From Nanobdellota archaeon (lineage in GTDB: Archaea; Nanobdellota; Nanobdellia; Pacearchaeales; GW2011-AR1), in the NCBI GenBank assembly GCA_013329055.1, contig DUKY01000007.1, positions 51,146-115,145 of the forward strand: a stretch of 64,000 nucleotides of DNA, written 5' to 3'. How positions within the stretch are numbered: the stretch's first letter is position 1; each line of letters opens with the position of its first letter. Both the position numbers and the translations under genes were made by a program. Under the pieces are notes generated by a model, which saw only the letters and a list, made by a program, of their open reading frames with translations, was not told the origin of the DNA and made no database searches. This document shows, piece by piece, positions 1-64,000 of the stretch.

Positions 1-1
1 T

Positions 2-286
2 CAAAATGCAAAAATTGTTGAAGAAGATGGATTATCTTATCTTTTAAAACAAGATGATGAATCTAGCCTTGTTACAAGTTATGGAATAATTTGCCCAGAG
101 ATTTCTAGGATGAATAACAATGATTATTTTAAATTTTTAATAAAAGAAATTTATAGAGTCACACCAAAGAATGGGATAACTATGCATGTACACGGATTTG
201 AAAAAGAAAAAGCAATTAATTTATTTGGATCTTCTGGATTTAAACCCTTGGGAGATTGGATCCTCCAATTTGTCTGGAAAAAATAA
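2..286 (+). CDS. C-terminal fragment of a protein running off the window start, possibly a SAM-dependent methyltransferase C-terminus
   Basis: Frame open from nt 2 to the stop at 284-286 (…RVTPKNGITMHVHGFEKEK…). There is no start codon in the window. Function is a weak guess. Confidence 0.3.
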   Translation, partial: QNAKIVEEDGLSYLLKQDDESSLVTSYGIICPEISRMNNNDYFKFLIKEIYRVTPKNGITMHVHGFEKEKAINLFGSSGFKPLGDWILQFVWKK

Positions 287-332
287 TTCTTTTCGAACAA
301 ACATTTTTAATGTATTTTTTCTTTAGTTTTTA

Positions 333-1613
333 ATGGAAAATACGCCAATGTTTGGAGATTATGTTAGGATAAACCTAATAAAACAAACTTATGAGGGATT
401 TTTACTTGAAAGTTCTAATGAGGATAAAGGCATAGTTCTAATTAAGTTAAATTCCGGTTATAACATTGGTTTTTATCAAAAAGATATTCTAAACATTGAA
501 GTTATAAAAAAGGGAGAAATTCCAAAAAAAGAATCTACTGAATTGCAAAAAGATTCTAACTCTAAAAAACCTAACATTGCAATAATTATGACGGGAGGAA
601 CTATTGGTGCAAGATTAAACCCAAAAAAAGGAGGGGTTGATTATATTAATACTCCGGAAAGTTTGTTTAAAACTTATCCTGAGGCTTTTAAGGATGTCAA
701 TATCAAAGAGGTAGAAGTGCTTTTTAAAAAAGATTCATCAGACTTGGATTATAAAGATTGGAAAAAAATTGCAAAGACTGCTGAAAAATTTTTGAATAAT
801 TCAGAGATTCAAGGGGTAATTATTACGCATGGAACTGATACATTGCATTATACTTCTTCTGCATTAAGCTTTTTCCTGAAAAATGTAAATAAACCAGTTG
901 TGTTAGTTTATAGTCAGAGAAGTATTGACAGGGCGAGTAGCGATGCTAATTTGAATTTGCAATGTGCGACTACTGCTGTGATTTCAGATATTGCCGAGGT
1001 AATGATTGTTGGGCATGCTACGACTAATGATGATTATTGTTATGCTATGCCTGGTGCAAAAGTAAGGAAGATGCATTCTTCAAGAAGAGATGCGTTTAAA
1101 GTTATTAACGGCAAACCTTATGCAAAAATTATTCCCGGGCAAATTACAAGAATTTCAGGTTATCATTTAAGAAGCAAAGGAAAAGTTCAACTTGATTTAA
1201 AATTCGAAGAAAAAGTTGCATTATTAAAATTTTACCCCGGACAAGACCCAGAGATATTAGATTATTATTTTGAGAAAGGTTACAAAGGGATAGTTATTGA
1301 AATGTTTGGTTTAGGGCAGGCTGCAACTAAAGAAGCAAGACTTGGCTGGACTAAAAAACTTAAAGAAATGACAGAAAAAGGAATGATTATTTGTGCTACG
1401 ACTCAAACAATTTATGGTCGTATTGATCCTTTGGTTTATTCAGCCGGAAGAGAATTATATCATACCGGAATAATTTATCTTGAGGATATGATTTCTGAAA
1501 CAGCCTTTGTTAAACTTGGATGGGTTCTTGGTAAGACAAATGACCCAAAAGAGGTTAAAGAATTAATGTTAAAGAGTATTGCCGGAGAGTTAAATTACAG
1601 ACTTGAAGAATGA
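333..1613 (+). CDS. gatD: Asparaginase-family protein with a ~95 aa N-terminal extension, GatD-like (Glu-tRNA(Gln) amidotransferase subunit D)
   Basis: Asparaginase motifs are present (IAIIMTGGTIGA, HGTDTL). Length and N-domain fit archaeal GatD. No gatE is adjacent. Confidence 0.55.
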   Translation: MENTPMFGDYVRINLIKQTYEGFLLESSNEDKGIVLIKLNSGYNIGFYQKDILNIEVIKKGEIPKKESTELQKDSNSKKPNIAIIMTGGTIGARLNPKKGGVDYINTPESLFKTYPEAFKDVNIKEVEVLFKKDSSDLDYKDWKKIAKTAEKFLNNSEIQGVIITHGTDTLHYTSSALSFFLKNVNKPVVLVYSQRSIDRASSDANLNLQCATTAVISDIAEVMIVGHATTNDDYCYAMPGAKVRKMHSSRRDAFKVINGKPYAKIIPGQITRISGYHLRSKGKVQLDLKFEEKVALLKFYPGQDPEILDYYFEKGYKGIVIEMFGLGQAATKEARLGWTKKLKEMTEKGMIICATTQTIYGRIDPLVYSAGRELYHTGIIYLEDMISETAFVKLGWVLGKTNDPKEVKELMLKSIAGELNYRLEE

Positions 1614-4243
1614 ACAATTTTTATTCTAAAACAAAAGAGGAGATATTCAGGGAATTTAATAGTTCTGCAAATGGTTTAAATCAAAAAGAAGTTGATTTCA
1701 AACAGGAAAAATATGGAAAAAATGTTATAAAACAAATTCATAAATTAAGACCTTTGAAGATTTTTTTTGAACAATTTAATTCATTTTTAATTTACATTTT
1801 GATAATCGCAGCGGGAGTTTCATTTTTTATCGGACATTCTACAGATGGCTTTGTGATTTCAGCAATAGTTTTGCTTAATGCATTTATAGGATTTTTCCAG
1901 CAATTAAAGGCAGAAAAAGCGATTGTTAATCTTAGAAAATTAATTATTCCAATTTCAAAAGTTATTAGAAAAAATAAATTAATGGAAATTAATTCTGAGG
2001 ATTTAGTTCCGGGAGATATAATCATCCTTGAAGCAGGAGATAAAATTAACGCTGATTGCAGAATAATTGAATCAGAAAACTTGCAAACTAATGAAGCAAT
2101 ACTTACAGGTGAAAGTTTACCTGTTGATAAATGGGATATTCTTTTAAAAGATTCAACAATTATATCCAGACAAAGCAATATGCTTTTTGCAGGGACTCAA
2201 ATTGTAAGGGGCAATTCAAAAGCGATTGTTGTTGCAACAGGAATAAATACTGTTTTTGGAAATCTTGCAGAAACATTACAGGAGATAGAGATAACTAAAA
2301 CACCTATGCAAAAAAGATTGGATAATTTTTCCAAACAAATTGGGTTCATAATATTATTCGCGGTAAGTGCAATTATTTTAATGGGTTTTATGAAAGAGTT
2401 TGATACTTTAAACATGTTTATGATTGCGGTTGCTTTAGCGGTTTCAGCAATTCCGGAGGGGTTGCCTGCAGTTCTTGCAGTTTCATTTGCAATTTCTTCT
2501 TTATTAATGTCTAAACAAAATGTGATTATTAGAAGGTTGCCTGCAGTTGAAAGTCTTGGAAGTGTTACGATCATTTGTTCAGATAAAACCGGTACAATTA
2601 CCGAAGAAAAAATGGAGATTCGGGAGATTTTTGCAAATAATAATTTCTATATTAAAAACGGAAAAGAGATTTTTTTGAAAGATAAAAAAATAGATATTGA
2701 GAAAAATAAGGAACTTTACCAATTAATTAAAACAAGTCTTTTATGCAATAATGCCAGATTTGAAGAGAATAACGGGGAATATGAAGTAATTGGAGACCCT
2801 ACTGAGGGGGCATTAGTTTTAGCAGGTTTAGATTTGGGATTAAATAAAAAATTATTAATTGACAAAGAGCCAAGTATTCAAAGATTTGAATTTGATTCAA
2901 AGAAAAAGATGATGTCAATTCTTAGGGATAATGGGAGAAATAAAGTTCTTTATTCTAAAGGTGCACCGGAAAAGATTTTACAGATTTCAAGTTTTGAACT
3001 TGTTAATGGACAGATAAAAGAATTGACATTGAAGAGAAGAAAAGAATTATTAAATTCTTCAAGAAAATTGGAAAAAGATGCTTTGAGAGTGTTGGCATTT
3101 GGTTACAAAAATATTCCTGTTAAGAGCAAGGCTAAAGAAGGAAATTTGATCTTTTTAGGATTTGCCGGGATGATTGATCCTCCAAGAAAAGAGGTAAAAA
3201 ATGCGATACAAGAATGCAAGAATGCTGGGATTAAAGTTAAAATGATTACTGGGGACTCAGCATTAACTGCCAAAGCTATTGCAAAAGAAATTGGCATTGA
3301 GGGGGAGATTATTTCAGGAGAGGAGTTAGAGGAGATGAACGATATGACACTTACAAATAGAATTGATAATATTTCTATTTTTGCGAGGATTACTCCTTCT
3401 CAAAAATTAAGGATTACAAAGATTTTGCAACAAAAAGGGGAAGTGGTTGCAATGACTGGCGATGGGGTTAATGATGTTTTGGCGTTGAAATCTGCAGATG
3501 TCGGAATTGCAATGGGAAAAAGGGGTACAGATATTGCACGTGATGCTTCAGATATTGTTTTAGTTAATGATAATTTTGCTTCAATTGTTGAGGGGGTTAA
3601 ACAAGGGAGAAAAACATATGATAACATTAAAAAATTTACGAAATATTTTTTGGCAGTTAATTTTAGTGAAATTTTCTTAATTTTATTTGCGTTAATTATG
3701 GGATTATTTTATGGTCCTGAAAAATGGTTCTTGCCTCTTTTGCCTTTACAAATTTTATGGATTAATTTAATTACAGATTCTTTACCTGCTTTGGCTTTAG
3801 TTTTTGAAAAAGAAGAGAATGTTATGAATACTCCTCCAAGAAAAGAAAAAAGTTTATTAGACGGTATCTGGAAATTTGTGATTCTTGCGGGAATTTTAAC
3901 TTTTGCAATAAAATTAGCAATTTATTTGATTGAAGTCAGCAATACTTTATCAATTGACAGGACAAGAACACTTATTTTAACTACTGCAATTTTCTTTGAA
4001 TTATTTTTTGTTTATTCCTGCAGAACAGAAAGTTCATTATTGAAGAATGGAATTTTTTCAAATAAATGGTTAAATTATGCTGTACTTATATCAATAATAT
4101 TACACCTTATTTTATTGTATAGTCCGTTAGGAATTATATTCGGGGTTATTCCTTTGACTATAAAAGATTGGTTATTTATTTTACCATTTGTAGTTTCCGG
4201 TTTAGTTATTTTTGAAATTGGAAAATTGATTAAGAAGAAATAG
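1610..4243 (+). CDS. P-type cation-transporting ATPase (P2-type, Ca2+/Mg2+-like)
   Basis: It has the phosphorylation motif CSDKTGTIT and the hinge motif MTGDGVNDVLALKSADVGIAMG, with about 10 TM segments. The start overlaps the upstream stop by 4 nt. Confidence 0.85.
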   Translation: MNNFYSKTKEEIFREFNSSANGLNQKEVDFKQEKYGKNVIKQIHKLRPLKIFFEQFNSFLIYILIIAAGVSFFIGHSTDGFVISAIVLLNAFIGFFQQLKAEKAIVNLRKLIIPISKVIRKNKLMEINSEDLVPGDIIILEAGDKINADCRIIESENLQTNEAILTGESLPVDKWDILLKDSTIISRQSNMLFAGTQIVRGNSKAIVVATGINTVFGNLAETLQEIEITKTPMQKRLDNFSKQIGFIILFAVSAIILMGFMKEFDTLNMFMIAVALAVSAIPEGLPAVLAVSFAISSLLMSKQNVIIRRLPAVESLGSVTIICSDKTGTITEEKMEIREIFANNNFYIKNGKEIFLKDKKIDIEKNKELYQLIKTSLLCNNARFEENNGEYEVIGDPTEGALVLAGLDLGLNKKLLIDKEPSIQRFEFDSKKKMMSILRDNGRNKVLYSKGAPEKILQISSFELVNGQIKELTLKRRKELLNSSRKLEKDALRVLAFGYKNIPVKSKAKEGNLIFLGFAGMIDPPRKEVKNAIQECKNAGIKVKMITGDSALTAKAIAKEIGIEGEIISGEELEEMNDMTLTNRIDNISIFARITPSQKLRITKILQQKGEVVAMTGDGVNDVLALKSADVGIAMGKRGTDIARDASDIVLVNDNFASIVEGVKQGRKTYDNIKKFTKYFLAVNFSEIFLILFALIMGLFYGPEKWFLPLLPLQILWINLITDSLPALALVFEKEENVMNTPPRKEKSLLDGIWKFVILAGILTFAIKLAIYLIEVSNTLSIDRTRTLILTTAIFFELFFVYSCRTESSLLKNGIFSNKWLNYAVLISIILHLILLYSPLGIIFGVIPLTIKDWLFILPFVVSGLVIFEIGKLIKKK

Positions 4244-4337
4244 GAGAAAGATCCTTAAATATTGTTAACAATATTATACTCGAAAAGAATTTAAAACCTC
4301 ATTTTTTATAATTCTTAAGAGGTTTCTAAAATTTTAT

Positions 4338-7136
4338 TTGAAAATGAACGATAAAATAAAAATAAAAGGTGCCCGACAGCACAATTTGAAGAATATAAGT
4401 ATTGAATTACCTAGAGATAAATTAATAGTTATTACCGGTTTATCGGGGAGTGGAAAATCCACTCTTGCATTTGACACATTATATGCTGAGGGTCAAAGAC
4501 GATATGTTGAAAGTTTAAGTTCTTATGCTCGGCAATTTTTAGGTTTAATGAGCAAGCCGGATGTTGATTCTATAGAGGGGTTAAGTCCTGCAATTTCTAT
4601 TGAGCAAAAAACTACAAGCAAGAATCCTCGTTCTACTGTCGGAACAGTTACTGAAATTTATGATTATTTAAGGCTACTTTATGCTCGAATTGGAATTCCT
4701 CATTGTCCTATACATAATATTAAAATTGAAGCTCAATCTCCTGAAAAGATTTCTCAAAAAATTGCTGAAGATTTTACAGGACAAATTACTATTTTATCTC
4801 CTATTATTAGACAGCAAAAAGGAACTTACGAACAATTATTTTTAGATTTAAACAAAGAAGGTTATGCAAGAGCAAGAGTAAACGGACATATATTAAGAAC
4901 TGATGAAACAATCAAGCTTGAAAGATACAAAAAACATGATATTGAGGTAATAATTGATCGGTTAGATGTGAAGGATAAATCAAGGCTTGCTGAAGCAGTT
5001 GAAAATGCATTAATTAAATCTAAGGGATTACTAATAGTTGAAAATAATGGAAAGGATAAATTCTATTCAGGAAATATGACTTGCCCTAAGTGTGATATTT
5101 CATTTGAAGAATTGCAACCTAGAATGTTTTCATTTAATTCACCTTTTGGGGCTTGTGAAGGATGCCATGGATTAGGAATTAAAATGATTTTTGATGAAGA
5201 TTTAATTATTCCCGATAAAGAATTAAGTATCATTGACGGGGCAATAAAAATTTATGGAAAAATTGATATGTCTTGGCGTGGACAACAATTGCAGGCAGTT
5301 GGAAAAAAATTTGGTTTTGATATTTATACACCAATAAAAAAATTTAATGAAAAACAAATTCAAACATTATTTTATGGTTCAACTGAAGCAATTAAAGGCA
5401 AATGGGATACAGGGGCAAATATGAATTTTGAAAATGGATGGGAGGGTTTGATTCCTCAATCAGAAAGATTGTATAAATCAACAGATTCAGATTATCGAAG
5501 AAAATTTTTAGAAAAGTTTATGAGAGTGAATAAATGTTCAGTTTGTGACGGAAAAAGATTAAAGCAAAAAATATTAGCGGTTAAGATTAATAATAAATCA
5601 ATAATTGATGTTACAGACTTATCAATACAAGAAGTGATTGTATTTTTTAATAATTTAGAATTAACTAAACAAGAAGAAAAAATTTCAAGGCAGATTTTAA
5701 AAGAAATACGTGAGAGATTAGGATTTTTAGAGAGAGTTGGTTTAGGTTATTTGACATTGTCAAGAAATGCCGGGACATTATCAGGAGGAGAAGGGCAAAG
5801 AATCAGGCTTGCAACACAGATTGGATCAAATTTAACAGGAGTTTTATATATTTTAGATGAACCTTCAATCGGACTTCATCAAAGGGATAATCATAAATTA
5901 ATTGAAACATTACAAAAATTAAGAGACATTGGAAATACTTTGATTGTTGTTGAACATGATGAAGATACGATTATGAATGCTGATTATGTTGTGGATATTG
6001 GTCCTGGTGCAGGAATTCATGGAGGAGAAATTGTTGCAAAAGGTACTCCTCAAGAAATTATTAAAAATAAAAATTCTTTAACAGGACAATATTTATCAGG
6101 AGTTCAATTTATCGAAGTTCCTAAAATTCGACGAGAAAAGGGTGAACCAATTAAAATTGTTGGATGCACAGAAAATAACTTAAAAAATATTGATGTTGAA
6201 ATTCCTACAAGAATTTTAACTTGTGTTACGGGAGTATCTGGTTCAGGAAAATCTACATTAATTAATGAAATTTTATATAAAGGAATGATGAAAAAAATTC
6301 ATCAATCAAATATTAAAGCAGGAGAGCATAAAGGGATTTATACAGAAGCTTATATTGATAAAGTAATTGTTATTGACCAATCCCCAATTGGCAAGACTCC
6401 TAGGAGTAACCCTGCAACTTATATTGGAGTTTTTGATGAAATCCGAAAAGTTTTCGCGAGTACTAAAGAAGCTAAAATGAAGGGATATAAATTAGGAAGA
6501 TTTAGTTTTAATGTTCCTGGTGGAAGATGCGAAAAGTGCAGTGGAGATGGGACAATTAAAATTGAGATGAATTTTTTACCTGATGTTTACATTGAATGTG
6601 AAGAATGCAAAGGCAAAAGATATAATTCTGAAACATTGGAAATAAAATATAAAGATAAATCTATTGCAGAAGTTTTGGATATGAGTGTTGAGGAAGCTTT
6701 GGATTTTTTCAAATTTATTCCATCTATTAAAAATAAATTAGAAACATTAAATCAGGTGGGTTTAGGTTATATTAAATTAGGGCAAAGTTCAACAACTTTA
6801 TCAGGGGGTGAAAGCCAGAGAATAAAATTGACAAAAGAATTATCTAAACGTGGAACAGGACAGACATTATATTTACTTGATGAACCTACAACAGGGTTAC
6901 ATTTTCATGATACAAGAAAATTAATTGGGGTACTAAATAACTTAGTAGATAAAGGGAATACGATTATAGTAATTGAGCATAATTTAGATGTTATTAAATG
7001 TGCAGATCACATAATTGATTTAGGTCCTGAAGGAGGAGACGGGGGAGGATACATTGTCGCAACTGGAACTCCAGAAGAAATTGTTAAGGATAAAATAAGT
7101 TATACGGGCAAATATTTAAAGCCTTTACTTAAATGA
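4338..7136 (+). CDS. uvrA: Excinuclease ABC subunit A
   Basis: Two ABC ATPase modules ([18 protein letters not shown]), Zn-finger Cys pairs and LSGGE signature motifs are present. Confidence 0.95.
7090..7134. repeat. 45-bp direct repeat, copy 1 (covers the last 14 codons of uvrA)
   Basis: Perfect match to 8594-8638: ataaaataagttatacgggcaaatatttaaagcctttacttaaat. Confidence 0.9.
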
Positions 7137-7506
7137 TATCTATTCTAAATATTTTAATATAATATTAATTTTAAATCCTTTAATTCGTTGCTTCTCTTAT
7201 TTAATCTTTTATAAATATCTCTAAAATTGTTTTTGGGCTTTTTCTACAACTGACTTTCTAATTTAATCATACAAATAATAGTTAGTTGTCAGGAGATAAG
7301 TCTCTGAATTAGTTTTATTTGATTCTCTCCGATTTTTCATTCATATTGGGTAGTATCTGAAGCACACACACAGTACTAAAGAATACCTCAGACAAGAGAA
7401 ATGATGTCAATATTTTTTAATTGTCATAACTCATCAGTATCTTCGAGAACTTGGAGATACTGCTAATAAGAATAAGTTTTTAAATATTTAATCATTCTCT
7501 TCGATA

Positions 7507-8562
7507 ATGGAAGAAGAAAATACCACAAAAATAAATGTTTTAAGCATAATTTTCAAAATCACTTATTTTATTGCTTTAATAGGACTTTTATATTTTTATT
7601 TCTTTGATATAGGAAGAAATATTTCAATGATTAATGGAGATTTAATTAATTTTAAAGAATTTATTATTATGTTACCATTATTAATTATCCCATTATTAAT
7701 TCCAGTTAAAGAACTAAAATATAAATTATTATCTTTTATAGGATTGGCAATTATATTAACAACAATCGGAATAATTTGGATTCATTATGGGGAATGGGGT
7801 GATTTGATTTTTTATATATATGCTCTTGTAATTTTAATAATAATAATAATAAGCCATTATTTATTAAGATATGTTGATACAAAAGCAAATAAATTGGTGA
7901 AAATTATGGGAGTTATTATATTACTAATAATATTAATCTCTTATACAGCCTATTTTATATCTTCAAAAGCATACTTTCAAGATTATTTAAAGATAAGTGA
8001 ATCAAATGACAGATTAATTAATGAGATAAAATGTAAAGGTGCTTATACAACAACAGACTCTTTAGAATTAAAAAATCTTTGTGACCAAATAGAATATGTT
8101 CCACATGAAACTACTCACATTCATATGGTGCATTCAAATGAAGCATGGAGAGAATTCAAAGCATATTGTGAAGAAGTTGTTAAAAAGGTTCAAATAGATA
8201 AATATTATTTTGATGAATATGGTAATGCAGGGTATTTTTTTATAAGAAATCCCTCTTTATTTGATACTAATTGTAACCCTGAACAACCAAGACCCGAAAT
8301 ATTAGACCCTTATTTGTGTGATGTACTAGCAAAATCAAACTCAAAAATATTACAAGAATATTTTGATAATCCAAAGAGAACAGGTCCTGATTGTTATGAA
8401 AGAGTTGTTGCTGAAACGGGGCAAATAGAACTTTGTGAGAAATCATCAAGTCCTCAGTCATGTTATTTATATGTAGCTAAAGTAAGAGATGATAAAAGAA
8501 TATGTGATGAATTAATAAGATATCCGCTTGTAAGAGAAACTTGTTTAGATAATTTTAATTAA
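7507..8562 (+). CDS. Membrane protein with ~5 N-terminal TM helices and a C-terminal Cys-rich extracytoplasmic domain, function unknown
   Basis: Hydrophobic N-terminal half, then about 190 aa containing 10 or more Cys. It lies inside the segment flanked by the 45-bp direct repeats. Confidence 0.55.
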   Translation: MEEENTTKINVLSIIFKITYFIALIGLLYFYFFDIGRNISMINGDLINFKEFIIMLPLLIIPLLIPVKELKYKLLSFIGLAIILTTIGIIWIHYGEWGDLIFYIYALVILIIIIISHYLLRYVDTKANKLVKIMGVIILLIILISYTAYFISSKAYFQDYLKISESNDRLINEIKCKGAYTTTDSLELKNLCDQIEYVPHETTHIHMVHSNEAWREFKAYCEEVVKKVQIDKYYFDEYGNAGYFFIRNPSLFDTNCNPEQPRPEILDPYLCDVLAKSNSKILQEYFDNPKRTGPDCYERVVAETGQIELCEKSSSPQSCYLYVAKVRDDKRICDELIRYPLVRETCLDNFN

Positions 8563-8593
8563 TTCTAATGAATTTTGTAAAATGATAAAAAAA

Positions 8594-8638
8594 ATAAAAT
8601 AAGTTATACGGGCAAATATTTAAAGCCTTTACTTAAAT
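8594..8638. repeat. 45-bp direct repeat, copy 2 (retains a uvrA 3'-end coding fragment)
   Basis: Identical to 7090-7134. It overlaps the stop of the minus-strand gene 8633..9409. Confidence 0.9.
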
Positions 8639-9409
8639 AGAATTTATTTTTACACTAATAGGATTTTTAAAAACTTCTTCAAAATAAGTTTCAATATCTC
8701 CCATATATTCATCAAACCACTTTTCTTTTTTACCAAAATTTTCTTTTATTGAATGCAAATTTTGATAATTATCAGGAAATAAATCTGCCCCCCATCTCCA
8801 ATCAGTTTTGTATTCCCAGTTATTATGTTCAACAACAAAAATATTATTTCTGGGACGTTTAATATTTTTATCCCACCCCCACAATTGATTAGAGGTTGGA
8901 TCAGCAATGATAAAACCTTTTTTATCGTGCAATAAAAAAGGAAATGCAGTATAGCAATGATCATCATAAGAATCTAATAATACTGATGCATTTGCATATC
9001 CAATAGACATTCCTGCAAACATGACATTTTGTGCTGAAGGACAACATTCTGCATGGGGAAATGAAGAATTACTTTTTTTTCCAAGTATATAATGATGAAA
9101 CATTAAGTCATAGATAAAATCAATATGCCCCATAAGTTCTTTTTGATTATCAATTTTCATTGAACAAAATTCAGGAACATCCTTATGAATCTCTAAAAGA
9201 TATTTCATTTTTGACCCCCAAGTTTTGTCATCATATGCAATTAATCTATTTTTTGTAGGATCAATATTTTGAATATCAGATTGATATCTTAATGAATTTA
9301 GTTCAATTCCATATTTTTCATTTAAATCTTTTTCATAAGCATATGTGAAAATTGAAAAAGGGTTTATCGATTGACAATCTATATTTGATGCATCATTTAA
9401 ATTTTTCAT
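8633..9409 (-). CDS. Hypothetical protein with a Cys/His/Asp triad spaced as in arylamine N-acetyltransferase/transglutaminase-like folds (paralog 1)
   Basis: Candidate triad residues sit in ECCPSAQN, HCYTAFPF and IIADPTSNQLW. It is about 45% identical by eye to the adjacent ORF 9435..10196. Confidence 0.5.
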   Translation of the reverse strand: MKNLNDASNIDCQSINPFSIFTYAYEKDLNEKYGIELNSLRYQSDIQNIDPTKNRLIAYDDKTWGSKMKYLLEIHKDVPEFCSMKIDNQKELMGHIDFIYDLMFHHYILGKKSNSSFPHAECCPSAQNVMFAGMSIGYANASVLLDSYDDHCYTAFPFLLHDKKGFIIADPTSNQLWGWDKNIKRPRNNIFVVEHNNWEYKTDWRWGADLFPDNYQNLHSIKENFGKKEKWFDEYMGDIETYFEEVFKNPISVKINSI

Positions 9410-9434
9410 AATTCTTTATTTAAGGAATAGATTT

Positions 9435-10196
9435 TTATTCTTTTTGGTTATGCCTAATTTTTATCGAATGCTTAAAAACTTCTTCGAAATAAGTTTCAAT
9501 ATCATAAAAATAAATTCTTAAAGCATCTTTATTCCTTTTAAAAGAATCTAAATTTAGATAGCAATTTGGATAAAGATTATCATCTCCAAATTCATTACCT
9601 TTTTCATAATCCGTTTGATATTCCCAGTTATTATGTTTTACCACAAAAATATGATTTCGTGGAGGAATTATTTCCAGGCATTTCCAAAGTTGATTAGATG
9701 TTGGATCAGCAATAATAAAACCCTTGTCATTTTTTAATACAAAAGGAAATGCTGTATAACAATGATTATCTGTTTGATCGCATAAAACAGAAGCATTTGG
9801 ATAACCAGAAAGCATACTCGCAATCATAATATTATGTGCTGAAGGAGCACATTCATTAGTTGGAAAAACGTTGCTTCGTTTTTTTCCTAAAATATAATGA
9901 TGAAACATTAAATCATAGATAAAATCTATATGTTTCATTAATTCTTCTTCTTTATCTAATTTCATAGAACAAAAACCCTCGATATTTGGATACAGTTCTA
10001 AAATCGTTTTAATTTTACGTCTATTTTTTATATAACCATATTGCAAATTTCCTTCTTTAAAAATATCGATATGGTTTACATTAGAATTGTTATTAACTTT
10101 CTTTAATTCAATTCCATATTTTTCATTTAAACTTTTTTCATAAGCATTAGTCCAGATAGAAAAAGGTTGAATTTCTGCAAAATTTTCAAGTTTCAT
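9435..10196 (-). CDS. Paralog 2 of the NAT/transglutaminase-like Cys-His-Asp protein
   Basis: Blocks shared with 8633..9409: NECAPSAHN, HCYTAFPF, GFIIADPTSNQLW, IDFIYDLMFHHYILGKK. Confidence 0.5.
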   Translation of the reverse strand: MKLENFAEIQPFSIWTNAYEKSLNEKYGIELKKVNNNSNVNHIDIFKEGNLQYGYIKNRRKIKTILELYPNIEGFCSMKLDKEEELMKHIDFIYDLMFHHYILGKKRSNVFPTNECAPSAHNIMIASMLSGYPNASVLCDQTDNHCYTAFPFVLKNDKGFIIADPTSNQLWKCLEIIPPRNHIFVVKHNNWEYQTDYEKGNEFGDDNLYPNCYLNLDSFKRNKDALRIYFYDIETYFEEVFKHSIKIRHNQKE

Positions 10197-10356
10197 TCAA
10201 TCATAATTAGGGGTTATTTTATAAAATTATTTAAAAAATAGATTAATTCTGCGATTATAATCAGTGCTAAGATTTTTAAAGAGCTATCTTGTCGTCTTTT
10301 ATAAGTAACTAACATGAAATAATTAATCTTATTAATCTCAAAAACATGGGATATTT

Positions 10357-11139
10357 ATGACATTTATTGATATACATGCACATCTTGAATTTTTTGATGA
10401 CTTAAATATTCGGATTAAGAAAGCAAAAAAGAGGAATGTTAAGATAATTTTAGCGAATGGAATTGATGTTGAAACAAATAGAAAAGTTCTTGCATTTGCA
10501 AAAGAATATCCGGAAGTTCAAGCTTGTTTGGGGATTTATCCTGTAAATGCATTAAAGCTTATAAAAAAAGAAATAAATTCAGAAATAAAATTTATTAAAG
10601 AAAATAAAGATAAAATCATTGCTATTGGGGAAGTTGGCTTGGATTTAAAAGAAGCAGGGGTTGAAACTCTTGTAACACAAAAAGAGATTTTGAAAAAATT
10701 TGTAAAATTAGCTAAAGAATTGGATAAACCAATTTTTATTCACTCAAGAAAAGCTGAAAAAGAAACAGTTGAGTTACTGGAAACTTTAGATTATAACAAA
10801 ATTATTATGCATTGTTTTAATGGAAAATTAAATTTGGTTGAAAAAGGAATTCACAGAGGCTGGTTTTTTTCTATTCCAGCAAGTGTAAAATTTAATGAAC
10901 AATTTCAAGAGATGATAAAAATAATCCCAATTGAACAATTATTTTGTGAAACAGATGCTCCATTTTTACATCCGGATAAAAAATTTCCAAATGAGCCTGC
11001 AAATGTTATTGAAAGTTATAATAAAATTGCAGAAATTAAAGGAATACCAATAGCAGATGTTGAAAAAAAGATTGAAGAGAATTATAGAAAATTATTTTTA
11101 GTTAAAACAACTCAACAATCCTTGGATAAATATTTATAA
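10357..11139 (+). CDS. TatD-family metal-dependent hydrolase/DNase
   Basis: N-terminal IDIHAHL and the overall TIM-barrel TatD pattern (GEVGLD, HCF). Confidence 0.85.
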   Translation: MTFIDIHAHLEFFDDLNIRIKKAKKRNVKIILANGIDVETNRKVLAFAKEYPEVQACLGIYPVNALKLIKKEINSEIKFIKENKDKIIAIGEVGLDLKEAGVETLVTQKEILKKFVKLAKELDKPIFIHSRKAEKETVELLETLDYNKIIMHCFNGKLNLVEKGIHRGWFFSIPASVKFNEQFQEMIKIIPIEQLFCETDAPFLHPDKKFPNEPANVIESYNKIAEIKGIPIADVEKKIEENYRKLFLVKTTQQSLDKYL

Positions 11140-11143
11140 AAAA

Positions 11144-11596
11144 TTAACTAAACCAACCAGCAATTTTTAAACCAAAATTTATCCAGAATTGTTTAAATTT
11201 TTTTCCTGCTGTTACACCTTTAATCTGGATATCACCATTTGATTTTTTTTCATTAAATATTTTTAATGGTGCATTTGATTCAATTATCTCTTTTAATGTT
11301 TGAACATCTTTTATATAAATATTATAAGTTGGATTTTCATTCATCTCGCAACCAAAAGATTCAATTTTATTTTCTTTAATAACTAAACTTGCAATATATG
11401 TTTCTTCTCCTTCGTATAAATTAAAAATTTCATTTTTATAAGGCACTCCTGAAGGCAATTCCGTATTTGCAATCTCATTATTTATTTTTTCACTTTGCGA
11501 ACATAAATCTTTTAGTGAAGAAAGTTCAAAATCTTGAGCAGAGATTAAACTAAATGATAAAACAAAAAAAATACCAAAACAAATTATCTTATTCAT
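11144..11596 (-). CDS. Small secreted/membrane-anchored hypothetical protein
   Basis: N-terminal signal/TM helix (MNKIICFGIFFVLSFSLISA). No recognisable domain. Confidence 0.45.
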   Translation of the reverse strand: MNKIICFGIFFVLSFSLISAQDFELSSLKDLCSQSEKINNEIANTELPSGVPYKNEIFNLYEGEETYIASLVIKENKIESFGCEMNENPTYNIYIKDVQTLKEIIESNAPLKIFNEKKSNGDIQIKGVTAGKKFKQFWINFGLKIAGWFS

Positions 11597-11678
11597 AGAT
11601 ATTTATAGAAAAAATTATTTATAAATTTACCTACAAATAGATAGTTAAGTATATAAGATAAATAATCTTTAATCAATA

Positions 11679-11876
11679 ATGAAAAATGAAAAGAATTTTC
11701 CAAAGAAAAATTCTTATGCATTACCTACTTTGACACAACCAAACAAAAAAAAATTAAATACAGTAGGTAATAAAGGATTTTTTACAAGAATAATTGAAAA
11801 ACTTGATAAAAAAATGGAAGAAAAATCTAAAGAAAGCAGTTGCAATTGTAAAACTAAGAAAAAATGTTGCAATTAG
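11679..11876 (+). CDS. Possible small Lys-rich peptide with a C-terminal Cys cluster (SCNCKTKKKCCN)
   Basis: A 65-aa ORF whose stop overlaps the permease start. It may be non-coding. Confidence 0.25.
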   Translation: MKNEKNFPKKNSYALPTLTQPNKKKLNTVGNKGFFTRIIEKLDKKMEEKSKESSCNCKTKKKCCN

Positions 11877-12823
11877 TAGTTGATAAATTACTTTACGAAA
11901 TATTAAATTTAGATGGTTCTTTAAAATTTGTTCAATCATTAAATTTTTTTATTTATGATTCAATAAAAATAATTTTACTTTTATTTTTCATGATTTTTCT
12001 TTTAGGATTTCTAAGGACATATATTCCGCATGAAAAAGTTAAAGATTGGTTAAGCAAACAAAAAAGAGGAGTTGGAAATTTAATGGCTTCATGTTTTGGT
12101 GCTGTGACGCCATTTTGTTCATGTTCATCTATTCCAATATTTTTAAGTTTTTTAGAAAGTGGTGTTCCATTAGGAATAACATTTTCATTTTTGATTACTT
12201 CTCCGTTAGTTAATGAATATTTAGTAATTTTGATGCTGGGATTTTTTGGATGGAAAATTACTTTAATTTATGTTCTATTCGGCATTTTACTTGGAGTATT
12301 CTCCGGATTAATCCTCGGAAAAATGAAACTTGAAAAATATCTTGTAAAAGATTTAATTTCCCAAACAAAAAAGGTTGAAGAAAAAAAGTATAATAATTTA
12401 AAAGAGAGATTAGATTATGGATACACCGAATCGAGTTCTATGGTTAAAAAATTGTGGATATGGATTTTGGCAGGTGTTGGGCTTGGGGCGATAATTCATA
12501 ATTATATTCCTTCAGAATTAATTCAAGGATTAATTGCAAAAGGAGGAATATTCTCAGTTCCAATTGCTGTTCTTTTGGGAGTGCCAATTTATGCAAATTG
12601 TGTTGCGATTATTCCAATAGCGATTGTTTTATTTGAAAAAGGGTTGCCATTAGGAACAGCTTTAGCATTTATGATGGCAACTTCTGCATTAAGTTTGCCT
12701 GAGGCAATTATTTTAAGAAGAGCAATGAAATTAAAATTAATTGCAATATTTTTTGGAGTCACAACATTAGGGATTATATTAATTGGATATTTGTTTAACT
12801 TTCTTCAAAAGTTAATAATATAA
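11864..12823 (+). CDS. ArsP-like permease (COG0701/DUF318 family)
   Basis: Carries the TPFCSCSSIP motif typical of ArsP/YraQ permeases, with 8 or more TM helices. Confidence 0.7.
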   Translation: MLQLVVDKLLYEILNLDGSLKFVQSLNFFIYDSIKIILLLFFMIFLLGFLRTYIPHEKVKDWLSKQKRGVGNLMASCFGAVTPFCSCSSIPIFLSFLESGVPLGITFSFLITSPLVNEYLVILMLGFFGWKITLIYVLFGILLGVFSGLILGKMKLEKYLVKDLISQTKKVEEKKYNNLKERLDYGYTESSSMVKKLWIWILAGVGLGAIIHNYIPSELIQGLIAKGGIFSVPIAVLLGVPIYANCVAIIPIAIVLFEKGLPLGTALAFMMATSALSLPEAIILRRAMKLKLIAIFFGVTTLGIILIGYLFNFLQKLII

Positions 12824-12834
12824 AATTAAAAAAA

Positions 12835-15222
12835 TTATTTCTTTTTTTCCTGTTCTGCAATTTTTATTCTTGTCTTAATTATAGTATCAGGATTTAAAGA
12901 AATTGAATCAATTCCTTCTTTTACTAAAAATTGTGCAAAGTCTGGAAAATCCGAAGGAGCTTGACCGCATATTCCGATTTTTCTTTTATTCTTTTTTGCT
13001 TTTTTAATCATGATTGAAATTAATTCTTTAACTGCCTCATTTCTTTCATCATAAACATCTGAAACAATTTCTGAATCACGATCAACACCTAAAGTTAATT
13101 GTGTTAAATCATTTGAACCTATGCTAAATCCGTCAAAAATTTTACTAAATTCATCAGCCAAAATTACATTTGATGGAATCTCGCACATTACATAAATCTC
13201 TAACTCATCTTTTCCACGAGATAATCCTTCTTTTGCCATTATCTCCTGAACTTTTTTTCCTTCCTCTATTGTTCTGCAAAATGGAATCATTACTTTTACA
13301 TTCTTTAAACCAAATTGATTTCTAACTTTTTTTATAGCTTTGCATTCCAATTCAAAACTTTTTCTAAATGCTTCCTTATAATAACGGCTTGCACCTCTCC
13401 AGCCAATCATAGGATTATCTTCTGTTGGTTCATAAAGTTCTCCGCCGATTAAATTTCTATACTCGTTTGTTTTAAAATCAGACATTCTTACTATAACATC
13501 TTTAGGATAAAAGGCTGCGGCAATCATTGCAATTCCTTCTGCTAATTTATCTATGTAAAATTGTTTTTTATCTTTGTATCCAAAAGTTAAATCATCAATT
13601 TTTTTCTTTATGTTTTTATCACTTAATTTATCATAATCAATTAATGCATTAGGATGTATTTTTATATGTGAATTAATAATAAATTCTTCACGAGCTAAAC
13701 CTACTCCGTCATTTGGGATAAAACTTTGTTCAAATGCCTGTTCAGGATTTCCGAGGTTCATCATAATTTTTGTTTTTGTTTTTGGTAATTTTTCCAAATT
13801 ATGTTTTTCTATAACATATTTTAACTTTCCTTCATAAACTCTGCCTTCTTCTCCATCTGCACAGGAAACTGTAACAAGGTCGCCATTTTTTAGTTTTTTA
13901 GTTGCGTCATCTGTTCCAACTAAACAAGGAATTCCAAGTTCCCTGGAAATAATTGCAGCATGACAAGTTCTTCCACCCTTATCGGTTACAATTGCCGAAG
14001 CGATTTTCATTATTGGCTCCCAATCAGGGTCAGTCATTTCAGTTACCAGAACTTCTCCTTTTTTAAAATCATGAATTCCTGAAACATTTTTTATAACCCT
14101 GACTTTTCCGGAACCGATTCTTGAACCAACACTTTGTCCTTTTGATAAAATTTTACCTTTTTCTTTTAAAACATATTCTTCTAAAATATTTACATTCCTT
14201 TGACTTTGAACAGTTTCAGGTCTTGCCTGAACAATATAAAGCTTATTTGTTTTTCCATCTTTTGCCCATTCAATATCCATTGCTTTTTTATAATGATCCT
14301 CGATAGTTATTGCCATTTTTGCAAGTTTTAATATTTCATCATCAGTAATAGAAAATTCTTTTTGTTTATCTTCCGAAACAGGAATATTTTTTACCTGTTT
14401 TAAATATTTTAAACCATAGATCATTCTTATTTTTTTATTCCCTAATTTTTTGGAGATAATTGACTTATAACCTTTTTTTAAAGTTGGTTTATGCACATAA
14501 AATTCGTCGGGATTAACTGCTCCCTGAACAATATTTTCTCCTAATCCATAAATAGAAGTGATAAATACTGCATCTTTAAATCCGGATTCAGTATCTATTG
14601 AAAACATTACTCCTGAAGAGGATAAATCAGACCTTACCATTTTTTGAACACCAATAGAAAGTGCGATAGTGAAATGATCAAATCCTTTATCCACTCTATA
14701 AGATATTGCTCTATTTGTAAATAATGATGCAAAGCATTTTTTGCATGATTTTAATAACTCTTTTTCTCCTCGAACATTCAAGTATGTTTCTTGCTGTCCT
14801 GCAAATGAAGCATCGGGCAAATCTTCTGCTGTTGCACTTGAACGAACCGCTACATCAGTATAATCCTCTTTAGATTCTTTAGATAATAATTTATAATTTT
14901 CAATAATTTCTTTTTGTAAGTCTAAAGGCAATTCTGCTTTTAAAATTAAATTACGAACTTTTTTGCCTCGCTTCATTAAATTACGAGTACTGGTTGTATC
15001 TAAATCGGAGAGGATTTTATGAATTTTATCTTTTAATCCTGCAGATTCAATAAAATATCTATATGCTAATGCAGTTATTGCAAATCCATTTGGAACAGTT
15101 ACGCCTTTTTTATTTAATTCACGATACATCTCCCCTAAAGATGCATTTTTTCCACCAACAATTGGAACATCTTCAATATGTAAGTCCTTAAATGGTATAA
15201 CTAAAATTCTTTTGCTATTCAT
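12835..15222 (-). CDS. ppsA: Phosphoenolpyruvate synthase (pyruvate, water dikinase), paralog 1
   Basis: It has the N-terminal ATP-grasp domain and the phospho-His domain (GGRTCHAAIISRELGIPCLVG). The C-terminal PEP-utilising barrel is also present. Confidence 0.9.
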   Translation of the reverse strand: MNSKRILVIPFKDLHIEDVPIVGGKNASLGEMYRELNKKGVTVPNGFAITALAYRYFIESAGLKDKIHKILSDLDTTSTRNLMKRGKKVRNLILKAELPLDLQKEIIENYKLLSKESKEDYTDVAVRSSATAEDLPDASFAGQQETYLNVRGEKELLKSCKKCFASLFTNRAISYRVDKGFDHFTIALSIGVQKMVRSDLSSSGVMFSIDTESGFKDAVFITSIYGLGENIVQGAVNPDEFYVHKPTLKKGYKSIISKKLGNKKIRMIYGLKYLKQVKNIPVSEDKQKEFSITDDEILKLAKMAITIEDHYKKAMDIEWAKDGKTNKLYIVQARPETVQSQRNVNILEEYVLKEKGKILSKGQSVGSRIGSGKVRVIKNVSGIHDFKKGEVLVTEMTDPDWEPIMKIASAIVTDKGGRTCHAAIISRELGIPCLVGTDDATKKLKNGDLVTVSCADGEEGRVYEGKLKYVIEKHNLEKLPKTKTKIMMNLGNPEQAFEQSFIPNDGVGLAREEFIINSHIKIHPNALIDYDKLSDKNIKKKIDDLTFGYKDKKQFYIDKLAEGIAMIAAAFYPKDVIVRMSDFKTNEYRNLIGGELYEPTEDNPMIGWRGASRYYKEAFRKSFELECKAIKKVRNQFGLKNVKVMIPFCRTIEEGKKVQEIMAKEGLSRGKDELEIYVMCEIPSNVILADEFSKIFDGFSIGSNDLTQLTLGVDRDSEIVSDVYDERNEAVKELISIMIKKAKKNKRKIGICGQAPSDFPDFAQFLVKEGIDSISLNPDTIIKTRIKIAEQEKKK

Positions 15223-15284
15223 TTCTCACCTCTAAAGATAAATAATTTATTTTATATTATAAATGTATCTAAGAGAATAAAAAA

Positions 15285-15899
15285 TTATTTTTTTAAAAAT
15301 ACTTTTTGAATTTTATCCGGAGAAATAACTTTCATTTCTAATCCTTCTGTTCCAGAATCTTTTGAAGCACTATAAATTAAAGCTCCTGAAACTAATTTTA
15401 ATCCTTCATCCAATGAAAAACCTTTTTCTTTAAAAGACACTATTTTATTTTGGATAAATTCCCACGCAAATTGAGACCCGGATCCAAATGAATAAAAATT
15501 AGTTTCTTCAATTAAACCGAGTTCCCAACAGATATATAGACGAGGTTTATCAAAACGCGTGGCGAGCAAATAATGAATAAAATTATTATTGGGGCAACGA
15601 CCTCCCCACATTTCATAATTTAATGTTAATACTTCTTGAAAAAAACGCTTAGAAATTTTTTCGGGTAAATTTATTCTTGATTCTGAAAAATCTTTTAAAA
15701 TTTCTTTACCTTTTTTATTAATTGTGCCAGCATAACTTAAAACTGCTGTTTTTTCTTTGTTTGAATATAATTTTGTTGAATGTGAATAATTACCGGTTTT
15801 TTCATATTTTCCTTTTTCATTAATTATAACATCTTGATGTAATGTGTCTGCTCCAAGAATTATTCCTGCTCGGGTTTTAATTCCAACAATTGTTGTCAT
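15285..15899 (-). CDS. Proteasome beta subunit-like Ntn hydrolase
   Basis: N-terminus MTTIVGIKTRAGIILGADT matches the mature proteasome beta N-terminal Thr. There is no propeptide. Confidence 0.65.
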   Translation of the reverse strand: MTTIVGIKTRAGIILGADTLHQDVIINEKGKYEKTGNYSHSTKLYSNKEKTAVLSYAGTINKKGKEILKDFSESRINLPEKISKRFFQEVLTLNYEMWGGRCPNNNFIHYLLATRFDKPRLYICWELGLIEETNFYSFGSGSQFAWEFIQNKIVSFKEKGFSLDEGLKLVSGALIYSASKDSGTEGLEMKVISPDKIQKVFLKK

Positions 15900-15942
15900 T
15901 AATATTTGAAAGATTAAATTATTTAAAAAGACTTATATAAAA

Positions 15943-16497
15943 TTAAGATTCTTTCAAAATCCTTGCCTGAGTGATTGTTGCAATAACCTGAATTATTCCC
16001 ATAGTAATAAAGAGTACATCAAAGGATAAATAATTCACAATTAAACCCCCGATAATTATTGCAATACCGGTAATTATTTGTGCTGTTCCTCCTGCAAGTC
16101 CCCATTGAAATCCACCATTTCTTCGGTCTTCATGTTTTGCATAAAGTGCAAACCATGTAGGTGTTGCCAAAGCGGTTGAAATTCCAAGACCTGCTTGAAC
16201 AATAAAAAGATGCATTGGAGAAGATACAAACAAATAACCAAATGTAAAGAATGCATTAAGTGCATATCCTAAGACCATAATTTTTCTTTTATGATGATAA
16301 GTATCTGTAAATTTACCAACAAGAATATATAATAAACCTGCAACGATTAAATAAGTAGCCCATGCCCAAGTCATATTTAGAATAGTACCTCCAACCTTTT
16401 CTGCAAAAATCGCGAAAAGGGGTCCAAACATTCCTTCTCCAAAATACCATAAACCTCCCCCATAAAGAAGAAGTTTAATTTTTCTATTTATCACCAT
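15943..16497 (-). CDS. Six-TM half-size MFS-like membrane protein
   Basis: Resembles the C-terminal 6-TM half of MFS transporters. No partner N-half is adjacent. Confidence 0.45.
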   Translation of the reverse strand: MVINRKIKLLLYGGGLWYFGEGMFGPLFAIFAEKVGGTILNMTWAWATYLIVAGLLYILVGKFTDTYHHKRKIMVLGYALNAFFTFGYLFVSSPMHLFIVQAGLGISTALATPTWFALYAKHEDRRNGGFQWGLAGGTAQIITGIAIIIGGLIVNYLSFDVLFITMGIIQVIATITQARILKES

Positions 16498-16556
16498 AAA
16501 GGTTAAATGTTTAATAAATATATAAACATTGCTTAGAATATATTTTATATAAATTC

Positions 16557-16904
16557 TTAGAGATTTTTCTTTTTTATAATTTCATAAATTTTAATTATCA
16601 ATACTCCAACAAAGAAAAAATAAATTATACTTGAAATTTTCATAAAGATTATTCCTTGAGGAAACATTCCGAGAGATTCATAACCTACACCTGTATTAAA
16701 AATTAAATCTATTGCAAATCCAATATAAGCATAAAGAATCAATAAAGGCAAAGAAAGAATTAAGAGTGGAACAGTTATAATTCTAACAAGAATATTTTCT
16801 TTTATTGAATCAAAATGACTTATTAAAAAAGTTATTAAAATATAAAATAATGAACTAAGACATCCTCCTTTAAACCATAATGGAATTTTATTTATTTTAA
16901 ACAT
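16557..16904 (-). CDS. Small integral membrane protein (3 TM), hypothetical
   Basis: Hydrophobic segments only. Confidence 0.4.
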   Translation of the reverse strand: MFKINKIPLWFKGGCLSSLFYILITFLISHFDSIKENILVRIITVPLLILSLPLLILYAYIGFAIDLIFNTGVGYESLGMFPQGIIFMKISSIIYFFFVGVLIIKIYEIIKKKNL

Positions 16905-16980
16905 GTGATTATTAACAGATTTATAATATAAAAAACTAATGATTGAAAGATTTTTTAAAGAGTATTAGCATTTTAAAAAA

Positions 16981-17628
16981 ATGAAAGATTTATTGGAAAA
17001 AGAAATTGATTTTTTATGTGAAGATCTTTTTTTAGAAAGAAAAAATCATGTTCTTTTATATGGAAAGCATGAAGACACTTTTGCAGTTTTGCAAGGTATT
17101 TATGAAAGAGCAAAAAAAGATAAAACATTTTTATGTTCATGGCATGATGCTTCAAAAATTATTAATCCCATGGATTTTTTTGAACCGATTTTAAGATTAA
17201 AATATGAAAAAGGATATGAGGTCTTAAAAGAAAAAGACTGGTTTAAGGAATTAATTGAAAAAAATACTATGGATGGAATTTTTAAGTTAACAGAATTTTG
17301 CGGAAAAGAAAAAAACTCTAAATTTCAAAATGCAAGAAAGTTGCCAATTTTTTTTATTGATGGAATTGAAGATTTATTTTTTAAATTTGATTATAGCCAT
17401 TTAGATGAAGAAGGAAGAAAAAAATTACTTTCTATTAATTTTTTGGAACAACCATTACCTAAGGGATTTGGTAATCATTTAAGGAATTTGCATCAATCCG
17501 GAAAAGGAATTTTTTATGGTCTGGTGAAAAATACTGAAAGTTTAGAATTTAAATCAACTTTAGGAAATTATAATTATTTATTTTATAACGAAAATTTTAG
17601 AAATCATGATGTATGGAGAGAAGATTAA
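16981..17628 (+). CDS. Hypothetical cytoplasmic protein
   Basis: Intact 215-aa ORF with no recognisable motif. Confidence 0.4.
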   Translation: MKDLLEKEIDFLCEDLFLERKNHVLLYGKHEDTFAVLQGIYERAKKDKTFLCSWHDASKIINPMDFFEPILRLKYEKGYEVLKEKDWFKELIEKNTMDGIFKLTEFCGKEKNSKFQNARKLPIFFIDGIEDLFFKFDYSHLDEEGRKKLLSINFLEQPLPKGFGNHLRNLHQSGKGIFYGLVKNTESLEFKSTLGNYNYLFYNENFRNHDVWRED

Positions 17629-17679
17629 ACTTCATAGATTATTCAAAACCCTTAAATTCTAATTTAAACTTTATTTATT

Positions 17680-19236
17680 ATGAAAAAAATAAATTTATCA
17701 AAAATACCCAGTAATCCCGGATGTTATCTCTTTAAAGATAATTTAAATTTAATAATTTATGTGGGCAAAGCTAAAAATCTGAAAAAAAGAGTGAAATCAT
17801 ATTTCCAAAATAAAGAACAGGATGAAAAAACAAAAGCAATGATTTCTCATATTAATGATGTTGAATTTATTGTTACAGATACGGAGATTGAATCATTTTT
17901 ATTGGAAAATACTTTGATTAAAAAGCATAATCCTAAATATAATATTAATTTAAAGGATTCTAAGAGATATGCTTTTATTGAAAAAACAAATGAAGAATTT
18001 CCAAGATTAATCATCGCAAGAACAAAAGATGTTGAAGGAAAACTTTTTGGACCATTTATCTCTGCGTCTATGCGGGATGAAATAATTTATCTTTTAAATA
18101 AAATATTTAAGTTGAGGACTTGCAAAAGATTGCCTAAAAAAGTTTGTCTAAGATATTCTTTAGGATTATGTTCTGCACCATGCGAAAAAAAGATTTCTAA
18201 AAAAGATTATTTAGAGGATATTAATTCTTGTCAAAAAATTTTGCAAGGAAATATCAAAGGATTATCAAAAGAATTAAATGAAAAAATGCAAGAGGCTTCA
18301 AATAAAAATAATTTTGAAATGGCAATGAAATTAAGAGATCAAATTAATGCTATTAAAATTTTAACTGAAAAACAAAATGTTGAAAGACAAAAAAACTATG
18401 ATGAAGACATTATCAATTATTTAATTAGAAAAGATAAAGTTTATCTTATGCTTTTTAATATTAATAAAGGAGTTTTAGAGAATACGCAGGAATTTATTTT
18501 TGAGTATAGAAAATATTTTTTTGAAGAATTTTTATCTAGATATTATTCTGAAAATCAAATTCCAAAAGTAATAATTTTACCTAAAGAGATTGATGAATCT
18601 TTAATTAAATATTTAGAATTAAAAAGAAAACAAAAAATAAAAATAATTATCCCAAAGATAGGTGAATTGAAAGATTTAATAACATTAGTTAAAAAGAATA
18701 TTGAAGCAACATTTTTTCCAAAAGAGGAAGGTTTGATTGAATTAAAAGATAAATTGAATTTAGATAAAATTCCTTCAATAATAGAATGTTTTGATATTTC
18801 ACATTTAAGCGGAACAGAAACAGTTGGTTCAATGGTGCAATACAAAGATGGAATTTCAAATAAATCTGAATATAGAAAATTTAAAATTAAAGGAGATTAT
18901 GGAATTGATGACTTTGCTTCAATTGAAGAAATTGTTTATAGGAGATATTATCGGATTGTTAAAGAAGGATTAAAATTGCCTGATTTAATCATTGTTGATG
19001 GCGGGGCAGGACAATTAAGTTTTGCACTTAAAGCATTAGAAAAATTAAAAATTAAAATTCCGGTAATTGGTTTAGCAAAAAAAGAAGAAGAAATTTATTT
19101 GCCAAATAAGGATATACTAAGATTAAACAATAAAAATAAAGGGTTGCTGTTATTAATTTCTATAAGAGATGAAGCACATAGATTTGCTATTAGTTTTCAA
19201 AGGCTGAGAAGAAGAAAAATATTATTTAAGAAATAA
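17680..19236 (+). CDS. uvrC: Excinuclease ABC subunit C
   Basis: N-terminal GIY-YIG (GCYLFKD…YVGKAKNLKKR), UvrBC-interaction region, and C-terminal RNaseH-like/HhH regions. Confidence 0.9.
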   Translation: MKKINLSKIPSNPGCYLFKDNLNLIIYVGKAKNLKKRVKSYFQNKEQDEKTKAMISHINDVEFIVTDTEIESFLLENTLIKKHNPKYNINLKDSKRYAFIEKTNEEFPRLIIARTKDVEGKLFGPFISASMRDEIIYLLNKIFKLRTCKRLPKKVCLRYSLGLCSAPCEKKISKKDYLEDINSCQKILQGNIKGLSKELNEKMQEASNKNNFEMAMKLRDQINAIKILTEKQNVERQKNYDEDIINYLIRKDKVYLMLFNINKGVLENTQEFIFEYRKYFFEEFLSRYYSENQIPKVIILPKEIDESLIKYLELKRKQKIKIIIPKIGELKDLITLVKKNIEATFFPKEEGLIELKDKLNLDKIPSIIECFDISHLSGTETVGSMVQYKDGISNKSEYRKFKIKGDYGIDDFASIEEIVYRRYYRIVKEGLKLPDLIIVDGGAGQLSFALKALEKLKIKIPVIGLAKKEEEIYLPNKDILRLNNKNKGLLLLISIRDEAHRFAISFQRLRRRKILFKK

Positions 19237-19432
19237 TCTTTTTATTTATTTTTTCCATATATTTTTTAGCAATTTTTGTCGGGAAAAGTTTTGCATATGT
19301 CTCTTGTTGCCATTTCATAAATTTATTAATACAATCTAAACAAATATTAACCTTATGAGATTCATCAATTTTTAGTTGATTGAATTCCGAGTGATAATTC
19401 TCAATTGATTTTTTACATAATTTGCAATTCAT
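19226..19432 (-). CDS. Small Zn-ribbon-like protein
   Basis: CKLC…CLDC Cys pairs in a 68-aa ORF. Confidence 0.35.
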   Translation of the reverse strand: MNCKLCKKSIENYHSEFNQLKIDESHKVNICLDCINKFMKWQQETYAKLFPTKIAKKYMEKINKKIIS

Positions 19433-19535
19433 ATTAAAGAATAATAATTCAAATTATTTAAAATTTTGGTAAGAATTGGAAAGAAATTCTTTTTTATTCA
19501 GCAAGATTTATAATTCAAAAGTTTTCTATTAAATT

Positions 19536-19964
19536 ATGAAAAAATTGACTCTCGAAGAAATTTCAAAAGATCCAAATACAAAAATATTAATCTTTCAAAC
19601 TCCCACAGATTATGCATATAATGAAAATGGGATTAATTTTGTAAAGAAAAATTTTGCTATAAAAAATGTAACTAATTCACAGGGGGAGGATATTAGATTT
19701 GTAGCAGGAGAAATGATTTCAAATGCAGTAATGCATGGAAACAAAAGGAATTCTGATAAAAAGATTGAAATTTATTGTTTATGGTTTGAAAAAAATTTTT
19801 ATTTTGTAATTAAAGATGAAGGAGAAGGTTTTGATATTGATAATCCTCTTTACAGTGTAATTTGTCCCCCTGAAGGAAGTTTAGGAATTGAATTGACAAA
19901 AACCAAAATGAATTTAGTTTATAATTTTAAAGATTCTGCTTCATATATTTGTAAGAAAATTTAA
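19536..19964 (+). CDS. GHKL-type histidine kinase-like ATPase domain protein (RsbW/anti-sigma-factor-like fold)
   Basis: N-box-like GEMISNAVMHGNKR and G-box-like VIKDEGEGFD. Confidence 0.5.
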   Translation: MKKLTLEEISKDPNTKILIFQTPTDYAYNENGINFVKKNFAIKNVTNSQGEDIRFVAGEMISNAVMHGNKRNSDKKIEIYCLWFEKNFYFVIKDEGEGFDIDNPLYSVICPPEGSLGIELTKTKMNLVYNFKDSASYICKKI

Positions 19965-20020
19965 TTTATTTTTTAGCAACTTTTTTCTTTTTTCTGGAGG
20001 GGATTTCAGCCCAAATATTT

Positions 20021-20248
20021 TTATTCTTTTTCAGGTTCATTAACAGAGATTTCTTTTTTATTTGTGGATATTCCATATAATTTATAGAATACACAATAAC
20101 CGGTAAATGCTTCAATAATTAAAATTATAGCAATAACATAAAATAAAATTTCCCAAAAACCTACTGCAAAAAAATAAGATAAAAATAAAATTATAATCCC
20201 TACAAAAAGTCTTATTGTTCTATCCATTAAACTTTCATTTTGTTCCAT
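20021..20248 (-). CDS. Small 2-TM membrane protein
   Basis: 75-aa ORF with two hydrophobic helices. Confidence 0.35.
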   Translation of the reverse strand: MEQNESLMDRTIRLFVGIIILFLSYFFAVGFWEILFYVIAIILIIEAFTGYCVFYKLYGISTNKKEISVNEPEKE

Positions 20249-20360
20249 TGGATTATAAATTAATTGGATTTTAAAAAGTGATTGGATAATATATTCTTAT
20301 AAACTTATCAGAATTTTCTTTCGCCAAAACCCTTATAACGTTAATATTTTTTGATTTATT

Positions 20361-22316
20361 ATGGTAAATAATAAATTTAACCTTATAACAGAACTAAAAC
20401 CGCAAGGTTCACAACCGGAAGCGATAAAAGAACTTACAGAAGGGATATTAAAAGGAGAAAAGATGCAAACCTTACTTGGAGTTACTGGAAGTGGTAAAAC
20501 TTTTACTATCGCTAACGTTATTAAAAACGTGAATAAACCAACATTAGTTTTAGCACATAATAAAACTCTTGCAGCACAATTATATGAAGAATTAAAATCA
20601 TTTTTCCCGGAGAATAGAGTTGAATATTTTGTTTCTTATTATGATTATTATCAACCTGAAAGTTACATCCCTTCAACAGATCAGTACATTGAAAAAGATT
20701 CTAAAATAAACGCTAAAATTGAGCAAATGCGTTTATCAACTGCAGCATCCTTAATGGGAAGAAAAGATGTTATTGTTGTTTCATCTGTTTCATGTATTTA
20801 CGGTTTAGGTAAACCTGAGAATTTTGAAAAGTTTAGATTCGGTCTAAGAGTTGGACAAAATATTTCACGAAAAGAAATTTTATTAAAATTAATTAATTCA
20901 CAGTATGAAAGAAATGATACAGATTTATCTGCGGGAAAATTTAGAGTTAAAGGGGATATTATAGATTTAGCTCCTGGTTATTTTAATAATACAATCCGGA
21001 TTGAATTATTCGGAGATGTTGTTGAGAAAATATTTGAGATAGACAAAATTACCGGTAAAAAGATTGATTCTTTAGATTATTTTTCTGTTTATCCTGCAAA
21101 ACATTTTATTGTTCCGGAAGAAGATATTACTCCTGCACTTGAGTTGATAAAAAAAGAACTAAAAGAAACTTTAACGAAAATGCCTATGCTTGAAGCACAT
21201 CGATTAAAACAAAGAACATTGCATGATATTGAGATGATTAAAGAAACAGGTTATTGCAAGGGTATTGAAAATTATTCAAGACATTTTGACGGAAGAAAAT
21301 CCGGTGAACCCCCGTATACATTAATGGATTATTTTAGCGATGATTCCCTGATTATTATTGATGAATCGCATCAGACAATTCCACAGATTCATGGGATGTA
21401 TAAGGGAGATAAAGCGAGAAAGAAAAATTTAATTGATTTTGGTTTTCGTCTTCCTAGTGCATATGATAATAGACCATTAAAATTTGATGAATTTGAAAAA
21501 ATAATGGATAGACGTCAAACAATTTTTGTTTCAGCTACACCTTCAGAATATGAGAAAGAAAATTCTTCAAGAATAGTTGAGCAAATTATCAGGCCAACTG
21601 GTTTAGTTGACCCAGAAGTATCGGTTAAACCACTGGATAATCAGGTTGAAGATGTGAAGATTGAAATTGACAAGGCTATAAAAAAGGGTCATAGAATTTT
21701 GGTTACTACATTAACAAAAAGATTAGCAGAAGAGTTAACAGAATATTTAGCCGAATCCGGGATTAAAACAAGATATTTACATTCGGAAATTGATACTCTT
21801 GAACGTACTGAAATTATTCGGCAGTTAAGATTAGGGGAGTTTGATGTTTTGGTTGGAATTAATTTATTGAGAGAAGGAATTGATATTCCGGAGGTTGGTT
21901 TTGTAGGAATTTTAGATGCTGATAAAGAAGGATTCTTGCGTAATGATAAATCTTTAATTCAAACAATTGGGCGGGCTGCGAGAAATTCTGAGGCAAAAGT
22001 TATACTTTATGCAAATAACATGACTGATTCAATAAAAAAGGCGATTGATGAAACTAACAGAAGAAGAAAAATTCAGGAGGATTATAATAAGAAACACCAT
22101 ATTGAACCTAAAACAATTATTAAGCCTATTAAAGAAAAAGAAGTTGATGTGAAAGATATTAAACATATTCCAAAAAAAGAAATTCCAAACATTTTAATTG
22201 AACTTGAAGCAGAGATGAGGGACATGGCAGAAAAATTGGAGTTTGAAAAAGCTATTAATATTAGAAATAGGATGAAAAAATTAAAAGAAAAAATCGGTAT
22301 GAAAGATTTTGATTGA
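20361..22316 (+). CDS. uvrB: Excinuclease ABC subunit B
   Basis: Helicase motifs (GVTGSGKT, DESH), the beta-hairpin region and a C-terminal UvrB/UvrC interaction domain. Confidence 0.95.
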   Translation: MVNNKFNLITELKPQGSQPEAIKELTEGILKGEKMQTLLGVTGSGKTFTIANVIKNVNKPTLVLAHNKTLAAQLYEELKSFFPENRVEYFVSYYDYYQPESYIPSTDQYIEKDSKINAKIEQMRLSTAASLMGRKDVIVVSSVSCIYGLGKPENFEKFRFGLRVGQNISRKEILLKLINSQYERNDTDLSAGKFRVKGDIIDLAPGYFNNTIRIELFGDVVEKIFEIDKITGKKIDSLDYFSVYPAKHFIVPEEDITPALELIKKELKETLTKMPMLEAHRLKQRTLHDIEMIKETGYCKGIENYSRHFDGRKSGEPPYTLMDYFSDDSLIIIDESHQTIPQIHGMYKGDKARKKNLIDFGFRLPSAYDNRPLKFDEFEKIMDRRQTIFVSATPSEYEKENSSRIVEQIIRPTGLVDPEVSVKPLDNQVEDVKIEIDKAIKKGHRILVTTLTKRLAEELTEYLAESGIKTRYLHSEIDTLERTEIIRQLRLGEFDVLVGINLLREGIDIPEVGFVGILDADKEGFLRNDKSLIQTIGRAARNSEAKVILYANNMTDSIKKAIDETNRRRKIQEDYNKKHHIEPKTIIKPIKEKEVDVKDIKHIPKKEIPNILIELEAEMRDMAEKLEFEKAINIRNRMKKLKEKIGMKDFD

Positions 22317-22318
22317 TT

Positions 22319-22669
22319 TTATTCCCATTTGTCAATTTCTTCTTCAACTTTTTTATTCCAATTTTTTATTATTTCTTTGAGAATTATTTTTATCTGGGAT
22401 TTATAATTAACTTCATAAACATAAATATATCCCCCATAATCTAAATTTTTTTTGTATTTTAATAGAATCTTTTTTTCAGATAACTTTTTAACAGCTTTTT
22501 GGATAGTTGTTAAATTTAAATTTAATTTATCTTTAATTTTTAAAGTGGTTAATTCCATATCTGAATTATCAATTAGATGCTTCAAAACAATAAATTCTTT
22601 TTTTGTTAGTCCTAAACTATATTTAAGTATGTCATCAAAGATAAATTTTTTACATGTAAAGTCGACCAT
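22319..22669 (-). CDS. Small winged-helix DNA-binding protein
   Basis: wHTH-like segment KKEFIVLKHLIDNS…LTTIQKAVKKLSEKKIL. Confidence 0.45.
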   Translation of the reverse strand: MVDFTCKKFIFDDILKYSLGLTKKEFIVLKHLIDNSDMELTTLKIKDKLNLNLTTIQKAVKKLSEKKILLKYKKNLDYGGYIYVYEVNYKSQIKIILKEIIKNWNKKVEEEIDKWE

Positions 22670-22878
22670 ATTATAGTACTCTTATCTTGAGTATTTAAAC
22701 TATACTTCTAAAAAATAGAAGTCGCCATAACCATTTTTTGGGGGTGAAATAAAACCTTATTGAAGAAGTTATTTTAAAAAAAAGTTCATATTTTCGTCGA
22801 TTATTTGAAAAATTAAAAAAAGTTTCATATTTGATAAGTTTATTTTTAGGATAATCAATTTTTCACTGGTTTGAAGGA

Positions 22879-23220
22879 ATGAACATATACGTTTCAAAAC
22901 ATTTAAAAGGAAAATACCTTCTGGATATATATATTAAACTATACAAGTCTAAGATGAAAAACAATTTTGACGTATTTTTTCGAAGAAAGCCAGCGATGAT
23001 TCTGGTAGCTTTGAAAAAGAACACAAGGATGAGGTATGGTAGTGTTTTGGCTAAAGAAGTGGATTGCACTTATAGCCATGCAGTGAAAATTCTGCAAACC
23101 CTGGAAGAACTAAAGTTAGTTGAATTTAAGAAAAAGGGGCGAATAAAGGTGATTAAACTAACTAAGAAGGGTAACGATGTTGCAGATGCTATTGAGAATA
23201 TCAATAAGCTGATAAAATAA
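22879..23220 (+). CDS. Small winged-helix transcription regulator
   Basis: wHTH-like segment MRYGSVLAKEVDCTYSHAVKILQTLEELKLV. Divergent from 22319..22669. Confidence 0.45.
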   Translation: MNIYVSKHLKGKYLLDIYIKLYKSKMKNNFDVFFRRKPAMILVALKKNTRMRYGSVLAKEVDCTYSHAVKILQTLEELKLVEFKKKGRIKVIKLTKKGNDVADAIENINKLIK

Positions 23221-23503
23221 AACCGCCAAGCCCCTGAAAGAAGATATGATTTAAATCATATTATAAACCACTGATAGGAATAGTGGACATTATTTATTTT
23301 TTTATTTAATTCCTTAAAATTTTATAAAATCCCGACGGGATTTTCCTCATAACCCATGAAAGCTTCTTTAAATTCACCCTCAAAAGTTATTCGTTCATTT
23401 ATTCGAACTTTCAGAGTTACTCGCCCGCAACTTTTAAAGTTTTTTGAATCTACTCAGATTAAACCCTTGAAATAAATATATACCTTTCTGTTTGTATATA
23501 TTA

Positions 23504-23599
23504 TGACCCCGACGGGAGTTGAACCCGCGACACCCAGATATCTCCATTGATAATTAAATCTAAGAGTCTGGTGCTCTAACCAGGCTGAGCTACGGAGCC
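23504..23599 (-). tRNA. tRNA-Lys (anticodon CUU) with a ~21-nt intron at the canonical 37/38 position
   Basis: Manual fold: acceptor GGCUCCG/CGGGGUC, D arm GCUC-AGCCUGGUUA-GAGC, anticodon stem CCAGA/UCUGG with loop CUCUUAA interrupted by GAUUUAAUUAUCAAUGGAGAU. T arm GCGGG-UUCAACU-CCCGU, discriminator A. Confidence 0.75.
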
Positions 23600-24030
23600 A
23601 TAGTAAAACATTAGTGATTTACTTTAAAAATATGTTGATTTACGTTAGCACCAGACGTAACTGGGGACGTTGAAAATTTGCCAAAAAGAAATTTTTAACA
23701 ATCAGAGAATTAAATTACAATTCTCTGAATCTAACCAGGCTGAAGCTACTGCAGCCATAGTAAAACATTAGTGATTTACTTTAAAAATATGTTGATTTAC
23801 GTTAGCACCAGATGTAAAGAGTCTGGAGACGTTGAAAATTTGCCAAAAAGAAATTTTTAACGATCAGAGAATTAAATTACAATTCTCTGAGTCTAACCAG
23901 GCTGAAGCTACTGCAGCCATAGTAAAACATTATTGATTTACTTTGGCACCAGACGTAAAGAGTCTGGGGACGTTGAAAATTTTGTAAAAAGAAATTTTTA
24001 ACGATCAGAGAATAGATTGATTGAAAATTT
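23600..24030. repeat. Tandem array upstream of tRNA-Lys: about 2.7 units of ~160 bp, each carrying a promoter-like segment, a 27-nt degenerate copy of the tRNA 5' end and a 10-bp-stem hairpin
   Basis: Repeated gcagccat (complement of the tRNA 5' end GGCUGCAG…) at ~23751-23758 and 23911-23918. Repeated cagagaattaaattacaattctctg hairpin. Confidence 0.8.
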
Positions 24031-24033
24031 TTT

Positions 24034-24342
24034 TTATCGGTATTGCTTAAAAGTATGATTACATTTTACACATTCAAAGAATCGTGTTTCAGCTTCATCA
24101 CTTCCACGAGTTTGTCTTGTCCAAAAATAGCATTTCCCATGACTACATTTCATACATTTTTCATCAGTTATTGGCCGAACATCAAGAGTATTATCTTTTA
24201 TTACTGCAATTTCTTTTTTTTCTTCAATTTTTTCAGAAATCGAAAGATTTACTTTTCCTTTGATTATAAACCCGCATCTTAGGCATTCACCATTAGTTCC
24301 TTTTTGCATAACAACAGCACCGCATTTGGGACAAAATTCCAT
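24034..24342 (-). CDS. tfs: Transcription factor S / RNA polymerase subunit M
   Basis: N-terminal Zn ribbon (CPKCG…CLRCG) and C-terminal TFIIS-type Zn ribbon with RGSDEAETRFFEC. Confidence 0.85.
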   Translation of the reverse strand: MEFCPKCGAVVMQKGTNGECLRCGFIIKGKVNLSISEKIEEKKEIAVIKDNTLDVRPITDEKCMKCSHGKCYFWTRQTRGSDEAETRFFECVKCNHTFKQYR

Positions 24343-24386
24343 ATATTGTGATGAGAGAATTAGTTTAAAAAGGTTGTTACAAATAC

Positions 24387-26975
24387 ATGAAAACCTTTAT
24401 TAAGTTCTCAGGATATTTTAATTATATGATGAAAGATGGTGAAAAAAAGGTGGATTTTATTAAATGGTTTTCAGAATTAAATAAAAATTCCGGAGATGTT
24501 GCCGGCGGAAAAGGTGCAAATCTTGCAGAAATTTATAATCTGGGGGTGTTAGTTCCTCAAGGATTTGTTATTACAGCTCAAGCTTATAATTATTTTATTG
24601 AAAAAGCTAAATTAAAAGATAAAATGATTAGCATTTTAGAAGGATTAAATTATGAAGATACAGAAAAATTAGATAAAGTTACAGCAGAAATTCGTTCATT
24701 AATTGTGAATTCTAAAATCCCCGAAGAGATGAGTGAAGAAATTTTAGAAGCTTATGAACAATTGGGGACTGATTTATCTGAAATTGGAAAAAGTTCTGCT
24801 TTGGACATCTTAAAAAGATCTGCTGAACCAACTTTTGTGGCTGTAAGAAGCAGTGCGACGGCAGAGGATTTAGCAGAAGCAAGTTTTGCAGGTCAGCAAG
24901 ATTCATTTCTAAACATTAAAGGTAATTATGAACTATTGACTCATGTCAAAAAATGCTTTGCATCACTTTTTACTTCCAGAGCAACTTATTATAGACATAA
25001 GCAAGGATTCAAACATGAAAAAGTTAGTCTTGCAGTAGTTATCCAAAAAATGGTTGATTCAGATAAATCAGGTGTATTATTTTCAAAAGATCCTGCTTAC
25101 AAAAAAGAGGATATTACTATTGAAGCTGTATGGGGTCTTGGAGAAGGAATTGTCTCTGGAAAAATTACTCCTGACCATTATGTTATTTCAAGAGATTTAG
25201 AGATTTTAGAACAAAAAATTGCAGACAAAAAAATTGTAATAACAAGAGATTCTGGAGGCAAACAGATAATTCTCAAATTAAGAGATGAGAAATCAAATGC
25301 AAAAGTATTAACAGATTATGAGATGAGAAAATTAACTGAATTAGCAATAAAATTAGAAAAACACTATAAAAAACCACAAGATATTGAATTTGCGATAGAG
25401 GGCAATGATATTTTTATTACCCAAACTAGACCAATTACAACAATGGAAAAGAGAATTGATGAATCTTTAGAAAATCGAGAAATAAAAGGTACTCCAATAT
25501 TAACAGGTTTAGCAGCTTCTCCGGGAATAGCTTCTGGGAAAGTTAAAATTGTTCATAATTTAAAAGATTTACAAAAGGTAAATGTTGGGGATATTTTAGT
25601 TACAAAGATGACTAATCCGGATATGGTTGTTACAATGCAAAAGTCCGCAGCGATTGTGACCGATGAAGGAGGTCTTACTGCACATGCTTCAATTGTTTCA
25701 AGAGAAATGGGTATTCCTGCAATTGTTGGAACTCAAAATGCTACAACGCAATTTAAAGATGGAGATTTAATAACTGTTGACGGATTTAGCGGAAAAATAT
25801 ATTCCGGAAAAACTGCTGAAGATACTAAAAAAGAAATCTTGCCAGTAACAGCTAAAACTAAAACAAAAGTTAAAGTTATTGTTGATCTTCCAAATTTTGC
25901 ATCTCGTGCAGCAAAAACTGGGATTAGTAAAATTGGTTTAACAAGAATTGAAGGGATAATTGCTGAATCAGGAAAACATCCGGAATTTTTCCTGAAACAA
26001 AATAAAATTAAAGAATATGAAGAAATAATTTTCAAGGGTATTAATACAATTATGGAACATTTTGATGAAATCTGGGTTAGAACGTCGGATATTCGAAGTG
26101 ATGAATTTAATAATTTGGAAGGGGCCCCTAAAGAAATTGAAGCTAATCCAATGTTAGGATTTCATGGGATCAGATACAGTTTAAAAAATCCTGAGATTTT
26201 AAAAGCTGAATTCAGGGCTTTACAAAGAGTTGCTTCAAAAGAAAAAACAGTTGGATTACTATTGCCTCAAGTTATTTCTGTAGAAGAAGTTCAGGGAGTT
26301 AAGAAAATTCTAAAAGAGATTAATTTTAGTAATGTAAAAGTAGGGGTTATGATTGAAACGCCTGCAGCGGTGCAAATAATTAAAGATTTATGTACTGAAG
26401 GAATTGATTTTATTTCATTTGGAACGAATGACTTGACTCAATATATGCTGGCAGTTGATAGAGGCAATAAAAAAGTTCAATATCTTTACAATGAAATGCA
26501 TCCTTCAGTTTTATACCAACTTGAATATGTAATTCGGGTATGCAAGAGAAATAATGTTGAGACAAGCATTTGCGGACAAGCTGGGAGTCAAAAAGAGATG
26601 GTAAAATTTTTAGTCCACAAAAATATTGATAGTATAAGTGTTAATGCTGATGTTGCAAAAGAAATTTCTGATTATATTTTTGAAATTGAAGAAAATAAAG
26701 TTAAGGGAACTGATGAAGAACCAAGGCAATATCAACCATCAACAGAAGATAAGAATATTGAACAAAATTTAGAAAAAGATATACAGGCAATTGAAAAAGA
26801 AAAACAAGAATATCTTAAAACAAAAGAGAATACTAAAAAAACTGAAGAAAAACCGGAATTTGAAGAACCGCAAAAAATCGAGGATAATGAGGATTTTTCA
26901 ATAGTTGAAGATTTCGATAAATTAGAAGAAGATTTGGAAGCAATTGAAAAAGAAAGAAAGGAATACATAAAATAA
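24387..26975 (+). CDS. ppsA: Phosphoenolpyruvate synthase paralog 2 with a ~90 aa acidic, repeat-containing C-terminal tail
   Basis: Phospho-His domain GGLTAHASIVSREMGIPAIVG. The tail contains AIEKEKQEYLK and AIEKERKEYIK repeats. Confidence 0.85.
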   Translation: MKTFIKFSGYFNYMMKDGEKKVDFIKWFSELNKNSGDVAGGKGANLAEIYNLGVLVPQGFVITAQAYNYFIEKAKLKDKMISILEGLNYEDTEKLDKVTAEIRSLIVNSKIPEEMSEEILEAYEQLGTDLSEIGKSSALDILKRSAEPTFVAVRSSATAEDLAEASFAGQQDSFLNIKGNYELLTHVKKCFASLFTSRATYYRHKQGFKHEKVSLAVVIQKMVDSDKSGVLFSKDPAYKKEDITIEAVWGLGEGIVSGKITPDHYVISRDLEILEQKIADKKIVITRDSGGKQIILKLRDEKSNAKVLTDYEMRKLTELAIKLEKHYKKPQDIEFAIEGNDIFITQTRPITTMEKRIDESLENREIKGTPILTGLAASPGIASGKVKIVHNLKDLQKVNVGDILVTKMTNPDMVVTMQKSAAIVTDEGGLTAHASIVSREMGIPAIVGTQNATTQFKDGDLITVDGFSGKIYSGKTAEDTKKEILPVTAKTKTKVKVIVDLPNFASRAAKTGISKIGLTRIEGIIAESGKHPEFFLKQNKIKEYEEIIFKGINTIMEHFDEIWVRTSDIRSDEFNNLEGAPKEIEANPMLGFHGIRYSLKNPEILKAEFRALQRVASKEKTVGLLLPQVISVEEVQGVKKILKEINFSNVKVGVMIETPAAVQIIKDLCTEGIDFISFGTNDLTQYMLAVDRGNKKVQYLYNEMHPSVLYQLEYVIRVCKRNNVETSICGQAGSQKEMVKFLVHKNIDSISVNADVAKEISDYIFEIEENKVKGTDEEPRQYQPSTEDKNIEQNLEKDIQAIEKEKQEYLKTKENTKKTEEKPEFEEPQKIEDNEDFSIVEDFDKLEEDLEAIEKERKEYIK

Positions 26976-27033
26976 GTTAATTCTGGAATATTTAAAAACA
27001 AAATTTTATAAATCACTATTCATTTAAGAATCT

Positions 27034-27522
27034 ATGAAAAAAGAGAGCGTGAGTAAAAAAGTGGAATCTCCTAAAAATGAAAGGGATATTCAAACAGAAA
27101 AAATTCTTGTTGAAAATTTCGTGGCATTGCAAAAGGTGATGGTTAATCTTTCAATTAAGTTTGATAATCTTTCAGGGCAGATTTCAAAATTATTAGAATT
27201 ATTTGAAATTTCAGCAAAAGCATTGGCTGAGAAAGATTTTGATTTAGAAAAAGATACTAAAGATAAAGAGAAAATTTTGAAAAAACTGGATGATTTATTT
27301 GATCAGAATAAAGTTATTGCAAGAGGTTTAACATTACTTCATGAACCTGTTCAAAAAATGGAACCACCAAGTCCGCAACAATCAGAACCTTCACAAATGC
27401 AACCGCCAGTTCCAAGTCCAAAGATACAGCAATTGCCTCCGGTACAAATGATTCCAAGAGATCAATATCAATTATCAATCTCTTCAAATCCTCAAAGATT
27501 TAAGCAATTACCAAGAGGTTAG
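27034..27522 (+). CDS. Hypothetical coiled-coil protein with a Pro/Gln-rich C-terminus
   Basis: Composition only. 6-nt gap to the next gene. Confidence 0.4.
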   Translation: MKKESVSKKVESPKNERDIQTEKILVENFVALQKVMVNLSIKFDNLSGQISKLLELFEISAKALAEKDFDLEKDTKDKEKILKKLDDLFDQNKVIARGLTLLHEPVQKMEPPSPQQSEPSQMQPPVPSPKIQQLPPVQMIPRDQYQLSISSNPQRFKQLPRG

Positions 27523-27527
27523 AGACA

Positions 27528-28256
27528 ATGATTGATTCAAATTCTCAAGAATATAGGACTTTTTTTTTGAAACAATTTACCAGACAGTTAATTCAAAATT
27601 CCGGAACAGGCTATCTTTTTACATATGAACATTTAATTCAAAAAAAAGAAGCTAAAGAAGAACATGAAAAGAAAAAATTAGTATCAGTTGCAGAGAAGGA
27701 AATATATTTACCGAAGAAAGAAAAAATAAAACAGGTAGTTCATAGAATTGAAGTTAAGAAAATTCTACCAATTCAACAAAAACAAGAAGAACCATTTTTT
27801 CCAAGACCTCAGAGAATTATTCAGCCAACTAATATTGGAGCACAACAACCTTCACGAAAATTAGTTATTCCTCAAACCAGACTTCCGGAATATCTTCAGC
27901 ATATTAAACCTGTTCCGTCACAAACTCAAATTAATTTAAAAAAATTAAATAAATTAGTAAGTGATCCAATGGTTCAATATATTGAATGTGTTGGGGAAAA
28001 TGAAAATATATTAGTTAGTGGTAAAATGGGATTAAGAAAAACAGAGATTATTCTGGATAGGCAGGAGATTTCAGAGATTATTGATATATTTTCTGAAGCT
28101 GCGAGAATTCCGGTTTCTGAGGGAATTTTCCGTGTTGCTGTTGGAAAATTAATCCTTTCGGCAATAGTTTCTGATGTGGTTAGTACAAAATTTACTATTC
28201 AAAAGATGAATCCTTTAACTTCAGGAATTAATCCGCAAATAAGAAGAAATTTTTAA
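27528..28256 (+). CDS. Protein carrying only the N-terminal domain of a FlaI/VirB11/PilT-type secretion ATPase (no ATPase core)
   Basis: C-terminal ~90 aa (YIECVGENENILVSG…FRVAVGKLILSAIVSDVVSTKFTIQKM) matches the T2SS-E N-domain pattern. No Walker A follows. Confidence 0.4.
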   Translation: MIDSNSQEYRTFFLKQFTRQLIQNSGTGYLFTYEHLIQKKEAKEEHEKKKLVSVAEKEIYLPKKEKIKQVVHRIEVKKILPIQQKQEEPFFPRPQRIIQPTNIGAQQPSRKLVIPQTRLPEYLQHIKPVPSQTQINLKKLNKLVSDPMVQYIECVGENENILVSGKMGLRKTEIILDRQEISEIIDIFSEAARIPVSEGIFRVAVGKLILSAIVSDVVSTKFTIQKMNPLTSGINPQIRRNF

Positions 28257-28291
28257 TGATAAAATTTTTATAAACAAAATTTAATATAAAA

Positions 28292-29329
28292 TTATTTTTT
28301 CATATGAACATCCATTTGAGGGAATGGAATTTCTATTTTTTCTTTTTTAAAAGAGTTATAAATTCTTGTATAAACCTCGTCCATTGTATCAAGTCGATTA
28401 TCAAAAGTATCTATATAAAAATAAGCTTTAAAATTTAATGATGAATCTCCCATTTCTAAAAATCGAACAACAGGTTCATCAGGCTTAAACTCTATATTTT
28501 TCGATTTTTTGATTTCATCTAAAACAATTTTTTTTACTTTTTCAATATCACTTCCGTAAGCAACTCCAAAAGGTAAAACTACTCTTGTTCTTGGTTCTGG
28601 TAAAGCAACATTTTGAATATTTGATTCAGCTAATTTACTGTTAGGTACAATTAAGTATTCATTATCAAAAGTTTTAATTTTTGTACTTCTAAAACCAATT
28701 TTTTCTATCTTTCCTCCGGTAGTTTTATCTATATAAACTAAATCTCCGACTCTTACAGATTGGTCAAGAACTATCGATGCACCTGAAAAAATATTGCCTA
28801 AAATTGGCTGAAGTCCTAAAGCAATAGCAATACCTGCAATACCCAAACCTGCTAATAATGGACCAATTTCTACGCCCCACAAACTAAGAATGTATAAAAA
28901 GATAATAATTACTACTGAAACATTTATAGTGCTACTAAATAAAGTTAAAACTGTATGGTCTAATCGTGATTTAGTTTTTCTTGCAATATATTTAAACCAA
29001 GTTAAAATAACTAAATCAAAAGTGACATAAATAATATAAGCAATCACAATTGCAATTAATGAATGAATTATTCTAATAGAAAGAGTCATCATCATTTCAT
29101 CTAAAGTTAATTCAATAATTGATATCCTGAATGCAAAAAATAAAGATAAAAGAATTAAAGGTTTGAAAGTTTTTGAAAGTAATCTGTCGTCGATATCGGT
29201 CTTGGTCTTGTTTGTTAATTTTAATAATAATTTCTGCAACAATATTAAAGCAAGACTGATAATTAAAAAAGCTCCGATAAAGATTATAGAAGTTCTTGCA
29301 TATTCATTGACAATATACTGTTCAAACAT
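28292..29329 (-). CDS. Mechanosensitive ion channel, MscS family
   Basis: TM helices plus the MscS beta-domain signature (…GDLVYIDKTTGGKIEKIGFRSTKIKTFDNEYLIVPNS…). Confidence 0.85.
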   Translation of the reverse strand: MFEQYIVNEYARTSIIFIGAFLIISLALILLQKLLLKLTNKTKTDIDDRLLSKTFKPLILLSLFFAFRISIIELTLDEMMMTLSIRIIHSLIAIVIAYIIYVTFDLVILTWFKYIARKTKSRLDHTVLTLFSSTINVSVVIIIFLYILSLWGVEIGPLLAGLGIAGIAIALGLQPILGNIFSGASIVLDQSVRVGDLVYIDKTTGGKIEKIGFRSTKIKTFDNEYLIVPNSKLAESNIQNVALPEPRTRVVLPFGVAYGSDIEKVKKIVLDEIKKSKNIEFKPDEPVVRFLEMGDSSLNFKAYFYIDTFDNRLDTMDEVYTRIYNSFKKEKIEIPFPQMDVHMKK

Positions 29330-29485
29330 ATTATATTAAAATAATCATATTATTTAAATCTTTTTTGCCGAAAGGAATTTTTATTCTTTTTATGATTTGC
29401 AAAAGGATTATTACTGGGAAATAAATAATTAGGGATAATATAACAGTGTTCTACTCCAAAATTTGCTTTTTTTCTAAAACCCTAA

Positions 29486-29496
29486 CTTTTAAAAAT
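29486..29496 (+). promoter_or_regulatory. Duplicated copy of the tRNA-His promoter-like A/T box upstream of the tRNA-His pseudo-copy
   Basis: ttttaaaaatc lies ~30 nt upstream of the GGCGG start. The whole ~75 bp upstream segment is duplicated at 29440-29525 and 29740-29805. Confidence 0.3.
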
Positions 29497-29525
29497 CTCA
29501 TAATTTATCTATAAACATTCATAAT

Positions 29526-29736
29526 GGCGGTTGTGGTATACAGAAATTAAAAATTTCTGTCCCTACAGGATTAAACTGTGCCTTCGCACAGAAAGATATT
29601 AAAAATCCTGAAGGTACAGAGATTAAAAATTCTGTCCTACAGGATTAAACTGTGCCTTCGCACAGAAAAATATTAAAAATCCTGCAGGTAACGGTTATTA
29701 CATACGGTTGGGGTCAGAGCAAAGAGGGTTCGACTC
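29526..29736 (+). pseudogene. Truncated/disrupted tRNA-His copy: 5' 15 nt, then a 150-bp hairpin-dimer insertion, then a mutated anticodon/T region, with no 3' acceptor strand
   Basis: GGCGGTTGTGGTATA | 29541-29690 insertion | ACGGTTATTACATACGGTTGGGGTCAGAGCAAAGAGGGTTCGACTC, then the duplicated promoter region. Confidence 0.55.
29541..29690. repeat. Tandem dimer (76 + 74 bp) of a cruciform-like hairpin module inserted in the D-loop of the tRNA-His pseudo-copy
   Basis: Each unit has cagaaattaaaaatttctg and caggatt…ctgtgccttcgcacag…aatcctg hairpins and ends in ggta. Confidence 0.8.
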
Positions 29737-29766
29737 AAAAATTCGCTTTTTTTCTAAAACCTTAAC

Positions 29767-29778
29767 TTTTAAAAATCT
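29767..29778 (+). promoter_or_regulatory. Candidate archaeal TATA-like box for tRNA-His
   Basis: cttttaaaaatc lies about 28-40 nt upstream of the tRNA start at 29806. Confidence 0.3.
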
Positions 29779-29805
29779 CATAATTTATCTATAAACATCA
29801 ATAAT

Positions 29806-29878
29806 GGCGGTTGTGGTATAACGGTTATTACGTCCGGTTGTGGTCCGGGCAAAGAGGGTTCGACTCCCTCCATCCGCT
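29806..29878 (+). tRNA. tRNA-His (anticodon GUG) with an encoded G-1
   Basis: Manual fold: G-1, acceptor GCGGUUG/CAUCCGC (one U·U), D arm GUAU-AACGGUUA-UUAC, anticodon stem UCCGG/CCGGG with loop UUGUGGU. T arm GAGGG-UUCGACU-CCCUC. Confidence 0.75.
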
Positions 29879-30352
29879 TAATAAATCAGAGACGAACCCT
29901 GGGTTCGATGAAAAATTTTGTGGTAGAAACTTATTCTTTCAGATAAAAATTCAAGCATTGAATAAAAGAGTTTCGTGCAAGATTTTGAACATCCCTCCAT
30001 CCGCTTATTTTCTTTACAGAAAATTGCGTAAGTTCGGGAGTCTTCGACTCCACAATTCGCATTCCGTGAAAGCTTCTTTAAATCAAGGAAAATTTTGATT
30101 TATTTGAACTTTCAGAAATGCTCAATTCGCATTCCGTGAAAGCTTCTTTAAATCAAGGAAAATTTTGATTTATTTGAACTTTCAGAAATGCTCACCATCC
30201 GTTTAATAAATAAGAGGCGAACCCCGGAGTTCGATGAAAAATTTTGTGGTAGAAACTTATTTTTTCAGATAAAAATTCAAGGATTGAACAAAAGAGTTTC
30301 GTGCAAGATTTTTAACATCCCTCCATCCGCGTTTTATTTTTAAGAAAGATTT
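29879..30352. repeat. Array of 3-4 modules downstream of tRNA-His, each bounded by a copy of the tRNA 3'-terminal 12 nt (CCCTCCATCCGC)
   Basis: 3'-end copies at 30003-30014, 30195-30201 (partial) and 30319-30330. Modules 29879-30002 and 30202-30318 are ~90% identical. The middle module has a tandem ~82-bp duplication (30046-30189). Confidence 0.8.
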
Positions 30353-30393
30353 TAATAAGTTCTATTCTAATATAATTATATTAAAGAGATAAA

Positions 30394-30828
30394 ATGAAAT
30401 ACAATAATATAAAAAATATTCTTTTTGTTTGCAAGTATAACGCTTTTAGGAGCAGATTTGCAGAGTCTTATTTTAATAAATTAAATAAAAATAAATCAAT
30501 TAAGGCAATTAGCAGAGGGTTTATTATGAATGCTAGTTCAGATTCTGTTCAAAGAAAGATTGCTAAGAAATTTAATGGTGATATTATTGGAGAACCTAAA
30601 CCCGTCAAATTAAATGAAATGATTGAAGCAGATTTGATTGTAATTGTTGCAAATGATGTTCCAAAAATTATGTTTAATTATGCCCTTAAACCTATTTATA
30701 AAAAAGTTGTTGTTTGGAAGATAAAAGATGAACAAAAGAAAAATGAAAAAAATATTATTAAAATTGTTAAAAAAATTCAAAAGAAAGTTGAGAGATTAAT
30801 TAAAAAATTGGAGAAAGAACTAAAATGA
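30394..30828 (+). CDS. Low-molecular-weight phosphotyrosine phosphatase / ArsC-like (LMWP family)
   Basis: P-loop CX5R (LFVCKYNAFRSR). The C-terminus is Lys-rich. Confidence 0.65.
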   Translation: MKYNNIKNILFVCKYNAFRSRFAESYFNKLNKNKSIKAISRGFIMNASSDSVQRKIAKKFNGDIIGEPKPVKLNEMIEADLIVIVANDVPKIMFNYALKPIYKKVVVWKIKDEQKKNEKNIIKIVKKIQKKVERLIKKLEKELK

Positions 30829-31265
30829 AGATTAATTTAGTTAAATCTAAGAAAAATGAATTAAAAGAAATTTCAAAGATTTATATGGAAGCGTTTTCTA
30901 AACCCCCTTATGAAGAAATTTGGACTTTAAAAAAAGCTTCAAATAAAATAAAATTTTTTTATGAATTCTATGATTTATATTCGATAAAAGCAGATAAAAA
31001 ATTAGTTGGTTTTGCAGTAATTAATCCTAATTTTATGTGCCCCGGGGAGGTTGCTTTTGGAGAAGAAATTGCGATTAAAGAAAATTTTCAAGGAAAGGGG
31101 ATTGGAACAATTGTGAATAAAAAACTTTTTGAAATTTATAAGAAAAAAGGCTATGGATCATTTATGATTATTGCACATAAAAAATCTAAAGCAGTTAAAT
31201 TATATAAAAGACTGGGGATTAATATATCTAAAGAAGGAATACTCATGGAGAAAGAACTAAAATGA
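30825..31265 (+). CDS. GNAT-family N-acetyltransferase
   Basis: Acetyl-CoA binding motif QGKGIGTIVNKKLFE. 4-nt overlaps on both sides. Confidence 0.65.
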   Translation: MKINLVKSKKNELKEISKIYMEAFSKPPYEEIWTLKKASNKIKFFYEFYDLYSIKADKKLVGFAVINPNFMCPGEVAFGEEIAIKENFQGKGIGTIVNKKLFEIYKKKGYGSFMIIAHKKSKAVKLYKRLGINISKEGILMEKELK

Positions 31266-32419
31266 ATACCGATACAATAAAAGGTTTTGATGATTATGTC
31301 GGGGAATTAGCTACTAAGAGAGCGGTTATTCAGGAAATCGTCAGGCAAAATTTTGAACGGTTTGGTTTTAATCCTACAGAGACTCCGATTATAGAGTCAG
31401 AAGAATTTGTTAGAGGAGAAAATCCAAATGATGAGGCAGTTTCAGATATTTTTAAACTTAAAGATAAAGGGAACAGAAAATTGGCTTTGCGTTATGAATT
31501 AACTTTTCCATTAAAACGTATTGCAAAAAATAAAAAATTGCCGTTTAAAAGATATCAAATTGGCCCGGTTTTTAGGGATGAACCAATAAAAGGAAATCGT
31601 GGCAGGCAGTTTATTTCTTGTGATGTTGATATTGTTGGTTCAACAATTAAAGATGATGCAGAGATTCTTTCATTAGTAAGTAATATTTTAAAAAGTCTAA
31701 AGATTGAAGGTGTGATTTATATTAATAACAGAAAACTTCTTAATGAAATTTTAAATACAGAAAAGATAGATAAAAAATATTTTGAGGAAGTGATTAGAGA
31801 GATAGATAAATTAGATAAACTTTCTTCTAAAGAAGTTTATGATAATTTAAAGAAATATAATGCTGAAAATTTATTAAAAATTTTTAATAAGGAAGAAAAA
31901 TATTTTGAGAGATATGAATCATACAATGAGATTAAAGAATTAAGAGAGTATTGCAATAATTATTCTGTAAAATTTGAATTTATGCCCAGCCTTGCAAGAG
32001 GTTTAAGTTATTATACCGGAACAGTTTTTGAGATTAAAACAAAGAATATTAAAGAGACTATTTTTGGAGGGGGAAGTTATAATTTTGATGGAATTCAGGG
32101 AGTCGGTTTTGGAGTTTCTATTGAAAGATTAGAATTAGTTACAAATTTACAAATTGAACTTGAAAAATATTTAATTGTTTCTTTGAATGAAGATAAAAAA
32201 GCAATTAAACTTGCAAATCAATTGAGAGAACAAGGAAAAAATGTTTCAATTTTTTATGGCAAACCGTCTAAAGCATTAGATTATGCAAATTCTTACAAGA
32301 TACAGAAAGTTATTTTTGTCGGAAAAAAAGAAGTTGAAAAAAAACAAATGATTGTGAAAGATATGAAAACAGGAAAACAAATAATTTTTAAAATTAAAGA
32401 AAGTTCTAAATTAAAATGA
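31262..32419 (+). CDS. hisS: Compact histidine--tRNA ligase (class II aaRS, HisRS-like)
   Basis: Motif 2 GPVFRDEPIKGNRGRQFISCDVDIVG, motif 3 FGGGSYNF, and a C-terminal anticodon-binding-like domain. Shorter than typical HisRS. Confidence 0.6.
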   Translation: MNTDTIKGFDDYVGELATKRAVIQEIVRQNFERFGFNPTETPIIESEEFVRGENPNDEAVSDIFKLKDKGNRKLALRYELTFPLKRIAKNKKLPFKRYQIGPVFRDEPIKGNRGRQFISCDVDIVGSTIKDDAEILSLVSNILKSLKIEGVIYINNRKLLNEILNTEKIDKKYFEEVIREIDKLDKLSSKEVYDNLKKYNAENLLKIFNKEEKYFERYESYNEIKELREYCNNYSVKFEFMPSLARGLSYYTGTVFEIKTKNIKETIFGGGSYNFDGIQGVGFGVSIERLELVTNLQIELEKYLIVSLNEDKKAIKLANQLREQGKNVSIFYGKPSKALDYANSYKIQKVIFVGKKEVEKKQMIVKDMKTGKQIIFKIKESSKLK

Positions 32420-33393
32420 ATAATTCTCACGAAAAGAGTTCTATAAATGAGCATATAATTCATAAAATCCCGATTATAGACGAGGATTCGACAATAAAAG
32501 ATGCTCTTTTAATGCTAGAAAAAATCAGCAATAAATATGATAGCGTTGACAATATTTTTGTTTTAGATCAAAAAGATAATCTTATTGGATTATTTGATAT
32601 TCAAGAATTATTTAACAAGCCAAAAAATACTCTTATCAAAAAAATTATGCAAAAAAAGATCATCACTGTTTCATTAGATACAGAAATAGAAAAAGTTGCA
32701 CATATTGCATTAAAACATAATTTAAAACAAATACCAGTTACAAGATCACGAAAACTTATTGGAGTTGTTGCAACAAAAGATATTTTGTCTACGATAAACA
32801 AATCATTAAAGAGGGATATTTTTCATTTTGCGGGAATACATAAATCTCATTTAGATTTTGAAAATAGTATGGAAATTCCATTATTTAAAGCAGTAAAAAA
32901 TAGATTATTGTGGATAATTCTTGGTCTTATGGGAGCAATAATTATGGCATTATATATTGGGCTTTTTGAAGAAACTTTAAGGAAGTATATGATTATAGCA
33001 TCTTTTGTTCCTGCAATTGTATATATTAGTGATGCTTTGGGAACTCAATTTCAAACAGTATTTGTAAGAGATTTAGCAATCTTAGGTAAAGAACTTAATA
33101 TTAAAAAATATTTTTTAAAACAAATGGTTATTGGTTTTGTAATTGCATGTATCATAAGTATTCTTATGTTTTGTTCTATTTTTTTAATTTGGAAAATCCC
33201 TCATATTGCTTTTATAATCTCTTTAGCATCTTTTATTACACTTATTGCTACAAGTTTTTTTGCTCTTTTAATTACATTATTGATTAAAAAATTTAAATGG
33301 GATCCAGCAATGGGTAGCGGACCGATTGCGACAATTATTTCAGATATGACTTCAATAGTTATTTATTTTATTATTGTTGTTTTGTTTATTTAG
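32416..33393 (+). CDS. mgtE: MgtE-family divalent cation (Mg2+) transporter
   Basis: Tandem CBS-like region followed by a 5-TM MgtE-like domain. Confidence 0.75.
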   Translation: MNNSHEKSSINEHIIHKIPIIDEDSTIKDALLMLEKISNKYDSVDNIFVLDQKDNLIGLFDIQELFNKPKNTLIKKIMQKKIITVSLDTEIEKVAHIALKHNLKQIPVTRSRKLIGVVATKDILSTINKSLKRDIFHFAGIHKSHLDFENSMEIPLFKAVKNRLLWIILGLMGAIIMALYIGLFEETLRKYMIIASFVPAIVYISDALGTQFQTVFVRDLAILGKELNIKKYFLKQMVIGFVIACIISILMFCSIFLIWKIPHIAFIISLASFITLIATSFFALLITLLIKKFKWDPAMGSGPIATIISDMTSIVIYFIIVVLFI

Positions 33394-33421
33394 AAAAAAT
33401 TCTTAATAAAGAATAAGAATA

Positions 33422-34117
33422 CTATTTTGCTTTTTGTGCCGGAGACATATCAGGATATTTTCTAATAAGTTTTATTCCTTCTTTTATATATTCATCAAAG
33501 TTTTTCTTTTTTAGAAAAATTGTTTTAAGTTTATTTTGAATTTCAACAATCTGAGGGTAATTGTGATTAGTATAATATTCTGTGTTCCATGGCCACCATT
33601 TTTTTACATCTTTTGTTAAAGAGGTTAAAGCAAAGGCAGCAATTTCTGCAAGAGCCCAAACTTGTCCGTCTTTCAATCCTTCATCTTTGTAATACCTTTT
33701 ATAAATTTCAAAATAATGCGAAAGAATTAATTCGTGAGCAGTAATTCTTCTCATGTAATAAGAATTTTCTTTCCAATGTCTGACAATTTTTGGAGAAGTC
33801 CCAAAATTAGAAATTCCAGGATGAATAACTGAAACAACACATTCATATTTTGGATAAAACCATTTATATCCTGTTTCTTTTTCAATATAGTCTGAAAATT
33901 CTTTATTTATTTCATTCCAAGATTTTTGATAAAGATCTTTTGTTAGTTCTAAAAATGGCAAAGAAGTTTTATATGTAGCATCAATTTTTTTGAACACTTC
34001 GTTTGAAAAACCAAAATCTTTAGCCATTCTTTTATCATATTTTTTATCGATTGTAAATTCAAGTTTCATAAAAGGTAATAGAAAAGTAAACCTATAAACT
34101 TTTTGATAGTAAACCAA
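33422..34117 (-). CDS. Hypothetical protein
   Basis: Intact 231-aa ORF. It has an HELILSH segment but no canonical HExxH. Confidence 0.4.
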   Translation of the reverse strand: MVYYQKVYRFTFLLPFMKLEFTIDKKYDKRMAKDFGFSNEVFKKIDATYKTSLPFLELTKDLYQKSWNEINKEFSDYIEKETGYKWFYPKYECVVSVIHPGISNFGTSPKIVRHWKENSYYMRRITAHELILSHYFEIYKRYYKDEGLKDGQVWALAEIAAFALTSLTKDVKKWWPWNTEYYTNHNYPQIVEIQNKLKTIFLKKKNFDEYIKEGIKLIRKYPDMSPAQKAK

Positions 34118-34174
34118 TAAAATATTCTAAAAGATTTATACATAAATTTATAATTAGATACTCTATTTAACTCA

Positions 34175-34594
34175 ATGCAAGATGTTAACAAAGTAGCTAA
34201 CGAGGCCAGAAAATCTCTAAGTAAATATTGCATGGAAGAATGCAAATCATATTGTTGCAGAAAAGGGTATATTATTTTAAAACCAACAGAGTTGGATTTA
34301 GTCATTGGAGATAAAAAAGATAAATTAATGGAAGAAGAATCATTAAGAGAATTATCTTTCTCTGGAAAATATTCATTTAATCTATCAAATTCATTTGGGA
34401 GTTGCACACAATTAAAAGATGAAAAATGTTTGATTCATCAAAATGTTAACAGACCAAGTGTTTGCAAGGAATTCCCAATTTTTATAACAGGAAAGATAAT
34501 TAGAATATCTCCAAGATGTTATGGGCATAAAGCAGGATTGCTATATCCTTTTATAAAAAAATTTAAAGAATTAGGTTATGATGTTGAGGAATAA
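34175..34594 (+). CDS. YkgJ/UPF0153-family putative Zn/Fe-S binding protein (CxxCxxCC)
   Basis: CKSYCCRKG motif and further Cys residues downstream. Confidence 0.55.
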   Translation: MQDVNKVANEARKSLSKYCMEECKSYCCRKGYIILKPTELDLVIGDKKDKLMEEESLRELSFSGKYSFNLSNSFGSCTQLKDEKCLIHQNVNRPSVCKEFPIFITGKIIRISPRCYGHKAGLLYPFIKKFKELGYDVEE

Positions 34595-34674
34595 ATTCCC
34601 GCAGGAAATTTTTATGATTTTACTCTAGATACATCTTTTTAGGCTCACCATATTTTGACTCATATGCACAGCAT

Positions 34675-34800
34675 CTACAATAAGTTTCTGTTTTGTCTTT
34701 CAAAAGATTTAGGCACATATCCGCAATTTGATTTTGCAATCGATTTTTCAAGTTGGTTAACAAATTCTTTATAATCTTTACAATCTTTTCTGCATTTCAT
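34675..34800 (-). CDS. Possible 41-aa Cys-containing peptide (MKCRKDCKDYKEFVNQLEKSIAKSNCGYVPKSFERQNRNLL) immediately downstream of the radical SAM gene
   Basis: Manual translation of the minus strand. It is below the ORF-track size cutoff and is speculative. Confidence 0.2.
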   Translation of the reverse strand: MKCRKDCKDYKEFVNQLEKSIAKSNCGYVPKSFERQNRNLL

Positions 34801-34850
34801 ATTTTTTTTATAAAATCAAACTTTAAAAAAATTCCCCTAAATTAAAATAT

Positions 34851-35963
34851 TCAAGGTATTATCTCAGGTCCAAAATATTTTTCATAATCAAAATCTTTTT
34901 GAGAGATTATTTTTTTATCAATTAATTTTTTTATTTCCGGCAAAGCAGATTGCAATTCACTAATTAAATGCTTAATTGATCTACAAACTAATTTGTCTCC
35001 GGTTTTAGGCCAAAGTTTTGCTTTTCTCCAATACATGCATCTTCCTCCGCAAATATCTTTTACATCACAAGAATCACATTCATTAACTAAAATCTTTTTT
35101 AATTTATTTGGTGAATCTTCGATTGTTCCGCAAACAAAGTCTTCGATATTATTCATTATCGGACAAGCAGAGATTTTGCCGTTAGTGGTTATTGCATAAC
35201 CTGAATGACCTGCTCCACAACGAATTAAAGTTTTTTCTTTTTTAAGCAAACTTTCAATAATTCCTAAGAAAGGATAAAGTTTCAATACTTTTCCTTCTTT
35301 CATTCTTTCAATCCAATATTTAATTAATTTTGAAGTTGATTCATTAACTTTATTTATAAAATTTGTAATTTTCTCTTTGTTAAAATCTTCCTTATAAAAA
35401 CCAATATCTAATTGCCAATGTATTGAATCAAAACCTGCGTTTATTAAATTTAAAACCTGTTCATAAATGTCAGGACAATCCTGAGCGATAGTCATTCTTG
35501 CAATTAACTCTCCGTTATATCCGTTTTTTTTCATTAAAGAAATATTTTGCATTATTTTATCATAAGTTCCTTTACCACGGTTAGAATCTGTCCTTTCTTT
35601 ATCGCCGTCTAATGAAATTAAGATTTTTGTAATTTTATTTAAATATTCTTTTGGTAAAAGGTTTAATAATTGACCGTTAGTTTGCATACGATATTTTAAG
35701 TTTAAATTTTTTAGATAATCCATTATTTCAATAATTTTATTTTTTTGCAGTAATGGTTCTCCTCCATAGAAAATTAATACGGGATTAGAATCTTTTTCTA
35801 AAAACTTTTTTAATTTTTCTAAATCAATATCTAAATCACAGGGTGCAGAAAAATCAAATTTGAATCTTTTTTCTAATCCATTCTCAAACTCTTGCATTGA
35901 TTTTTCATAGCAATATCTGCATTGCAGATTACATTTTTCTGTTAGGATAATGTGATAGTGCAT
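34851..35963 (-). CDS. Radical SAM enzyme with C-terminal SPASM/twitch domain (anSME-like maturase family)
   Basis: CNLQCRYCY (CxxxCxxC) motif. C-terminal Cys clusters CGAGHSGYAITTNGKISACP and CDSCDVKDICGGRC. Confidence 0.85.
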   Translation of the reverse strand: MHYHIILTEKCNLQCRYCYEKSMQEFENGLEKRFKFDFSAPCDLDIDLEKLKKFLEKDSNPVLIFYGGEPLLQKNKIIEIMDYLKNLNLKYRMQTNGQLLNLLPKEYLNKITKILISLDGDKERTDSNRGKGTYDKIMQNISLMKKNGYNGELIARMTIAQDCPDIYEQVLNLINAGFDSIHWQLDIGFYKEDFNKEKITNFINKVNESTSKLIKYWIERMKEGKVLKLYPFLGIIESLLKKEKTLIRCGAGHSGYAITTNGKISACPIMNNIEDFVCGTIEDSPNKLKKILVNECDSCDVKDICGGRCMYWRKAKLWPKTGDKLVCRSIKHLISELQSALPEIKKLIDKKIISQKDFDYEKYFGPEIIP

Positions 35964-35964
35964 T

Positions 35965-36507
35965 TTAAAATTTACAAAAGTTTTTTATTAATTCAGGATT
36001 TTTTACTTCCGGATGAAAGGATATTCCATAAATCTCTTTAGATTTATGTTTAATAATTGCATTATCAATATCTGTTTTGCCTAAAATTTCAAAATTATGC
36101 AATTCTTTTAATGACATATTATGCACAAAATATGCTTCGAAAGATTTTGGAAGGTTGAAAAAATCTGATTTTAATTTTACTTCTTTTAATCCGATTTCCT
36201 GGTTAAATTTTGGCTTTGCACCGAATACAAAACCGACTATATGCATACCTGCACATATTCCCAGAATTGGTTGATTAATATTTTTTATCCATTCAAATTT
36301 ATCCCCTGAGTGAAGATATTCAAAATCTTTTAGTGACGTTCCTGGAATAATTATTTTATCATAATTGTTTAAATTATCCTGTGAAAAATTTTTATAATTA
36401 ATTGTTGAAAATTGAATTTCATTTTTTAGTAAAATCTTTTCAATAGGTTTTACAAATTCTAATTCATGTAATTTTTCCTTGCATGTTGAAATAATTAATA
36501 TTTTCAT
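35965..36507 (-). CDS. Class I glutamine amidotransferase (GuaA subunit A-like)
   Basis: Catalytic Cys in GICAGMHIV and the His-Pro-Glu motif ISFHPE. About 180 aa. Confidence 0.8.
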   Translation of the reverse strand: MKILIISTCKEKLHELEFVKPIEKILLKNEIQFSTINYKNFSQDNLNNYDKIIIPGTSLKDFEYLHSGDKFEWIKNINQPILGICAGMHIVGFVFGAKPKFNQEIGLKEVKLKSDFFNLPKSFEAYFVHNMSLKELHNFEILGKTDIDNAIIKHKSKEIYGISFHPEVKNPELIKNFCKF

Positions 36508-37172
36508 TCTACATCTATTTCCATTCTCCAGGAATTTTTTTCTCCGGAAATTTTTTTGTCAGTTATATTTAAGGATTTTTTAAATAACGGGCAATTCAAA
36601 GTAAATGTTTCAAATTCTCCTCCTTCTCCGGCAGGGTGAATTTGATATTTTTGATTTAATTTTTTTACTTTATCAATAAATTCTTCGTTAATTTCTTTTC
36701 CTAACCATGATTCATCCAAAGGATAAGCAAATACCCCGACGATAATTACTTTAAATTTTAGGTTAATGATTTCATGCAAATATTCAAATTCATCTTTTTG
36801 CCATAATGGATTAAAGCATTCTAAATCCAGTTCATTACAAATTTTCTGAATTCTTGATGCCTGATAAATAGATTGCAGAGCACCGGTAACAATCCCTCCT
36901 ATGTGATATTCGTCTTTTGCTTTTTTTATTGCTTTTTTCAAATCTTTCAGTTCAATTTCTTTTTTTCCTTTAGTTTTTTGAATAATTAACGGAATTTGCA
37001 TTACTTCTGCCTGTTTTTTAGTCTTTTCAATTGAAGGCGTATGAAACATATAACTTTCTTTATTTTCAGATACGATTGAAATTAAGCATGACAATTCATG
37101 ACCTGCTTCTTTTGCTAAATAAGAAGCCATACATGAATCTTTTCCTCCGGAAAATAATACTGCAACTTTCAT
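36504..37172 (-). CDS. PP-loop ATP pyrophosphatase of the MJ0570/Dph6 (diphthine--ammonia ligase) family
   Basis: PP-loop SGGKDS and the family hallmark GEGGEFETF. 4-nt overlap with the downstream GATase. Confidence 0.8.
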   Translation of the reverse strand: MKVAVLFSGGKDSCMASYLAKEAGHELSCLISIVSENKESYMFHTPSIEKTKKQAEVMQIPLIIQKTKGKKEIELKDLKKAIKKAKDEYHIGGIVTGALQSIYQASRIQKICNELDLECFNPLWQKDEFEYLHEIINLKFKVIIVGVFAYPLDESWLGKEINEEFIDKVKKLNQKYQIHPAGEGGEFETFTLNCPLFKKSLNITDKKISGEKNSWRMEIDVE

Positions 37173-37242
37173 GGAAAATCAAATAAAAAATAGTTTTTAA
37201 GTTTTACATAAAATTTAAATTCTTTATTTACAACATTATTTT

Positions 37243-37749
37243 ATGGCAAAATATGATTTTAAAACAAAAGAAGAAAAGTGCATATTTTGTGAGATTACAA
37301 AAAAGAATATTAAACCTTTAGGAGAAGGACTTTTTTATGAAGATAAAGAATACATGGCATTTTTATCTCCTTTCCCGAATACAAAAGGTTTTTCAATTGT
37401 TATTCCAAAAAAACATTTTGATGGTGATGTTTTGAAGATGCCAGATAAAGAACTAAATAAATTTATACTAACATCAAAAAAAGTTGCAAATATTTTATTA
37501 AATTATTTTGAAGATGTTGGAAGAATTGGGCTGATAATGGAAGGAACAGGAATTGATCACGCACATATTAAACTTTTCCCAATGCATAATACCCCCGAAT
37601 TAAAAAGAGGAGAATTTAAACAATTTAATAGTTCAAATAACAAATATTTTGAAACTTACGAAGGATATATTTCTTCGCATGACAGTTTAAAAGCTGATGA
37701 AAAAGAACTTCAAAAACTTGCTAAAAGATTACAGGAATCTCAAAGATAA
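37243..37749 (+). CDS. HIT-like family protein (degenerate HxHxK motif)
   Basis: N-terminal CIFCEI and a DHAHIKLFPMH segment. Confidence 0.55.
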   Translation: MAKYDFKTKEEKCIFCEITKKNIKPLGEGLFYEDKEYMAFLSPFPNTKGFSIVIPKKHFDGDVLKMPDKELNKFILTSKKVANILLNYFEDVGRIGLIMEGTGIDHAHIKLFPMHNTPELKRGEFKQFNSSNNKYFETYEGYISSHDSLKADEKELQKLAKRLQESQR

Positions 37750-38646
37750 TTATTTTTTTTCTTCAACTTCTTCTTCAATAACAAATTCTTCGTCAATCAT
37801 ATCTTTCATTTTAGCTAATTCTTCAAGGTCTTCAATTTCCTCTTCCATTTCTTTTTTTAGGTCTGCAAAAGGGTCAGGATTATGTTTTAGGTATGTTTCT
37901 TTTAACCAAATATCGATTTCTTTAAAGTGACCTTCTTGTTCAAGCCAAATTTTTTTTTGATTCTCTAAATGCAATAAGGGGTAAAATGAAACAGCCCTCT
38001 CTTCTTTACTTTCTCCAATTAATTGGGTGAAGGTTATTTTTTTAATTTTTTCTTCATTTTTAAGCTGTTCAAATAATTTATCGTAAATTTCTTTAATTTT
38101 ATCTTTAATGCTAAAATTTCTTTTAGGCATTGAATAAGAGGACATTCTTAATGCATTTTTATCGATTATTATTTTCTTGATTCTTCGATTTTCAGTGACT
38201 ATTGCCTTATTTAATGATTCAATTAACTCATTTAATGTGACTTTCTTGAATCGGGGCATTGGACTTCGTGGGATTAATTCAGGAATTTCTTCATTAAATT
38301 CAATTCTTTCAAAAGCAATCTTTGATCCTGTTTCTTTTTTTCCAAATAAAATTTCGTCAATACTTTTTACATATTTATTCAATAATATTTCAGATTTAAT
38401 TCTTAGCAATAACGCTGCGGCCAAAAGGACTTTACTTGAAATGAAAAAATTAGTTTCTTCAATTTGCCTGATTTTTTCTAAGAATTTATCAGTTAGAAGT
38501 ACTATGTTTATGTCCCAAGGATCTAATTGTTCAGTATTAATTAAATCATAAATGATGTCTTTCCAACCTATTTCTCGATTAAACAAAATATCATGTATTT
38601 GTTCTTGCTGGATTTTTTTATGCAGATTTATGTCCTCTTTTTCCAT
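37750..38646 (-). CDS. scpA: Segregation and condensation protein A (kleisin)
   Basis: ScpA-like N-terminal region (LDPWDINIV…) and an acidic C-terminus. Confidence 0.75.
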   Translation of the reverse strand: MEKEDINLHKKIQQEQIHDILFNREIGWKDIIYDLINTEQLDPWDINIVLLTDKFLEKIRQIEETNFFISSKVLLAAALLLRIKSEILLNKYVKSIDEILFGKKETGSKIAFERIEFNEEIPELIPRSPMPRFKKVTLNELIESLNKAIVTENRRIKKIIIDKNALRMSSYSMPKRNFSIKDKIKEIYDKLFEQLKNEEKIKKITFTQLIGESKEERAVSFYPLLHLENQKKIWLEQEGHFKEIDIWLKETYLKHNPDPFADLKKEMEEEIEDLEELAKMKDMIDEEFVIEEEVEEKK

Positions 38647-39003
38647 TATTTTTAAAGCAAAAATGCTTTTATTACCTTTTTGGTTTAATGTTTACAAGGG
38701 TTTGCGAGTCCAAAAAGGGAATTAGAAATTTTTCTGTTTTTGTTATAATTTGTTAATTCTGTAGCAACCTTTTAAAAACTCAAATTTTCGCTGTCATTTT
38801 ACAAGGGTAACAAAACCGAAAGGTTTAAATAATCCAAAGGCATGAGTATATTATCACCTCTTTTTACCCAGGAGGAGCTTCAGATCAACTATTTTTTTGG
38901 TTTGGAGAACCTCCTAGGTTTTATAATCTTTAAAGATTAATTTTAATATAAGACCTAAGATTGAGCAAATAACTCAAAGGCAATTAATAATTTTATTGAT
39001 AAA

Positions 39004-39477
39004 TTAAAAGGGGGGCAAATTATCAAGTTTTGTTTTAGCTCTAACTCTTTCATCTGGATTTGGGGAACTGCAAGAGATTTTTACCAATTCTAAATATTCT
39101 TTTTCTTCTCTTTGTACATCCTGATCTCTCTTTTTTGCAAAATTATATGCTTCTCTTACAAGATTTGCTATATCTTTTCGGTTATGAAGAATTTTTTTTG
39201 CAAATCGGGTAATTGCAAATTCTGCACATTCGTTCATTCTTTCAGATTTAATTGTATAACTTAGAAATTTAGGATGAAAATGTAGGATTTCATGTGCAAT
39301 TGTTAAAACTTGTTGTTTTATAGGATATGAATCACTAATATAAATTGTATCTTTCGAAATATAACCATAATTACGGTTATCCTGATAAAAGAAAATTTTA
39401 TGAGTATCAAGAGATGTTTTAAATAATTTAAACAAATAATCTAATGACATATTAGAACTATCCTTTGTATTATCCAT
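39004..39477 (-). CDS. ImmA/IrrE-family Zn metallopeptidase (COG2856-like)
   Basis: HEILH (HExxH) motif in a ~150-aa protein. Confidence 0.55.
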   Translation of the reverse strand: MDNTKDSSNMSLDYLFKLFKTSLDTHKIFFYQDNRNYGYISKDTIYISDSYPIKQQVLTIAHEILHFHPKFLSYTIKSERMNECAEFAITRFAKKILHNRKDIANLVREAYNFAKKRDQDVQREEKEYLELVKISCSSPNPDERVRAKTKLDNLPPF

Positions 39478-39553
39478 ATGTATTACCTTTTAGTTAATAA
39501 AATATATAAATATTAGAAAAAAATTTTAAGTTAAAGATTAGCATAACAAAAAC

Positions 39554-39904
39554 CTATGATCTTTTTAAAGATCTTAATTCTAAAAGCTCATGATGATAAT
39601 CATCACATAAGTCAAGATGACCAATTATCTTTGAAAGAATATATTTTTCTTCTTTTTTATCAAATTCTCTAAAAGAGTTAGATTTAGAGGGTATACAATC
39701 CAGAAGAGATCTTGATTCTGTTAAATGCCTCTGTTGCAAAATTTGATATAATAGCATTTCTTGATTTATATTTAAAGGTCCAAGATTATTAATAAATTCT
39801 TTATCTTTTCTTAAAAGACTTTCATATGCTTCTTTAGCATCTTTAATTTCATGAATATATCTGCTATCTTTTGCAAGTTGTTCATATATTTCTTTAGTTC
39901 TCAT
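39554..39904 (-). CDS. Hypothetical protein upstream of the ImmA/IrrE-like gene
   Basis: Intact ORF with no recognised motif. Confidence 0.4.
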   Translation of the reverse strand: MRTKEIYEQLAKDSRYIHEIKDAKEAYESLLRKDKEFINNLGPLNINQEMLLYQILQQRHLTESRSLLDCIPSKSNSFREFDKKEEKYILSKIIGHLDLCDDYHHELLELRSLKRS

Positions 39905-39930
39905 TTTAAAAATTATTCTTATTTAACAGA

Positions 39931-40155
39931 TTATTTACTTTCAGGAGCAACCTTTTTGCTCATAAATTCCGAATAATGACATTTTCCGCAGTAAAGTCTT
40001 CCTTGTGAATTCATTAAAAATACTCCTGGTCCACATCTTGGACAGAATTTTTCTTTTGTAATTTTATTTCCTTCAATTTTATATTTAGTATATTTTTTAC
40101 TTGTAGGTTTATTCTTATGCGGTTTCTTTCCCTTCTTGATTACTTTTTTTGCCAT
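39931..40155 (-). CDS. rps27ae: Ribosomal protein S27ae (eS31)
   Basis: Zn ribbon CPRCG…CGKCH in a short basic protein. Confidence 0.85.
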   Translation of the reverse strand: MAKKVIKKGKKPHKNKPTSKKYTKYKIEGNKITKEKFCPRCGPGVFLMNSQGRLYCGKCHYSEFMSKKVAPESK

Positions 40156-40156
40156 T

Positions 40157-40489
40157 TTATTCTGTTTTTTCCTCTACTTTTTCTGGATTTTGAGCTTTTT
40201 CTTCTTCAATTTCTCTTTTTTTCTTTAGTTCTACTTTGTTTTTTTCTTCTTTTGAAGGATAAATATTTGCATAGATAGTAAATGTTTTTGAACCAAATTT
40301 TCCAAGAATATTTTTTATTTTAATTGCATTTTCTTCAACTGAAAATTTTTCAGCAATTGATTTTTTAATATCTTTATGATTTGGAACAATCTCAGCATCA
40401 ACAGTTAATTGCAATTCTCTTCTTGCAAATAATGGATTTTTAGTTTCTTTAATAATATTCATTTTCATTTTATCTTGTTTTAATAGCAA
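40157..40489 (-). CDS. rps24e: Ribosomal protein S24e
   Basis: N-terminal KETKNPLFARRELQLTVD is typical of S24e. Confidence 0.85.
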   Translation of the reverse strand: MLLKQDKMKMNIIKETKNPLFARRELQLTVDAEIVPNHKDIKKSIAEKFSVEENAIKIKNILGKFGSKTFTIYANIYPSKEEKNKVELKKKREIEEEKAQNPEKVEEKTE

Positions 40490-40661
40490 AATTTCCTTTA
40501 TTTTTTAAATGTAGTCTTTGTGCAACTTCAGATTTCTCAGGATTAAGTATTACAATTCTTCCTTTAAATCCTTCAGTATTTTCTCGTGAATCACAAGCAG
40601 GACATTTTTCTCCTTCTTCGAAAATTGTATTGCAGATTTTACATGCTTTTGGTTTTGCCAT
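40470..40661 (-). CDS. spt4: Spt4 / DNA-directed RNA polymerase subunit E''
   Basis: CKIC…CPAC Zn ribbon in a 63-aa protein, in the conserved rpoE'-spt4-S24e-S27ae order. Confidence 0.8.
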   Translation of the reverse strand: MAKPKACKICNTIFEEGEKCPACDSRENTEGFKGRIVILNPEKSEVAQRLHLKNKGNFAIKTR

Positions 40662-41278
40662 TATTTTTTTCCTCCCTTGGTAGTTTTTTCTCCTTTAGTC
40701 TTTTTTTCTTCAGATTTTATTAATTTTTCAGCTTCTTTTTGCTTTTTAATTTGATCTTCTTTAATCCATTCAATTTTTCCTAATCCGGGTTGTCTCATTG
40801 TAAGTCCGATTTTTGGTGATTCTCCTTTATGGCTTATAGCTACAACTCTTGCAAGGCATAAATCTCCTTGTTTAAGGTTTCTTTTACTTGCCTTTCCCAT
40901 TAATGAATTTGTTTTGCTAAAACTTACATAATCGTCCATTGTTTGTGAAATATGAATCATTCCTTGCATTGAACCCATGTTAATAAATGCACCAAAAGTT
41001 GTAATTTCAGAAATTTCACCAAAAACTAATTCATGCAATTCAACTTTCCAGATTAATAGTTTAAACTTAGCACTGTAATATGCTGCTCCATCTCCAGGGA
41101 TGATTATACCTTCTCCAACTTCTAAAACTTCAACAACTGAAATTACAGAACCTAATTTTTTATCATAATATTTAACGTATGTTTCTCGAAGTTGTTTGTC
41201 AACTGCTTCCTTAGTTGGTAAGCCAAATAACTTTGGCTCAACTCTTACATGGTCCTGAACTTCTGCAATATAGAACAT
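40661..41278 (-). CDS. rpoE: DNA-directed RNA polymerase subunit E' (Rpb7 homolog) with S1 domain
   Basis: N-terminal Rpb7-like domain plus an S1 domain. Conserved neighbourhood. Confidence 0.8.
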   Translation of the reverse strand: MFYIAEVQDHVRVEPKLFGLPTKEAVDKQLRETYVKYYDKKLGSVISVVEVLEVGEGIIIPGDGAAYYSAKFKLLIWKVELHELVFGEISEITTFGAFINMGSMQGMIHISQTMDDYVSFSKTNSLMGKASKRNLKQGDLCLARVVAISHKGESPKIGLTMRQPGLGKIEWIKEDQIKKQKEAEKLIKSEEKKTKGEKTTKGGKK

Positions 41279-41321
41279 TTTAACAAAATTTAGAGTAAAT
41301 ATTGCTTTTTAAAAGTTACTA

Positions 41322-41669
41322 TCATATTACTTCTAACTTTTTTCTCCCCCTTATAACCATTTTCTCATTTTTAACGCTCTTTTTTATTTCTTTATCTAAA
41401 GTTGCAATAATAATAAGGGGATTCTTTTTTGCAAAATTTATTAATAATTCGTCGACAATTCCTTTGCCTAAGCTTATTTTTTGATAATTTGCTTTATTTA
41501 ATAATGCTAATGCAATTTGTGCAGAAGAATTAGAGATGCTTAAACCTTCAATTTCTTTAATAACTTCCAGAGGGATAATAATTTTAAAACCGATAAGTTC
41601 TTCAAAAAAATCAATCTTTTGCTTAATACAGGTTAAGATAAAACTTGTATCCATTATTATTTCTTTCAT
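41322..41669 (-). CDS. PIN-domain protein (conserved neighbour of rpoE' in archaea)
   Basis: IMDTSFIL start and IIATLD acidic motifs. Confidence 0.6.
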   Translation of the reverse strand: MKEIIMDTSFILTCIKQKIDFFEELIGFKIIIPLEVIKEIEGLSISNSSAQIALALLNKANYQKISLGKGIVDELLINFAKKNPLIIIATLDKEIKKSVKNEKMVIRGRKKLEVI

Positions 41670-41784
41670 TTTTTTATATTTCCTGAAATAATAATGTTAG
41701 AAAATCTTTGATTTTCTATATATTCAAAACTTTTACTTCTGATCTTTGCGTAGGCAAAGTTTAGTTTTGAATTGATTATCTCTT

Positions 41785-42024
41785 TCATGGTCTCCTCAAT
41801 CGTTTTAATGCAATTGTAAATCCTATTACTCTTGCATAATAATTCTTTCCTAATTTTTCTAAAATTTCAGTTGAATATTTCTTTACAGAATCTTTTCCAT
41901 CTCTTGCACTTGGTAAAACCGAAATTTTTACATTTTTGCAAGTCTTAAATTGATTTTTCAGACTTTCAATAAAATTATCTGTTACTCCTAGTTTTCCTAA
42001 TTGTATGTTTCTTATTGCTACCAT
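41785..42024 (-). CDS. YhbY/CRS1 (CRM) RNA-binding domain protein
   Basis: GKLGVTDNFIESLKN…KISVL pattern in a ~80-aa protein. Confidence 0.6.
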   Translation of the reverse strand: MVAIRNIQLGKLGVTDNFIESLKNQFKTCKNVKISVLPSARDGKDSVKKYSTEILEKLGKNYYARVIGFTIALKRLRRP

Positions 42025-42314
42025 TATTTAATATTAGCTCTTCTTAATTTAATTCCTGTTTTATTTTCCAAACCTAATTTTGCTCCTCTAATAAAATTAA
42101 TCTCTCCTCCTATTTCTATTAAGGGAAATGCCAGAAATTCCGGCTTGGTGCAAATAATCGTGGTTCCTTGATAATGAATTACTTCTCCTTTTCTCATTAT
42201 CTCTATTCCTTCTTCAATTTGCAATTCATTAATCTTCTGAGATAAATTAATTCTTCTTTGAAGATAATGTTCTCTATCTTTTTTAGGGGTTGGATTATAA
42301 TATTCTATTACCAT
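42024..42314 (-). CDS. Small conserved hypothetical protein (possible beta-barrel RNA-binding)
   Basis: Intact 96-aa ORF, start overlapping the upstream stop. No confident assignment. Confidence 0.4.
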   Translation of the reverse strand: MVIEYYNPTPKKDREHYLQRRINLSQKINELQIEEGIEIMRKGEVIHYQGTTIICTKPEFLAFPLIEIGGEINFIRGAKLGLENKTGIKLRRANIK

Positions 42315-42673
42315 TACTTTATTAATTCCTTTTTTACTTTTATAACCTTCCTTTTCTTAACGCCAAAAGTTCCTAGGTTCATGTCTTTAGTTTTATAAAT
42401 ATCTTTACCTAAAAAACGATGAATGATTACATCTGATTGATTTGTTTTCCAATCTTTACTATATTTTGCACAAAAAATAGCGGCTTCTTCGATGTCTCCT
42501 TTTTTTGGTTTGCCTTTTATATTTACGAATGGACTTCCTACGGCAGCGGTATGAAAAACTTCTTCATCGGGTTTAACCTGTGCAATCAATTCTTCGTTAT
42601 TTTTTGCATCACGCCCTGCAAGAATTAATGTTTCATTTTCAGTTATAAGTTTTCTAAAATTTGGTTCTTTCAT
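42314..42673 (-). CDS. NFACT-R / DUF814-domain protein
   Basis: ILAGRDAKNNEEL…FHTAAVGSPF is typical of DUF814. Confidence 0.6.
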   Translation of the reverse strand: MKEPNFRKLITENETLILAGRDAKNNEELIAQVKPDEEVFHTAAVGSPFVNIKGKPKKGDIEEAAIFCAKYSKDWKTNQSDVIIHRFLGKDIYKTKDMNLGTFGVKKRKVIKVKKELIK

Positions 42674-42726
42674 ATCCTATTAAAAGAAAGAGGTTTTATT
42701 ATCTTTTGGGTTAATCATTAATTCCG

Positions 42727-43170
42727 TTAATCAAATAATTTTTTTAATTTATTTACTTCATTTAAAACTTTTTTTTCTGAATAAAAATTTCTTTTATCTC
42801 CTTCCTGACTCATATGAACAACTTTCTTTTTTGGGACCAAGTGAATATGCATATGATTAATTGATTTTCCTGCAGAGATTAAGTCGTCTCCTTCTTTATA
42901 TGAAACTTCAACTCCGGGATAAATTTTATGCAAATGATTCATTCCAAATAAAATTAATTTTCCGATTCCAACTTGTTCCTTGTATCTTAAGTTATGAAGT
43001 TTTATTACATGTCTTTTTGGAAAAACAAGCAAATGGTCTTTAATATAAGGAGCTCGTGCGATTGTTAATATTGCATAATAATTTTCTTTAATAATCAATT
43101 TTTTATTTAAATTACAAAATGGACAAGTATGGTCTTTGTAAATTTTATTTAAGAAAATTTGATATATCAA
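42727..43170 (-). CDS. HIT-family hydrolase
   Basis: Canonical HMHIHLVP HIT motif and an N-terminal CPFC Zn site. Confidence 0.75.
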   Translation of the reverse strand: MIYQIFLNKIYKDHTCPFCNLNKKLIIKENYYAILTIARAPYIKDHLLVFPKRHVIKLHNLRYKEQVGIGKLILFGMNHLHKIYPGVEVSYKEGDDLISAGKSINHMHIHLVPKKKVVHMSQEGDKRNFYSEKKVLNEVNKLKKLFD

Positions 43171-43265
43171 ATTAATTTCCTCCCGTGGTTTAATTTGATT
43201 ATTAGAAAACTTAAAAAGTTTTTATTTTTTTTGAGTTTTGTATATCTCAACTAAATTTACCTCTT

Positions 43266-43607
43266 TTATTTAAATCCATAAGGACCAATTTTAATTAATA
43301 TTTGTCTTATTTCATCAATGGTTTTTTGCTGTGTTTTTTTATCAGACATTCTCACAAATTTTAATAACAAATCGGAAAGTTCTTCTTCGCTCATCACTTT
43401 TATTTTATATCCGTCAGCAATAAAATAAAATCTAAATGACTTGTACTTTAATTCTTTTATAGAAGTTCCTGAAACATTTCCGAGAAATTTCCCCTTTTTT
43501 GGATTATCTTCTAAAGAATATAATAATTTAACAATCTGATGAGATTCACCTTTAAACTTTTTTTTAATTTCTTCACCAAGAGATTTAATTATTTCAACTC
43601 TGGCCAT
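43266..43607 (-). CDS. RelE/ParE-like type II toxin candidate (with ~40 aa C-terminal extension)
   Basis: PKKGKFLGNVSGTSIKELKYKSFRFYFIADGYKIKV resembles the RelE/ParE core. 19-nt overlap with the upstream small ORF. Confidence 0.45.
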   Translation of the reverse strand: MARVEIIKSLGEEIKKKFKGESHQIVKLLYSLEDNPKKGKFLGNVSGTSIKELKYKSFRFYFIADGYKIKVMSEEELSDLLLKFVRMSDKKTQQKTIDEIRQILIKIGPYGFK

Positions 43608-43795
43608 TTTTTATCAATCTCTTTTTTAAATTCATCAAGAGAAATACAATTTTCTGAAGACATTAAGAATTGCCTTGCCTGATCTTTTACTGCTCGTTCA
43701 TATAACCTTCTTATTATTGTTTCAAAACTTTCGCCTTTAAGACCAAATGTAGAAATTAGTTTCTTGGTTTCTTCACTTACCTGAATTGTGCTCAT
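43589..43795 (-). CDS. Small putative antitoxin partner
   Basis: 68-aa ORF directly upstream of and overlapping the RelE-like gene. Confidence 0.4.
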   Translation of the reverse strand: MSTIQVSEETKKLISTFGLKGESFETIIRRLYERAVKDQARQFLMSSENCISLDEFKKEIDKKWPELK

Positions 43796-43869
43796 TTTAT
43801 AACTCCTATAATTACTATAACGGCTATAATTTATAAATTTTACTTATTTAAAAGCAGGTGATTTTACAT

Positions 43870-45165
43870 TTATCTAACATTGCTCCAATATTCCAAAGCC
43901 GTTTTTAACTCAGGGTGTGTTTTTGCATATTCATCTAAAGAAATTTTTTTCATGGTAGCATCAACAGCTTGACGCATTGCCCTTGCTCCGACAATTGTCC
44001 CTTGTGGATGACCGTGAATTCCTCCACCTGCCTGAATTACAACATCTTTACCCATAAAGTCTATAATTTTATCTACAATTCTTGGATAAACTCCTCCTGA
44101 AGCTACTGCGAACACAGGTTTAGTTCCATACCATTTTTGTTCAAGATTATTTTTTGTTTCAGGAGTAAAGTTATTTTCAATTTCTTGTTCTATATGCAAA
44201 ACTTCATTTTTATCTCCGGTCATTTTTCCATAGGCAGTTCCAATATGAAGCGTATCTACACCGACCATTCTAGCCCACTGTGCAATAATTTCCATGCTCA
44301 TGCCATGTTCAGGATTTCTATCAAACATTGCATGTCCTGCCCTATGTGCATGAATTGGAAGCTTTGTAAAGTTTCTTGCAGTTTGCAATGCACTCCAACC
44401 TAATGTGAGAATATCAAGCATAATATAATTTCCCCCATTTTCTTCCACAAATTTAATCCGCCTTTTCATCTCTTCACATTCTGCTGTGCAATTAATCAAA
44501 TAAACTTTCTTTTCCCCTGTTTCTTTTTCTGCTTTTTTTAAAGCTTTAATTGTCAACAAAAATCTTTTTTTGAATTTGTTAAAATTTTGACTTGTTAAAT
44601 TCTCGTCATCTTTTACAACGTCACATCCGCCTAACCATGATTCATATGCTACTTTTGCATGTTCTTTAGAAGTTAAACCTACTTTTGGTTTTACAATTGT
44701 TCCTACTAATGGTCTGTCTTTAATTTTCAAATATTTTCTTATACCTTTAATTCCATAACGTGGACCTTTAAAACTTTTTAACATTTTTTTTGGGATTCTT
44801 ACGTCTTCCCATAAAATTCCATCTGCACTTTTCATTCCGTAAATATTTCCGCCGATAGAAGACATTACACAGGGTAAATTTCCAAGTTCAAATAAATCCA
44901 GAGGATAAGCAATTCTAATTCGTTTATTTTCTTTATCAAGATAATATACTTTTGGAGCTAATTTTTTACCTATTTTTGGATTCATTGTTTTTACATCTGT
45001 CCATGTTCCAACACTACTTTCTCCTGCAACCATGCTTGCTACATCATTAAATTCATAACCTTTTGCGGGAGTTATTTTAAATTGGCAAAGAACATCAGTA
45101 TCTCTTGGCTTATATTTTAAATCAATAAAACTTCTATAACCGGATTTCAATTTTGTTTCCACCAT
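43870..45165 (-). CDS. rbcL: Ribulose-1,5-bisphosphate carboxylase large subunit, archaeal form III (or II/III)
   Basis: Active-site region GGCDVVKDDENLTSQ, CO2-acceptor Lys context, and C-terminal GGGIHGHPQG. Confidence 0.9.
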   Translation of the reverse strand: MVETKLKSGYRSFIDLKYKPRDTDVLCQFKITPAKGYEFNDVASMVAGESSVGTWTDVKTMNPKIGKKLAPKVYYLDKENKRIRIAYPLDLFELGNLPCVMSSIGGNIYGMKSADGILWEDVRIPKKMLKSFKGPRYGIKGIRKYLKIKDRPLVGTIVKPKVGLTSKEHAKVAYESWLGGCDVVKDDENLTSQNFNKFKKRFLLTIKALKKAEKETGEKKVYLINCTAECEEMKRRIKFVEENGGNYIMLDILTLGWSALQTARNFTKLPIHAHRAGHAMFDRNPEHGMSMEIIAQWARMVGVDTLHIGTAYGKMTGDKNEVLHIEQEIENNFTPETKNNLEQKWYGTKPVFAVASGGVYPRIVDKIIDFMGKDVVIQAGGGIHGHPQGTIVGARAMRQAVDATMKKISLDEYAKTHPELKTALEYWSNVR

Positions 45166-45191
45166 CTTCTTTCTTTAAAGATTAAATTTAT

Positions 45192-46373
45192 TTAAATATC
45201 TTTACTTCTCTCTATAAACATTAATTCATATTTCTTTTTTTTCATTCGATATGAAAGGAACCAATCTAATAAGAATGCAATAGCACTCAAAGAAACAAGA
45301 TAAAGGAATCCATTTAGACTTATTTTTGGCAAGAAATATTCTTTATTTAAATAGCCAAGAATTCCGGTTATAACTCCGATACTTGCTAAAAGCTGGATTG
45401 ATCTAAGATTTTTACTTGTGGTTTTTCCTTCAATATCTCTTAATATTTGTATTGCAGAATTAACATAATCAGAAGTCATTTTCCAAATCTCTTTAATGTA
45501 TTCTAAGCTGTTAAACAAATCTTCATATTTATATTGAAAATGAGAAATTAAAGCCTGATCAACTCCTAATTGTTTTGACAACGAGGATCTGGTCTTTGCA
45601 TAAGAACCCATTTGATTGATTCTGTTACTTATGAGACTTACAGTTTTTGCATAACTTTCAAGCTTTGCTTTTTGTATAGAGATTTTATCCCCTTCTATAA
45701 ATTTTTGTTCTTTAATTTTTGATATTTCTTCCCATATCGCCCGATGAATATTAAGATATTTATGAAGTTGAGATTTAAATTCTTTAAAGAATATTTGCAT
45801 TTCGATTAAATCAGATAATTCTCTTTTTTCTGGTCTTGATGATAAAACAATTATATATTTGTTGGTCTTTAAAACTCTGATATCTTTTGAATTAGTATCA
45901 GAATAGATTTTTCCATAAATTTTTTCATTAAATTTTTTCATTTTTATATCTGAAGTAATTTCTCCAATTACAATCGGATGGTCATCTTTAATATTTGCAA
46001 GAATTTTAGGAGTTGGTGCACCAAGAGAGAAAAGGTAGTTTATCGCAGGGTTATATTTTGTATCAAAATATTCTTTTAATTTTTTTATGTCTTTTTCTAA
46101 ATCTTTTTCTAAGTCCTTTTCTTCAATTTTAAGAATATACAGACCATCTTCATAATAATTTATTATGATATTTTCTTTTGTAATAGCTTCAATATATTCA
46201 AGATAATCATTTTTTCGCTCTACTTTTTTAATCTCCATATTTTTTAGCAATTCTGTAAGTTTATCCTTATCCAGATCTAATTTTGAAGTTCCTTCTGAAA
46301 GAAATTGAAAAACTTCTGATAAGTGCATAGTTGTTCGCTGATACCATCCACCAAATGTAATTGTGTTCACCAT
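45192..46373 (-). CDS. Hypothetical protein with a soluble N-domain and two C-terminal TM helices
   Basis: Topology only (CorA/DUF155-like arrangement). No GMN motif. Confidence 0.4.
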   Translation of the reverse strand: MVNTITFGGWYQRTTMHLSEVFQFLSEGTSKLDLDKDKLTELLKNMEIKKVERKNDYLEYIEAITKENIIINYYEDGLYILKIEEKDLEKDLEKDIKKLKEYFDTKYNPAINYLFSLGAPTPKILANIKDDHPIVIGEITSDIKMKKFNEKIYGKIYSDTNSKDIRVLKTNKYIIVLSSRPEKRELSDLIEMQIFFKEFKSQLHKYLNIHRAIWEEISKIKEQKFIEGDKISIQKAKLESYAKTVSLISNRINQMGSYAKTRSSLSKQLGVDQALISHFQYKYEDLFNSLEYIKEIWKMTSDYVNSAIQILRDIEGKTTSKNLRSIQLLASIGVITGILGYLNKEYFLPKISLNGFLYLVSLSAIAFLLDWFLSYRMKKKKYELMFIERSKDI

Positions 46374-46510
46374 CTTTAATTATAAATAAAGTTGATTTTA
46401 TTTAAATGTTATTAATTTAAATATTGAATAATGTCCTTACTTAACAAAAGTAACAATATCAAAAGATTTATAAATGGATGTTCCTACTCATTAGTTATTA
46501 AAAAACTAAA

Positions 46511-47278
46511 ATGTTACTTAAACAAGACCTCATTGGGAAAATCAAAGATTACTTTGATTTGAATATTTACGAGACAAAAGTATGGCTAGCTTTGCTTGGA
46601 AAAGGTATTGCTTCAGCCGGAGAAGTTGCGTCAATTTCCAGAGTTCCAAGATCAAGGACTTATGATGTGCTTGAGAGTTTAGAAAAAAAAGGATTTGCAA
46701 TTGTTAAAATTGGCAAGCCTGTAAAATACATTGGTGTTAAGCCCAGAATTATTCTTGAAAAATTAAAAAATAATGTTAGAACTGATGCAGATGAAAAAAT
46801 GTTAACATTATCAAATATCAAAAATACTGAAGAATTTACTAAATTAGAAGAATTGTATGATGAAAGCATTAATACTGTTAAAAGGGAAGATATTTCTTCT
46901 GCATTAACCGGAAAATCAAACATTACTAATCATCTTAGAGAAATTATTTTAAATGCCAATAAAGAAGTTATAATCTGCACAAATGTTATGGAGATTATTT
47001 CTAAAATAAAACTATTCCAAAAAACAGTAGAGCAACTTAAAAAAGCTAATGTTGATATTAAATTTGCATTATCCGGAGATGAAAAATTAGTTAAACAAAT
47101 TGAAACAAAATTAGATGTTAAAATTAAATTTGTTAATATTGATGCAAAATTCTTTATTGTTGACAGAACAGAAATTTTATTTTATATTTCAAAAGATTCA
47201 GATATTGCAATTTGGTTAAATTCTGATTTCTTTTCTCAGGCATTTGCAGAATTATTTGATAAAGTTATTAAAAATTGA
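46511..47278 (+). CDS. TrmB-family transcriptional regulator
   Basis: N-terminal wHTH YETKVWLALLGKGIASAGEVASISRVPRSRTYDVLESLEKKGF. Confidence 0.7.
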   Translation: MLLKQDLIGKIKDYFDLNIYETKVWLALLGKGIASAGEVASISRVPRSRTYDVLESLEKKGFAIVKIGKPVKYIGVKPRIILEKLKNNVRTDADEKMLTLSNIKNTEEFTKLEELYDESINTVKREDISSALTGKSNITNHLREIILNANKEVIICTNVMEIISKIKLFQKTVEQLKKANVDIKFALSGDEKLVKQIETKLDVKIKFVNIDAKFFIVDRTEILFYISKDSDIAIWLNSDFFSQAFAELFDKVIKN

Positions 47279-47996
47279 GGATTTTAATATGGATAAATCT
47301 AAATCTTCAATAATCCTTGAAGATGTTTCTTTATGTGCAATTGTTAGAGACGAAAAAATGAATCCTGCAGGAGGAATTCAAAGATTTATTGAGTCTCATG
47401 TACCATTTGTTGAAGAAGCAGTTATTGTCGATACTGGTTCAAAGGATGGCACGAGAGAAATATTAGAAGAATTAGAATCCAGATATTCAAATTTAAGAAT
47501 TTTTGATCATCCGTTTGATGGATATGGTCCTTCAAGAAATTATTCATTAGAAAAAGCAAATTGCAAATATGTATTAGTTTTAGATGCAGATGAATTATTA
47601 ACTCAGACACAACCAATAAATGATTGGAAGATTATTCATAAAAAAATAAAAAAAGGAAATTTTGAAAGATTATTATTTGGGGTACAAAATGTTTGTTTTA
47701 AAGGGGAGTCAGTAATTTATGGATTACATCCGGAGAGACTTTTTGTAAATTCTTCTAAACTTAAGTTTGAAAATTTAGCAGGGGAATATCTAAATATTCG
47801 AGGAGGACAAAAAGTAAATGTTAAAATTAAACATTTTTTACCCAGAGCAAGAGCAAAAAATTTAAAGAATGATGATTGGTATTCAAGCCAATTTAGTCCT
47901 GGTTATATTGAATTAATTGGAAATAAGGCTCCTTCAGAGATTGAAAGTTTTGCAGAATGGAAAGAATATAATCCAAAAAGGGATTTATTTAAATAA
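47244..47996 (+). CDS. Family 2 glycosyltransferase
   Basis: VDTGSKDGT and LVLDADE (DxD) motifs. Confidence 0.6.
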   Translation: MQNYLIKLLKIEDFNMDKSKSSIILEDVSLCAIVRDEKMNPAGGIQRFIESHVPFVEEAVIVDTGSKDGTREILEELESRYSNLRIFDHPFDGYGPSRNYSLEKANCKYVLVLDADELLTQTQPINDWKIIHKKIKKGNFERLLFGVQNVCFKGESVIYGLHPERLFVNSSKLKFENLAGEYLNIRGGQKVNVKIKHFLPRARAKNLKNDDWYSSQFSPGYIELIGNKAPSEIESFAEWKEYNPKRDLFK

Positions 47997-48002
47997 ATTA
48001 AA

Positions 48003-48863
48003 ATGAAATCACAGGAAATATTAAAACTTGAAGAAAGATTGTTTAATGAAGTTAAAGATAGAGGAACGTGTGTATCTGAACCAACTGCAATAATGCTTGC
48101 AAGTCATGATTTTAAAAATATTGAAGAATTATATCAAGCACAGGAAAATTTTGAAAAACTTATTTTAAAATTCAAAAACAGTTCTAAATATAAAGAACTT
48201 CTAGAATATCATCAAAGATATGAATATCCTATCTCTGAATTTCAATTTTGTGAAATAATTGCAATGCATGAATGGATGTATCGAAATAATGAAGACATTT
48301 ATGACAAAACTCAAACAAGTGTACCGATTGCAATAGAAAAAATATTAAATGATGAAGATAAAGTCGGACAATGCACTGCATTAACCGGACTAATGTGGGC
48401 TTTCGGAGCAGTTGAAGGGATTAATTTAACAGCATACTCTACAATTGACCATGTACTAACTTGCTATAATGATACACAAAAAAATATTCCATTGGAAAAT
48501 ACTTCGAAATATAATTTCACTCCGATGTATCCCCCTGTTAGATCAAAAAAAATAAAATTTCCAGCATTTTTAGCAGAATGTTTTAGTAATAAGGGATCTG
48601 CAAAAAATAATTTAGGAGATGATCATGGGGCAATAAAAGATTATGATGAAGCAATTAGATTAAACCCAGAAAACGAAAAAGCATGGAATAATAGAGGAGT
48701 AGCTAAGTATAGATTAGGGAGATATTCGGAAGCAATAAAAGATTATAAGGAAGCAATTAGATTAAATCCAAAATATACAACTGCACAAGATAATAGAAAA
48801 TTAGCTTTAAGAAAATTAAACAAGTTTTCGAGGATATTTACCCAACTATCAAACTATTTCTAA
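48003..48863 (+). CDS. TPR-repeat protein
   Basis: C-terminal tandem TPR units (AWNNRGVAKYRLGRYSEAIKDYKEAIRLNP). Confidence 0.6.
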   Translation: MKSQEILKLEERLFNEVKDRGTCVSEPTAIMLASHDFKNIEELYQAQENFEKLILKFKNSSKYKELLEYHQRYEYPISEFQFCEIIAMHEWMYRNNEDIYDKTQTSVPIAIEKILNDEDKVGQCTALTGLMWAFGAVEGINLTAYSTIDHVLTCYNDTQKNIPLENTSKYNFTPMYPPVRSKKIKFPAFLAECFSNKGSAKNNLGDDHGAIKDYDEAIRLNPENEKAWNNRGVAKYRLGRYSEAIKDYKEAIRLNPKYTTAQDNRKLALRKLNKFSRIFTQLSNYF

Positions 48864-50129
48864 TTTTTCGATATACATCTCTTTAATTTTCTTTAAATTT
48901 TTCTTTTTCCAAAATTCAATAAATTGAGGGAGATTCATAGAAATTTTTTCTTTTGAATAAATTTTATCTTCTTTTGTAAAAGTTTTTTTATGTTCCTTTT
49001 TGAATTTTAAAACACTTTCTTTATCTTTAATAAGTGGTCCCTCAAAGATAATTTCATTTCTTTTTTTTGCTACAAAAAAATATCTTGCAGATTGCTTTTT
49101 ATTATAATTAAAACCTTTATTTTTAATCTCAAAAGAATTATTTATTTCTTCACTTAGATGTTTATAAAATTTTAATAATTTGCTTCCTGCAACATCTCCT
49201 GGCTGTTTAGGGGTCATTGATTCCAGCAAAACAAATTCGTCTTTCTTTTTTATTGCATCACTTTTGATTTTTTCAAGATCTGTTTTTTGAACCTCAAAAG
49301 ATTTTATCGAGGGATTTTTCAAAAATCCTGAGCATTCTGTCTGAAATTTATTAAATGTTTCCTGCGATAACGCGGCTAAAGTATTACGCTGTTTATATGT
49401 GGGGTCAACTAAAATAATTGGGGAATTTAATTTAGAACTATTTATATCCATTAAAACAACAGATTTATTTTTATAATATTTTTCAATGTCAATAACTAAT
49501 TTATCTTTTTTTACTTTTGTCATTGCTTTTAAGAAATTTATAAAACCTTTATAATAATAGACTAATAATTCTAAAGAATATCCGGAAAAACCTCCGATAT
49601 AAGATTCTGCTCCATAGCAATGATTGGCATGACAAAATGCTTTTGCAATTTTTATGTCATTTAAAATTTCCTGAGATTTAATGTTTTTATTAATATATTT
49701 AACATGCGAGTAAGATAAATCAGTTATGTTTTCTGCCTGTTCCGGGCTATTTATTTTTTTTACAGGAATTAATTCAATATATAATTCAGAATTGATAATC
49801 ACCCGATAATAATCCCTTGATCCATGAACTTTTAAAAGATTTTTAAAACCTTTCAAAGCTTTAGCAGTTAATCCCGAAAGGTCTTTGTCGTCGTATTTTT
49901 TATCAAAACGGACAAATACATCCACATCATAAGAATCTTTTTTTATTACAGTTTTTTTTGCAAAACTTCCGCCAATAAATACTTCAGCTTTAATTTTTAA
50001 TTTTTTTAGATTTTGATTAAATTTTTTTAAAAAATCTTTCAAGGATGTATCAATAAGTTTCAAATCTTCTTTTGAAGGTTCAACCTGAATCAAAACCTGA
50101 TTTAAAATTTGATTAATTTTTTTTGTCAT
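48849..50129 (-). CDS. cca: Archaeal class I CCA-adding tRNA nucleotidyltransferase
   Basis: FIGGSFAKKTVIKKDSYDVDVFV nucleotidyltransferase motif and archaeal CCA architecture. Confidence 0.8.
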   Translation of the reverse strand: MTKKINQILNQVLIQVEPSKEDLKLIDTSLKDFLKKFNQNLKKLKIKAEVFIGGSFAKKTVIKKDSYDVDVFVRFDKKYDDKDLSGLTAKALKGFKNLLKVHGSRDYYRVIINSELYIELIPVKKINSPEQAENITDLSYSHVKYINKNIKSQEILNDIKIAKAFCHANHCYGAESYIGGFSGYSLELLVYYYKGFINFLKAMTKVKKDKLVIDIEKYYKNKSVVLMDINSSKLNSPIILVDPTYKQRNTLAALSQETFNKFQTECSGFLKNPSIKSFEVQKTDLEKIKSDAIKKKDEFVLLESMTPKQPGDVAGSKLLKFYKHLSEEINNSFEIKNKGFNYNKKQSARYFFVAKKRNEIIFEGPLIKDKESVLKFKKEHKKTFTKEDKIYSKEKISMNLPQFIEFWKKKNLKKIKEMYIEKLEIV

Positions 50130-50167
50130 ATTAATTTCAAGAAAAAAATGGTTTTTATAATTTTACT

Positions 50168-50554
50168 TTATTTTTGATTTTTCATATTTTGCCTTAGTGT
50201 TGTTGCTAAGTCAATTAAATATTTTCCTTCTTCAAATTTATATATTAATGGACGATCTTTATTAAATAAATTTACAACATCAATTTCAAATTTACCTGAA
50301 CCAATAGCTCTTATGGATTCAATATCTAAAATTACCGGCATGCTTTCATCAGTTATTCCTGCAATATCACGAATATCTCTTTCAACAATTTTTCTTTCAT
50401 CTTCAGGTATTTCTATTGGATTATTCCTTATTTTCTCTAATTGCTCTTCTTTTATATAAAAAAAGAATTTACTTTTGCAATTCCCGCACCCTTCCAGTAA
50501 TTCTTTGCTTCCAACAGGAATAAACCTAGAACACTTTGTACACTGGTGTGGCAT
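50168..50554 (-). CDS. Zn-ribbon protein (DUF2072-like), part of the archaeal GTPase module
   Basis: CTKC…CGNC motif. Confidence 0.55.
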   Translation of the reverse strand: MPHQCTKCSRFIPVGSKELLEGCGNCKSKFFFYIKEEQLEKIRNNPIEIPEDERKIVERDIRDIAGITDESMPVILDIESIRAIGSGKFEIDVVNLFNKDRPLIYKFEEGKYLIDLATTLRQNMKNQK

Positions 50555-50574
50555 GATTATCTAAAGCTTAAGGA

Positions 50575-50928
50575 CTATTTAATATTTTCTAATGTCGTCT
50601 TTAATTTACCATCTAACCAAAATCTGGCTGTTGCATGATTCTCTTTTTTTAATAATTCATAATATTCGTGATTAATAAAAAAACTAATATTATCTGCTTT
50701 GGCAATATAAGCATCCTGAGGGGACAAAATTACATTAACTTCTTCTCTTTGAGAATAATCAATTTTTAAGGAAAATGGAATTTGTACTTCGGGTGTAGGA
50801 CCATCATTATTCGAAAAAATTTCTGTATATTTAAGCATTCCAAATAAACTTTGCGATTCTAATTGACTTAATTCTTCCATAGATTGTAATTTTACAAATA
50901 TTTCTGTTCCCCTTGAAATTGCCTTCAT
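50575..50928 (-). CDS. Small protein, possibly roadblock/LC7-like, in the GTPase module
   Basis: Size and position only. Confidence 0.35.
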   Translation of the reverse strand: MKAISRGTEIFVKLQSMEELSQLESQSLFGMLKYTEIFSNNDGPTPEVQIPFSLKIDYSQREEVNVILSPQDAYIAKADNISFFINHEYYELLKKENHATARFWLDGKLKTTLENIK

Positions 50929-50976
50929 AAAAAAATAGATTATTATCGATTATAAATATTTTTATTAGATCAAAGA

Positions 50977-51393
50977 TTATTTATTTAATAATAATTCAAT
51001 CTTCTTAGGATTCTTTTTTATTTCTTTAACAATTGTTGCAGGACCAATGATTGTTATTGCACCAAGGTCTCCGCCACTAATAAGATTCACAACTCCTTTT
51101 TTTAAAGTTCCAAAAAAACTTAAATCATCTTCAGAAATTACTGCTAATTCAATACCTGTAAAACCTTTAACATGATCAACCATTGCCATTGTATCCCAGA
51201 TTAATCTTGTTTCTTCTTCGTTTCTTAATCGACCTTGCAATATTAGGATATTATTTCCCAAAACAATCTTTAAAATCTTTTGAATTCTTTCGTTGCCATC
51301 TAAAGATTTCATTTCCGAATAGGGTAAGAACTGAATAGAAAAGCCTTTAATCTTTCCAAGATTTTTTTTCATTCCATCATTTTTTTGAGTCAT
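50977..51393 (-). CDS. DUF2073-like conserved archaeal protein
   Basis: Conserved position between the small GTPase and Zn-ribbon genes. Confidence 0.45.
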   Translation of the reverse strand: MTQKNDGMKKNLGKIKGFSIQFLPYSEMKSLDGNERIQKILKIVLGNNILILQGRLRNEEETRLIWDTMAMVDHVKGFTGIELAVISEDDLSFFGTLKKGVVNLISGGDLGAITIIGPATIVKEIKKNPKKIELLLNK

Positions 51394-51432
51394 TTTAATA
51401 TATATATCGAAGAATATACTTTTTAATTATTA

Positions 51433-52074
51433 CTAAAGATCTTTTGTTAATTTAAATATTGATTCGTAAAATTCTTCTAAATTTTTTCCGTATTTTGCAC
51501 TTATTCCCACAACATCATAATCAGGAAATGCTGATTCAATTTGCTTGATATTCGCTTTTTTCATATCAATTTTATTTGCAACAATTAAAACAGGTATTTT
51601 TCTTGCAACTAAATTGCCGATAATTGTGATATTTACCTGATTATACGGATTTTCTGTTGCATCTAAAACAATAACCACCATATCCATATCATCAAGCCAT
51701 TTTATACTTTCGATAATTCCCTGAGTTGCTTCTTTTGACCGTTGTTTTGCATCTTTTTTATTTACATTATATTTTAAAAATTCTTCATAATCAATCTTTG
51801 TTGCAATTCCAGGCGTGTCAATCATTTTGAAGGTCATGGTTTTTCCTTTATGACTTATTTCAACTTTTTCCTTAAATTGAACTTTTCTTGTTTCATGCGG
51901 GACTTTACTTACACTTCCAATTTCTTCACCGGTAAAATCTTTACAAATTCGGTTTGCAAGACTAGTTTTTCCGGCATTTGGAGGACCATAAAACCCTAAA
52001 CTAATATCTCTTTTATCTTTGTAAAGACCAGAAAACATCCTTCTTACAAAATTTTTTAAGACTTTTATTACCAT
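51433..52074 (-). CDS. Small Ras/Arf-like GTPase
   Basis: GPPNAGKTSL (G1), DTPG (G3), ANKID (G4). Confidence 0.75.
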   Translation of the reverse strand: MVIKVLKNFVRRMFSGLYKDKRDISLGFYGPPNAGKTSLANRICKDFTGEEIGSVSKVPHETRKVQFKEKVEISHKGKTMTFKMIDTPGIATKIDYEEFLKYNVNKKDAKQRSKEATQGIIESIKWLDDMDMVVIVLDATENPYNQVNITIIGNLVARKIPVLIVANKIDMKKANIKQIESAFPDYDVVGISAKYGKNLEEFYESIFKLTKDL

Positions 52075-52090
52075 ATTATTACCAAATCCC

Positions 52091-54802
52091 TTATAGTTTA
52101 TTAAACTTTTGTGTATTTGAAGAAAATTTGCCTCTTGGGGCTACTTGAGAACCAAAAGGGGTTTTTTCTTGAATAGGTTTTTTTTGAATACTTACTTTTG
52201 AGGGCAGATTTTTTAATTTTTCAAATAATTCTTTATGAGGAATTTCAACCATTCCTGTTCTTTTACCTGCATATTTTCTTAAAACATAAGTAATTTGCTC
52301 CATAGTCCAACCTTCTTTTTTTAAATTCAAAGTTATATCCTGATCAGACATTCCAGATTGTTTTGCATTTTGGATGTAATTTATTAAATTAAATAAATGA
52401 TTTTTATTTTTAAATAAGTAATCTTCATATTTCTTTTTGTACCATTCTTGTAAAATAATATATGCTACTATTCCCAATATAATTAATAAAAATAATATAA
52501 ACATAAAAAGAAATAATTTAAACTTTTTTTCTTCAGCAAGTTTAACTTCTTCTTCAAGATTTAATCTTTCAAGAGCAGGAGAAATAAACAACGGCAAATT
52601 GGTAAAGTCTACATTTTCAGTTGTGGAAAAAACAATCTCATAAGAAGGATCAATTAATTCTATTACTATATAACCTGATTCTTCTTTATCTAAATAATTT
52701 TCTTTTAATTTTAAATTTTCAAGTTTTTTTAGTATTAAATAAGGGGTATGCACGATTTCACCTTTTTCAGTAATTTCAATAGTAAATACTTTTAGAACAC
52801 TATCAATAGAAGATTCATAACCTACATCGTATCCTTCAAAAATAATTTTTACGTCTAAATTTGCCTGACCCCATCTTTGAATAGCTTTAATATATGCTTC
52901 TTCACCTTGTATAGAATAATCGCCTCCGCCAATTAATTGAAGGATATCAAGGTTTATATTTTGAGGGGTTGGATAAAAAGAGATTTTATCTGTTTTCATA
53001 CTTTGAACTAAATATTTTGGAATATCCATAGCTAATAATTTTACAAGAATAACATTATACTCTTCCACAGAACTTGCTCCGTAAAATTCTGTTTGAATTC
53101 CTTTTAGTTCTCCCTCAATATTATAAGTATCCAGTGATTCTTCCAAGCCTTTTTTTACAAAAGGGGTGAATGTATTTATTTGGGTTAAAACATTAGATAA
53201 ATCAGCTTGTTTTCCAGCTAAAATCTCCTCTATAATTTCTTTTGGAGAACCGACAGTTACACTAAAAGTTTTAGATACAACTCGCTGTTTTGAATCTGTA
53301 ATTGTGACGGTAATGTCATATTGACCTAAATTTTCAAATGTATGGGTGATTGTGTTTACAGAAGTTATATTTGTGCTATTTCCTCCAAAATTCCATTCAT
53401 ATTTGACAATTGTGCTATTTTCAAATGTTTCAGCATTGATTTTAAAATCAGTAGGATATCCTGTTACAGTTTTTGTTGGTTTAATGCTTTGCAAGATTGG
53501 AATTCTTTCAACAAAAATTTTTTGAGTGAAAATGCTTTTGTTATTTAAAGTTAATGTAAAATTCTTTTCTCCATAATTATTTGGAGTTAAAAATTTGGCA
53601 GGATTTAATTGAAGCTGTTGAAAATCTGCAGTGATATTTGATGAAACTCTGTCTAAGTCGTAAAATTTATTACTTATTGTTGGACCTAAAGTTGTGTCAT
53701 AATTAATTTTTAAATTTGAAAGATTAATATTTTGATTTGCCCCTGAGTAAAAAACGATTGGGATAATGCAATTATTTGAACAGTCTAAAGAACCATATCT
53801 TTGAATTATATAATCGCTCATCAGGCTATTTAATGATATTTGACCTTCTAAATAACTTGTAATGTTAATTTTTCCTATGCTATCGAAACTTTTACCTTGT
53901 GCAAAGATCTCAAAAGAAGCTATTTCAAGACCGATGTCTGAACCATAAAAACCACATCCATTTTCTGCATCCTGATAACCTCTTATTTTTGAAGTTCCCT
54001 GATCTTTTTCTGAATAAATACAAACAAAATATTCTTGTGATTCTGTAACTAAGTATTCTACATCACAAGAATATTCTCCTATTTGATTTACTAAAGGCAA
54101 TTTGCAATCTTTTAATTTTTCTCCGTATAAATTATAAAGTCCCATTGATAAATTTCTTGTATCCCCCGAAGGATTAATCCATGCACCTAATTTAAAACCA
54201 GGAGATTCAGTAAGTTTTATTCTTTGGCAATGCTTATTTGGATAAGTTCCAATAGTAAATTCGCTTAATGTCTTATTTCCAGAAAAACATCCTCTTGTTT
54301 TTAAATAATTACAGGCTTGTGCATCTGAAACTCTTGAATTTCCAGATTCAATTAATCCATCTTTGGTAAAGTCTATTTTAAGTTGATTTGTGCAAGACGG
54401 ACCTGCATCGCTATCAATAGTAAAATTAATAGAATTAATATTCAAGATATTACCTTGAAGATTTAATCCGATCATTTGATTACTTCCACTACTTAAATAA
54501 AAACTTTTTACTTCCTGACCATTTTTTGGGAGATATTCGACTTCACAAGCTAAATTTGTACATTTATAATCAGCCTCTTCATTAATCTTTAATAAATTAA
54601 TTAAACTAATTATTTTTCCGCTTGAATCACGAAATAGAGAATCAGAAGGTTCATTATTTAAACTAATATTTATCCAGCCATTAATTATTTTTTGAGGACC
54701 ATAATAAGTGTCGATACTATGAGAAAGGTTACCTACTTGGAAACTTGCACTTACAAAACTAATTAAAAACATGCAAATTATAAAAAATTTTATCATCCTC
54801 AT
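52091..54802 (-). CDS. Large secreted/membrane-anchored surface protein with PKD-like domain and C-terminal TM plus cytoplasmic tail
   Basis: Signal peptide, PKD-like YEWNFGG…TVTITD, and a TM helix near residue 760. Confidence 0.65.
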   Translation of the reverse strand: MRMIKFFIICMFLISFVSASFQVGNLSHSIDTYYGPQKIINGWINISLNNEPSDSLFRDSSGKIISLINLLKINEEADYKCTNLACEVEYLPKNGQEVKSFYLSSGSNQMIGLNLQGNILNINSINFTIDSDAGPSCTNQLKIDFTKDGLIESGNSRVSDAQACNYLKTRGCFSGNKTLSEFTIGTYPNKHCQRIKLTESPGFKLGAWINPSGDTRNLSMGLYNLYGEKLKDCKLPLVNQIGEYSCDVEYLVTESQEYFVCIYSEKDQGTSKIRGYQDAENGCGFYGSDIGLEIASFEIFAQGKSFDSIGKINITSYLEGQISLNSLMSDYIIQRYGSLDCSNNCIIPIVFYSGANQNINLSNLKINYDTTLGPTISNKFYDLDRVSSNITADFQQLQLNPAKFLTPNNYGEKNFTLTLNNKSIFTQKIFVERIPILQSIKPTKTVTGYPTDFKINAETFENSTIVKYEWNFGGNSTNITSVNTITHTFENLGQYDITVTITDSKQRVVSKTFSVTVGSPKEIIEEILAGKQADLSNVLTQINTFTPFVKKGLEESLDTYNIEGELKGIQTEFYGASSVEEYNVILVKLLAMDIPKYLVQSMKTDKISFYPTPQNINLDILQLIGGGDYSIQGEEAYIKAIQRWGQANLDVKIIFEGYDVGYESSIDSVLKVFTIEITEKGEIVHTPYLILKKLENLKLKENYLDKEESGYIVIELIDPSYEIVFSTTENVDFTNLPLFISPALERLNLEEEVKLAEEKKFKLFLFMFILFLLIILGIVAYIILQEWYKKKYEDYLFKNKNHLFNLINYIQNAKQSGMSDQDITLNLKKEGWTMEQITYVLRKYAGKRTGMVEIPHKELFEKLKNLPSKVSIQKKPIQEKTPFGSQVAPRGKFSSNTQKFNKL

Positions 54803-54844
54803 TTTTAAAAAGGAACCAATACAGATTTATAAATATTTGTCCAA

Positions 54845-56563
54845 TTAATTTTTTCTTAAAGATATCATTGAATAAATTCCAACAATTAGGAAAATAGTAA
54901 TGATTAAATTATAAAATCCAAAGAATGGAAGTTGTATCTCAGCAGGACAAGGGATAATATTTGAACCCCCGATACATTTTTGAGATAATTTAAATGGATC
55001 ATAATAATAAAGTCCATTTGCTAAAACATAATCAGCGACTTCATCAGAAGGACCATTACCATATGCTGTGTATCCATTATCAGCTCCCCAAGCCCAAATA
55101 GTTGACCAAGAATATTCTAAAAATCCATCATCACATGTATCTACTGTGCTTTCACTATATTTACAATTACCAATTGCGGGGATACTACTATCAGGATCAC
55201 AATCTAGTCCAGGAGAAGAACCCCATGTATAATCACATTTATTAGTTGAAGAATTCCATATACATTTACATAACATTAAATATGTGCATGAGGGGTCAGG
55301 ACCTGCTACTTCATCGCCACATTTTGTATCATTCCAAATATCGGGAAATGCTTCAAAGACTTTTTCATTTACACTATTTTCTGCTGCATCACAACCAATA
55401 TAATTACAATCTTTACAAGATGATTCATCTTCATAATTTGAGCACCAGGGTGTAACATCTGAAGGTAAAATTCTTAATTTAGGACTTTCATATCCTTCAA
55501 CTTTAAAATAAAAACCATCATAATCACCTATTTCAGTGATTGAATAATCTTCTTCAGTTATTGTCCAAACACCAATTACTCTTCCCCAACCTGCCCTACT
55601 AAATGTTCCGGGAATAGCATTTATACCTGTTCTAATTTCATCATCAAAAGCAGGGTCATCTTCAAAGATTTCAAAAGAGTATGAACCAGTTAAATCACGA
55701 CCAGTGTTATTAAATATCAATTGAACAGTTTCACCAATATGAGCAGGGATATCTGTTGAATTAAAAGTACCAATTCTTTGTCCTTCAGAATTTACCCAAA
55801 ATGCTGCTGTTTCTAATTTACAAATATTTGAACATCCATCTTCACTTAATTTACCACCATCATCACATGTTTCAAAAGAAATATCTATAACATCATCTCC
55901 ACAATGAGGTCCAGTACCATTGCAATATTTGTTACAATTATAAGGGGCAATATCACTATATACTCCATTTAATGCACCATCATCACAAATTTCATTAATT
56001 AAATAACTATTTGGTTTTTGAAGAATACCATCCCCACAAGGTCTTGCCTGTTTGCAACATACTTTTAAGTTATATTCATTAAAAGTTCCAACATGTGCAT
56101 TTGTTGCACCAGATAATGAAAACATTTGAATAGGATAAGTTGAACTGCAAGAGCCACTGCTACTTACACAATTCAAATCGCCAAAATAAACATTATTTGT
56201 GTAACTTGTTTGTTCTGGTGCTTGAACATGAGCGTTAGTTATGCTTGAAAGACTTGCAACTTTATTTTGCCTGCTATCACTGTTTGTATGTGGATTGGGA
56301 TAAGAAAAATCACAACATAAATAATAATTAAAATTTGTTTGATCATATCTTTCAGCATGAGAATTTGATTGAGAAAACATTTTGAATACAGTATTATTAG
56401 GATTACAAGATGATTGCACACTACAAAGATCAGAGCTTACCAATCCAAATGAAAATATTAGATAAATTAAACTTACGTTAAAAATCACCAATTTTTTTGC
56501 TTCCATTAAGACTTTATTGTAAAAGATATTTTTAAATGTTTTTAATAAAGAAATTATAAACAA
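54845..56563 (-). CDS. Cys-rich surface protein with CGDG…E.CDDG repeats and a C-terminal TM anchor
   Basis: Signal peptide. CGDGILQKPNSYLINEICDDGALNG and CGDDVIDISFETCDDGG resemble the Myxococcus-type cysteine-rich repeat. Confidence 0.6.
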   Translation of the reverse strand: MFIISLLKTFKNIFYNKVLMEAKKLVIFNVSLIYLIFSFGLVSSDLCSVQSSCNPNNTVFKMFSQSNSHAERYDQTNFNYYLCCDFSYPNPHTNSDSRQNKVASLSSITNAHVQAPEQTSYTNNVYFGDLNCVSSSGSCSSTYPIQMFSLSGATNAHVGTFNEYNLKVCCKQARPCGDGILQKPNSYLINEICDDGALNGVYSDIAPYNCNKYCNGTGPHCGDDVIDISFETCDDGGKLSEDGCSNICKLETAAFWVNSEGQRIGTFNSTDIPAHIGETVQLIFNNTGRDLTGSYSFEIFEDDPAFDDEIRTGINAIPGTFSRAGWGRVIGVWTITEEDYSITEIGDYDGFYFKVEGYESPKLRILPSDVTPWCSNYEDESSCKDCNYIGCDAAENSVNEKVFEAFPDIWNDTKCGDEVAGPDPSCTYLMLCKCIWNSSTNKCDYTWGSSPGLDCDPDSSIPAIGNCKYSESTVDTCDDGFLEYSWSTIWAWGADNGYTAYGNGPSDEVADYVLANGLYYYDPFKLSQKCIGGSNIIPCPAEIQLPFFGFYNLIITIFLIVGIYSMISLRKN

Positions 56564-57075
56564 GATTTGTATTTTAATAGAGATCTATATTTCCAAAGAG
56601 CTTTTGTTGCAGGCAAGTTCATTTCAACACCTAAGTCTCCGTTTTTATTTGCTGACTTAATAATTGAGCAAACACTATAAGAGTTTAATGCGGCAAGATA
56701 ACTTGAATGCATATATAATAAAAGGTCATAGTCTTCTGTAGATCCTTCAACAAAAGTTCCTAAATTAAATACATATGATTTTTCCCATTGCCTAAATCCG
56801 CTATTAAAATTGTAAAATCTTAACAATATTTTTGTGTCTTTTGGCAAATCTTTCATCATTTCATTATTTGTAAATTCCTGATTTAAATTTTGGTAATCCA
56901 TTTCAGATGCTTTTAGAGGAAGATTCATTACTACTTTTCCTGTTGAAGGACCAAAAAGAGATTTATCTTCAGAATTAATAGATAAAATTAATCCAAAGAT
57001 TATAAGAGCTAATAATAATAAATAAAATCTAAAATTTATATTTTTTAATAATTCATTAAAATTTATTTTCTTCAT
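56554..57075 (-). CDS. Small secreted protein, first gene after the tRNA-Trp repeat array
   Basis: N-terminal TM/signal. Stop overlaps the next gene's start. Confidence 0.45.
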   Translation of the reverse strand: MKKINFNELLKNINFRFYLLLLALIIFGLILSINSEDKSLFGPSTGKVVMNLPLKASEMDYQNLNQEFTNNEMMKDLPKDTKILLRFYNFNSGFRQWEKSYVFNLGTFVEGSTEDYDLLLYMHSSYLAALNSYSVCSIIKSANKNGDLGVEMNLPATKALWKYRSLLKYKSCL

Positions 57076-57128
57076 TATTAATTTTAAATTTATTTAATTT
57101 AAATATTTATTCCAAAATTCAGGGATGT

Positions 57129-57685
57129 TCACTACTTACAGAGAATCAAAGATTCTCTGAAACACAAAATCTATACTGTGCCTACGCACAGATCAGAAGT
57201 ACAGATTTTGTTGTGTCCTAAAAAATTTCTAAAGAAATTTTTGGGAATTCAGAGATTGAAAATCTCTGGAACTTCAGGGAACCTGAAGTCTTCAAAAGGC
57301 GTTACTTTTGAAGTAATCTAACCCTTGGGTTATATTCACTTCAAAATATACTTGTTTTGAAGTCCCAGAGAATTTGAAAAATTCTCTGAGCCTCCTTAAT
57401 GGGTACGGAGGTACAGAGAATCAAAGATTCTCTGAAACACAAAATCTATACTGTGCCTACGCACAGATCAGAATTACAGATTTTGTTGTGTCCTAAAAAA
57501 TTTCTAAAGAAATTTTTGGGAATTCAGAGATTGAAAATCTCTGGAACTTCAGGGAACCTGAAGTCTTCAAAAGGCGTTACTTTTGAAGTAATCTAACCCT
57601 TGGGTTATATTCACTTCAAAATATACTTGTTTTGAAGTCCCAGAGAATTTGAAAAATTCTCTGAGCCTCCTTAATGGGTACGGAG
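57129..57685. repeat. Two tandem ~285-bp units, each a string of ~9 short hairpins, each ending in a copy of the tRNA-Trp 3' end
   Basis: Unit period 57129 to 57414. Hairpins include cagagaatcaaagattctctg, ctgtgcctacgcacag, cagagattgaaaatctctg, cttcagggaacctgaag. Terminal ccttaatgggtacggag occurs at 57394-57410 and 57669-57685. Confidence 0.85.
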
Positions 57686-57746
57686 GGAATCTAACCCCCG
57701 TCTGCCGGGCTGGAGCCGACCATAATAAACATTATACTACGCACCC
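57675..57746 (-). tRNA. Candidate tRNA-Trp (anticodon CCA) with atypical D- and T-loops
   Basis: Manual fold: acceptor GGGUGCG/CGUACCC, anticodon stem GUCGG/CCGGC with loop CUCCAGC, T arm GGGGG-UUAGAUU-CCCUC. D-loop AAUGUUUA lacks GG and T-loop lacks C56. Confidence 0.5.
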
Positions 57747-57796
57747 GTATAATTTAAGTTAAAGAATTCAATTTTTAAAATGTTCCCTTTTAATTT

Positions 57797-58483
57797 TTAA
57801 CCAATTGCTTTTATTTCCTGGATTTCTTTTTCGCTTATTGCACAACCTTTGAATTTTACAGCCCAAAGCATAGCATCTAAAATCCTTGAATCATTCCATC
57901 TTGAAAGATTCTTTTTATATAATACATAAATTAATTCGGCAGATCTAATTAATTTTAATCCTTCAAAAATAGGATAATTATTTTTATTTGAAGTAATTTT
58001 TGTCTTTAATTTGTCTTCAAATAATTTTCTTAAATTTTCCGGTTTTTCACATAACATTCTTGTTGTTCTTTCATCAATTACAATGACATTCATTATTCCT
58101 TTTTTTTCAAAAATTCTACTTAAGGCTAAGCAAGAAGCTTCACCTAGATGAATTAAATTAATATTTTTTTGCTTTTCGTAAAAAGTCGTATTTGCTAGAT
58201 TCAAAAAATGAGTTGTTCCCCTTGATATTTCATCATCACTTATACCCACTGCAGAGGGCAGTTCAATAATTTTATCATCTAATAATTTTTTTAATTTTAG
58301 GGCTTCTAATTCAAAACGCTTAATTGTTAAAGGCCTATCAATTATTTCTGATTTAACTTCGTTAGTAATAATAAATTTTCCATTAAAAATTTTTCTTAGC
58401 TCGATTAATTCGTGGAGTAATCCGTTTATTGCAAAACTAATTAAAGAACTTGCATCAAAAATCATCATTTTCTCTTCGGTCAT
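57797..58483 (-). CDS. PIN-like domain protein (extended)
   Basis: MIFDASSLI start, and later GEASCLAL and NVIVIDERT acidic motifs. Confidence 0.4.
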   Translation of the reverse strand: MTEEKMMIFDASSLISFAINGLLHELIELRKIFNGKFIITNEVKSEIIDRPLTIKRFELEALKLKKLLDDKIIELPSAVGISDDEISRGTTHFLNLANTTFYEKQKNINLIHLGEASCLALSRIFEKKGIMNVIVIDERTTRMLCEKPENLRKLFEDKLKTKITSNKNNYPIFEGLKLIRSAELIYVLYKKNLSRWNDSRILDAMLWAVKFKGCAISEKEIQEIKAIG

Positions 58484-58484
58484 T

Positions 58485-59033
58485 TTAGTTAAACATATCC
58501 ATTGCTAATTTAATTCTATCTTTTGTGTCAAGAGTCTTACCAAGTAAAACATCTGAAATACCTGTTTGTCCTGCATAATCTGCTAATTCATACATTGAGA
58601 TGCCTAATAATTCTGCAGTTTTTTCCATAGAGATACCATGCTCATAAATTCTCGAGGCTTTGTTTATACTTGCTTTTCTAAAAACTTCTTTGATGTAAAC
58701 TTTTAATTTTTTAGAAAATTGATTTATAGAATGCCTAATTTTTTGCAAATCCTTTCTAAAAAGTTTTGTATCATCTTTTTGCAAATCCTGAATTATATTC
58801 TCAACAATTAAAATAATTTCATCACTCCATTTTGAATTTTTATGATAATTTCTTTCAATAATTTTACTTAATGAATAAACAATTATTGCAACAGCAATGC
58901 TATCCGGATCCTGAACTATTGAAGCAGTATGAATTGTTTGATTTCCTAATTCTTTTAATTTAAGAACATCCTCTCTTTTTATTGCCTCTTTTGTTTCCTG
59001 AAAGATTTTTAATAAATTTTCCCTTTCTTCCAT
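58485..59033 (-). CDS. Hypothetical protein with a possible C-terminal HTH, partner of the PIN-like gene
   Basis: EKTAELLGISMYELADYAG segment. 1-nt gap to the next gene. Confidence 0.4.
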   Translation of the reverse strand: MEERENLLKIFQETKEAIKREDVLKLKELGNQTIHTASIVQDPDSIAVAIIVYSLSKIIERNYHKNSKWSDEIILIVENIIQDLQKDDTKLFRKDLQKIRHSINQFSKKLKVYIKEVFRKASINKASRIYEHGISMEKTAELLGISMYELADYAGQTGISDVLLGKTLDTKDRIKLAMDMFN

Positions 59034-59067
59034 TTTAATTTAAAGATTAATTAGTTGTTAATAAATG

Positions 59068-60213
59068 TTATTTAATTTTTTCTTTTGTGAAGATTAAAAA
59101 AATAATTGCGGATACTGACATAAATCCAAGGTAAATGAACATAGCATGGACAGATATATTCCAGAAAAATCCTGCGATGATTCCTGCAGGGATACTGACT
59201 AAACCATTAACCATATAATAAATGCCTAATGAAGTTCCTTTGCATCCCTTAGAAAGATCTAAAATATATGCTCTTTGATTTGATTGTGTGCAGGCATAAA
59301 CAAGACCGTAAAGAATGAATGTAATTACGAGCATGATGAAATTTTGATACAATGCCATAAAGACATTTATTATCAAAAATAAACAATAACCGAGCATTAA
59401 AACAGTTTTTCTTCCAATTTTATCTGAAAGGTCTCCAAATGGAATTGCAAAGATTGCCCAAACAATATTGAATAAAACATACAACAAAAGACCAATACTT
59501 ACACTTCCGGTCATTTGTTTTGCCATTAGAACCAAGAACATATAAAGACCAAAATTTGCAAGCGTAAAGATAGAGGTTACTAAAATTAAATATTTTAAAT
59601 TATGATTTAAGCATTTAATATCCTTGAAAAAATTACCGCTCATTTTTTTTGACTTTGACTTAGATTCTTTTACAAAAAATAAAGGCAAGATAGAAAATGC
59701 TGAAAGAAATCCGGCAATTATAATGATTGTCGTAAAACTTAATTGAAGTTTCCAGAATAAAATTAAAACAAGTATTGAACCTATTACTGAACCGGTTGTA
59801 TCCATCATTTGATGAATCCCAAAACCTTCTCCACGCCTTTTTGTTAAATCAGAAATCATAACATCTCTTGGAGCATCTCTAATTTTTCCGAATCTTTCAA
59901 ACGAAACAAGAGCAATAATATATTGCCAACTAGTGGCTAGGGAGAGCAATAATCTTGCAAGAACAGAGAAAAAATATCCAAAAAATACAAACGGCATTTT
60001 TTTACCTGTTTTATCAGATATCCAACCTCCAAAAAGCCTAAATAAACTTGCTAAGCCTTCTCTTAATCCGCTTAATGCTCCGACAGCAACGCCACCTCCG
60101 CCTAAAGAGTTAATTAATAAAGGTAATAATGGAGTAATCATTTCACTACCCACATCATTAAACATACTTGCTGTGCCTAATTTTATAATATCTTTTTTTG
60201 ATTTTTTTATCAT
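59068..60213 (-). CDS. MFS transporter
   Basis: 12 predicted TM segments and MFS loop motifs. Confidence 0.75.
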   Translation of the reverse strand: MIKKSKKDIIKLGTASMFNDVGSEMITPLLPLLINSLGGGGVAVGALSGLREGLASLFRLFGGWISDKTGKKMPFVFFGYFFSVLARLLLSLATSWQYIIALVSFERFGKIRDAPRDVMISDLTKRRGEGFGIHQMMDTTGSVIGSILVLILFWKLQLSFTTIIIIAGFLSAFSILPLFFVKESKSKSKKMSGNFFKDIKCLNHNLKYLILVTSIFTLANFGLYMFLVLMAKQMTGSVSIGLLLYVLFNIVWAIFAIPFGDLSDKIGRKTVLMLGYCLFLIINVFMALYQNFIMLVITFILYGLVYACTQSNQRAYILDLSKGCKGTSLGIYYMVNGLVSIPAGIIAGFFWNISVHAMFIYLGFMSVSAIIFLIFTKEKIK

Positions 60214-60896
60214 TTTAATTTAGATAAATTTTTTTCAGTTTCAAGAATAATTTTTTTCAGATTTTTTATAACCAGAACAGGATGCTTTCCAATAGCAGTT
60301 TCCTCCGAGAGCATTAAACTTTCAGTACCTTCAATAATTGCATTTGCAATATCGCTTACTTCGGCTCTTGAAGGACGGATATAATTTATCATTGATGGCA
60401 TAACCTCTGTGGCAGTTATAGACATAATATTTTTTTTATTGCATTTTTTTGTGATTAATTTTTGAACAAAAGGCACTTTCTCAATAGAAATATTTCTTCC
60501 TAAATCTCCTCTTGCAATCATTATTCCATCACTAACTTGCATTAGTTTATCAAGATTATCAACGCCCTTTTTTGTTTCTATTTTTGAGATAACCTTAACA
60601 TTTTTATTAAAAATGTTTTTAATTTTTTTAATTTCAATTTCTTTTTCCGCAAATGATACAGCTAAATAATCGATTTTTTTATTTTTATATTCTTCAAGAA
60701 GATTTCTATCTTTAATATCAACCATTATCTTAATTTTTTTGAAATTTTTTATTTTATTATAAAATTTATCAAATTCTTCAACAGAAACATATTTTGTATT
60801 TAATCTTAAAACATTAACTCCTTCCTGAATCATTTGTCTAAGAATGTTTAAATTTGAACTTGCTGGACCAATTGTTGCAATAATCTGAGTATTCAC
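60210..60896 (-). CDS. Mini pyruvate kinase-like protein: A (TIM-barrel) domain only, no B lid domain and no C-terminal domain
   Basis: IIATIGPAS, MIARGDLG, ATEVMPSM and SEETAIGKHP match PK A-domain motifs. Only 228 aa. Confidence 0.6.
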   Translation of the reverse strand: MNTQIIATIGPASSNLNILRQMIQEGVNVLRLNTKYVSVEEFDKFYNKIKNFKKIKIMVDIKDRNLLEEYKNKKIDYLAVSFAEKEIEIKKIKNIFNKNVKVISKIETKKGVDNLDKLMQVSDGIMIARGDLGRNISIEKVPFVQKLITKKCNKKNIMSITATEVMPSMINYIRPSRAEVSDIANAIIEGTESLMLSEETAIGKHPVLVIKNLKKIILETEKNLSKLK

Positions 60897-60958
60897 TTTT
60901 TCACCTCTATTAAAATAAAAGAAGGAACATATTTAAATTATTCTTAATTAATTATCGA

Positions 60959-61966
60959 GTGTTCAAAAAAGGGTTTGATTATGAAAAGTACATCTATGCT
61001 CAAAAAGCAGAAGTGTTCAAACGTTTAAATAGATTTGACCGACTTTATTTAGAATTTGGAGGGAAATTATATTATGATGGTCATGCTTCGAGAGTTTTAC
61101 CGGGTTATAAAAAAAATACCAAAATTAAGTTATTAAAAGAGTTGGGAGATTTTGATTTAATTTATTGCGTTAATTCTAAAGAACTTGCATATAAAAGAGT
61201 TTCAAATGATTTTAATTTAACTTATTTTAAACAGACGATTAAAGATATTAAGGAGATTGAAAAAGCAGGATTTAAGGTAAGTTATGTTATTATTACTAGA
61301 TATGAAGGGGAGCAAGAAGCCAGAGATTTAAAACGAAAGCTTGAAAAAAAAGGCAGAAGAGTTTTATTTCATTTTGAGATAAAGGATTACCCTTCGGATT
61401 TAGAAAAAGTTTTGAAAGGTTATAGTGAGCAACCATTTGTTCATTTAAAACATAAATTAGTTATTGTTACCGGTGCTGCAGGGGGTTCAGGAAAGATGGC
61501 TGTTTGCTTAAGTCAGATTTATAATGAAAGCCGAAGCGGGATGAAAACCGGTTTTGCTAAATTTGAAACTTTCCCTATCTGGAATTTGCCATTATCTCAT
61601 CCAATTAATATTGCTTATGAAGCGGCAACAGCAGATTTGGGGGATAAAAATATGTTTGATCCTTATCATTTGAAGGCATATAAAAAAAAAGTTGTTAATT
61701 ATAACAGAGATATTGAAAATTTTGCAATATTACAAAAAATTGCTCAAAAAATTACTGATAAAAAATATCCATTTGGGTATAAATCTCCGACAGATATGGG
61801 GATTAATATGGCTTCTACAGGGATAATAAATGATGAAATTTGCAGAAAGGCAGCGATTAAAGAGATTCATAAAAGATATAAAACTTATTTAAAAGAATAT
61901 GCAAAAGGAAGAGAAAAGATAGAAACAATTGAAAGAATGAAAAAGATTTTAAAGAAAATCTCCTAA
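60959..61966 (+). CDS. Hypothetical protein, possibly UPF0371/DUF1846-like
   Basis: N-terminal GFDYEKYIYAQ…LYLEFGGKL…HASRVLPG. Family assignment is recalled, not verified. Confidence 0.4.
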   Translation: MFKKGFDYEKYIYAQKAEVFKRLNRFDRLYLEFGGKLYYDGHASRVLPGYKKNTKIKLLKELGDFDLIYCVNSKELAYKRVSNDFNLTYFKQTIKDIKEIEKAGFKVSYVIITRYEGEQEARDLKRKLEKKGRRVLFHFEIKDYPSDLEKVLKGYSEQPFVHLKHKLVIVTGAAGGSGKMAVCLSQIYNESRSGMKTGFAKFETFPIWNLPLSHPINIAYEAATADLGDKNMFDPYHLKAYKKKVVNYNRDIENFAILQKIAQKITDKKYPFGYKSPTDMGINMASTGIINDEICRKAAIKEIHKRYKTYLKEYAKGREKIETIERMKKILKKIS

Positions 61967-62053
61967 AAAAAGGGTTTTTAGATAAAATAATTCTTAACTT
62001 AAGATTCTTACTAAAACCCAAAAAAATATAAACCCTCAGTATCCTTGGAATTG

Positions 62054-64000
62054 ATGGTTAATTTAAAAAATAAGGATATTAAAGAAACTTTATTGAATTT
62101 AGGACTAGATGAAAAATCAATTACAACTTTTTGCAAATATATCAACGAAAAGGATTGGTTTGAGGCAATAAAAATTTATAAAAAGTTAGAGATTACCAGA
62201 AAAAATTTAGATTCAAAAGATAAGATATATGTTTTATTAAAAGTCGATAATAAAGGTTATGATGTTAATTTAGAAATTGATAAAGATAAACTTATTCATT
62301 TTTGCAACTGTTCACATAGAGAGGATGATAATGGATGCGAACATGCAGGGGCGGTTTTATTGTATAAAATGTTACAAAAAGAAAAAAATGATTTTAATCA
62401 TAAGATTGGCAACATTTTATTATCTAAAGAGAAAGAAAAGGATTTAGATTATTTTAAAGGATTATTTCCGAATATCCCGAATGTTGAAAAAAAGAGCATG
62501 ATTTATTTTAATTTTGAAGAATTCAATAAGGATAGACAGCTATTAAAAGTTCAAAAAGGAAATGTCAAAAAAGATAGCAACTATGGGATTCCAATAAAAT
62601 TTGTTACAAAAGATTTTGATTCACCTAAATGGCAAATCAGCAAAAATACCCGTAATGTTCTTAGGTTTATTGATGAAGGGGACAACTATGGGATTAGTTA
62701 TACAAATTTAGGTTTTATAAAAACTAAATTTAATGATGTCAGCACTGACTTGATGATGCCGATTTTAAGGAGATCATATTTTGAAGAGCAGGAAATAATT
62801 TTGGGGGCAGTTTTCTCGAATGATAAATTTAAAATTGTTTGGGAAATCGAGAAAAAAGATGATTTGCTATATACTCTTGAACCATTTTTTGTTACAAAAA
62901 AAAGAAAAAGCGGAATTTCAAAGATGAATTTAGTTGAAATGGGGATAAATAGTTTATGGGTTTTTGATTGCAACAGAAGATGCTTTTATGAATATGCCGA
63001 CGATTTAAATCTGGAAATTGTTAGAAGCATTATAAAAAATCCAAAAAAGTTAGAACTTAATGAAGAAGAATTAAAAGATTTTTTTTCAAAATATTATCAA
63101 AAGATATTAAATAATTTTGATTTTAATATTTCGGATGATTTGCAAAGAAAATCTAAATGTGTTATCCCAAAAGCTACATTATATTTAGAAAGATTAGACA
63201 ATAAAATAAAAATTAAGCTTAAATTTGATTATGCTTCCAGAGAGGTTAATTATTTTTCATCAAATAAAGAAATGATTTTAGTGGAAAAAGATATTATTTA
63301 TAATATCCCAAGAGATTTTGAACAAGAAGATGAAATTGTTGAACAGCTTAATTCCATGGGGGTTATTACGCATGATGAACTTGATTATTTTGTAATTGAC
63401 GGAGATTTAATTGATTTTGTAATGGAAAAAATCCCTCAAATCAGCCAAAAAGGAATTCAAATAATGGGAGAGGAAAAATTATTTAATTTCAAGGTTGTAA
63501 AACATAAACCAAATATGAGTTTAAATGTGACTAAAAAAATTGATTGGCTTGAAATTAAAGGAACAATTAAATTTGGACATGATTCTGTGGATATACAGGA
63601 TGTTTTGGAAACAATTTTCAAAAATAAAAGATTTATTGATTTATCTGACGGGAAAAAAGCGGTAATCCCTCAGGAATGGATTAATAGTCTTAAATGTTAT
63701 TCAGGTCTTGTTCAGCTTGAAAATTCTCAGGCTAAATTATCACAATATCATATGGCAATATTGAATAATTTAATTGAATTTTCAGCAGATGTCAGCATGG
63801 ATAATAATGTCCAAAAAATGTTAACAATCTTTAAAGAATTTGAAAAAATTAAACCTGAAAAAATTTCAAAAAATGTTAATGCAGAACTTAGACCTTATCA
63901 AAAAGCCGGATATGATTGGCTTTGTTTTTTGAATAAATCCGGATTTAACGGAATTTTAGCAGATGATATGGGTTTAGGTAAAACATTGCAAACATTAAGT
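62054..64000 (+). CDS. SNF2-family helicase with N-terminal SWIM zinc finger (3' end beyond window)
   Basis: SWIM CNCSH…CEHAG, then a helicase N-lobe ending [15 protein letters not shown] at the window edge. Confidence 0.7.

Follow-up and report, generated by a model that had tools for sequence, protein, structure and literature searches.

At positions 29526 to 29736 of the window, by which we mean the whole 64-kb stretch of DNA analyzed here, lies a decayed copy of tRNA-His that is split by an insertion of small hairpins. The functional gene follows downstream, with further repeats behind it. We refer to the repeated modules as H1, H2, H3, and M5. The features of the locus, with the evidence in parentheses, are as follows.

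29526-29736, plus strand: decayed copy of tRNA-His, preceded by a promoter copy of its own (comparison with the real gene, strain alignment); 5' part 29526-29539, insertion 29540-29689 (150 nt), rest 29690-29736
29540-29689, plus strand: two tandem units of about 74 nt, each H2+H1 (TRF, period 74, 2.0 copies, 93% identity)
29541-29559 and 29616-29635: H2 hairpins inside the insert (the former by pattern match, the latter read from the sequence)
29564-29612, plus strand: H1 copy 1 (covariance model, 69.8 bits)
29638-29686, plus strand: H1 copy 2 (covariance model, 72.5 bits)
29806-29879, plus strand: functional tRNA-His(GTG) (ARAGORN, Rfam)
29866-30332, plus strand: region 3' of tRNA-His (sequence, alignment, nhmmer)
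29866-29880, 29993-30007, 30193-30205, and about 30319-30332: tRNA-His 3' end, repeated directly in four copies
29881-29991 and 30206-30317: two "A" elements between these copies
30036-30061: 3' fragment of a variant tRNA-His
30067-30200, plus strand: two tandem 70-nt units carrying M5 (TRF, period 70, 100% identity; nhmmer)

The two 74-nt units separate position 13 from position 14 of the decayed tRNA-His, which is also truncated in the T loop. The intact gene, 280 nt downstream of the split copy, represents the "empty site" GGTAT/AACGG (the slash marks the junction). ARAGORN made no call on the decayed copy, even with the insert removed, and called a sister-genome copy (L057) tRNA-His(GTG) once its 74-nt insert had been removed. 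In that sister genome, each tRNA-His-like unit has a promoter and a T-run terminator and carries an H2+H1 insert. We rejected an archaeal tRNA intron as an explanation of the insert, since the D-loop junctions lack a bulge-helix-bulge and the copy in the window is a pseudogene. On inspection, the junctions GGTAT/ACAG and CAGGT/AACGG could form a weak central helix of 4 bp in L057, but not the helices on either side of it. A single H2+H1 unit of the locus folds with z = -6.6, and the M5 tandem units, which are present as a single copy in some assemblies, fold with z = -3.0. The distance from tRNA-His to the next gene is 515 nt in the window, compared to about 10 to 60 nt in the relatives L063 to L065.

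The GC content of the window is 28%. Its archaeal (DPANN) features include TFS, a diphthamide synthase, and an intron-type insert in tRNA-Lys, and contigs identical to it occur in Rifle groundwater DPANN genomes. On these grounds, we assigned the window to DPANN archaea and rejected a bacterial or organellar origin. Modules of the same kind were located at tRNA-Lys, between a YhbY-like and a PIN_9 gene, and at tRNA-Trp.

23326-23344, no strand assigned: palindrome AAAATCCCGACGGGATTTT (hairpin scan)
23357-23423, plus strand: M5 module 3' of tRNA-Lys and antisense to it (nhmmer, E = 9e-14)
23503-23600, minus strand: tRNA-Lys(CUU) (ARAGORN, Rfam, sequence)
23575-24013, minus strand: tandem units of about 162 nt upstream of tRNA-Lys (TRF; repeat families D2, D5, and D16)
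23703-23727 and 23865-23889, minus strand: H2 hairpins in the Lys units (H2 pattern)
41670-41785, minus strand: H1-H2-H3 leader between the YhbY-like and PIN_9 genes (gene context, fold z = -5.0)
41698-41718, minus strand: H2 of this leader
41723-41771, minus strand: fifth H1 copy (covariance model, 66.6 bits; compensatory inner stem CTTTGC/GCAAAG)
57137-57686, plus strand: array of 2 x 275 nt 3' of tRNA-Trp (TRF, 2.0 copies, 99-100% identity)
57164-57211, plus strand: H1 copy 3, antisense to tRNA-Trp (covariance model, 46.5 bits)
57439-57486, plus strand: H1 copy 4 (covariance model, 47.5 bits)
57675-57746, minus strand: tRNA-Trp(CCA) (ARAGORN, Rfam)

Each 275-nt unit of the Trp array comprises about 10 hairpins (H2, H1, an A/T hairpin, H2', four others, and H2'') and is closed by a 12-nt copy of the tRNA-Trp 3' end (57400-57411 and 57675-57686). 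The array as a whole folds with z = -9.7. Array units in the sister genome differ exactly by a 77-nt H2+H1 block, and others differ by whole hairpins. The Trp array was recovered in independent assemblies; one assembly has an N gap there. Repeat copy number varies among assemblies. Since both the His and the Trp arrays are present in independent assemblies, they are not artefacts of a single one.

At the Lys locus, tRNA-Lys(CUU) carries an insert of about 21 nt at the canonical intron position. Each 162-nt unit upstream of it holds a promoter copy and the first 27 nt or so of tRNA-Lys, followed by an H2 hairpin, an A/T-rich hairpin, and a hairpin resembling an anticodon arm. We read the units as probable pseudo-tRNA-Lys copies with hairpin insertions. 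The palindrome AAAATCCCGACGGGATTTT includes a 10-nt copy of the tRNA-Lys 3' end (CCCGACGGGA). The M5 module is about 65 nt long and has the form GAAAGCTTCTTTAAAT ... ATTTATTTGAACTTTCAGA (GAAAGC...TTTCAGA), with imperfect inverted repeats of 16 to 19 nt at its ends and a variable center. The 16-mer GAAAGCTTCTTTAAAT, found at 23358, 30068, and 30138, is weak evidence taken alone, as 0.67 matches are expected per window. A profile of the whole module detected just three copies in the window (nhmmer, E from 1e-13 to 1e-17), which bears out an earlier report of a second module 3' of tRNA-Lys and twice 3' of tRNA-His. The copy at tRNA-Lys has conserved ends and an unrelated center, and it does not fold (z = -1.1). 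In the sample examined, M5 was confined to two loci, His and Lys, in the host lineage and its sister, and it is best read as a second, younger member of the same repeat landscape as H1.

The leader between the YhbY-like and PIN_9 genes contains H1, H2, and a third hairpin region with a Shine-Dalgarno-like AGGA, and it reaches the ATG. No tRNA lies near its H1 copy. A strain that is 98% identical has an identical element in this spacer; relatives at 55 to 64% identity have a different gene order, and the spacer is missing.

H1 is an element of about 49 nt, and its near-invariant core is an inner hairpin, A-CUGUGC-CUWC-GCACAG-A. The first-pass annotation of this DNA had described that hairpin from the tRNA-His insert and both Trp units with coordinates that are right to within a few bases, and it had claimed two variable loop positions, of which only one varies (T/A). 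Exact matches to CTGTGCCTWCGCACAG occur at 29576-29591, 29650-29665, 57176-57191, and 57451-57466, and a variant with two mismatches occurs on the minus strand at 41744-41759. Over the window, 9 strand-matches were observed, compared to 0.01 expected from dinucleotide shuffles. The core is enclosed by an outer helix of 7 to 12 bp whose sequence drifts while its pairing is kept, with internal loops of 3 nt on the 5' side and 9 to 14 nt (about 11) on the 3' side. In copy 1, for example, the outer helix is CAGGATT/AATCCTG and the inner hairpin CTGTGC-CTTC-GCACAG. The covariance model identified exactly five copies in the window, at 46 to 72 bits. The sixth-best score was 19 bits, which is noise, and the distribution is cleanly bimodal. 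The element is therefore not a low-complexity sequence.

We examined the fold in an alignment of 31 distinct H1 copies drawn from 233 kb. Pairing was kept in 94.9% of cells, compared to 76% after shuffling, and slid-partner controls reached only 23 to 56%. Double-sided changes were present in 12 of the 15 pairs. Outer arms paired with their cognates formed 8.8 bp on average, compared to 5.9 bp with non-cognate arms and 4.3 bp when the flanks were shuffled. Copies that only the model recognized carry compensatory changes in the inner stem (CTTTGC/GCAAAG, CTGCGC/GCGCAG, and CTGCT/AGCAG), and the 3' loop of one subfamily, GCAGGGGCAA, is able to re-pair with the inner hairpin. Every significant copy falls outside long ORFs. 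H1 is a real multi-copy family with a conserved fold backed by covariation, and it is non-coding.

A search of the modules against Rfam at the gathering threshold returned only tRNA matches; at a permissive E-value, it added only chance-level miRNA and snoRNA overlaps (E of about 0.3 to 0.9, far under gathering scores). Comparing the alignment by eye with known motifs, we rejected C/D box, H/ACA, K-turn, and hammerhead RNAs, for which the box sequences, pocket geometry, and G.A pairs are missing. Integron attC sites were rejected as well, the R''/R' core sites being absent. Nor would a dimeric protein operator explain H1, because the outer arms differ within a single genome and yet remain complementary. 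We did not find the core sequence, or hairpin repeats in Pacearchaeota/Woesearchaeota-type lineages, described in the literature, and the H1 family is apparently undescribed so far.

H1 combines with H2, with A/T-rich hairpins, and with the third hairpin, H3, which displays a ribosome-binding site. H2 has the form CAGARAWT-loop-AWTYTCTG (CAGARAAU...AUUYUCUG as RNA). A pattern search of the window gave 10 occurrences, compared to 0.01 expected, and nine of them lie at the His, Lys, and Trp tRNA loci. The composite units measure about 75 nt (H2+H1) or 115 nt (H1-H2-H3), and H2+H1 units from six contexts are 67 to 81% identical along their full length. The 75-nt unit is gained or lost as a whole; comparisons of pseudo-tRNAs and indels do not always distinguish insertion from deletion. 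The sequence at one end (TACAGAR...) is not an inverted copy of that at the other (...CCTGCAGG or ...TTTGTTGT), so that the unit has no terminal inverted repeats. It also showed no consistent target-site duplication: a 2-nt TA overlap is possible at the His locus, and there is none at the Trp unit.

Most H1 copies lie in 5' leaders or intercistronic spacers between co-directional genes, and 17 of 19 in such contexts are sense oriented (p = 7e-4). Some are directly upstream of ribosomal proteins P1, S12, and L2, others 5 to 55 nt upstream of mature tRNA-Leu, tRNA-Asp, and tRNA-Gly. The genes 3' of H1 are unrelated (PIN nuclease, membrane proteins, ribosomal proteins, tRNAs), and the H1-bearing element can extend to their ATG. 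A TTTTATAA-type box precedes the first hairpin by about 27 nt at L045, L052, L014:623, and L053:234, so the element may start the transcript there. This promoter distance is not fixed: TATA-like boxes lie about 27 nt upstream in some loci, not all. The proposed preference for tRNA flanks holds for H1 in a modest form, most copies lying beside protein genes. A tRNA or tRNA fragment was found within 150 nt at 8 of 27 non-redundant loci, compared to 13% of non-coding space, an enrichment of about 2.2-fold (one-sided p = 0.02). M5 was the only tRNA-restricted module in the sample, as judged from two loci in one lineage. Direct repeats derived from tRNA 3' ends, also anticipated in the first pass, do flank inserts at Trp (12 nt), His (15 nt, four copies), L044 (13 nt), and L054 (21 nt). 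Overall, these repeats vary from 12 to 21 nt and enclose 50 to 263 nt of hairpins. At L062, which is free of H1, 17-nt tRNA-end repeats surround an unrelated insert.

We scanned 185,579 species genomes for the 18-nt core of H1 and obtained 14 loci in six DPANN genomes, plus nine GC-rich bacterial matches attributable to chance. The core is enriched in DPANN genomes by orders of magnitude. A scan of metagenomes yielded about 22 low-GC family loci and seven chance matches. The core is identical across genomes of 24 to 40% GC. The His, Trp, and PIN_9 loci of four related Pacearchaeota genomes (about 20 kb per genome; 81 kb with seven tRNAs in total) contained no H1 in a covariance search with filters off. 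In the genomes sampled, H1 is found only in some Pacearchaeota/Woesearchaeota-type DPANN archaea, and its distribution is patchy. We also considered a viral origin of the modules and rejected it. IMG/VR contains no family-type H1 copy, its single match to the 18-mer being GC rich and due to chance; the M5 16-mer matches 96 unrelated viral contigs, none of which also has the M5 right end.

Together, these data lead us to a reading to which we assign a probability of about one-half: H1 and its partners form a lineage-restricted, modular, transcribed repeat family, comparable to REP/BIME or BOX elements, that is amplified at tRNA loci by recombination between tRNA-derived direct repeats. That the family is dispersed is supported by three unlinked sites in the window, six other DPANN genomes, and about 22 metagenome contigs. 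Contrary to the earlier proposal, local tandem amplification contributes as well and is evident in the 2.0-copy arrays at 99 to 100% identity. Insertion is indirectly supported by the H2+H1 block that interrupts a tRNA-His copy and varies among the Trp units of the sister genome, and by the clean, H1-free tRNA-His loci of related genomes, but no gene for a transposase, a RAYT-like protein, or an integrase was found near any copy in the 64-kb window, flanking gene tables, or Pfam matches. We infer that H2+H1 units spread by insertion through a non-autonomous mechanism. They may accumulate at tRNA genes because these loci already hold direct repeats, namely, copies of the tRNA 3' end and pseudo-tRNA copies made of a promoter plus the 5' half. 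Unequal recombination between such repeats would amplify the sequence in between and would yield the tandem units of 74, 70, 162, and 275 nt. As transcribed leader or intercistronic RNA, H1 units may be tolerated and possibly exploited, supplying stable 5' or spacer hairpins together with a ribosome-binding site. The sense bias and the extension of the repeat to the start codon with a ribosome-binding site inside are more easily explained by a selected RNA function than by purely selfish DNA. Moreover, the identity of the 18-nt core across genomes of such different GC argues for a conserved binding partner and not for neutral spread.

The same observations raise a tentative alternative, which we consider possible yet doubtful: that H1, together with H2 and H3, is primarily a functional RNA motif acting in cis, to which a dedicated protein or nuclease binds. 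Such a motif could protect 5' ends, serve as a processing site that separates cistrons or tRNAs, or control translation of genes of the translation apparatus. Its many copies would represent a regulon and not mobility, and the copies at tRNA loci would be working leaders or trailers duplicated with their genes. The sense orientation in co-directional contexts, the copies upstream of P1, S12, L2, and the three mature tRNAs, the upstream box in several loci, the loop able to re-pair, and an invariant core beside a covarying helix all agree with this idea. It is harder to reconcile with the unrelated downstream genes, the Trp-array copies antisense to both flanking genes, the two copies inside a dead tRNA-His, and the missing motif at the His, Trp, and PIN_9 loci of four related genomes. 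In addition, G.U pairs are nearly absent from the helices (3 of 450 cells), which is uncommon for a helix under selection as RNA alone. A more speculative combination would make H1-H2-H3 a portable "expression leader," joining a hairpin platform (5' or intercistronic) to a ribosome-binding site, and H1 the site recognized by an RNA-binding protein or endonuclease specific to DPANN archaea. The cassette would then have been copied before tRNAs, ribosomal-protein genes, and membrane-protein genes, and the tRNA-His-like units of the sister genome would be expressed small RNAs and not dead genes.

We regard it as improbable that the blocks flanking tRNAs are scars of plasmids or viruses that integrated into tRNA 3' ends, duplicated the att core, and were mostly deleted, with the hairpin modules as leftover arm sequences. 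Integration footprints of tRNA fragments are well documented in Sulfolobales and Thermococcales, repeats of 12 to 21 nt from tRNA 3' ends flank inserts at Trp, His, L044, L054, and L062, and another insert in the window, 1.5 kb long, is bordered by a 55-nt duplicate of the 3' end of uvrA. However, no integrase or transposase Pfam match was found in the 64 kb or beside related arrays, and IMG/VR holds no copy of the family. The same H1 and H2 occur at four or more different tRNAs with different repeat cores and at many non-tRNA sites. Integration at 3' ends does not produce upstream pseudo-tRNA units bearing promoters, and whether an array unit contains H2+H1 does not depend on the tRNA-end repeats. 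Two further readings have little standing. It is very improbable that H1 encodes a protein of about 33 to 40 amino acids with an ...LNCA(F/Y)AQ... motif, even though gene callers predict a 40-codon ORF at 41.67 to 41.79 kb with ATGA overlaps at both ends, and ORFs in the same frame with a start exist in L009 and L047/L050/L053, the W position giving Tyr or Phe. In L006 the frame is open but has no start codon, and in many copies, including those in L016, L022, L044, L052, L054, and L013, it is start-less or cut by stops beside the core. The 3' internal loop ranges from 9 to 14 nt and not by multiples of three, substitutions strike first and second codon positions (e.g., ACG, ATG, AGG), and the observed changes are compensatory for pairing, not synonymous. 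Chance A/T-rich palindromes combined with purely local replication slippage at each tRNA locus, with no family at all, are hardly credible. The 28% GC genome, the M5 16-mer with its 0.67 expected matches per window and 96 unrelated viral contigs, and the tandem duplication that clearly operates in the window could be cited in favor. For H1, this reading is already refuted by a GC-rich core expected 0.01 times, the bimodal model scores, the enrichment of the 18-mer in DPANN, and the strong covariation; for M5, no viral contig with the 16-mer also has the right end.

Returning to the repeat-family reading, we compared H1 with known systems. REP/BIME elements, known from enterobacteria and pseudomonads, are mobilized by RAYT and are believed to affect mRNA stability or termination. 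Like them, H1 is a short extragenic hairpin in multiple copies (five in 64 kb) whose pairing is kept by compensatory change, it forms mosaics with short motifs, and it lies in transcribed operon spacers and is patchy between lineages. It differs in lacking a GTAG or CGTC head, its foot being A-CTG...CAG-A with variable outer arms (31 copies), and in its two-level hairpin, which combines a large asymmetric internal loop with an invariant 18-nt core. Furthermore, it is archaeal and strongly sense oriented, frequently extends as far as the start codon and includes the ribosome-binding site, and has no RAYT in the 64-kb window or flanking gene tables. BOX elements of Streptococcus pneumoniae are transcribed and able to alter the expression of neighboring genes, and BOX, Correia, and RUP-type repeats are mobilized in trans or by uncertain means. 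The H1 family shares with these its modular hairpin boxes, variable module number, and intergenic position near gene starts, whereas its sequence is unrelated, it belongs to another domain of life, and it is associated with tRNA pseudogene arrays, which is not known of those families. Correia and RUP have terminal inverted repeats and TA duplications; H2+H1 lacks inverted termini. Archaeal and bacterial MITEs are likewise small, non-coding, and multi-copy and behave as insertion/deletion blocks, and M5 alone has imperfect inverted ends (16 to 19 nt) around a variable center. Unlike MITEs, H2+H1 has no terminal inverted repeats and no evident target duplication of fixed length, no parent insertion sequence was identified for it, and its orientation bias is strong. 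The direct repeats of tRNA 3' ends that bracket inserts recall archaeal tRNA-fragment integration footprints, but the inserts here are only 50 to 263 nt, lack an integrase, and contain the same modules at several tRNAs and at non-tRNA sites. A palindromic H2+H1 inside an RNA gene copy resembles Rickettsia palindromic elements, which insert into RNA and protein genes, except that the interrupted tRNA copies are dead duplicates and not working genes.

DPANN archaea have very small, tightly packed genomes in which repeat families are not expected to be tolerated, and to our knowledge almost nothing is known of their non-coding elements. With its covarying fold, invariant 18-nt core, and patchy distribution, H1 is useful as a new candidate structured RNA/DNA motif that can be searched for directly and as a marker with which to follow the genome dynamics of Pacearchaeota and Woesearchaeota. 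The family also offers an explanation for the unusually long, repeat-filled tRNA flanks and pseudo-tRNA arrays, regions that can disrupt assembly and mislead tRNA annotation in these lineages. If the units are portable leaders carrying ribosome-binding sites, they would provide an example of how signals for gene expression spread in archaea with reduced genomes. If H1 is in addition the recognition site of a dedicated protein, the family would be a mobile module of post-transcriptional control, linking unrelated genes in a single regulon in organisms with tiny genomes.

Three tRNA genes were found in the window, which has a GC content of 28% and a high coding density and encodes, among other proteins, UvrA, UvrB, two PEP synthases, HisRS, a TFS zinc ribbon, diphthamide synthase, form III RuBisCO and the CCA-adding enzyme. 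Rifle groundwater metagenome contigs and the MAGs GCA_013331835.1 and GCA_000805965.1 share identical proteins and DNA with it; the nearest PIN_9 homologues from beyond the species carry Pacearchaeota or Nanoarchaeota annotations. On these grounds the organism is a DPANN archaeon. Tandem repeats including tRNA fragments occur at all three tRNA loci, and the arrays were seen again in independent assemblies.

23503-23600, minus strand: tRNA-Lys(CUU), with an insert of about 21 nt at the canonical 37/38 intron position
29540-29689: two 74-nt units, 93% identical, splitting a tRNA-His copy at GGTAT|AACGG
29806-29879, plus strand: tRNA-His(GTG)
57675-57746, minus strand: tRNA-Trp(CCA)

ARAGORN called the tRNA-Lys an undetermined tRNA with a 4-base anticodon, and Rfam scored it at 52.7 bits. 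In the working tRNA-His, G-1 is encoded, residue 73 is U, and U5 and U68 form a mismatch; the tRNA-His of the sister genome (L057, 574-646) has two U.U mismatches in its acceptor stem.

The first-pass annotation had described hairpin modules common to several tRNA loci. The inner hairpin was confirmed at the His locus and both Trp units, CTGTGCCTWCGCACAG matching exactly at 29576, 29650, 57176 and 57451 (0.01 expected). The second module, M5 (about 65 nt, GAAAGC...TTTCAGA type), was recovered once at the Lys locus and twice at the His locus (GAAAGCTTCTTTAAAT at 23358, 30068 and 30138), and a profile of the whole module found these three copies alone in the window. H2 (CAGARAWT-loop-AWTYTCTG) is a third shared hairpin, with 10 occurrences against 0.01 expected, nine of them at the three tRNA loci. 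The ends of M5 are conserved and partly inverted, and its centre is variable. Folding was seen for the His copies (z = -3.0) and not for the Lys copy (z = -1.1), and the His copies of this genome and its sister differ by a compensated change (CAA/TTG versus CGAG/CTCG). M5 has the same orientation as tRNA-His and the opposite one to tRNA-Lys. Across about 500 kb of DPANN sequence it was confined to two loci of this lineage, His and Lys, and to one of the sister, His; it adds support for modules common to tRNA loci from a sample of two loci.

The inner hairpin belongs to H1, an element of about 49 nt that comprises an outer helix, a 3-nt 5' loop, the hairpin A-CUGUGC-CUWC-GCACAG-A and a 9- to 14-nt 3' loop. 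The outer helix encloses the hairpin in every family member; its sequence varies among copies while complementarity is kept. Mean helix length was 8.8 bp for cognate arms, compared with 5.9 bp for arms from different copies and 4.3 bp for shuffled flanks. Using a covariance model built on ten copies, we detected five H1 copies in the window (46 to 72 bits; no other match exceeded 19 bits) and 42 (31 distinct) across 233 kb of DPANN loci. Paired cells amounted to 94.9% in the 31-copy alignment, versus 76% after column shuffling. Double-sided changes were present in 12 of the 15 pairs, and sliding the partner by 1 to 3 columns reduced pairing to only 23 to 56%. Copies found by the model alone carry compensated inner-stem changes; in the fifth window copy (41723-41771, minus strand), CTTTGC/GCAAAG replaces CTGTGC/GCACAG. 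Just 3 of 450 paired cells are G.U, and A.C and C.A mismatches (12 together) lie mostly at helix ends. So few G.U pairs would be unusual if the helix were under selection solely at the RNA level, and would be compatible with a single-stranded DNA stage. In one H1 subfamily (L017, L022 and L024), the 3' internal loop is GCAGGGGCAA, which can pair with UGCC of the inner hairpin to give an alternative minimum-energy fold.

A scan for ACTGTGCCTWCGCACAGA in one genome for each of 185,579 species returned 23 loci. Six DPANN genomes, carrying the labels Nanoarchaeia, Woesearchaeota, Pacearchaeota or Archaeon BMS3Abin17, account for 14 of them; the remaining nine are single matches in GC-rich bacteria, about the chance expectation. 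Metagenomes added about 22 low-GC family loci and 7 GC-rich chance matches. H1 was not found, with covariance-model filters off, in 81 kb from four related Pacearchaeota loci, which were picked via PIN_9 homologues and not via the motif and contain seven tRNAs, including His and Trp.

Across 27 non-redundant loci, H1 lies mostly between co-directional gene pairs, on the same strand as the genes. These intercistronic copies start 2 to 80 nt past the upstream stop codon and are followed by H2 and then by a third hairpin with a Shine-Dalgarno sequence reaching the ATG. Among the products of the downstream genes are ribosomal proteins P1, S12 and L2, PIN_9 and several membrane proteins. The fifth window copy occupies the spacer between the YhbY-like and PIN_9 genes, in an operon running on into rpoE, spt4, S24e and S27e, with no tRNA nearby. 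Other copies lie 5 to 55 nt 5' of mature tRNA-Leu, tRNA-Asp and tRNA-Gly, or just 3' of tRNA-Ala, tRNA-Leu and one uncalled tRNA. H1 is sense in 17 of 19 co-directional contexts (p = 7e-4), the window Trp array being among the exceptions. The proposal of a dispersed family held, as H1 is shared by unlinked sites that include non-tRNA ones. The accompanying preference for tRNA flanks is real but weak for H1, since 8 of the 27 loci fall within 150 nt of a tRNA or tRNA fragment, a zone covering 13% of non-coding DNA in unbiased sequence (about 2.2-fold, p = 0.02).

Gene callers predicted a 40-aa ORF at 41670-41792 (minus strand) that spans H1 to the third hairpin, H3, and has ATGA overlaps with the YhbY-like and PIN_9 genes. 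A small-ORF reading of H1 fails, as other copies do not preserve the frame. In another H1-bearing locus (L016, 1315-1392), the segment from tRNA-Arg to the H1 that precedes tRNA-Gly contains a C-box-like GATGATGA; visual inspection revealed no clear D box in this segment, and it matched no Rfam C/D family.

H1 and H2 also occur as a two-hairpin block, H2+H1, that is gained and lost whole. The interrupted tRNA-His copy of the window comes with a duplicate of the promoter region; its anticodon stem is broken and its 3' end is missing. The real tRNA-His supplies the uninterrupted site for the 150-nt insert. The sister genome (loci L026 and L057) has three tandem tRNA-His-like units, with one 74-nt insert each at the same position. 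ARAGORN called these as tRNA-His(GTG) once the insert was removed; the window copy was too decayed for a call. Each sister unit (L057, 1-560; L026, about 1900-2400) combines a promoter copy and the 74-nt H2+H1 insert with a GUG anticodon arm that is intact, and a T7 run follows its 3' end; these units look like complete transcription units, not debris. In the sister Trp array, units with and without a 77-nt H2+H1 block are otherwise the same, and the window and sister Trp units (275 versus 179 nt) differ by whole hairpins. The His and Trp H2+H1 units of the window are 70% identical; over six contexts in three genomes and metagenome contigs, identity was 67 to 81% over the full length.

The arrays are bounded by copies of tRNA ends. 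Each Trp unit closes with the last 12 nt of tRNA-Trp. Downstream of tRNA-His lie two "A" elements, a 3' fragment of a variant tRNA-His and two M5 units, set apart by four copies of the last ~15 nt of the tRNA. The gap to the next gene holds 515 nt of repeats here, and in the related Pacearchaeota loci it is only about 10 to 60 nt long. At the Lys locus, a 10-nt copy of the tRNA-Lys 3' end lies ~160 nt downstream, beside M5. Upstream of tRNA-His and tRNA-Lys, pseudo-tRNA units that carry hairpin inserts and promoter copies are repeated in tandem, and the copy number of the pseudo-tRNA-His unit and of M5 varies among assemblies of one population. The tRNA-derived direct repeats expected around the modules were present at Trp and His, and a repeat-bounded layout with H1 recurs in L044 (13-nt repeats) and L054 (21-nt repeats). 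The same layout occurs without H1: in L062, a related Pacearchaeota contig (6650-6812), tRNA-Trp is followed by two units, each made up of a 50-nt insert of higher GC content and 17 nt copied from the tRNA 3' end, and the insert is unrelated in sequence to the window Trp units. Therefore, arrays of this kind arise independently of H1 in the clade and are separable from the H1/H2 modules.

Elsewhere in the window, a 55-nt direct repeat (7090-7144 and 8594-8648, 93% identical) takes in the final 47 nt of uvrA and 8 nt more, and brackets a 1.5-kb segment with an ORF (7507-8562, 351 aa) that has no Pfam match. The arrangement parallels that of the tRNA-end repeats and has the look of an insertion in which the end of a protein gene (3') was duplicated. 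An adjacent paralogous gene pair (8633-9409 and 9435-10196, minus strand; 805-nt period, 74 to 84% nucleotide identity), gave no significant Pfam match.

We take the closest analogues of the H1 family to be REP/BIME, BOX-type mosaic repeats, MITEs and the tRNA-fragment footprints of integration. Unlike REP/BIME, H1 has no GTAG or CGTC head, and H2+H1 lacks the terminal inverted repeats of a MITE. No target duplication of fixed length was evident for H2+H1: a 2-nt TA overlap is possible at the His site, and none was seen at the Trp unit. No bulge-helix-bulge, the mark of an archaeal tRNA intron, was found, the modules matched no Rfam family, and the H1 core sequence was absent from the literature searched. 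On these defining features the H1 family departs from the known element types.

Chance or slippage alone is excluded for H1. Origin of the tRNA-flanking blocks as integration scars would account for the tRNA-end repeats, but not for modules common to different tRNAs and to non-tRNA sites. Pfam revealed no integrase in the window or beside related arrays, and IMG/VR contained no viral copies of the family type. We favor, at even odds (about 0.5), a lineage-restricted, modular, transcribed repeat family that would have spread by insertion and local amplification. H1/H2 units would insert, and unequal recombination between tRNA-derived repeats would then amplify them locally. Such spread is argued for by how unevenly the family is distributed, the gain and loss of whole blocks, the inserts in dead tRNA copies, the antisense orientation in the Trp array and the lack of relation among downstream genes. 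The bias towards the sense strand, the placement immediately ahead of start codons and the presence of a ribosome-binding site within the repeat point to a role of the hairpins as RNA, or at the least to survival of only those copies that are compatible with expression. A purely regulatory or processing RNA seems to us less likely than this combined reading.

Follow-up and report, generated by a model that had tools for sequence, protein, structure and literature searches.

What does a radical SAM (rSAM) enzyme do when a small cysteine-containing ORF follows its gene and two further genes run closely into it from upstream? The question is raised by a 370-aa gene at 34851..35963 on the minus strand of the window, by which we mean the whole 64 000-nt stretch of Nanobdellota archaeon DNA that was analysed. 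Upstream on the same strand are a gene for a class-I glutamine amidotransferase (GATase) of 180 aa (35965..36507), whose stop falls 1 nt before the rSAM start, and a gene for a Dph6-type PP-loop ATPase (diphthine-ammonia ligase) of 222 aa (36504..37172), which runs 4 nt into the start of the GATase gene. On the other side a 41-aa ATG ORF beginning MKCRKDCKDYK (MKCRKDCKDYKEFVNQLEKSIAKSNCGYVPKSFERQNRNLL; 34675..34800, minus strand) starts 50 nt past the rSAM stop. A sequence-only reading of this DNA had taken the three genes for one operon, and the enzyme with its small ORF for the layout of a RiPP or protein-maturation system. The ORF listing bears out its coordinates, both for the two gene junctions and for the small ORF. 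Our own answer, which we hold with good though not full confidence, is that the rSAM protein is a stand-alone enzyme of the TIGR04084 family, that the 41-aa ORF does not encode its substrate, and that the GATase and Dph6 junctions reflect gene packing and synteny.

The enzyme class was described correctly from the start: this is an rSAM protein with a CxxxCxxC motif and SPASM cysteine clusters. The first motif is CNLQCRYC at residues 11-18 (C11, C15 and C18), and in a Pfam scan PF04055 matches the protein with 60.5 bits against a threshold of 29.5. In the NCBIfam scan TIGR04084 scores 312.8 bits against a cutoff of 225, a match that puts the gene far beyond chance, with residues 5-363 aligned to positions 1-339 of the 347 in the profile. 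HMM classification, which had been proposed as a check, thus gives TIGR04084, and no model of a characterised maturase reaches its cutoff. The 370-aa gene is a genuine member of this curated archaeal rSAM/SPASM family (also AF0577).

For the SPASM domain we looked for the pattern Cx9-15Gx4C ... Cx2Cx5Cx3C ... C, which marks two auxiliary clusters. The protein has it, as C249-x12-G-x4-C267, C296-x2-C299-x5-C305-x3-C309 and C327, and the motif aligns with the SPASM domains of CteB and anSME, so the two clusters are predicted here as well. All seven cysteines are invariant in an alignment of 20 sequences; in a second alignment, of 66 sequences, six of them are invariant and C296 is nearly so (at least 90%). 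The Pfam SPASM model is not among the matches to the protein at E<=0.01, where only Radical_SAM and Fer4_12 are listed.

The set of conserved TIGR04084 residues (cysteines, an HWQ motif and the C-terminal tail) was derived in this analysis. The window protein has all those found family-wide: C11, C15, C18, the seven SPASM cysteines, HWQ and a C-terminal G-[PC]-E-[IV]-[IV]-P. That tail is present in 242 of 243 full-length family members, most of which begin MHYH; the invariant MHYH.../...G[PC]E[IV][IV]P termini are a family signature.

The protein is already on record. An exact-sequence look-up (P0122) finds it as GenBank KHO50573.1, a 'hypothetical protein' of archaeon GW2011_AR13, and a locus identical to that of the window recurs across many metagenome assemblies. 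It is 50-93% identical to thousands of archaeal proteins that NCBI names TIGR04084/AF0577. A profile search of 1.84 billion cluster representatives (50% identity) gave 182 at E<=1e-30, and a Methanoperedens-type query gave 4102 clusters (90% identity grouping) at E<=1e-20. Among all these the window protein does not stand out; what is peculiar to its group is the gene context alone, with GATase and Dph6 upstream and the small ORF downstream. In the collection of papers searched, none mentions the TIGR04084 or AF0577 family.

To which characterised enzymes is this family closest? The sequence-only reading had called the protein maturase-like, of the class that modifies peptides and proteins, and this placement stood up: the nearest characterised relatives are PapB, SCIFF maturase, QhpD and anSME, all by scores well below the cutoffs of their own models. 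Those scores are 122.2 bits for NF047865 (PapB; cutoff 340), 91.1 for TIGR03974 (SCIFF maturase; cutoff 425), 83 for the QhpD model (cutoff 453) and 71.3 for TIGR03942 (anSME; cutoff 349.45). The NirJ and AhbC/D models come lower than these peptide and protein modifiers, at 49-60 bits. An AF2 model built from the 66-sequence alignment (pLDDT 91.9, pTM 0.92) leads to the same neighbours, with CteB (5wgg, E 7.5e-17) and anSME (4k37, TM 0.70/0.71 over the whole chain) as the top Foldseek matches in the PDB. Sequence and profile searches also place CteB and anSME nearest among solved structures (E 3e-20 and 2e-22 for CteB).

Each of these relatives resembles the window enzyme in part. CteB, the thioether-forming maturase of SCIFF/thermocellin (5WGG), has the SPASM cysteine pattern in common with it, which implies a three-cysteine auxiliary cluster I: the family motif RCGAGH...G....CP aligns to CGSGH...G....C of CteB and has one cysteine where anSME has two, and the family therefore keeps seven SPASM cysteines rather than eight. 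In CteB a cysteine of the substrate occupies the open site of an auxiliary cluster (PMC8172795). CteB differs in carrying its own N-terminal RRE of ~100 residues, and the alignment to the window protein begins only at CteB residue 103; nor is there a gene for a SCIFF-type peptide near the loci of the rSAM family. In the same way, alignments to the SCIFF, QhpD and CcpM maturases begin at profile positions 90-104. We found no RRE (PqqD-like) leader-recognition domain in the window protein, whose rSAM motif is already reached at residue 11, and an N-terminal RRE can be discounted since the first strand of the model (residues 2-6) begins at residue 2.

anSME (4K36-4K39) matches the window enzyme in size and layout, being rSAM plus SPASM without an RRE, and its target is a separate protein, as we propose for the window enzyme. 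Its eighth SPASM cysteine, which completes auxiliary cluster I, is the one that the TIGR04084 family does without, and no sulfatase is found among the annotated neighbours of the rSAM loci. The ranthipeptide maturases of the PapB type, the highest-scoring characterised family, align from residue 5, and both they and the window enzyme are without an N-terminal extension; unlike TIGR04084 enzymes, they are encoded beside their own precursor.

By analogy with these relatives we can suggest a chemistry and a type of substrate for the enzyme. One [4Fe-4S] cluster at C11, C15 and C18 is predicted to bind and cleave SAM, and with two auxiliary clusters in the SPASM domain there would be three [4Fe-4S] clusters in all. 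SAM would be cleaved reductively, after which a hydrogen atom would be abstracted from a substrate whose gene lies elsewhere in the genome. Homology points to a cysteine-containing protein or peptide as the most likely substrate. We infer a thiol from the CteB-like single-cysteine motif together with the open site that takes the substrate cysteine in CteB; the thiol would sit at the equivalent site of auxiliary cluster I, and the product may be a thioether-type cross-link or a related oxidation.

The alternative that survives best is that the substrate of the family is not a peptide at all, being instead a small molecule, a cofactor, a lipid or an RNA, so that the maturase-like label misleads. 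We judge this unlikely, yet deserving of more weight than any other rival. It would suit a gene that stands alone among neighbours that vary everywhere, and a protein whose sequence is very highly conserved across phyla and whose termini are both invariant, and SPASM enzymes with such substrates have precedents in Gms and AhbD (PMC11186832). Against it are the ranking of the models, in which every nearest family modifies peptides or proteins and NirJ and AhbC/D fall behind, the best folds (CteB and anSME), and the three-cysteine motif of auxiliary cluster I, which suits a substrate with a thiol. A fusion of one member (P0259) with an APH-type kinase domain would also favour such a substrate, but it is known from a lone 3-kb contig and no APH gene neighbours the enzyme in ~115 loci, so we set that lead aside.

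Two specific identities were considered as well. Gms (GMGT synthase) is longer than 420 aa, and at its N-terminus a six-helix domain (COG4001) precedes the rSAM core (PMC11186832, PMC11214058); the window enzyme, at 370 aa and without that domain, is not Gms. RaSEA, the archaeosine radical SAM enzyme, would be expected to pair or form a complex with ArcS (PMC11298593). It is not among the best 25 of 75 NCBIfam matches to the window protein, of which TIGR04084 is the first, and no ArcS-like neighbour was seen beside the gene; going by domain layout and model matches, which show nothing that ties the enzyme to ArcS or RaSEA, this identity seems unlikely. A role in defence was rejected, because the PADLOC pVip models match only the rSAM core (residues 6-144).

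We return to the preferred reading of a stand-alone enzyme, and to its gene neighbourhoods. We collected ~98 distinct related loci from genome and metagenome collections, and used Pfam-annotated contexts for further members. When the neighbouring ORFs were clustered, 38 of the 86 adjoining genes on the upstream side and 39 of the 84 on the downstream side remained singletons. The neighbours differ across DPANN, Methanofastidiosa, Methanoperedens and Nitrososphaerales, and unrelated genes surround the rSAM gene in members from Theionarchaea, Methanofastidiosum, Methanoperedens and Nitrososphaerales MAGs, among them CODH, an aminotransferase, LemA, a glycosyltransferase region and FtsZ/SecE/NusG/L11. 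The space downstream of the rSAM gene has a median of 68 nt in the ~98 loci, and in one of them (L003) the next gene overlaps the rSAM stop. With no shared partner and such mixed neighbours, TIGR04084 is a family of stand-alone 'orphan' SPASM enzymes.

One upstream pattern does recur. In seven loci, including that of the window, a GATase orthologue lies directly upstream of the rSAM gene; the two either overlap at stop and start or are separated by no more than 26 nt. The window GATase matches PF00117 with 63.3 bits and NF001975 with 65 bits, below the cutoff of 198 for the latter, and is a stand-alone protein resembling GuaA subunit A. Its orthologues are 47-62% identical to it with the catalytic motifs GICAG and FHPE intact, and the accompanying rSAM proteins are 55-57% identical to that of the window. 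The Dph6 assignment in the window is strong (TIGR03679, 282.9 bits against a cutoff of 197.3; PF01902, 237.7 bits), and 10 of the ~98 loci have Dph6 at most 4 kb ahead of the rSAM gene on its upstream side. In a neighbour-joining rSAM tree the GATase loci fall into several sub-branches of the DPANN half, interleaved with loci that have a thermosome gene upstream (26 in all).

Could the rSAM enzyme, the GATase and possibly Dph6 serve one pathway, for example a glutamine-dependent radical modification of some component of the translation machinery? Apart from the 1-nt junction in the window, one argument is that insertions of other genes separate Dph6 from GATase, while the GATase-rSAM junction is never broken up, an adjacency that could represent real coupling; that the orthologues keep their catalytic motifs in several rSAM sub-branches, and that Dph6 is close by in 10 loci, are in its favour too. 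There is also evidence against it. About 90% of the sampled members, including all those outside DPANN, have neither GATase nor Dph6 nearby. The block also holds ScpA, S27ae and HisRS, which gives it the look of inherited synteny, and one locus (L085) has Dph6 as the next gene on the upstream side of rSAM, with no GATase. A diphthamide link by way of Dph2 was rejected, as fragments of Dph2 lie near the rSAM gene in just three loci. We therefore regard a common pathway as improbable, and the GATase upstream in seven loci of one DPANN group as a real but limited pattern and a weak lead.

Tight junctions are in any case nothing special in this DNA. Of the same-strand neighbouring pairs in the window, 12 of 42 overlap or are at most 5 nt apart, and they include an unrelated chain of LMWPc phosphatase, a 144-aa ORF, HisRS and MgtE. 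The 1-nt and 4-nt junctions thus reflect the packing of a compact genome and the synteny of one group, not a demonstrated pathway. As for the 'same operon' claim, the close linkage itself holds in the window, while as a property of the enzyme it is confined to one DPANN group (GATase in 7 and Dph6 in 10 of ~98 loci), and the genome in which it sits commonly packs unrelated genes end to end.

A more speculative proposal goes further: TIGR04084 would be a housekeeping-type modifier, in anaerobic archaea, of a conserved protein or cofactor encoded elsewhere, and the translational coupling to a dedicated GATase beside Dph6 in one DPANN group would hint at an undescribed modification that is glutamine-dependent, radical-mediated and linked to translation. 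A housekeeping role would explain why tiny DPANN genomes keep the enzyme at 50-65% identity with invariant termini. We give the whole proposal slightly less credence even than the pathway just described.

There remains the small ORF. It lies in a variable spacer of 256 nt (34595..34850) between the rSAM gene and a convergent 139-aa gene with a CxxCxxCC domain (34175..34594, plus strand; PF03692, 29.2 bits), where it overlaps a 47-aa TTG ORF on the same strand (34620-34763). The convergent gene forms the boundary of the spacer and is 93% conserved in a sister haplotype; it does not recur beside the rSAM gene in the other loci compared, and lies outside the rSAM unit.

Gene callers annotate the 41-aa ORF on 41 contigs, but a search of 5.8 billion proteins returned only the ORF itself (one cluster with one sequence, on the same number of contigs), and PFAM, NCBIfam and PADLOC gave no match. 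tblastn of the peptide against 24 related loci found nothing near any rSAM gene; the best hit had E 0.18 and all were elsewhere. The sister haplotype (L019), 93% identical to the window in rSAM, 95% in Dph6 and 98% in ScpA, lacks the ORF; its rSAM and CxxCxxCC genes are separated by ~700 nt, in which a RusA-like gene of 179 aa (PF05866) is found instead. On all contigs of the window type the ORF and spacer are identical and thus give no sign of selection on the ORF.

The spacer showed no DNA or translated similarity to the related loci or to the rest of the window, blastn and tblastx giving AT-rich noise only, so we rejected it as a relic of the RusA-like gene of the sister haplotype or of another sequence. 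An RNA element was rejected as well, with a fold z-score of 0.17 and no Rfam family at threshold (the best was one sub-threshold CRISPR-DR match, 22 vs 37 bits, E 0.55). We found no terminator-like hairpin in the spacer. A run of seven T lies 21-27 nt past the rSAM stop, between that gene and the ORF; oligo-T tracts serve as archaeal terminators, and this one is a possible terminator, though with so much A and T in the genome (G+C of the window 23-32%) the argument carries little weight.

The length of the ORF is within reach of chance. Of 5000 dinucleotide-preserving shuffles of the 256-nt spacer, 13.9% contained an ATG ORF of 41 aa or more, and the window has 55 ATG ORFs of 41-70 aa. The codon-usage score is on the other side: at 0.34 per codon it is close to that of genes (0.40+-0.10) and far from that of spurious ORFs (-0.14+-0.23), so the ORF could be a real strain-specific small gene. 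It is either an ORFan peculiar to the strain or a product of chance within a variable spacer; most likely it is not the substrate of the rSAM enzyme, and possibly it is not a gene.

A partner peptide missed in the window might still have been visible in its relatives. Among small ORFs of 15-90 aa in the flanking intergenic DNA of the ~98 loci, no family was common to independent loci; the search yielded only antisense artefacts of the region of the rSAM start codon and near-duplicate contigs. In these loci, then, no precursor gene accompanies the enzyme as a conserved neighbour. Conservation in homologous loci was a check that the sequence-only reading had itself named for the small ORF, with a lack of it as grounds for refutation, and the RiPP layout does not survive it.

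The weakest of the rivals, that the ORF is a lineage-specific precursor in which the enzyme cross-links C3, C7 and C26, as a minimal RiPP cassette, has in its favour the strand and the 50-nt distance, the gene-like codon usage, the nearest characterised relatives that form thioethers in peptides, and three cysteines with a Cys-x-x-Asp spacing near that of PapB-type motifs, but with no homologue of the peptide, a sister haplotype that has the enzyme without the ORF, a family kept at 50-65% identity with no adjacent peptide, no RRE, two of the three cysteines right after the start Met with no space for a leader, the T run in between and the share of shuffles that reach such a length, we think it very improbable indeed. 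A RiPP cassette in a DPANN archaeon would be notable if true, but it lacks support in the evidence.

The enzyme of the window is thus already catalogued, as a member of a curated family, and its exact sequence is in GenBank as a hypothetical protein. What it draws attention to is the family: TIGR04084 is a large archaeal group of SPASM enzymes with no co-located partner and with unusually invariant termini. Finding its substrate would annotate the gene across DPANN, Methanofastidiosa, Theionarchaea, Methanoperedens and some Nitrososphaerales.

The radical SAM/SPASM (rSAM) enzyme of the window belongs to the TIGR04084 (AF0577) family, whose termini are nearly invariant. Of 243 members, 242 end in G-[PC]-E-[IV]-[IV]-P-COOH, a tail that in the window falls within the rSAM C-terminus (34851-34892), and MHYH stands at the N-terminus of most. 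The tail varies by set: it reads GPEIIP in DPANN-type members, and in those of the Methanoperedens-type set it reads GCEIIP. In P0259 (L118 17-2095), an APH-family phosphotransferase domain and a TIGR04084-type rSAM/SPASM enzyme form a single protein of 692 aa, with no internal start codon; the fusion was found on one 3-kb contig only.

Three DPANN loci (L025 8183-8785, L026 8276-8590 and L041 4275-4583) carry short ORFs (104-200 aa) of the Diphthamide_syn type (Dph2, PF01866) at a distance of ~3 kb from the rSAM gene; these are perhaps Dph2 genes that have been split or truncated.

Elsewhere in the window, the tRNA-His gene (29806-29879, + strand) is ringed by dense direct repeats spanning 29500-30351: a 41-nt pair at 29500 and 29780 (95% identical), a partial copy of the tRNA-His itself (29689-29736 versus 29819-29866, 90%), a 129-nt pair (29897-30025 versus 30223-30351, 89%), and a 70-nt unit that is exactly duplicated in tandem (30053-30192). 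The repeats may be what is left of an integration site, or may stem from duplication of the 3′ part of the tRNA. A 98-nt 'tRNA-???' called by ARAGORN with a four-base anticodon (23503-23600, - strand) may be an intron-containing archaeal tRNA.

In the 256-nt spacer downstream of the rSAM gene, a 47-aa TTG ORF (…YCRCCAYESKYGEPKKMYLE; 34620-34763, - strand) overlaps the 41-aa ORF in a different frame. Like the 41-aa ORF it is unconserved, and it has a codon score close to zero (0.07). The sister haplotype L019 has, at exactly the position of this spacer, a RusA-like gene (PF05866, 179 aa, L019 6274-6813), and this occupancy marks the site downstream of the rSAM gene as a variable insertion point.

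The two haplotypes also differ upstream of the rSAM gene. Their GATase (class-I glutamine amidotransferase) genes, at 35965-36507 (- strand) in the window and 4451-4999 in L019, are only 61% identical, and the Dph6, rSAM and ScpA genes flanking GATase are 93-99% identical. The GATase differences cluster mid-protein, which suggests allele replacement or recombination. On some contigs the rSAM gene is a mosaic of the window-type and L019-type haplotypes (rSAM variants P0123 and P0124, and loci L115-L117). In these mosaic rSAM genes the differences are restricted to one gene end, a sequence pattern that points either to recombination between co-existing strains or to chimeric assembly.

Follow-up and report, generated by a model that had tools for sequence, protein, structure and literature searches.

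A class I glutamine amidotransferase linked to Dph6 suggests a glutamine-hydrolysing diphthamide synthetase in archaea

The last step of diphthamide synthesis is assigned to Dph6 (diphthine-ammonia ligase, EC 6.3.1.14), which is represented by YLR143W in yeast, by PH1257 and PF0828 in Pyrococcus and by the MJ0570 family. Adenylation of the diphthine carboxylate on EF-2 is an established step for yeast Dph6. The nitrogen source for the last step has been at issue since Dph6 was identified. The characterised forms of Dph6 use ammonium and the archaeal forms studied are single proteins, whereas in the locus described here Dph6 is coupled to a dedicated class I glutaminase, and in other lineages the two are fused. 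The locus thereby raises the question of whether a Dph6-family PP-loop ATPase and a class I glutamine amidotransferase (GATase) constitute one enzyme. On sequence evidence, the two genes probably encode a heteromeric, glutamine-hydrolysing diphthamide synthetase that is split here and fused elsewhere.

The analysed stretch of DNA (the window) spans 64 kb and has a G+C content of 28%. Three genes are closely packed on its minus strand in the order dph6, GATase gene and radical SAM/SPASM gene. The upstream dph6 gene (positions 36504–37172, minus strand; TIGR03679, PF01902) encodes a 222-residue PP-loop ATPase of the diphthine-ammonia ligase family, the proposed synthetase subunit. The downstream gene (35965–36507, minus strand; PF00117) encodes a 180-residue class I GATase of a Dph6-linked family, the proposed glutaminase subunit. 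The two genes have 4 nt in common (36504–36507, minus strand), where the TGA stop codon of dph6 and the ATG start codon of the GATase gene combine into ATGA (tcat on the plus strand). Both coordinates and family models agree with the initial annotation, which had described a class I GATase and a Dph6-family PP-loop ATPase overlapping by 4 nt. Because 4-nt overlaps are ordinary in the window, where 6 of the 40 pairs of same-strand neighbours show one, the dph6/GATase overlap has no weight by itself. The pairing rises above chance because pair and overlap are kept across dozens of species, as detailed below.

The radical SAM/SPASM gene (34851–35963, minus strand) encodes a 370-residue protein that scores 312.8 bits against TIGR04084 (cut-off 225), and it starts 1 nt past the GATase stop codon; it was absent from the initial annotation. 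It is probably co-transcribed with the pair in this genome but lies outside the conserved unit. Its candidacy as a third component was rejected, as it adjoins the pair in only 2–4 of ∼130 loci and stands directly behind the GATase gene only in loci L088 and L021. On the other side of the pair, upstream of dph6, a HIT-family gene is divergently transcribed. The gene content of the window also includes GatD, UvrABC, two PEP-synthase-like genes, a RuBisCO large-subunit homolog, HisRS and the CCA-adding enzyme. No guaA-B, dph2, dph5 or EF-2 gene and no second DUF71 copy was found within the 64-kb window.

By curated model, sequence and fold, the PP-loop protein of the window is a Dph6 ortholog. 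It scores 282.9 bits against the curated equivalog model TIGR03679 (Dph6_archaeal; cut-off 197.3) and 237.7 bits against PF01902 (E = 1.4e-70; threshold 23.2), and it fails the models of the DUF71 paralogs PAB0415 (84.5 bits) and TTX_0299 (57.4 bits), for which the cut-off is 250. Its structural matches are PDB entries 2d13 (PH1257, 4.9e-62) and 3rjz (PF0828, 7.2e-58), with ∼200 residues aligned, and it is 43–50% identical to the Pyrococcus proteins over this length. The PP-loop motif SGGKDS (residues 8–13; 37134–37151, minus strand), an ATP pyrophosphatase signature, was located in the translation. Across 31 GATase-linked Dph6 proteins, this motif does not vary at G9, G10, K11, D12 and S13, and S8 is kept in at least 90%.

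The proposed EF-2-contact residues are also retained. In PF0828, modelling assigned S44, Y45, E78, Y103, Q104, A149, E183, E186 and E188 to the EF-2 interface or the active site (PMC3541065). When this numbering was transferred through an alignment of the window Dph6 with the Pyrococcus structures, all nine residues were found in the window protein, as S40, Y41, E74, Y103, Q104, A149, E183, E186 and E188. Among the same 31 GATase-linked proteins, no variation occurs at S40, E74, Y103, Q104, E183, E186 and E188, and A149 is kept in at least 90%. The three invariant glutamate residues E183, E186 and E188 belong to the EGGEFE motif (residues 183–188; 36609–36626, minus strand), a Dph6-specific acidic cluster.

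The GATase matches PF00117 with 63.3 bits (E = 3.1e-17; gathering threshold 22.8) and carries a complete catalytic triad. The nucleophile Cys85 resides in the motif GICAGMH (36253–36255, minus strand; TGT on the coding strand), and the remainder of the triad is provided by the His165-Pro166-Glu167 segment (36007–36015, minus strand; CAT...GAA on the coding strand). All of 32 family members, with 46–62% identity to the window GATase, retain C85, H165, P166 and E167. The N-terminal third contains a family-specific conserved motif, E17-F18-x2-P21. A family profile, searched against 1.84 billion cluster representatives, identified 243 clusters as family members at E ≤ 1e-30. A protein of the DPANN archaeon ‘archaeon GW2011_AR13’ matches the window GATase at 100% identity.

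The relationship of this protein to GuaA-A, the GATase subunit of the split archaeal GMP synthetase, is one of proximity rather than identity. The best named NCBIfam model for the window GATase is GMP synthase subunit A, but the score stays below the cut-off, and the GuaA-A models NF001975 and TIGR00888 are both failed (65.2 bits against 198 and 56 bits against 172). In the reverse comparison, the family profile gives true GuaA-A chains 68 bits and the best 150 family members 154–242 bits, and it aligns with the GuaA-A protein MJ1575 over residues 74–177 only. The description of the GATase as GuaA-A-like in the initial annotation was apt in that GuaA-A is nearest in sequence and fold, but it does not extend to membership. 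Judged by these scores, the protein is not GuaA-A but belongs to a separate, Dph6-linked family. Many members of the family bear the JGI label ‘GMP synthase (glutamine-hydrolysing)’.

The conservation of the gene pair was analysed by scanning an alignment of the GATase family against one genome per GTDB species and keeping the best 80 loci. A same-strand Dph6 homolog lies upstream, within 3.2 kb, in 72 of these 80 species loci. Of the eight loci without dph6, three have upstream DNA shorter than 0.9 kb, three have 2.5–3.2 kb and two have the full 6 kb; only in the two species of the last group is the GATase gene accompanied by full upstream DNA and no nearby dph6. When the count is confined to species loci whose upstream DNA extends for 3.5 kb or more, dph6 is found upstream on the same strand in 58 of 60. 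Other window neighbours served as a gene-order control in the same 60 loci and are kept in 25% or fewer (ScpA in 15, S27ae in 11, HisRS in 10, radical SAM in 2 and HIT in none). The linkage of dph6 and the GATase gene far exceeds background synteny. The initial annotation had named an adjacency not conserved in relatives as an observation that would speak against a joint function; examined across archaea, the adjacency is conserved. Some of the locus labels (Thermoplasmata, Poseidoniales, Bathyarchaeia and Nitrososphaeria) may reflect binning or naming errors.

The spacing of the two genes varies more than their order. Of 71 species-level pairs, 44 overlap by exactly 4 nt (ATGA or GTGA), and 50 lie within 12 nt. 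In the other 21 pairs, the genes are 84–3135 nt apart with order and strand preserved, and unrelated genes are inserted in most of them. Strict translational coupling would thus be unnecessary, given that 21 of 71 pairs are separated by more than 12 nt. The inserted genes include those for an EEP nuclease, SIMPL, an SLT lytic transglycosylase, TauE, GNAT and a shikimate-kinase-like protein. The first three loci had hinted at TauE or a conserved small protein as an intervening component; this candidate was rejected, the inserts being heterogeneous. The distance matrices of Dph6 and GATase are correlated with r = 0.81 (the maximum of 2000 permutations was 0.35), which shows co-inheritance, though shared ancestry alone could produce the same r.

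Other possible synthetase partners were also sought. No alternative partner was found in the loci that lack dph6. Across 135 related loci (1.18 Mb), no SGGxDS PP-loop was detected outside the Dph6 family apart from one isolated SGGRDS match in locus L035, and no GuaA-B-type PP-loop gene was found near any of these loci or in the window.

In addition to the split form, the two proteins occur as single polypeptides. Among the best 150 clusters of the GATase family, six proteins of 421–470 residues consist of an N-terminal Dph6 domain and a C-terminal GATase domain, with ∼20–85 residues between the domain matches and with intact catalytic motifs. All six pass TIGR03679 (238–288 bits against 197.3) and remain far from meeting the PAB0415 and TTX_0299 models. 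When one fusion was used as the query, both domains were present in 113 of the best 120 clusters. The source labels of the fusions include Methanothrix/Methanosaeta (many), Aenigmarchaeota, Micrarchaeota, Woesearchaeota and Nanobdellota. Two fusions were confirmed in DNA, one on a 95-kb contig and the other on a 23-kb contig. A natural fusion from Methanothrix is recorded at NCBI as MFZ2471518.1. In the fusions, the domains follow each other in the order of the operon genes. In databases, the fusions are annotated simply as ‘diphthine--ammonia ligase’ or ‘GMP synthase subunit A’.

AlphaFold2 was applied to two fusions sharing 43% identity. The models have pLDDT values of 95.2 and 94.2 and pTM values of 0.93 and 0.92, and only the linker is of low confidence. 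Such pTM values in two-domain chains predict a fixed relative arrangement of the domains. In Foldseek searches, the N-terminal domain matched PH1257/PF0828 (TM 0.95; root-mean-square deviation 1.4 Å), and the C-terminal domain, that is, the GATase of a fused homolog, matched GuaA-A, PabA and TrpG structures (TM 0.72–0.76). No solved chain spanning both domains was matched by Foldseek. Natural fusions with confidently packed domains point to physical cooperation between Dph6 and the GATase. Together with the linkage in 58 of 60 species, the fusions in more than 100 clusters favour the proposal of the initial annotation that the pair is a glutamine-dependent two-subunit amidoligase, in its simplest form a diphthamide synthetase; glutamine use is a predicted property of this enzyme.

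The association is asymmetric. In a search of metagenome contigs with the window Dph6, confined to relatives of 58–95% identity whose downstream DNA covers 800 nt or more, the GATase gene was absent within 4 kb in ∼13 of 29 close dph6 relatives, about half, and present in the other half. The dph6 genes without GATase form two subclades that adjoin the window lineage and are nested among GATase-linked genes in a neighbour-joining tree without support values. This nesting suggests secondary loss or relocation of the GATase gene. Its absence from many close dph6 relatives indicates that the partner is either dispensable or able to be encoded at another site, and since about half of these relatives have no GATase nearby, Dph6 is presumably still able to use free ammonia. 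An arrangement in which the GATase is nearly always with Dph6 and Dph6 is only sometimes with the GATase fits a dedicated accessory subunit.

The GATase gene also varies among otherwise close genomes. In a relative whose flanking genes are 93–95% identical to those of the window, the GATase is only 62% identical to the window protein at the amino acid level. The divergent tract is sharply bounded, with a dS of 0.78 and a dN/dS of 0.38, and in both genomes the gene keeps an intact frame, its triad and the 4-nt overlap. Such divergence next to sister subclades without GATase might indicate that the GATase of this genome is a decaying remnant that has lost its function. However, the intact features in both genomes and a dN/dS that is not ∼1 make decay very improbable; the high dS and the sharp tract boundaries fit allele replacement better.

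The remaining alternatives concern the identity of the acceptor and of the GATase. The pair might be a glutamine-dependent amidoligase that acts on a cobamide precursor or another carboxylate instead of EF-2 diphthine. DUF71 proteins do not all share a single function, with a predicted B12-salvage subfamily (PMC3541065), archaeal Dph6 activity is still termed unconfirmed (PMC8305020), and one Methanothrix fusion is encoded directly after cobyric acid synthase CobQ. Nevertheless, the window protein and the six fusions pass the Dph6 equivalog model and score far below the two paralog models, and the proposed EF-2-contact residues are conserved, so the Dph6 paralog recruited to a different substrate, as the initial annotation had alternatively considered, is disfavoured. 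Moreover, B12 genes are missing from fusion locus L087 and from the Pacearchaeota/Woesearchaeota-type loci. DPANN archaea carry dph1/2 and dph5 (PMC6143161), with Dph1/2 genes split in Pacearchaeota and Woesearchaeota (PMC6143161; PMC6349945), and these organisms would be without Dph6 if the pair served another acceptor, which is on balance unlikely. The same subunits would lose their joint function if the GATase were an independent glutaminase or γ-glutamyl hydrolase that is merely co-transcribed, forms no complex and provides a general ammonia supply or fills another role. Weak Peptidase_C26 matches of the GATase, its absence from many close dph6 relatives and the capacity of unrelated genes to insert between the pair are compatible with such independence. 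It is nonetheless quite improbable in view of the fusions with their confidently packed domains, a linkage far above background synteny and the lack of any other candidate synthetase partner in the loci without dph6.

The GATase could, finally, be the GuaA-A subunit of a split archaeal GMP synthase that has come to lie beside dph6 by accident. GuaA-A proteins are its closest solved structures and best named models, and the JGI naming of many family members points the same way. The shortfall against both GuaA-A models, the low score that the family profile gives to true GuaA-A and the lack of a GuaA-B-type PP-loop gene near any of the 135 loci argue against this assignment. The GATase is, in addition, fused to Dph6, also in Methanothrix, a presumed free-living methanogen that has a purine pathway of its own, and purine synthesis is absent in many DPANN archaea (PMC6349945). 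An accidental neighbourhood of GuaA-A and dph6 is accordingly regarded as highly unlikely.

For the preferred reading, a two-subunit diphthamide synthetase, the following steps are proposed on the model of GMP synthetase and further PP-loop amidotransferases. The Dph6 subunit would bind ATP via its PP-loop and adenylate the diphthine carboxylate on EF-2. The GATase subunit would hydrolyse glutamine through Cys85, His165 and Glu167 and release ammonia. Within the complex, the ammonia would travel to the active site of Dph6, where it would attack the adenylate and yield diphthamide and AMP. At the gene level, the ATGA overlap would couple the translation of the two subunits, and either overlap or fusion would hold the two parts in equal amounts. 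For this organism, we infer complex formation, ammonia transfer, glutamine use and EF-2 diphthine as the acceptor. The gene pair suggests that in these archaea the nitrogen of diphthamide is drawn from glutamine rather than from free ammonia.

The proposed enzyme resembles several known systems without coinciding with any of them. The PP-loop, the EGGE motif and the proposed EF-2-contact residues are common to characterised Dph6 and the window protein. The archaeal GMP synthetase (GuaA-A and GuaA-B; MJ1575/MJ1131 and PH1346/PH1347) follows the same logic: its GATase, ∼185 residues long and equipped with a Cys-His-Glu triad, supplies ammonia to a PP-loop ATP pyrophosphatase by which the acceptor is adenylated. 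The synthetase partner there is GuaA-B, but here it is Dph6, and the acceptor there is a nucleotide, whereas a protein side chain is proposed here. The GATases differ as well, as the window protein scores too low against the GuaA-A models and does not align with MJ1575 over its first ∼70 residues, which carry the EF..P motif. NadE is likewise a PP-loop amidating enzyme that occurs with or without a glutaminase module in related organisms, a patchiness similar to that seen here, although its glutaminase is nitrilase-like rather than a class I GATase and its substrate is different.

A variable ammonia supply for Dph6 has precedents. The ammonia source of Dph6 was proposed to differ between organisms by de Crécy-Lagard et al. 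(2012, PMC3541065), who described AsnB-type DUF71 fusions in a few archaea and Dph6-RidA fusions in eukaryotes. In these fusions, as in the present pair, Dph6 would be supplied by an attached ammonia-generating module, with a lineage-dependent source. The modules themselves are different: AsnB-DUF71 contains a class II (Ntn) amidotransferase and an asparagine-synthetase domain, the eukaryotic fusions contain the RidA deaminase, and the module described here is a class I triad GATase. The class I module is found in two forms, encoded beside dph6 in an operon or fused to the C-terminus of Dph6, and its distribution extends far beyond the ‘few Archaea’ of the AsnB type. No AsnB-type match was found in the window pair or in the fusions, in which the partner is PF00117, class I. 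The statement of the initial annotation that Dph6 is normally stand-alone is in part true, but the AsnB and RidA fusions (PMC3541065) run counter to it and fusions to class I GATase are common. The text of PMC3541065 makes no mention of class I GATases or of Methanosaeta, and no description of a class I GATase paired with Dph6 was found in full-text literature searches. The principle was anticipated in 2012; the module, its breadth and its operon/fusion duality are not on record there.

In its widest form, the proposal states that in many archaea a glutamine-hydrolysing diphthamide synthetase replaces the textbook ammonia-dependent Dph6. DPANN archaea of the Pacearchaeota/Woesearchaeota type would have the enzyme in split form, and Methanothrix, Aenigmarchaeota and Micrarchaeota would have it as a fusion. 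The enzyme would have an unassigned EC 6.3.5.- activity, with a class I GATase serving a modified side chain on folded EF-2 as the acceptor, and it would be ancestral in this clade and repeatedly lost. All parts taken jointly, this proposal is held with moderate confidence. If true, it would add a new enzyme form, the glutamine-dependent diphthamide synthetase, whose proteins are expressible in E. coli, and it would provide an entry to how a triad GATase couples to a synthetase acting on a protein substrate. It would also correct a systematic misannotation, as the label ‘GMP synthase’ can create a false GMP-synthesis step in DPANN reconstructions. The patchy occurrence of the GATase would then constitute a natural experiment on the need for glutamine-derived versus free ammonia.

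The two members of the gene pair differ in conservation between the window and its close relative L088, the metagenome contig Ga0208953_1000024, which is 92–97% identical to the window at the DNA level across this region. The Dph6 proteins are 95% identical and the radical SAM proteins 93% identical, but the GATases share only 62% identity, and dS between the window and L088 is 0.78 for the GATase gene versus 0.15 for dph6. The comparison concerns window positions 36052–36435, within the GATase gene, and L088 positions 4666–5217. Identity drops to 33–83% over GATase residues 25–152, and DNA identity is 97–100% over the flanking residues 1–24 and 153–180. The catalytic triad is intact in both GATases. 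The divergent stretch resembles a recombination tract inside the gene or an allele swap.

The radical SAM/SPASM gene (34851–35963, minus strand) belongs to the uncharacterised TIGR04084 (AF0577) family and starts 1 nt past the GATase stop. It likewise lies behind the GATase gene in L088 and in the related locus L021 (93% and 57% amino acid identity, respectively), and in L109 it is located 2.7 kb downstream of a dph6 gene without a GATase. The radical SAM gene was not found at loci other than these three and the window. Elsewhere, the window contains two PEP synthase/pyruvate phosphate dikinase-like paralogs (12835–15222, minus strand; 24387–26975, plus strand), a RuBisCO large-subunit homolog (43870–45165, minus strand) and a 98-nt tRNA gene (23503–23600, minus strand; Rfam tRNA, 52.7 bits). 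ARAGORN assigns the tRNA a four-base anticodon, 'ctta', and the gene is probably an intron-containing archaeal tRNA. UvrA, UvrB and UvrC are also encoded within the 64 kb.

The dph6/GATase junction has repeatedly taken up unrelated genes, encoding an EEP nuclease and SIMPL/DUF541, SLT transglycosylase, TauE, GNAT and shikimate-kinase-like proteins. Such inserts are observed at loci L001, L008, L010, L021, L035, L036, L040, L043, L045, L057, L068, L071 and L074, and several share 4-nt overlaps with both neighbours, dph6 and the GATase gene.

After the GATase gene, about 10 species encode a protein of ∼246 residues that shows weak similarity to class I methyltransferases. In L002 (positions 5543–6283), its gene overlaps the GATase gene by 4 nt; homologs occur in L039, L025, L033, L084, L056, L041, L054 and L134, and two of the loci with this arrangement lack an upstream dph6. 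A single 689-residue protein, P0494, is a triple Dph6-GATase-SAM methyltransferase fusion; its methyltransferase domain and the 246-residue protein are unrelated.

The source databases annotate these proteins (including P0006, P0014, P0129, P0133 and P0414) misleadingly: the GATase family goes under 'GMP synthase (glutamine-hydrolysing)', the Dph6 family often under 'ABC transporter with metal-binding/Fe-S-binding domain ATP-binding protein', and one Dph6-GATase fusion under 'GMP synthase subunit A'.

At one locus only, L086 from a Methanothrix MAG, a Dph6-GATase fusion gene (positions 6426–7922) immediately follows the gene for cobyric acid synthase CobQ (596.7 bits). This adjacency bears on the B12 role that has been proposed for some DUF71 proteins.

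Follow-up and report, generated by a model that had tools for sequence, protein, structure and literature searches.

A strain-variable array of palindromic modules carrying copies of a tRNA-Trp 3' end in a Pacearchaeota genome

The genomes of DPANN archaea are tiny and streamlined, and few mobile elements are believed to reside in them. Among the systems that a hairpin-built tandem repeat calls to mind, the REP/BIME sequences of enterobacteria and pseudomonads are extragenic palindromes of 20-50 nt which form head-to-tail, strain-variable mosaics, are non-coding and fold into hairpins at the DNA level. The BOX elements of Streptococcus pneumoniae have a modular boxA-boxB(n)-boxC structure with variable internal modules, are intergenic, often located near gene starts, and are dispersed in more than 100 copies. 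MITEs and the PATEs derived from IS200/IS605 are small non-autonomous DNAs with terminal or subterminal hairpins. [quoted passage not shown] A literature search found no description of arrays such as those reported below for DPANN archaea.

Within the analysed stretch of 64 kb (the window), Tandem Repeats Finder detected a repeat at 57137-57686 with a period of 275, 2.0 copies, 99% matches and a score of 1093, so that the unit is 10 bp shorter than the 285 bp of the original prediction. The neighbouring tRNA-Trp(CCA) gene has no intron and does not encode the CCA. Because the tRNA gene is on the minus strand, the array lies on its downstream side and precedes gene 56554-57075, which is on the minus strand as well. 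The final 21 nt of each unit, cctccttaatgggtacggagg (57391-57411 and 57666-57686), are composed of the 3'-terminal 12 nt of tRNA-Trp (linear nt 61-72; tRNA strand, CCTCCGTACCCA) and 9 nt of trailer. An exact-match scan confirmed the predicted copy of the tRNA 3' end in both units, and the proximal copy at 57666-57686 is indeed the genuine end of tRNA-Trp, the last 12 nt of which (57675-57686) double as the end of the proximal unit. Each unit is a chain of ten short palindromes, named H1-H10, which in the proximal unit follow each other in the tRNA-sense order T3/H10, H9, H8, H7, H6, H5, H4, H3, H2, H1; the construction from hairpins was thus correctly predicted. No credible ORF was found in the array. 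A 65-aa ORF (57399-57596) was rejected as coding because it crosses a unit junction, and none of the unit lengths (275, 179 and 101 nt) is divisible by 3. These results support the view of the locus as non-coding, hairpin-built direct repeats of the tRNA 3' end. The coordinates of all features are listed in Table 1.

Table 1. Features of the tRNA-Trp array, its surroundings and related arrays (window coordinates)
Feature	Position	Strand	Description
tRNA-Trp(CCA)	57675..57746	-	ARAGORN; Rfam RF00005, 53.3 bits
Proximal 275-bp unit	57412..57686	.	Tandem Repeats Finder and module map
Distal 275-bp unit	57137..57411	.	99% identity to proximal unit
H1, A-type palindrome	57139..57159	.	CAGAGAATC-AAA-GATTCTCTG; twin 57414-57434
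H2, composite hairpin	57163..57213	.	twin 57438-57488
H3, palindrome	57216..57246	.	AAAAATTTCT-AA-AGAAATTTTT; twin at +275
H4, A-type palindrome	57250..57268	.	CAGAGATT-GAA-AATCTCTG; twin 57525-57543
H5 and H6, B-type palindromes	57271..57313	.	H5 ACTTCAGG-GAA-CCTGAAGT; H6 CTTCAAAAG-GCGTTA-CTTTTGAAG; twins at +275
H7, palindromised T-arm fragment	57315..57336	.	exact tRNA match; twin 57590-57611
H8 (B-type) and H9 (A-type)	57338..57388	.	H8 ACTTCAAAA-N8-TTTTGAAGT; H9 CAGAGAATTT-GAA-AAATTCTCTG; twins at +275
H10/T3	57391..57411	-	exact-match scan; copy of tRNA-Trp nt 61-72 (57400-57411) and 9-nt trailer TTAAGGAGG; twin 57666-57686
Distal array junction, strain-specific	57113..57136	.	tRNA-sense AGTAGTGAACATCCCTGAATTTTG
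AT-rich spacer	57076..57112	-	conserved in each array variant; abuts the start codon (ATG) of the 173-aa gene
Three-gene set downstream of the array (context, not part of the array)	52091..57075	-	173 aa; 553/572 aa; 903 aa
Sister array at tRNA-His (29806-29879)	29442..30351	+	upstream pseudo-copies; downstream elements A1, B, A2
Sister array at intron-containing tRNA-Lys(CTT) (23503-23600)	23326..24010	-	upstream 162-nt units x2.3
Isolated H2-H1 module	41666..41788	-	reads as a 40-codon ORF between YhbY-like and PIN_9 genes; upstream of the PIN gene

The modules belong to one family comprising A-type (CAGAGAAT..ATTCTCTG) and B-type (CTTCAAAAG..CTTTTGAAG) palindromes, the composite hairpin H2 and palindromised pieces of the tRNA T arm. 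When a hairpin was called as a perfect stem of at least 8 bp and nested calls of one hairpin were counted separately, 22 of the 38 calls in the window fell within the 550 bp of the array; the palindrome CAGAGAWT..AWTCTCTG is present six times in the array, against an expectation of 0. The half-sites of the A-type palindromes are separated by 3 to 9 bp and the bases between them are also palindromic, which fits hairpin extrusion and does not fit a dimer operator of fixed spacing. H2 consists of an outer stem of 12 bp, a conserved inner hairpin (CTGTGC-CTAC-GCACAG) and a one-sided 8-nt loop, ATCAGAAG. Its architecture was constant across five variants with four unrelated outer stems, as assessed with per-sequence folds, which were used instead of a column-wise covariation count on the MAFFT alignment because the outer stems were 1 nt out of register there. 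In H7, nt 50-59 of tRNA-Trp are reproduced exactly as AATCTAACCC (tRNA strand, GGGTTAGATT), and an inverted copy of this segment pairs with it; in sister strains the tRNA match of the equivalent module reaches nt 61. In H10/T3, the loop of a 5-bp stem (CCTCC/GGAGG) carries the acceptor 3' strand. RNA structure prediction of one unit yielded a fold of -104 kcal/mol for the minus strand and -100 kcal/mol for the plus strand, compared with about -56.5 +/- 4.6 kcal/mol for shuffled controls (z about -10 on both strands). Summed over the modules, the folding energy was -136.8 kcal/mol in tRNA-sense vs -137.5 kcal/mol in antisense orientation. The stems are about 98% Watson-Crick paired, symmetric and without strand bias, which indicates DNA palindromes rather than an RNA of one strand.

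The search for further copies was successful. H1/H2 and A-type modules recur in the window at tRNA-His, at tRNA-Lys and at 41.7 kb, and related modules were found in the Nanoarchaeia MAG SMAG_U8054. Upstream of tRNA-His, pseudo-copies contain the promoter and tRNA nt 1-61, and two 74-nt H1-H2 units are inserted in the D loop; this insertion is clean, with a duplication of at most 1 nt. Downstream of tRNA-His, repeats of the tRNA 3' end, TCCCTCCATCCGC (29992, 30318), lie between the elements A1, B and A2, and palindromised T-arm pieces are present as well. Element A (112 nt) is cleanly flanked by 15-nt tRNA-end repeats and lacks terminal inverted repeats, and the outermost repeat is followed by an oligo-T trailer, as expected of the original gene end. 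The 162-nt units at tRNA-Lys hold a pseudo 5' fragment, a promoter copy and an A-type palindrome, and a copy of the tRNA-Lys 3' end, TCCCGTCGGG, is located within the palindrome at 23326-23344. In SMAG_U8054, an H2-H1 module with about 85% identity is present at two loci and an A-B hairpin pair follows another gene, giving three module loci in this one other species compared with four in the 64 kb. The module is variable there as well, with a 51-nt submodule present three times. The H2 core had just 2 matches among 185,579 species genomes, and JGI metagenomes yielded 4. In an exhaustive protein search with the 40-aa ORF at 41.7 kb, the MAG homologue (P0123) was the only true match; a second match (P0122) was spurious and came from a satellite of 177 bp within a contig of 1.75 Mb.

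The window has four high-scoring tandem arrays, all of them at the three tRNA loci, and none was found in a further 10 kb without tRNAs. Every tRNA gene in this stretch carries a fast-evolving palindrome array which differs between co-occurring strains. Moreover, the partial copies of tRNA-Trp, tRNA-His and tRNA-Lys share a breakpoint at canonical nt 60-62, the boundary of T loop and T stem. A breakpoint common to three tRNAs hints at a site-specific step in the formation of the arrays.

Comparison of strains and relatives revealed an extensive polymorphism of the tRNA-Trp array. Module maps of 12 locus variants showed that module sets differ between near-identical strains, and the spacer between the tRNA and the gene measures 447, 461, 681, 721, 764 or 865 nt. 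The number of tRNA-end copies per strain ranges from 1 to 4 including the real tRNA end (up to at least 3 extra), as read from short-read assemblies, which may misreport copy number. Three different distal junctions were observed among the strains. The flanks of the variable-array strains are 95-100% identical, two array forms were present within one sample, and the tRNA-His array varies likewise between strains. The sequence TCCCT (57116-57120) near the distal junction was considered a possible remnant of the original tRNA end, but this reading is ambiguous, as these bases align equally well with a degenerate H4 arm of a sister strain. In relatives whose neighbour proteins are 60-67% identical, tRNA-Trp is directly followed by an oligo-T run and the next gene, which in L012 and L014 starts within 31-48 nt, and the array is absent. 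The synteny of gene and tRNA-Trp is kept in more distant Pacearchaeota, which have no array. Comparison of occupied with empty sites places the break inside the tRNA, as arrays in the lineage of archaeon GW2011_AR13, the Pacearchaeota-like source of the window, begin at tRNA nt 61. The additional copies, the polymorphism of junctions and copy number, and the absence from relatives run against the outcome that would have refuted the original prediction, a fixed leader without further copies which co-evolves in relatives.

The explanation that we favour, and to which we give about an even chance of being correct, is that the locus is a DNA-level mosaic minisatellite of lineage-specific palindromic modules, similar to REP, BIME or BOX sequences, which is anchored on the tRNA-Trp 3' end and was formed by recombination. 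In favour of this reading are the palindromic anatomy, the strand symmetry, the dispersal of the modules, the variability between strains, the restriction to one lineage, the association with tRNAs and the common breakpoint, as well as the lack of coding capacity, of an Rfam match and of a mobile-element enzyme nearby. In single-stranded or supercoiled DNA the palindromes would form hairpins or cruciforms by extrusion and would thereby promote replication slippage, template switching and unequal crossing-over. Modules may then be duplicated, deleted and reshuffled along with a few to tens of bases of the adjoining gene end, which at tRNA-Trp would be its 3'-terminal 12 nt. At each tRNA, the initial event presumably broke at the boundary of T loop and 3' T stem, either through a site-specific recombinase encoded elsewhere or through template switching guided by the T-arm hairpin, and later amplification would have preserved the phase, so that every unit begins with CCTCCGTACCCA. 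The non-coding array would be selfish or neutral without a function for the host, and would turn over faster than the flanking genes.

Like REP/BIME, the arrays consist of short, extragenic, imperfect palindromes in non-coding mosaic clusters whose composition and copy number vary between strains. They differ from REP/BIME in lacking sequence similarity and the 5' GTAG signature (GTAG is present only as the H2 loop on one strand), in the archaeal host, in their anchoring on tRNA genes and in the incorporation and palindromisation of tRNA fragments; no RAYT transposase was seen, and Y1_Tnp had no match in the tested ORFs. With BOX elements they share the few hairpin-forming submodules, the variable module number, the intergenic location, often beside the start of a gene, and the stable predicted folds, but the sequences are unrelated and BOX is not tied to tRNA ends. 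Some observations argue against the minisatellite reading. The one-position breakpoints in three tRNA genes and the element A flanked by 15-nt repeats fit a site-specific integrase better than random slippage, and the inner hairpin and bulge of H2 may owe their 85-100% conservation between two species to a function instead of selfish spread. Moreover, no RAYT-like protein, integrase or other candidate enzyme was found in the inspected 6-7% of the roughly 1-Mb genome.

A possible but doubtful alternative is that miniature or decayed integrative elements accumulated at the site and gave rise to the array. An integrase of the tyrosine type with specificity for tRNA, encoded elsewhere or lost, would have acted again and again on small DNAs bearing att sites and recombined them at the T-loop/T-stem boundary of tRNA-Trp, adding a fresh tRNA 3' end and arm sequence every time. 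The palindromes would be arm or core binding sites, and internal deletions and unequal site-specific recombination would yield mosaic units resembling CIME or tycheposon-remnant arrays. In agreement with this, all units start at one tRNA nucleotide, partial copies of tRNA-His and tRNA-Lys break at the same structural position, element A is flanked by 15-nt repeats, of which the outermost is followed by an oligo-T trailer, and relatives have empty sites. Serial tycheposon integrations (10.1101/2020.12.28.424599) and the mark of complete and partial tRNA copies (PMC9897764) provide precedents, and the array resembles att-remnant arrays (Prochlorococcus tycheposon islands, streptococcal CIME, archaeal integrated elements) in its serial tRNA 3' direct repeats starting in the T arm, its short non-coding separators and its variability among close relatives. 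On the other hand, Pfam searches of 40 of the 61 ORFs of the window and the gene tables of the flanking loci revealed no integrase, integrase fragment or transposase. The array at tRNA-Trp lacks a distal bounding tRNA-end copy, the copies heading each tandem unit instead; element A at tRNA-His alone is bounded on both sides by tRNA 3' repeats. Units of 101-275 nt are too small for autonomy, and they are 99% identical tandem copies with a cargo entirely of palindromes, which are also present at a distance from tRNAs, inside a pseudo-tRNA (D loop) and at the start of genes. Finally, no attP-bearing virus or plasmid was found: neither the tRNA 3' part nor the H2 core had a match in IMG/VR, and blastn against phage and plasmid collections gave none. 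A viral scan with CAGAGAATN{3,9}ATTCTCTG returned single chance palindromes in unrelated contigs, the pattern being too loose. A classical att-flanked insertion is not supported as a reading of the direct repeats with non-coding cargo that the original prediction describes: the two units are a plain tandem duplication without a distal tRNA-end copy, and neither an integrase or transposase in the 40 tested ORFs nor a phage, plasmid or viral copy was found.

Hardly less doubtful is the proposal that the arrays represent a hitherto undescribed kind of non-autonomous mini-element, built from palindromes, in Nanoarchaeia/Pacearchaeota. Such elements might be inserted at tRNA loops (T-loop/T-stem boundary, D loop) by a recombinase recognising folded single-stranded hairpins, each insertion copying or palindromising the adjacent tRNA piece and leaving promoter-bearing partial tRNA genes. 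If so, a present-day process would be able to fragment tRNA genes, which is relevant to the origin of split tRNA genes in Nanoarchaeota. The clean insertion of the 74-nt H1-H2 unit and the hairpin-rich small DNA recall MITEs and PATEs. The arrays differ from these in having no consistent terminal inverted repeats with a fixed-length target-site duplication and no conserved target tetranucleotide, and no TnpA or TnpB was detected. A-type palindromes are located at both unit ends, and the flanking duplications measure 0-1 nt (D loop), 9-35 nt (MAG) or 12-21 nt (Trp). The arrays do not match a CRISPR array, since whole units of 101-275 nt are repeated without unique spacers. Nor do they match a casposon-type insertion at a tRNA 3' end, which has Cas1, terminal inverted repeats and a target-site duplication of about 14-15 bp: the units contain no Cas1 or other gene, and element A at tRNA-His possesses 15-nt flanking repeats without terminal inverted repeats.

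It is improbable that the array is a functional cis element, a hairpin chain which terminates or insulates tRNA-Trp transcription from the surface-protein operon, or protects RNA 3' ends, and whose copy number would tune or phase-vary the operon as a contingency locus. Its location exactly between the tRNA and a secreted-protein operon suggests such a role, as do the T5-T6 runs on its tRNA-sense strand, the different copy numbers of co-occurring strains and the modules of SMAG_U8054, which lie directly upstream of two genes for secreted proteins (MKK...) and also after a gene stop, followed by a T-run. Archaeal transcription termination requires no hairpin, though, and in relatives a plain oligo-T run after the tRNA suffices. 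Similar arrays are present upstream of tRNA-Lys and tRNA-His, where no such role is applicable. A role as a long structured 5' leader, offered as a further possibility in the original prediction, is not supported. In every array variant the 37 nt preceding the start codon of the 173-aa gene are constant, including a TATA-like TTTAAAT some 25-30 nt ahead of the ATG, whereas everything upstream of them varies. A separate promoter, located downstream of the array, therefore most likely serves the operon, with the 37-nt spacer as the putative core promoter.

A structured ncRNA (e.g. tRNA-trailer-derived or based on the H2 motif), co-transcribed with tRNA-Trp and processed to protein-binding hairpin RNAs, is a still more improbable product of the array. 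The folding z-score of -10, the covarying outer stems of H2 with loop and bulge kept across loci and species, and the strong promoter adjoining the array would be expected of such an RNA. Unlike an RNA under selection on one strand, the array folds with equal strength from either strand and has almost no G-U pairs; strains gain and lose modules freely, the orientation of the modules to the neighbouring tRNA is not constant between loci, and the T5-T6 runs should halt archaeal RNA polymerase early. With the covariance models of Rfam 15, the tRNA alone passed and nothing meaningful was found in the array even at E<=5. A C/D-box or H/ACA sRNA was dismissed, as the RUGAUGA box is absent and CUGA motifs occur at chance level only. 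H2 is not a K-turn, having a one-sided bulge and no tandem G-A on both strands, and a primer-binding site is not indicated, the complementarity to the tRNA being just the 12 nt trivially given by the opposite strand.

That the assembly produced the tandem duplication from a single hairpin-rich spacer of 263 nt is very improbable: a single unit in one MEGAHIT assembly (L001) and N-gaps inside the array in several scaffolds make the exact copy number uncertain, but forms with two or more units, which carry SNPs and indels specific to single units, were recovered from different samples in mutually independent assemblies of JGI, ENA and NCBI, and the repeat is genuine.

If the modules are mobile or recombinogenic, they would provide a strain-typing marker, a hidden source of assembly breaks and a way in which partial tRNA genes arise, in some cases with a promoter of their own; if the T-loop/T-stem breakpoint reflects an enzyme, a new pair of recombinase and site would be there to be found. 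A replication origin at the array was rejected, as the turns of the GC skew track gene orientation and the main turn is located at about 33 kb, not at 57 kb. Under the same proviso of mobility, the position beside surface-protein genes could affect host-interaction loci. All three proteins encoded downstream of the array possess N-terminal hydrophobic segments; the 553/572 aa protein is Cys-rich with a weak match to DUF4215, and the 903 aa protein contains a PKD domain.

The tRNA-Trp array consists of two tandem units, in each of which ten palindromic hairpin modules (H1-H10) are chained. On the tRNA strand, the 228-aa gene is followed by tRNA-Trp, the proximal unit, the distal unit, a 61-nt spacer and the 173-aa gene. 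The original prediction, which gave no strand, had described two hairpin-chain units, each with a copy of the tRNA 3' end; this description held, except that the period is 275 and not 285. The final 21 nt of the unit, cctccttaatgggtacggagg, comprise 12 nt of the tRNA-Trp 3' end (CCTCCGTACCCA, linear nt 61-72) and 9 nt of trailer. With a perfect stem of 8 bp or more as the threshold, and each nested call within a hairpin counted, the 64-kb window has 38 hairpin calls, of which 22 fall in the 550-bp array; CAGAGAWT..AWTCTCTG occurs there six times against zero expected.

Coordinates of the array, related loci and neighbouring features
Feature	Contig	Position	Strand	Remark
Tandem repeat, period 275	window	57137-57686		2.0 copies, 99% matches (Tandem Repeats Finder)
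tRNA-Trp(CCA)	window	57675-57746	minus	ARAGORN and Rfam
173-aa gene	window	56554-57075	minus	first of a three-gene set
AT-rich low-complexity 15-27-nt tandem repeat	window	57026-57111		covers 173-aa gene start and upstream spacer; probably compositional (Tandem Repeats Finder)
tRNA-His locus	window	29442-30351		
tRNA-His	window	29806-29879		
tRNA-Lys locus	window	23326-24010		
tRNA-Lys(CTT)	window	23503-23600		intron-containing
Shared module, tRNA-Lys 3' flank	window	23350-23420		
Shared module, tRNA-His 3' flank	window	30053-30192		
H2-H1 module and ORF	window	41666-41788	minus	between YhbY-like and PIN_9 genes
H2-H1 ORF	L006	4590-4712		
H2-H1 ORF	L007	647-769		
H2-H1 ORF	L010	1800-2025		
142-aa acetyltransferase gene	L140	524-952		sister strain, between 182-aa and 228-aa genes; compare window 58483-58485
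RuBisCO large-subunit homologue	window	43870-45165	minus	
tRNA-Trp with intron	L016	4167-4316		related Pacearchaeota contig
177-bp satellite	L138	4066-7287		about 15 copies

Contigs encoding identical 228-aa or 173-aa proteins were compared, and their tRNA-to-gene spacers measured 447, 461, 681, 721/722, 764 and 865 nt. In the tRNA sense, with T3 denoting the tRNA-end copy (H10), the window form reads T3 H9 H8 H7 H6 H5 H4 H3 H2 H1, twice (unit copy numbers are approximate, with a single unit in one assembly and N-gaps in several scaffolds). A sister strain, about 95% identical to the window strain in the flanks, carries T3 H7 H6 H3 / T3 H7 H6 H3 H2 H1 (twice) / T3 H9 H8 H7 H2' H3' H6' H5 H4; its units of 101, 179 and 179 nt precede a diverged distal unit with additional modules. 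In further contigs a window-type unit is joined to the sister distal unit, or a truncated unit stands at the end, and three different distal junctions were found. In all variants every unit starts with CCTCCGTACCCA. The two tRNA-end-bearing units are the direct result of a recent tandem duplication within an older, phase-locked array, which may grow, shrink and be reshuffled by recombination between similar palindromes.

Four high-scoring tandem arrays were found in the window, all at the three tRNA loci, and none in a further 10 kb without tRNAs. Upstream of tRNA-His lie tandem copies of the promoter and tRNA nt 1-61 (promoter-bearing pseudo-tRNAs); in the outer one, the D loop is cleanly interrupted by two 74-nt H1-H2 units, and other assemblies have one additional copy (+206 nt). 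Downstream, three mini-elements with tRNA 3'-end repeats between them follow in the order A1 (112 nt), repeat TCCCTCCATCCGCTT, B (including two 70-nt units), partial repeat, A2 and repeat TCCCTCCATCCGCG, directly after which stands TTTTATTTTT. Upstream of tRNA-Lys, 162-nt units (2.3 copies) each combine a pseudo 5' fragment with copies of the promoter and the anticodon arm and with an A-type palindrome; about 160 nt downstream of the tRNA end, the 3'-end copy TCCCGTCGGG lies within a palindrome followed by a T-run. The tRNA pieces in the 162-nt repeats are scrambled: besides a 5' fragment there is a D-stem/anticodon-stem fragment in inverted form, and the anticodon arm is copied without the intron. 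An intron of about 22 nt led ARAGORN to label tRNA-Lys 'tRNA-???'. Both tRNA-Lys and tRNA-His have the module GAAAGCTTCTTTAAAT...TTTATTYGAACTTTCAGA in their 3' flank; relative to the tRNA gene, its orientation at one locus is the reverse of that at the other.

The partial copies of all three tRNAs break at canonical nt 60-62, the boundary between the T-loop and the 3' strand of the T-stem. Moreover, T-arm halves recur as new palindromes at the Trp (AATCTAACCC-TT-GGGTTATATT, in H7), His (CGAACCC-T-GGGTTCG and GGAGTC-TTC-GACTCC) and Lys (AAAATCCC-GAC-GGGATTTT) loci.

Modules also occur away from tRNAs, as the H2-H1 module near 41.7 kb. Five variants of the composite hairpin H2 share one fold (outer stem of 9-12 bp, inner 6-bp stem bearing a CUWC loop, 8-12-nt one-sided loop), their outer stems having four unrelated sequences. 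Among 185,579 species representatives, the H2 core pattern was found in one other genome only, the Nanoarchaeia MAG SMAG_U8054. Its module, with about 85% identity, immediately precedes two MKK... secreted-protein genes; on either side of it, stretches of 9-35 nt with the ribosome-binding site and start codon form direct repeats. This MAG has an A-type and B-type hairpin pair just 3' of another gene, and modules of its type are present in four JGI metagenome contigs, one being a strain variant in which a 51-nt submodule occurs three times. The modules are members of a small dispersed family found in at least two Nanoarchaeia species.

The H2-H1 module also forms a predicted ORF of 39-40 codons, with its stop codon overlapping the ATG of the gene that follows. 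The ORF of the window opens with codons (MKEII) that duplicate the PIN_9 gene start. The homologue in the MAG, P0123, shows 64% identity, compensatory changes in the hairpin arms accompany changes of encoded residues (F..K vs C..Q), and the 51-nt submodule equals 17 codons in-frame. Another, weak match to the 40-aa ORF, the 303-aa P0122, was judged unrelated, being a translated satellite from a 1.75-Mb long-read contig.

Tandem duplication in a reshuffling array, together with the dispersed module family, favours, at even chances, a family of palindromic repeats of the REP/BIME/BOX kind that forms mosaic minisatellites anchored on tRNAs. In its working the array is comparable to REP/BIME or BOX mosaics; unlike REP/BIME it has neither a RAYT (tested ORFs) nor the GTAG signature. 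The shared T-loop/T-stem breakpoint and the clean 15-nt repeats around tRNA-His element A argue that a site-specific step may also be involved, either an integrase in trans or template switching guided by T-arm hairpins; the data fit either. The same breakpoint and repeats would also suit accreted mini or decayed integrative elements with an integrase acting in trans, an alternative of rather low probability. The array partly resembles att-remnant arrays at tRNA hot spots, for which tycheposons provide background (10.1101/2020.12.28.424599), as do tRNA fragments left behind by integration (PMC9897764); in contrast to att-flanked integrated elements, it lacks an integrase (tested ORFs) and a distal repeat. 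Integrase, transposase and Cas1 were not detected with Pfam in 40 of the 61 window ORFs or in the gene tables of flanking loci; both showed housekeeping genes only. Neither the tRNA 3' part nor the H2 core nor the array had a copy in the IMG/VR, phage and plasmid collections. A system of mini-elements targeting hairpins and breaking up tRNA genes is doubtful. The combination of terminal inverted repeats and a target-site duplication of fixed length, as in a MITE, is absent, as are unique spacers, as in CRISPR, and the array fails defining tests of each known system compared. In the literature searched, arrays of this kind have not been described from DPANN archaea.

Public records assign the 40-aa ORF and the 173-aa protein to archaeon GW2011_AR13. 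For neighbouring proteins the best homologues come from Candidatus Pacearchaeota/Nanoarchaeota, genes that mark archaea (OapB/OapC, archaeal CCA-adding enzyme) are found close by, and G+C is about 28%. Next to homologues of the 228-aa protein (60-67% identity), tRNA-Trp is still directly downstream; in these distant relatives an oligo-T run follows it immediately and the next gene starts 31-48 nt on. Since they have tRNA-Trp, oligo-T and gene only, the array is an innovation of the AR13 lineage and not a conserved leader. One relative's tRNA-Trp has an intron; in the related Pacearchaeota contig L016, a tRNA-Trp that ARAGORN missed carries an intron of about 75-80 nt after the anticodon. Every variant conserves the 37 nt ahead of the 173-aa gene's ATG, in contrast to the variable array upstream, and these 37 nt contain a TATA-like box where a leaderless archaeal mRNA would have one. 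This disfavours the earlier idea that the array is the 5' leader of a surface-protein operon, and we infer that the conserved stretch is the promoter of the 173-aa gene. A terminator, insulator or contingency locus is unlikely.

That the array is a structured RNA is quite unlikely. One unit folds with z of about -10, both strands alike, and the summed module folding energy is -136.8 kcal/mol in the tRNA sense and -137.5 antisense. Stems are nearly all Watson-Crick, and the few G-U pairs are no more frequent on one strand than on the other; such strand symmetry does not fit RNA selected on one strand, and Rfam gave no match for the modules. Conserved A-type half-sites lie 3 to 9 bp apart, the intervening bases being palindromic too, and so variable a distance argues against a duplex operator of fixed spacing. 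In both respects the modules look like DNA palindromes extruding as hairpins.

An assembly artefact is extremely improbable: both main array forms occur together in sample ERZ28563708 (L003, L143), and independent assemblies show each of them again, so the variation is biological.

RuBisCO large-subunit homologues, one of which is encoded in the window, have been reported for DPANN archaea. The 142-aa acetyltransferase gene of the sister strain is absent from the window strain and present in more distant relatives (L014).
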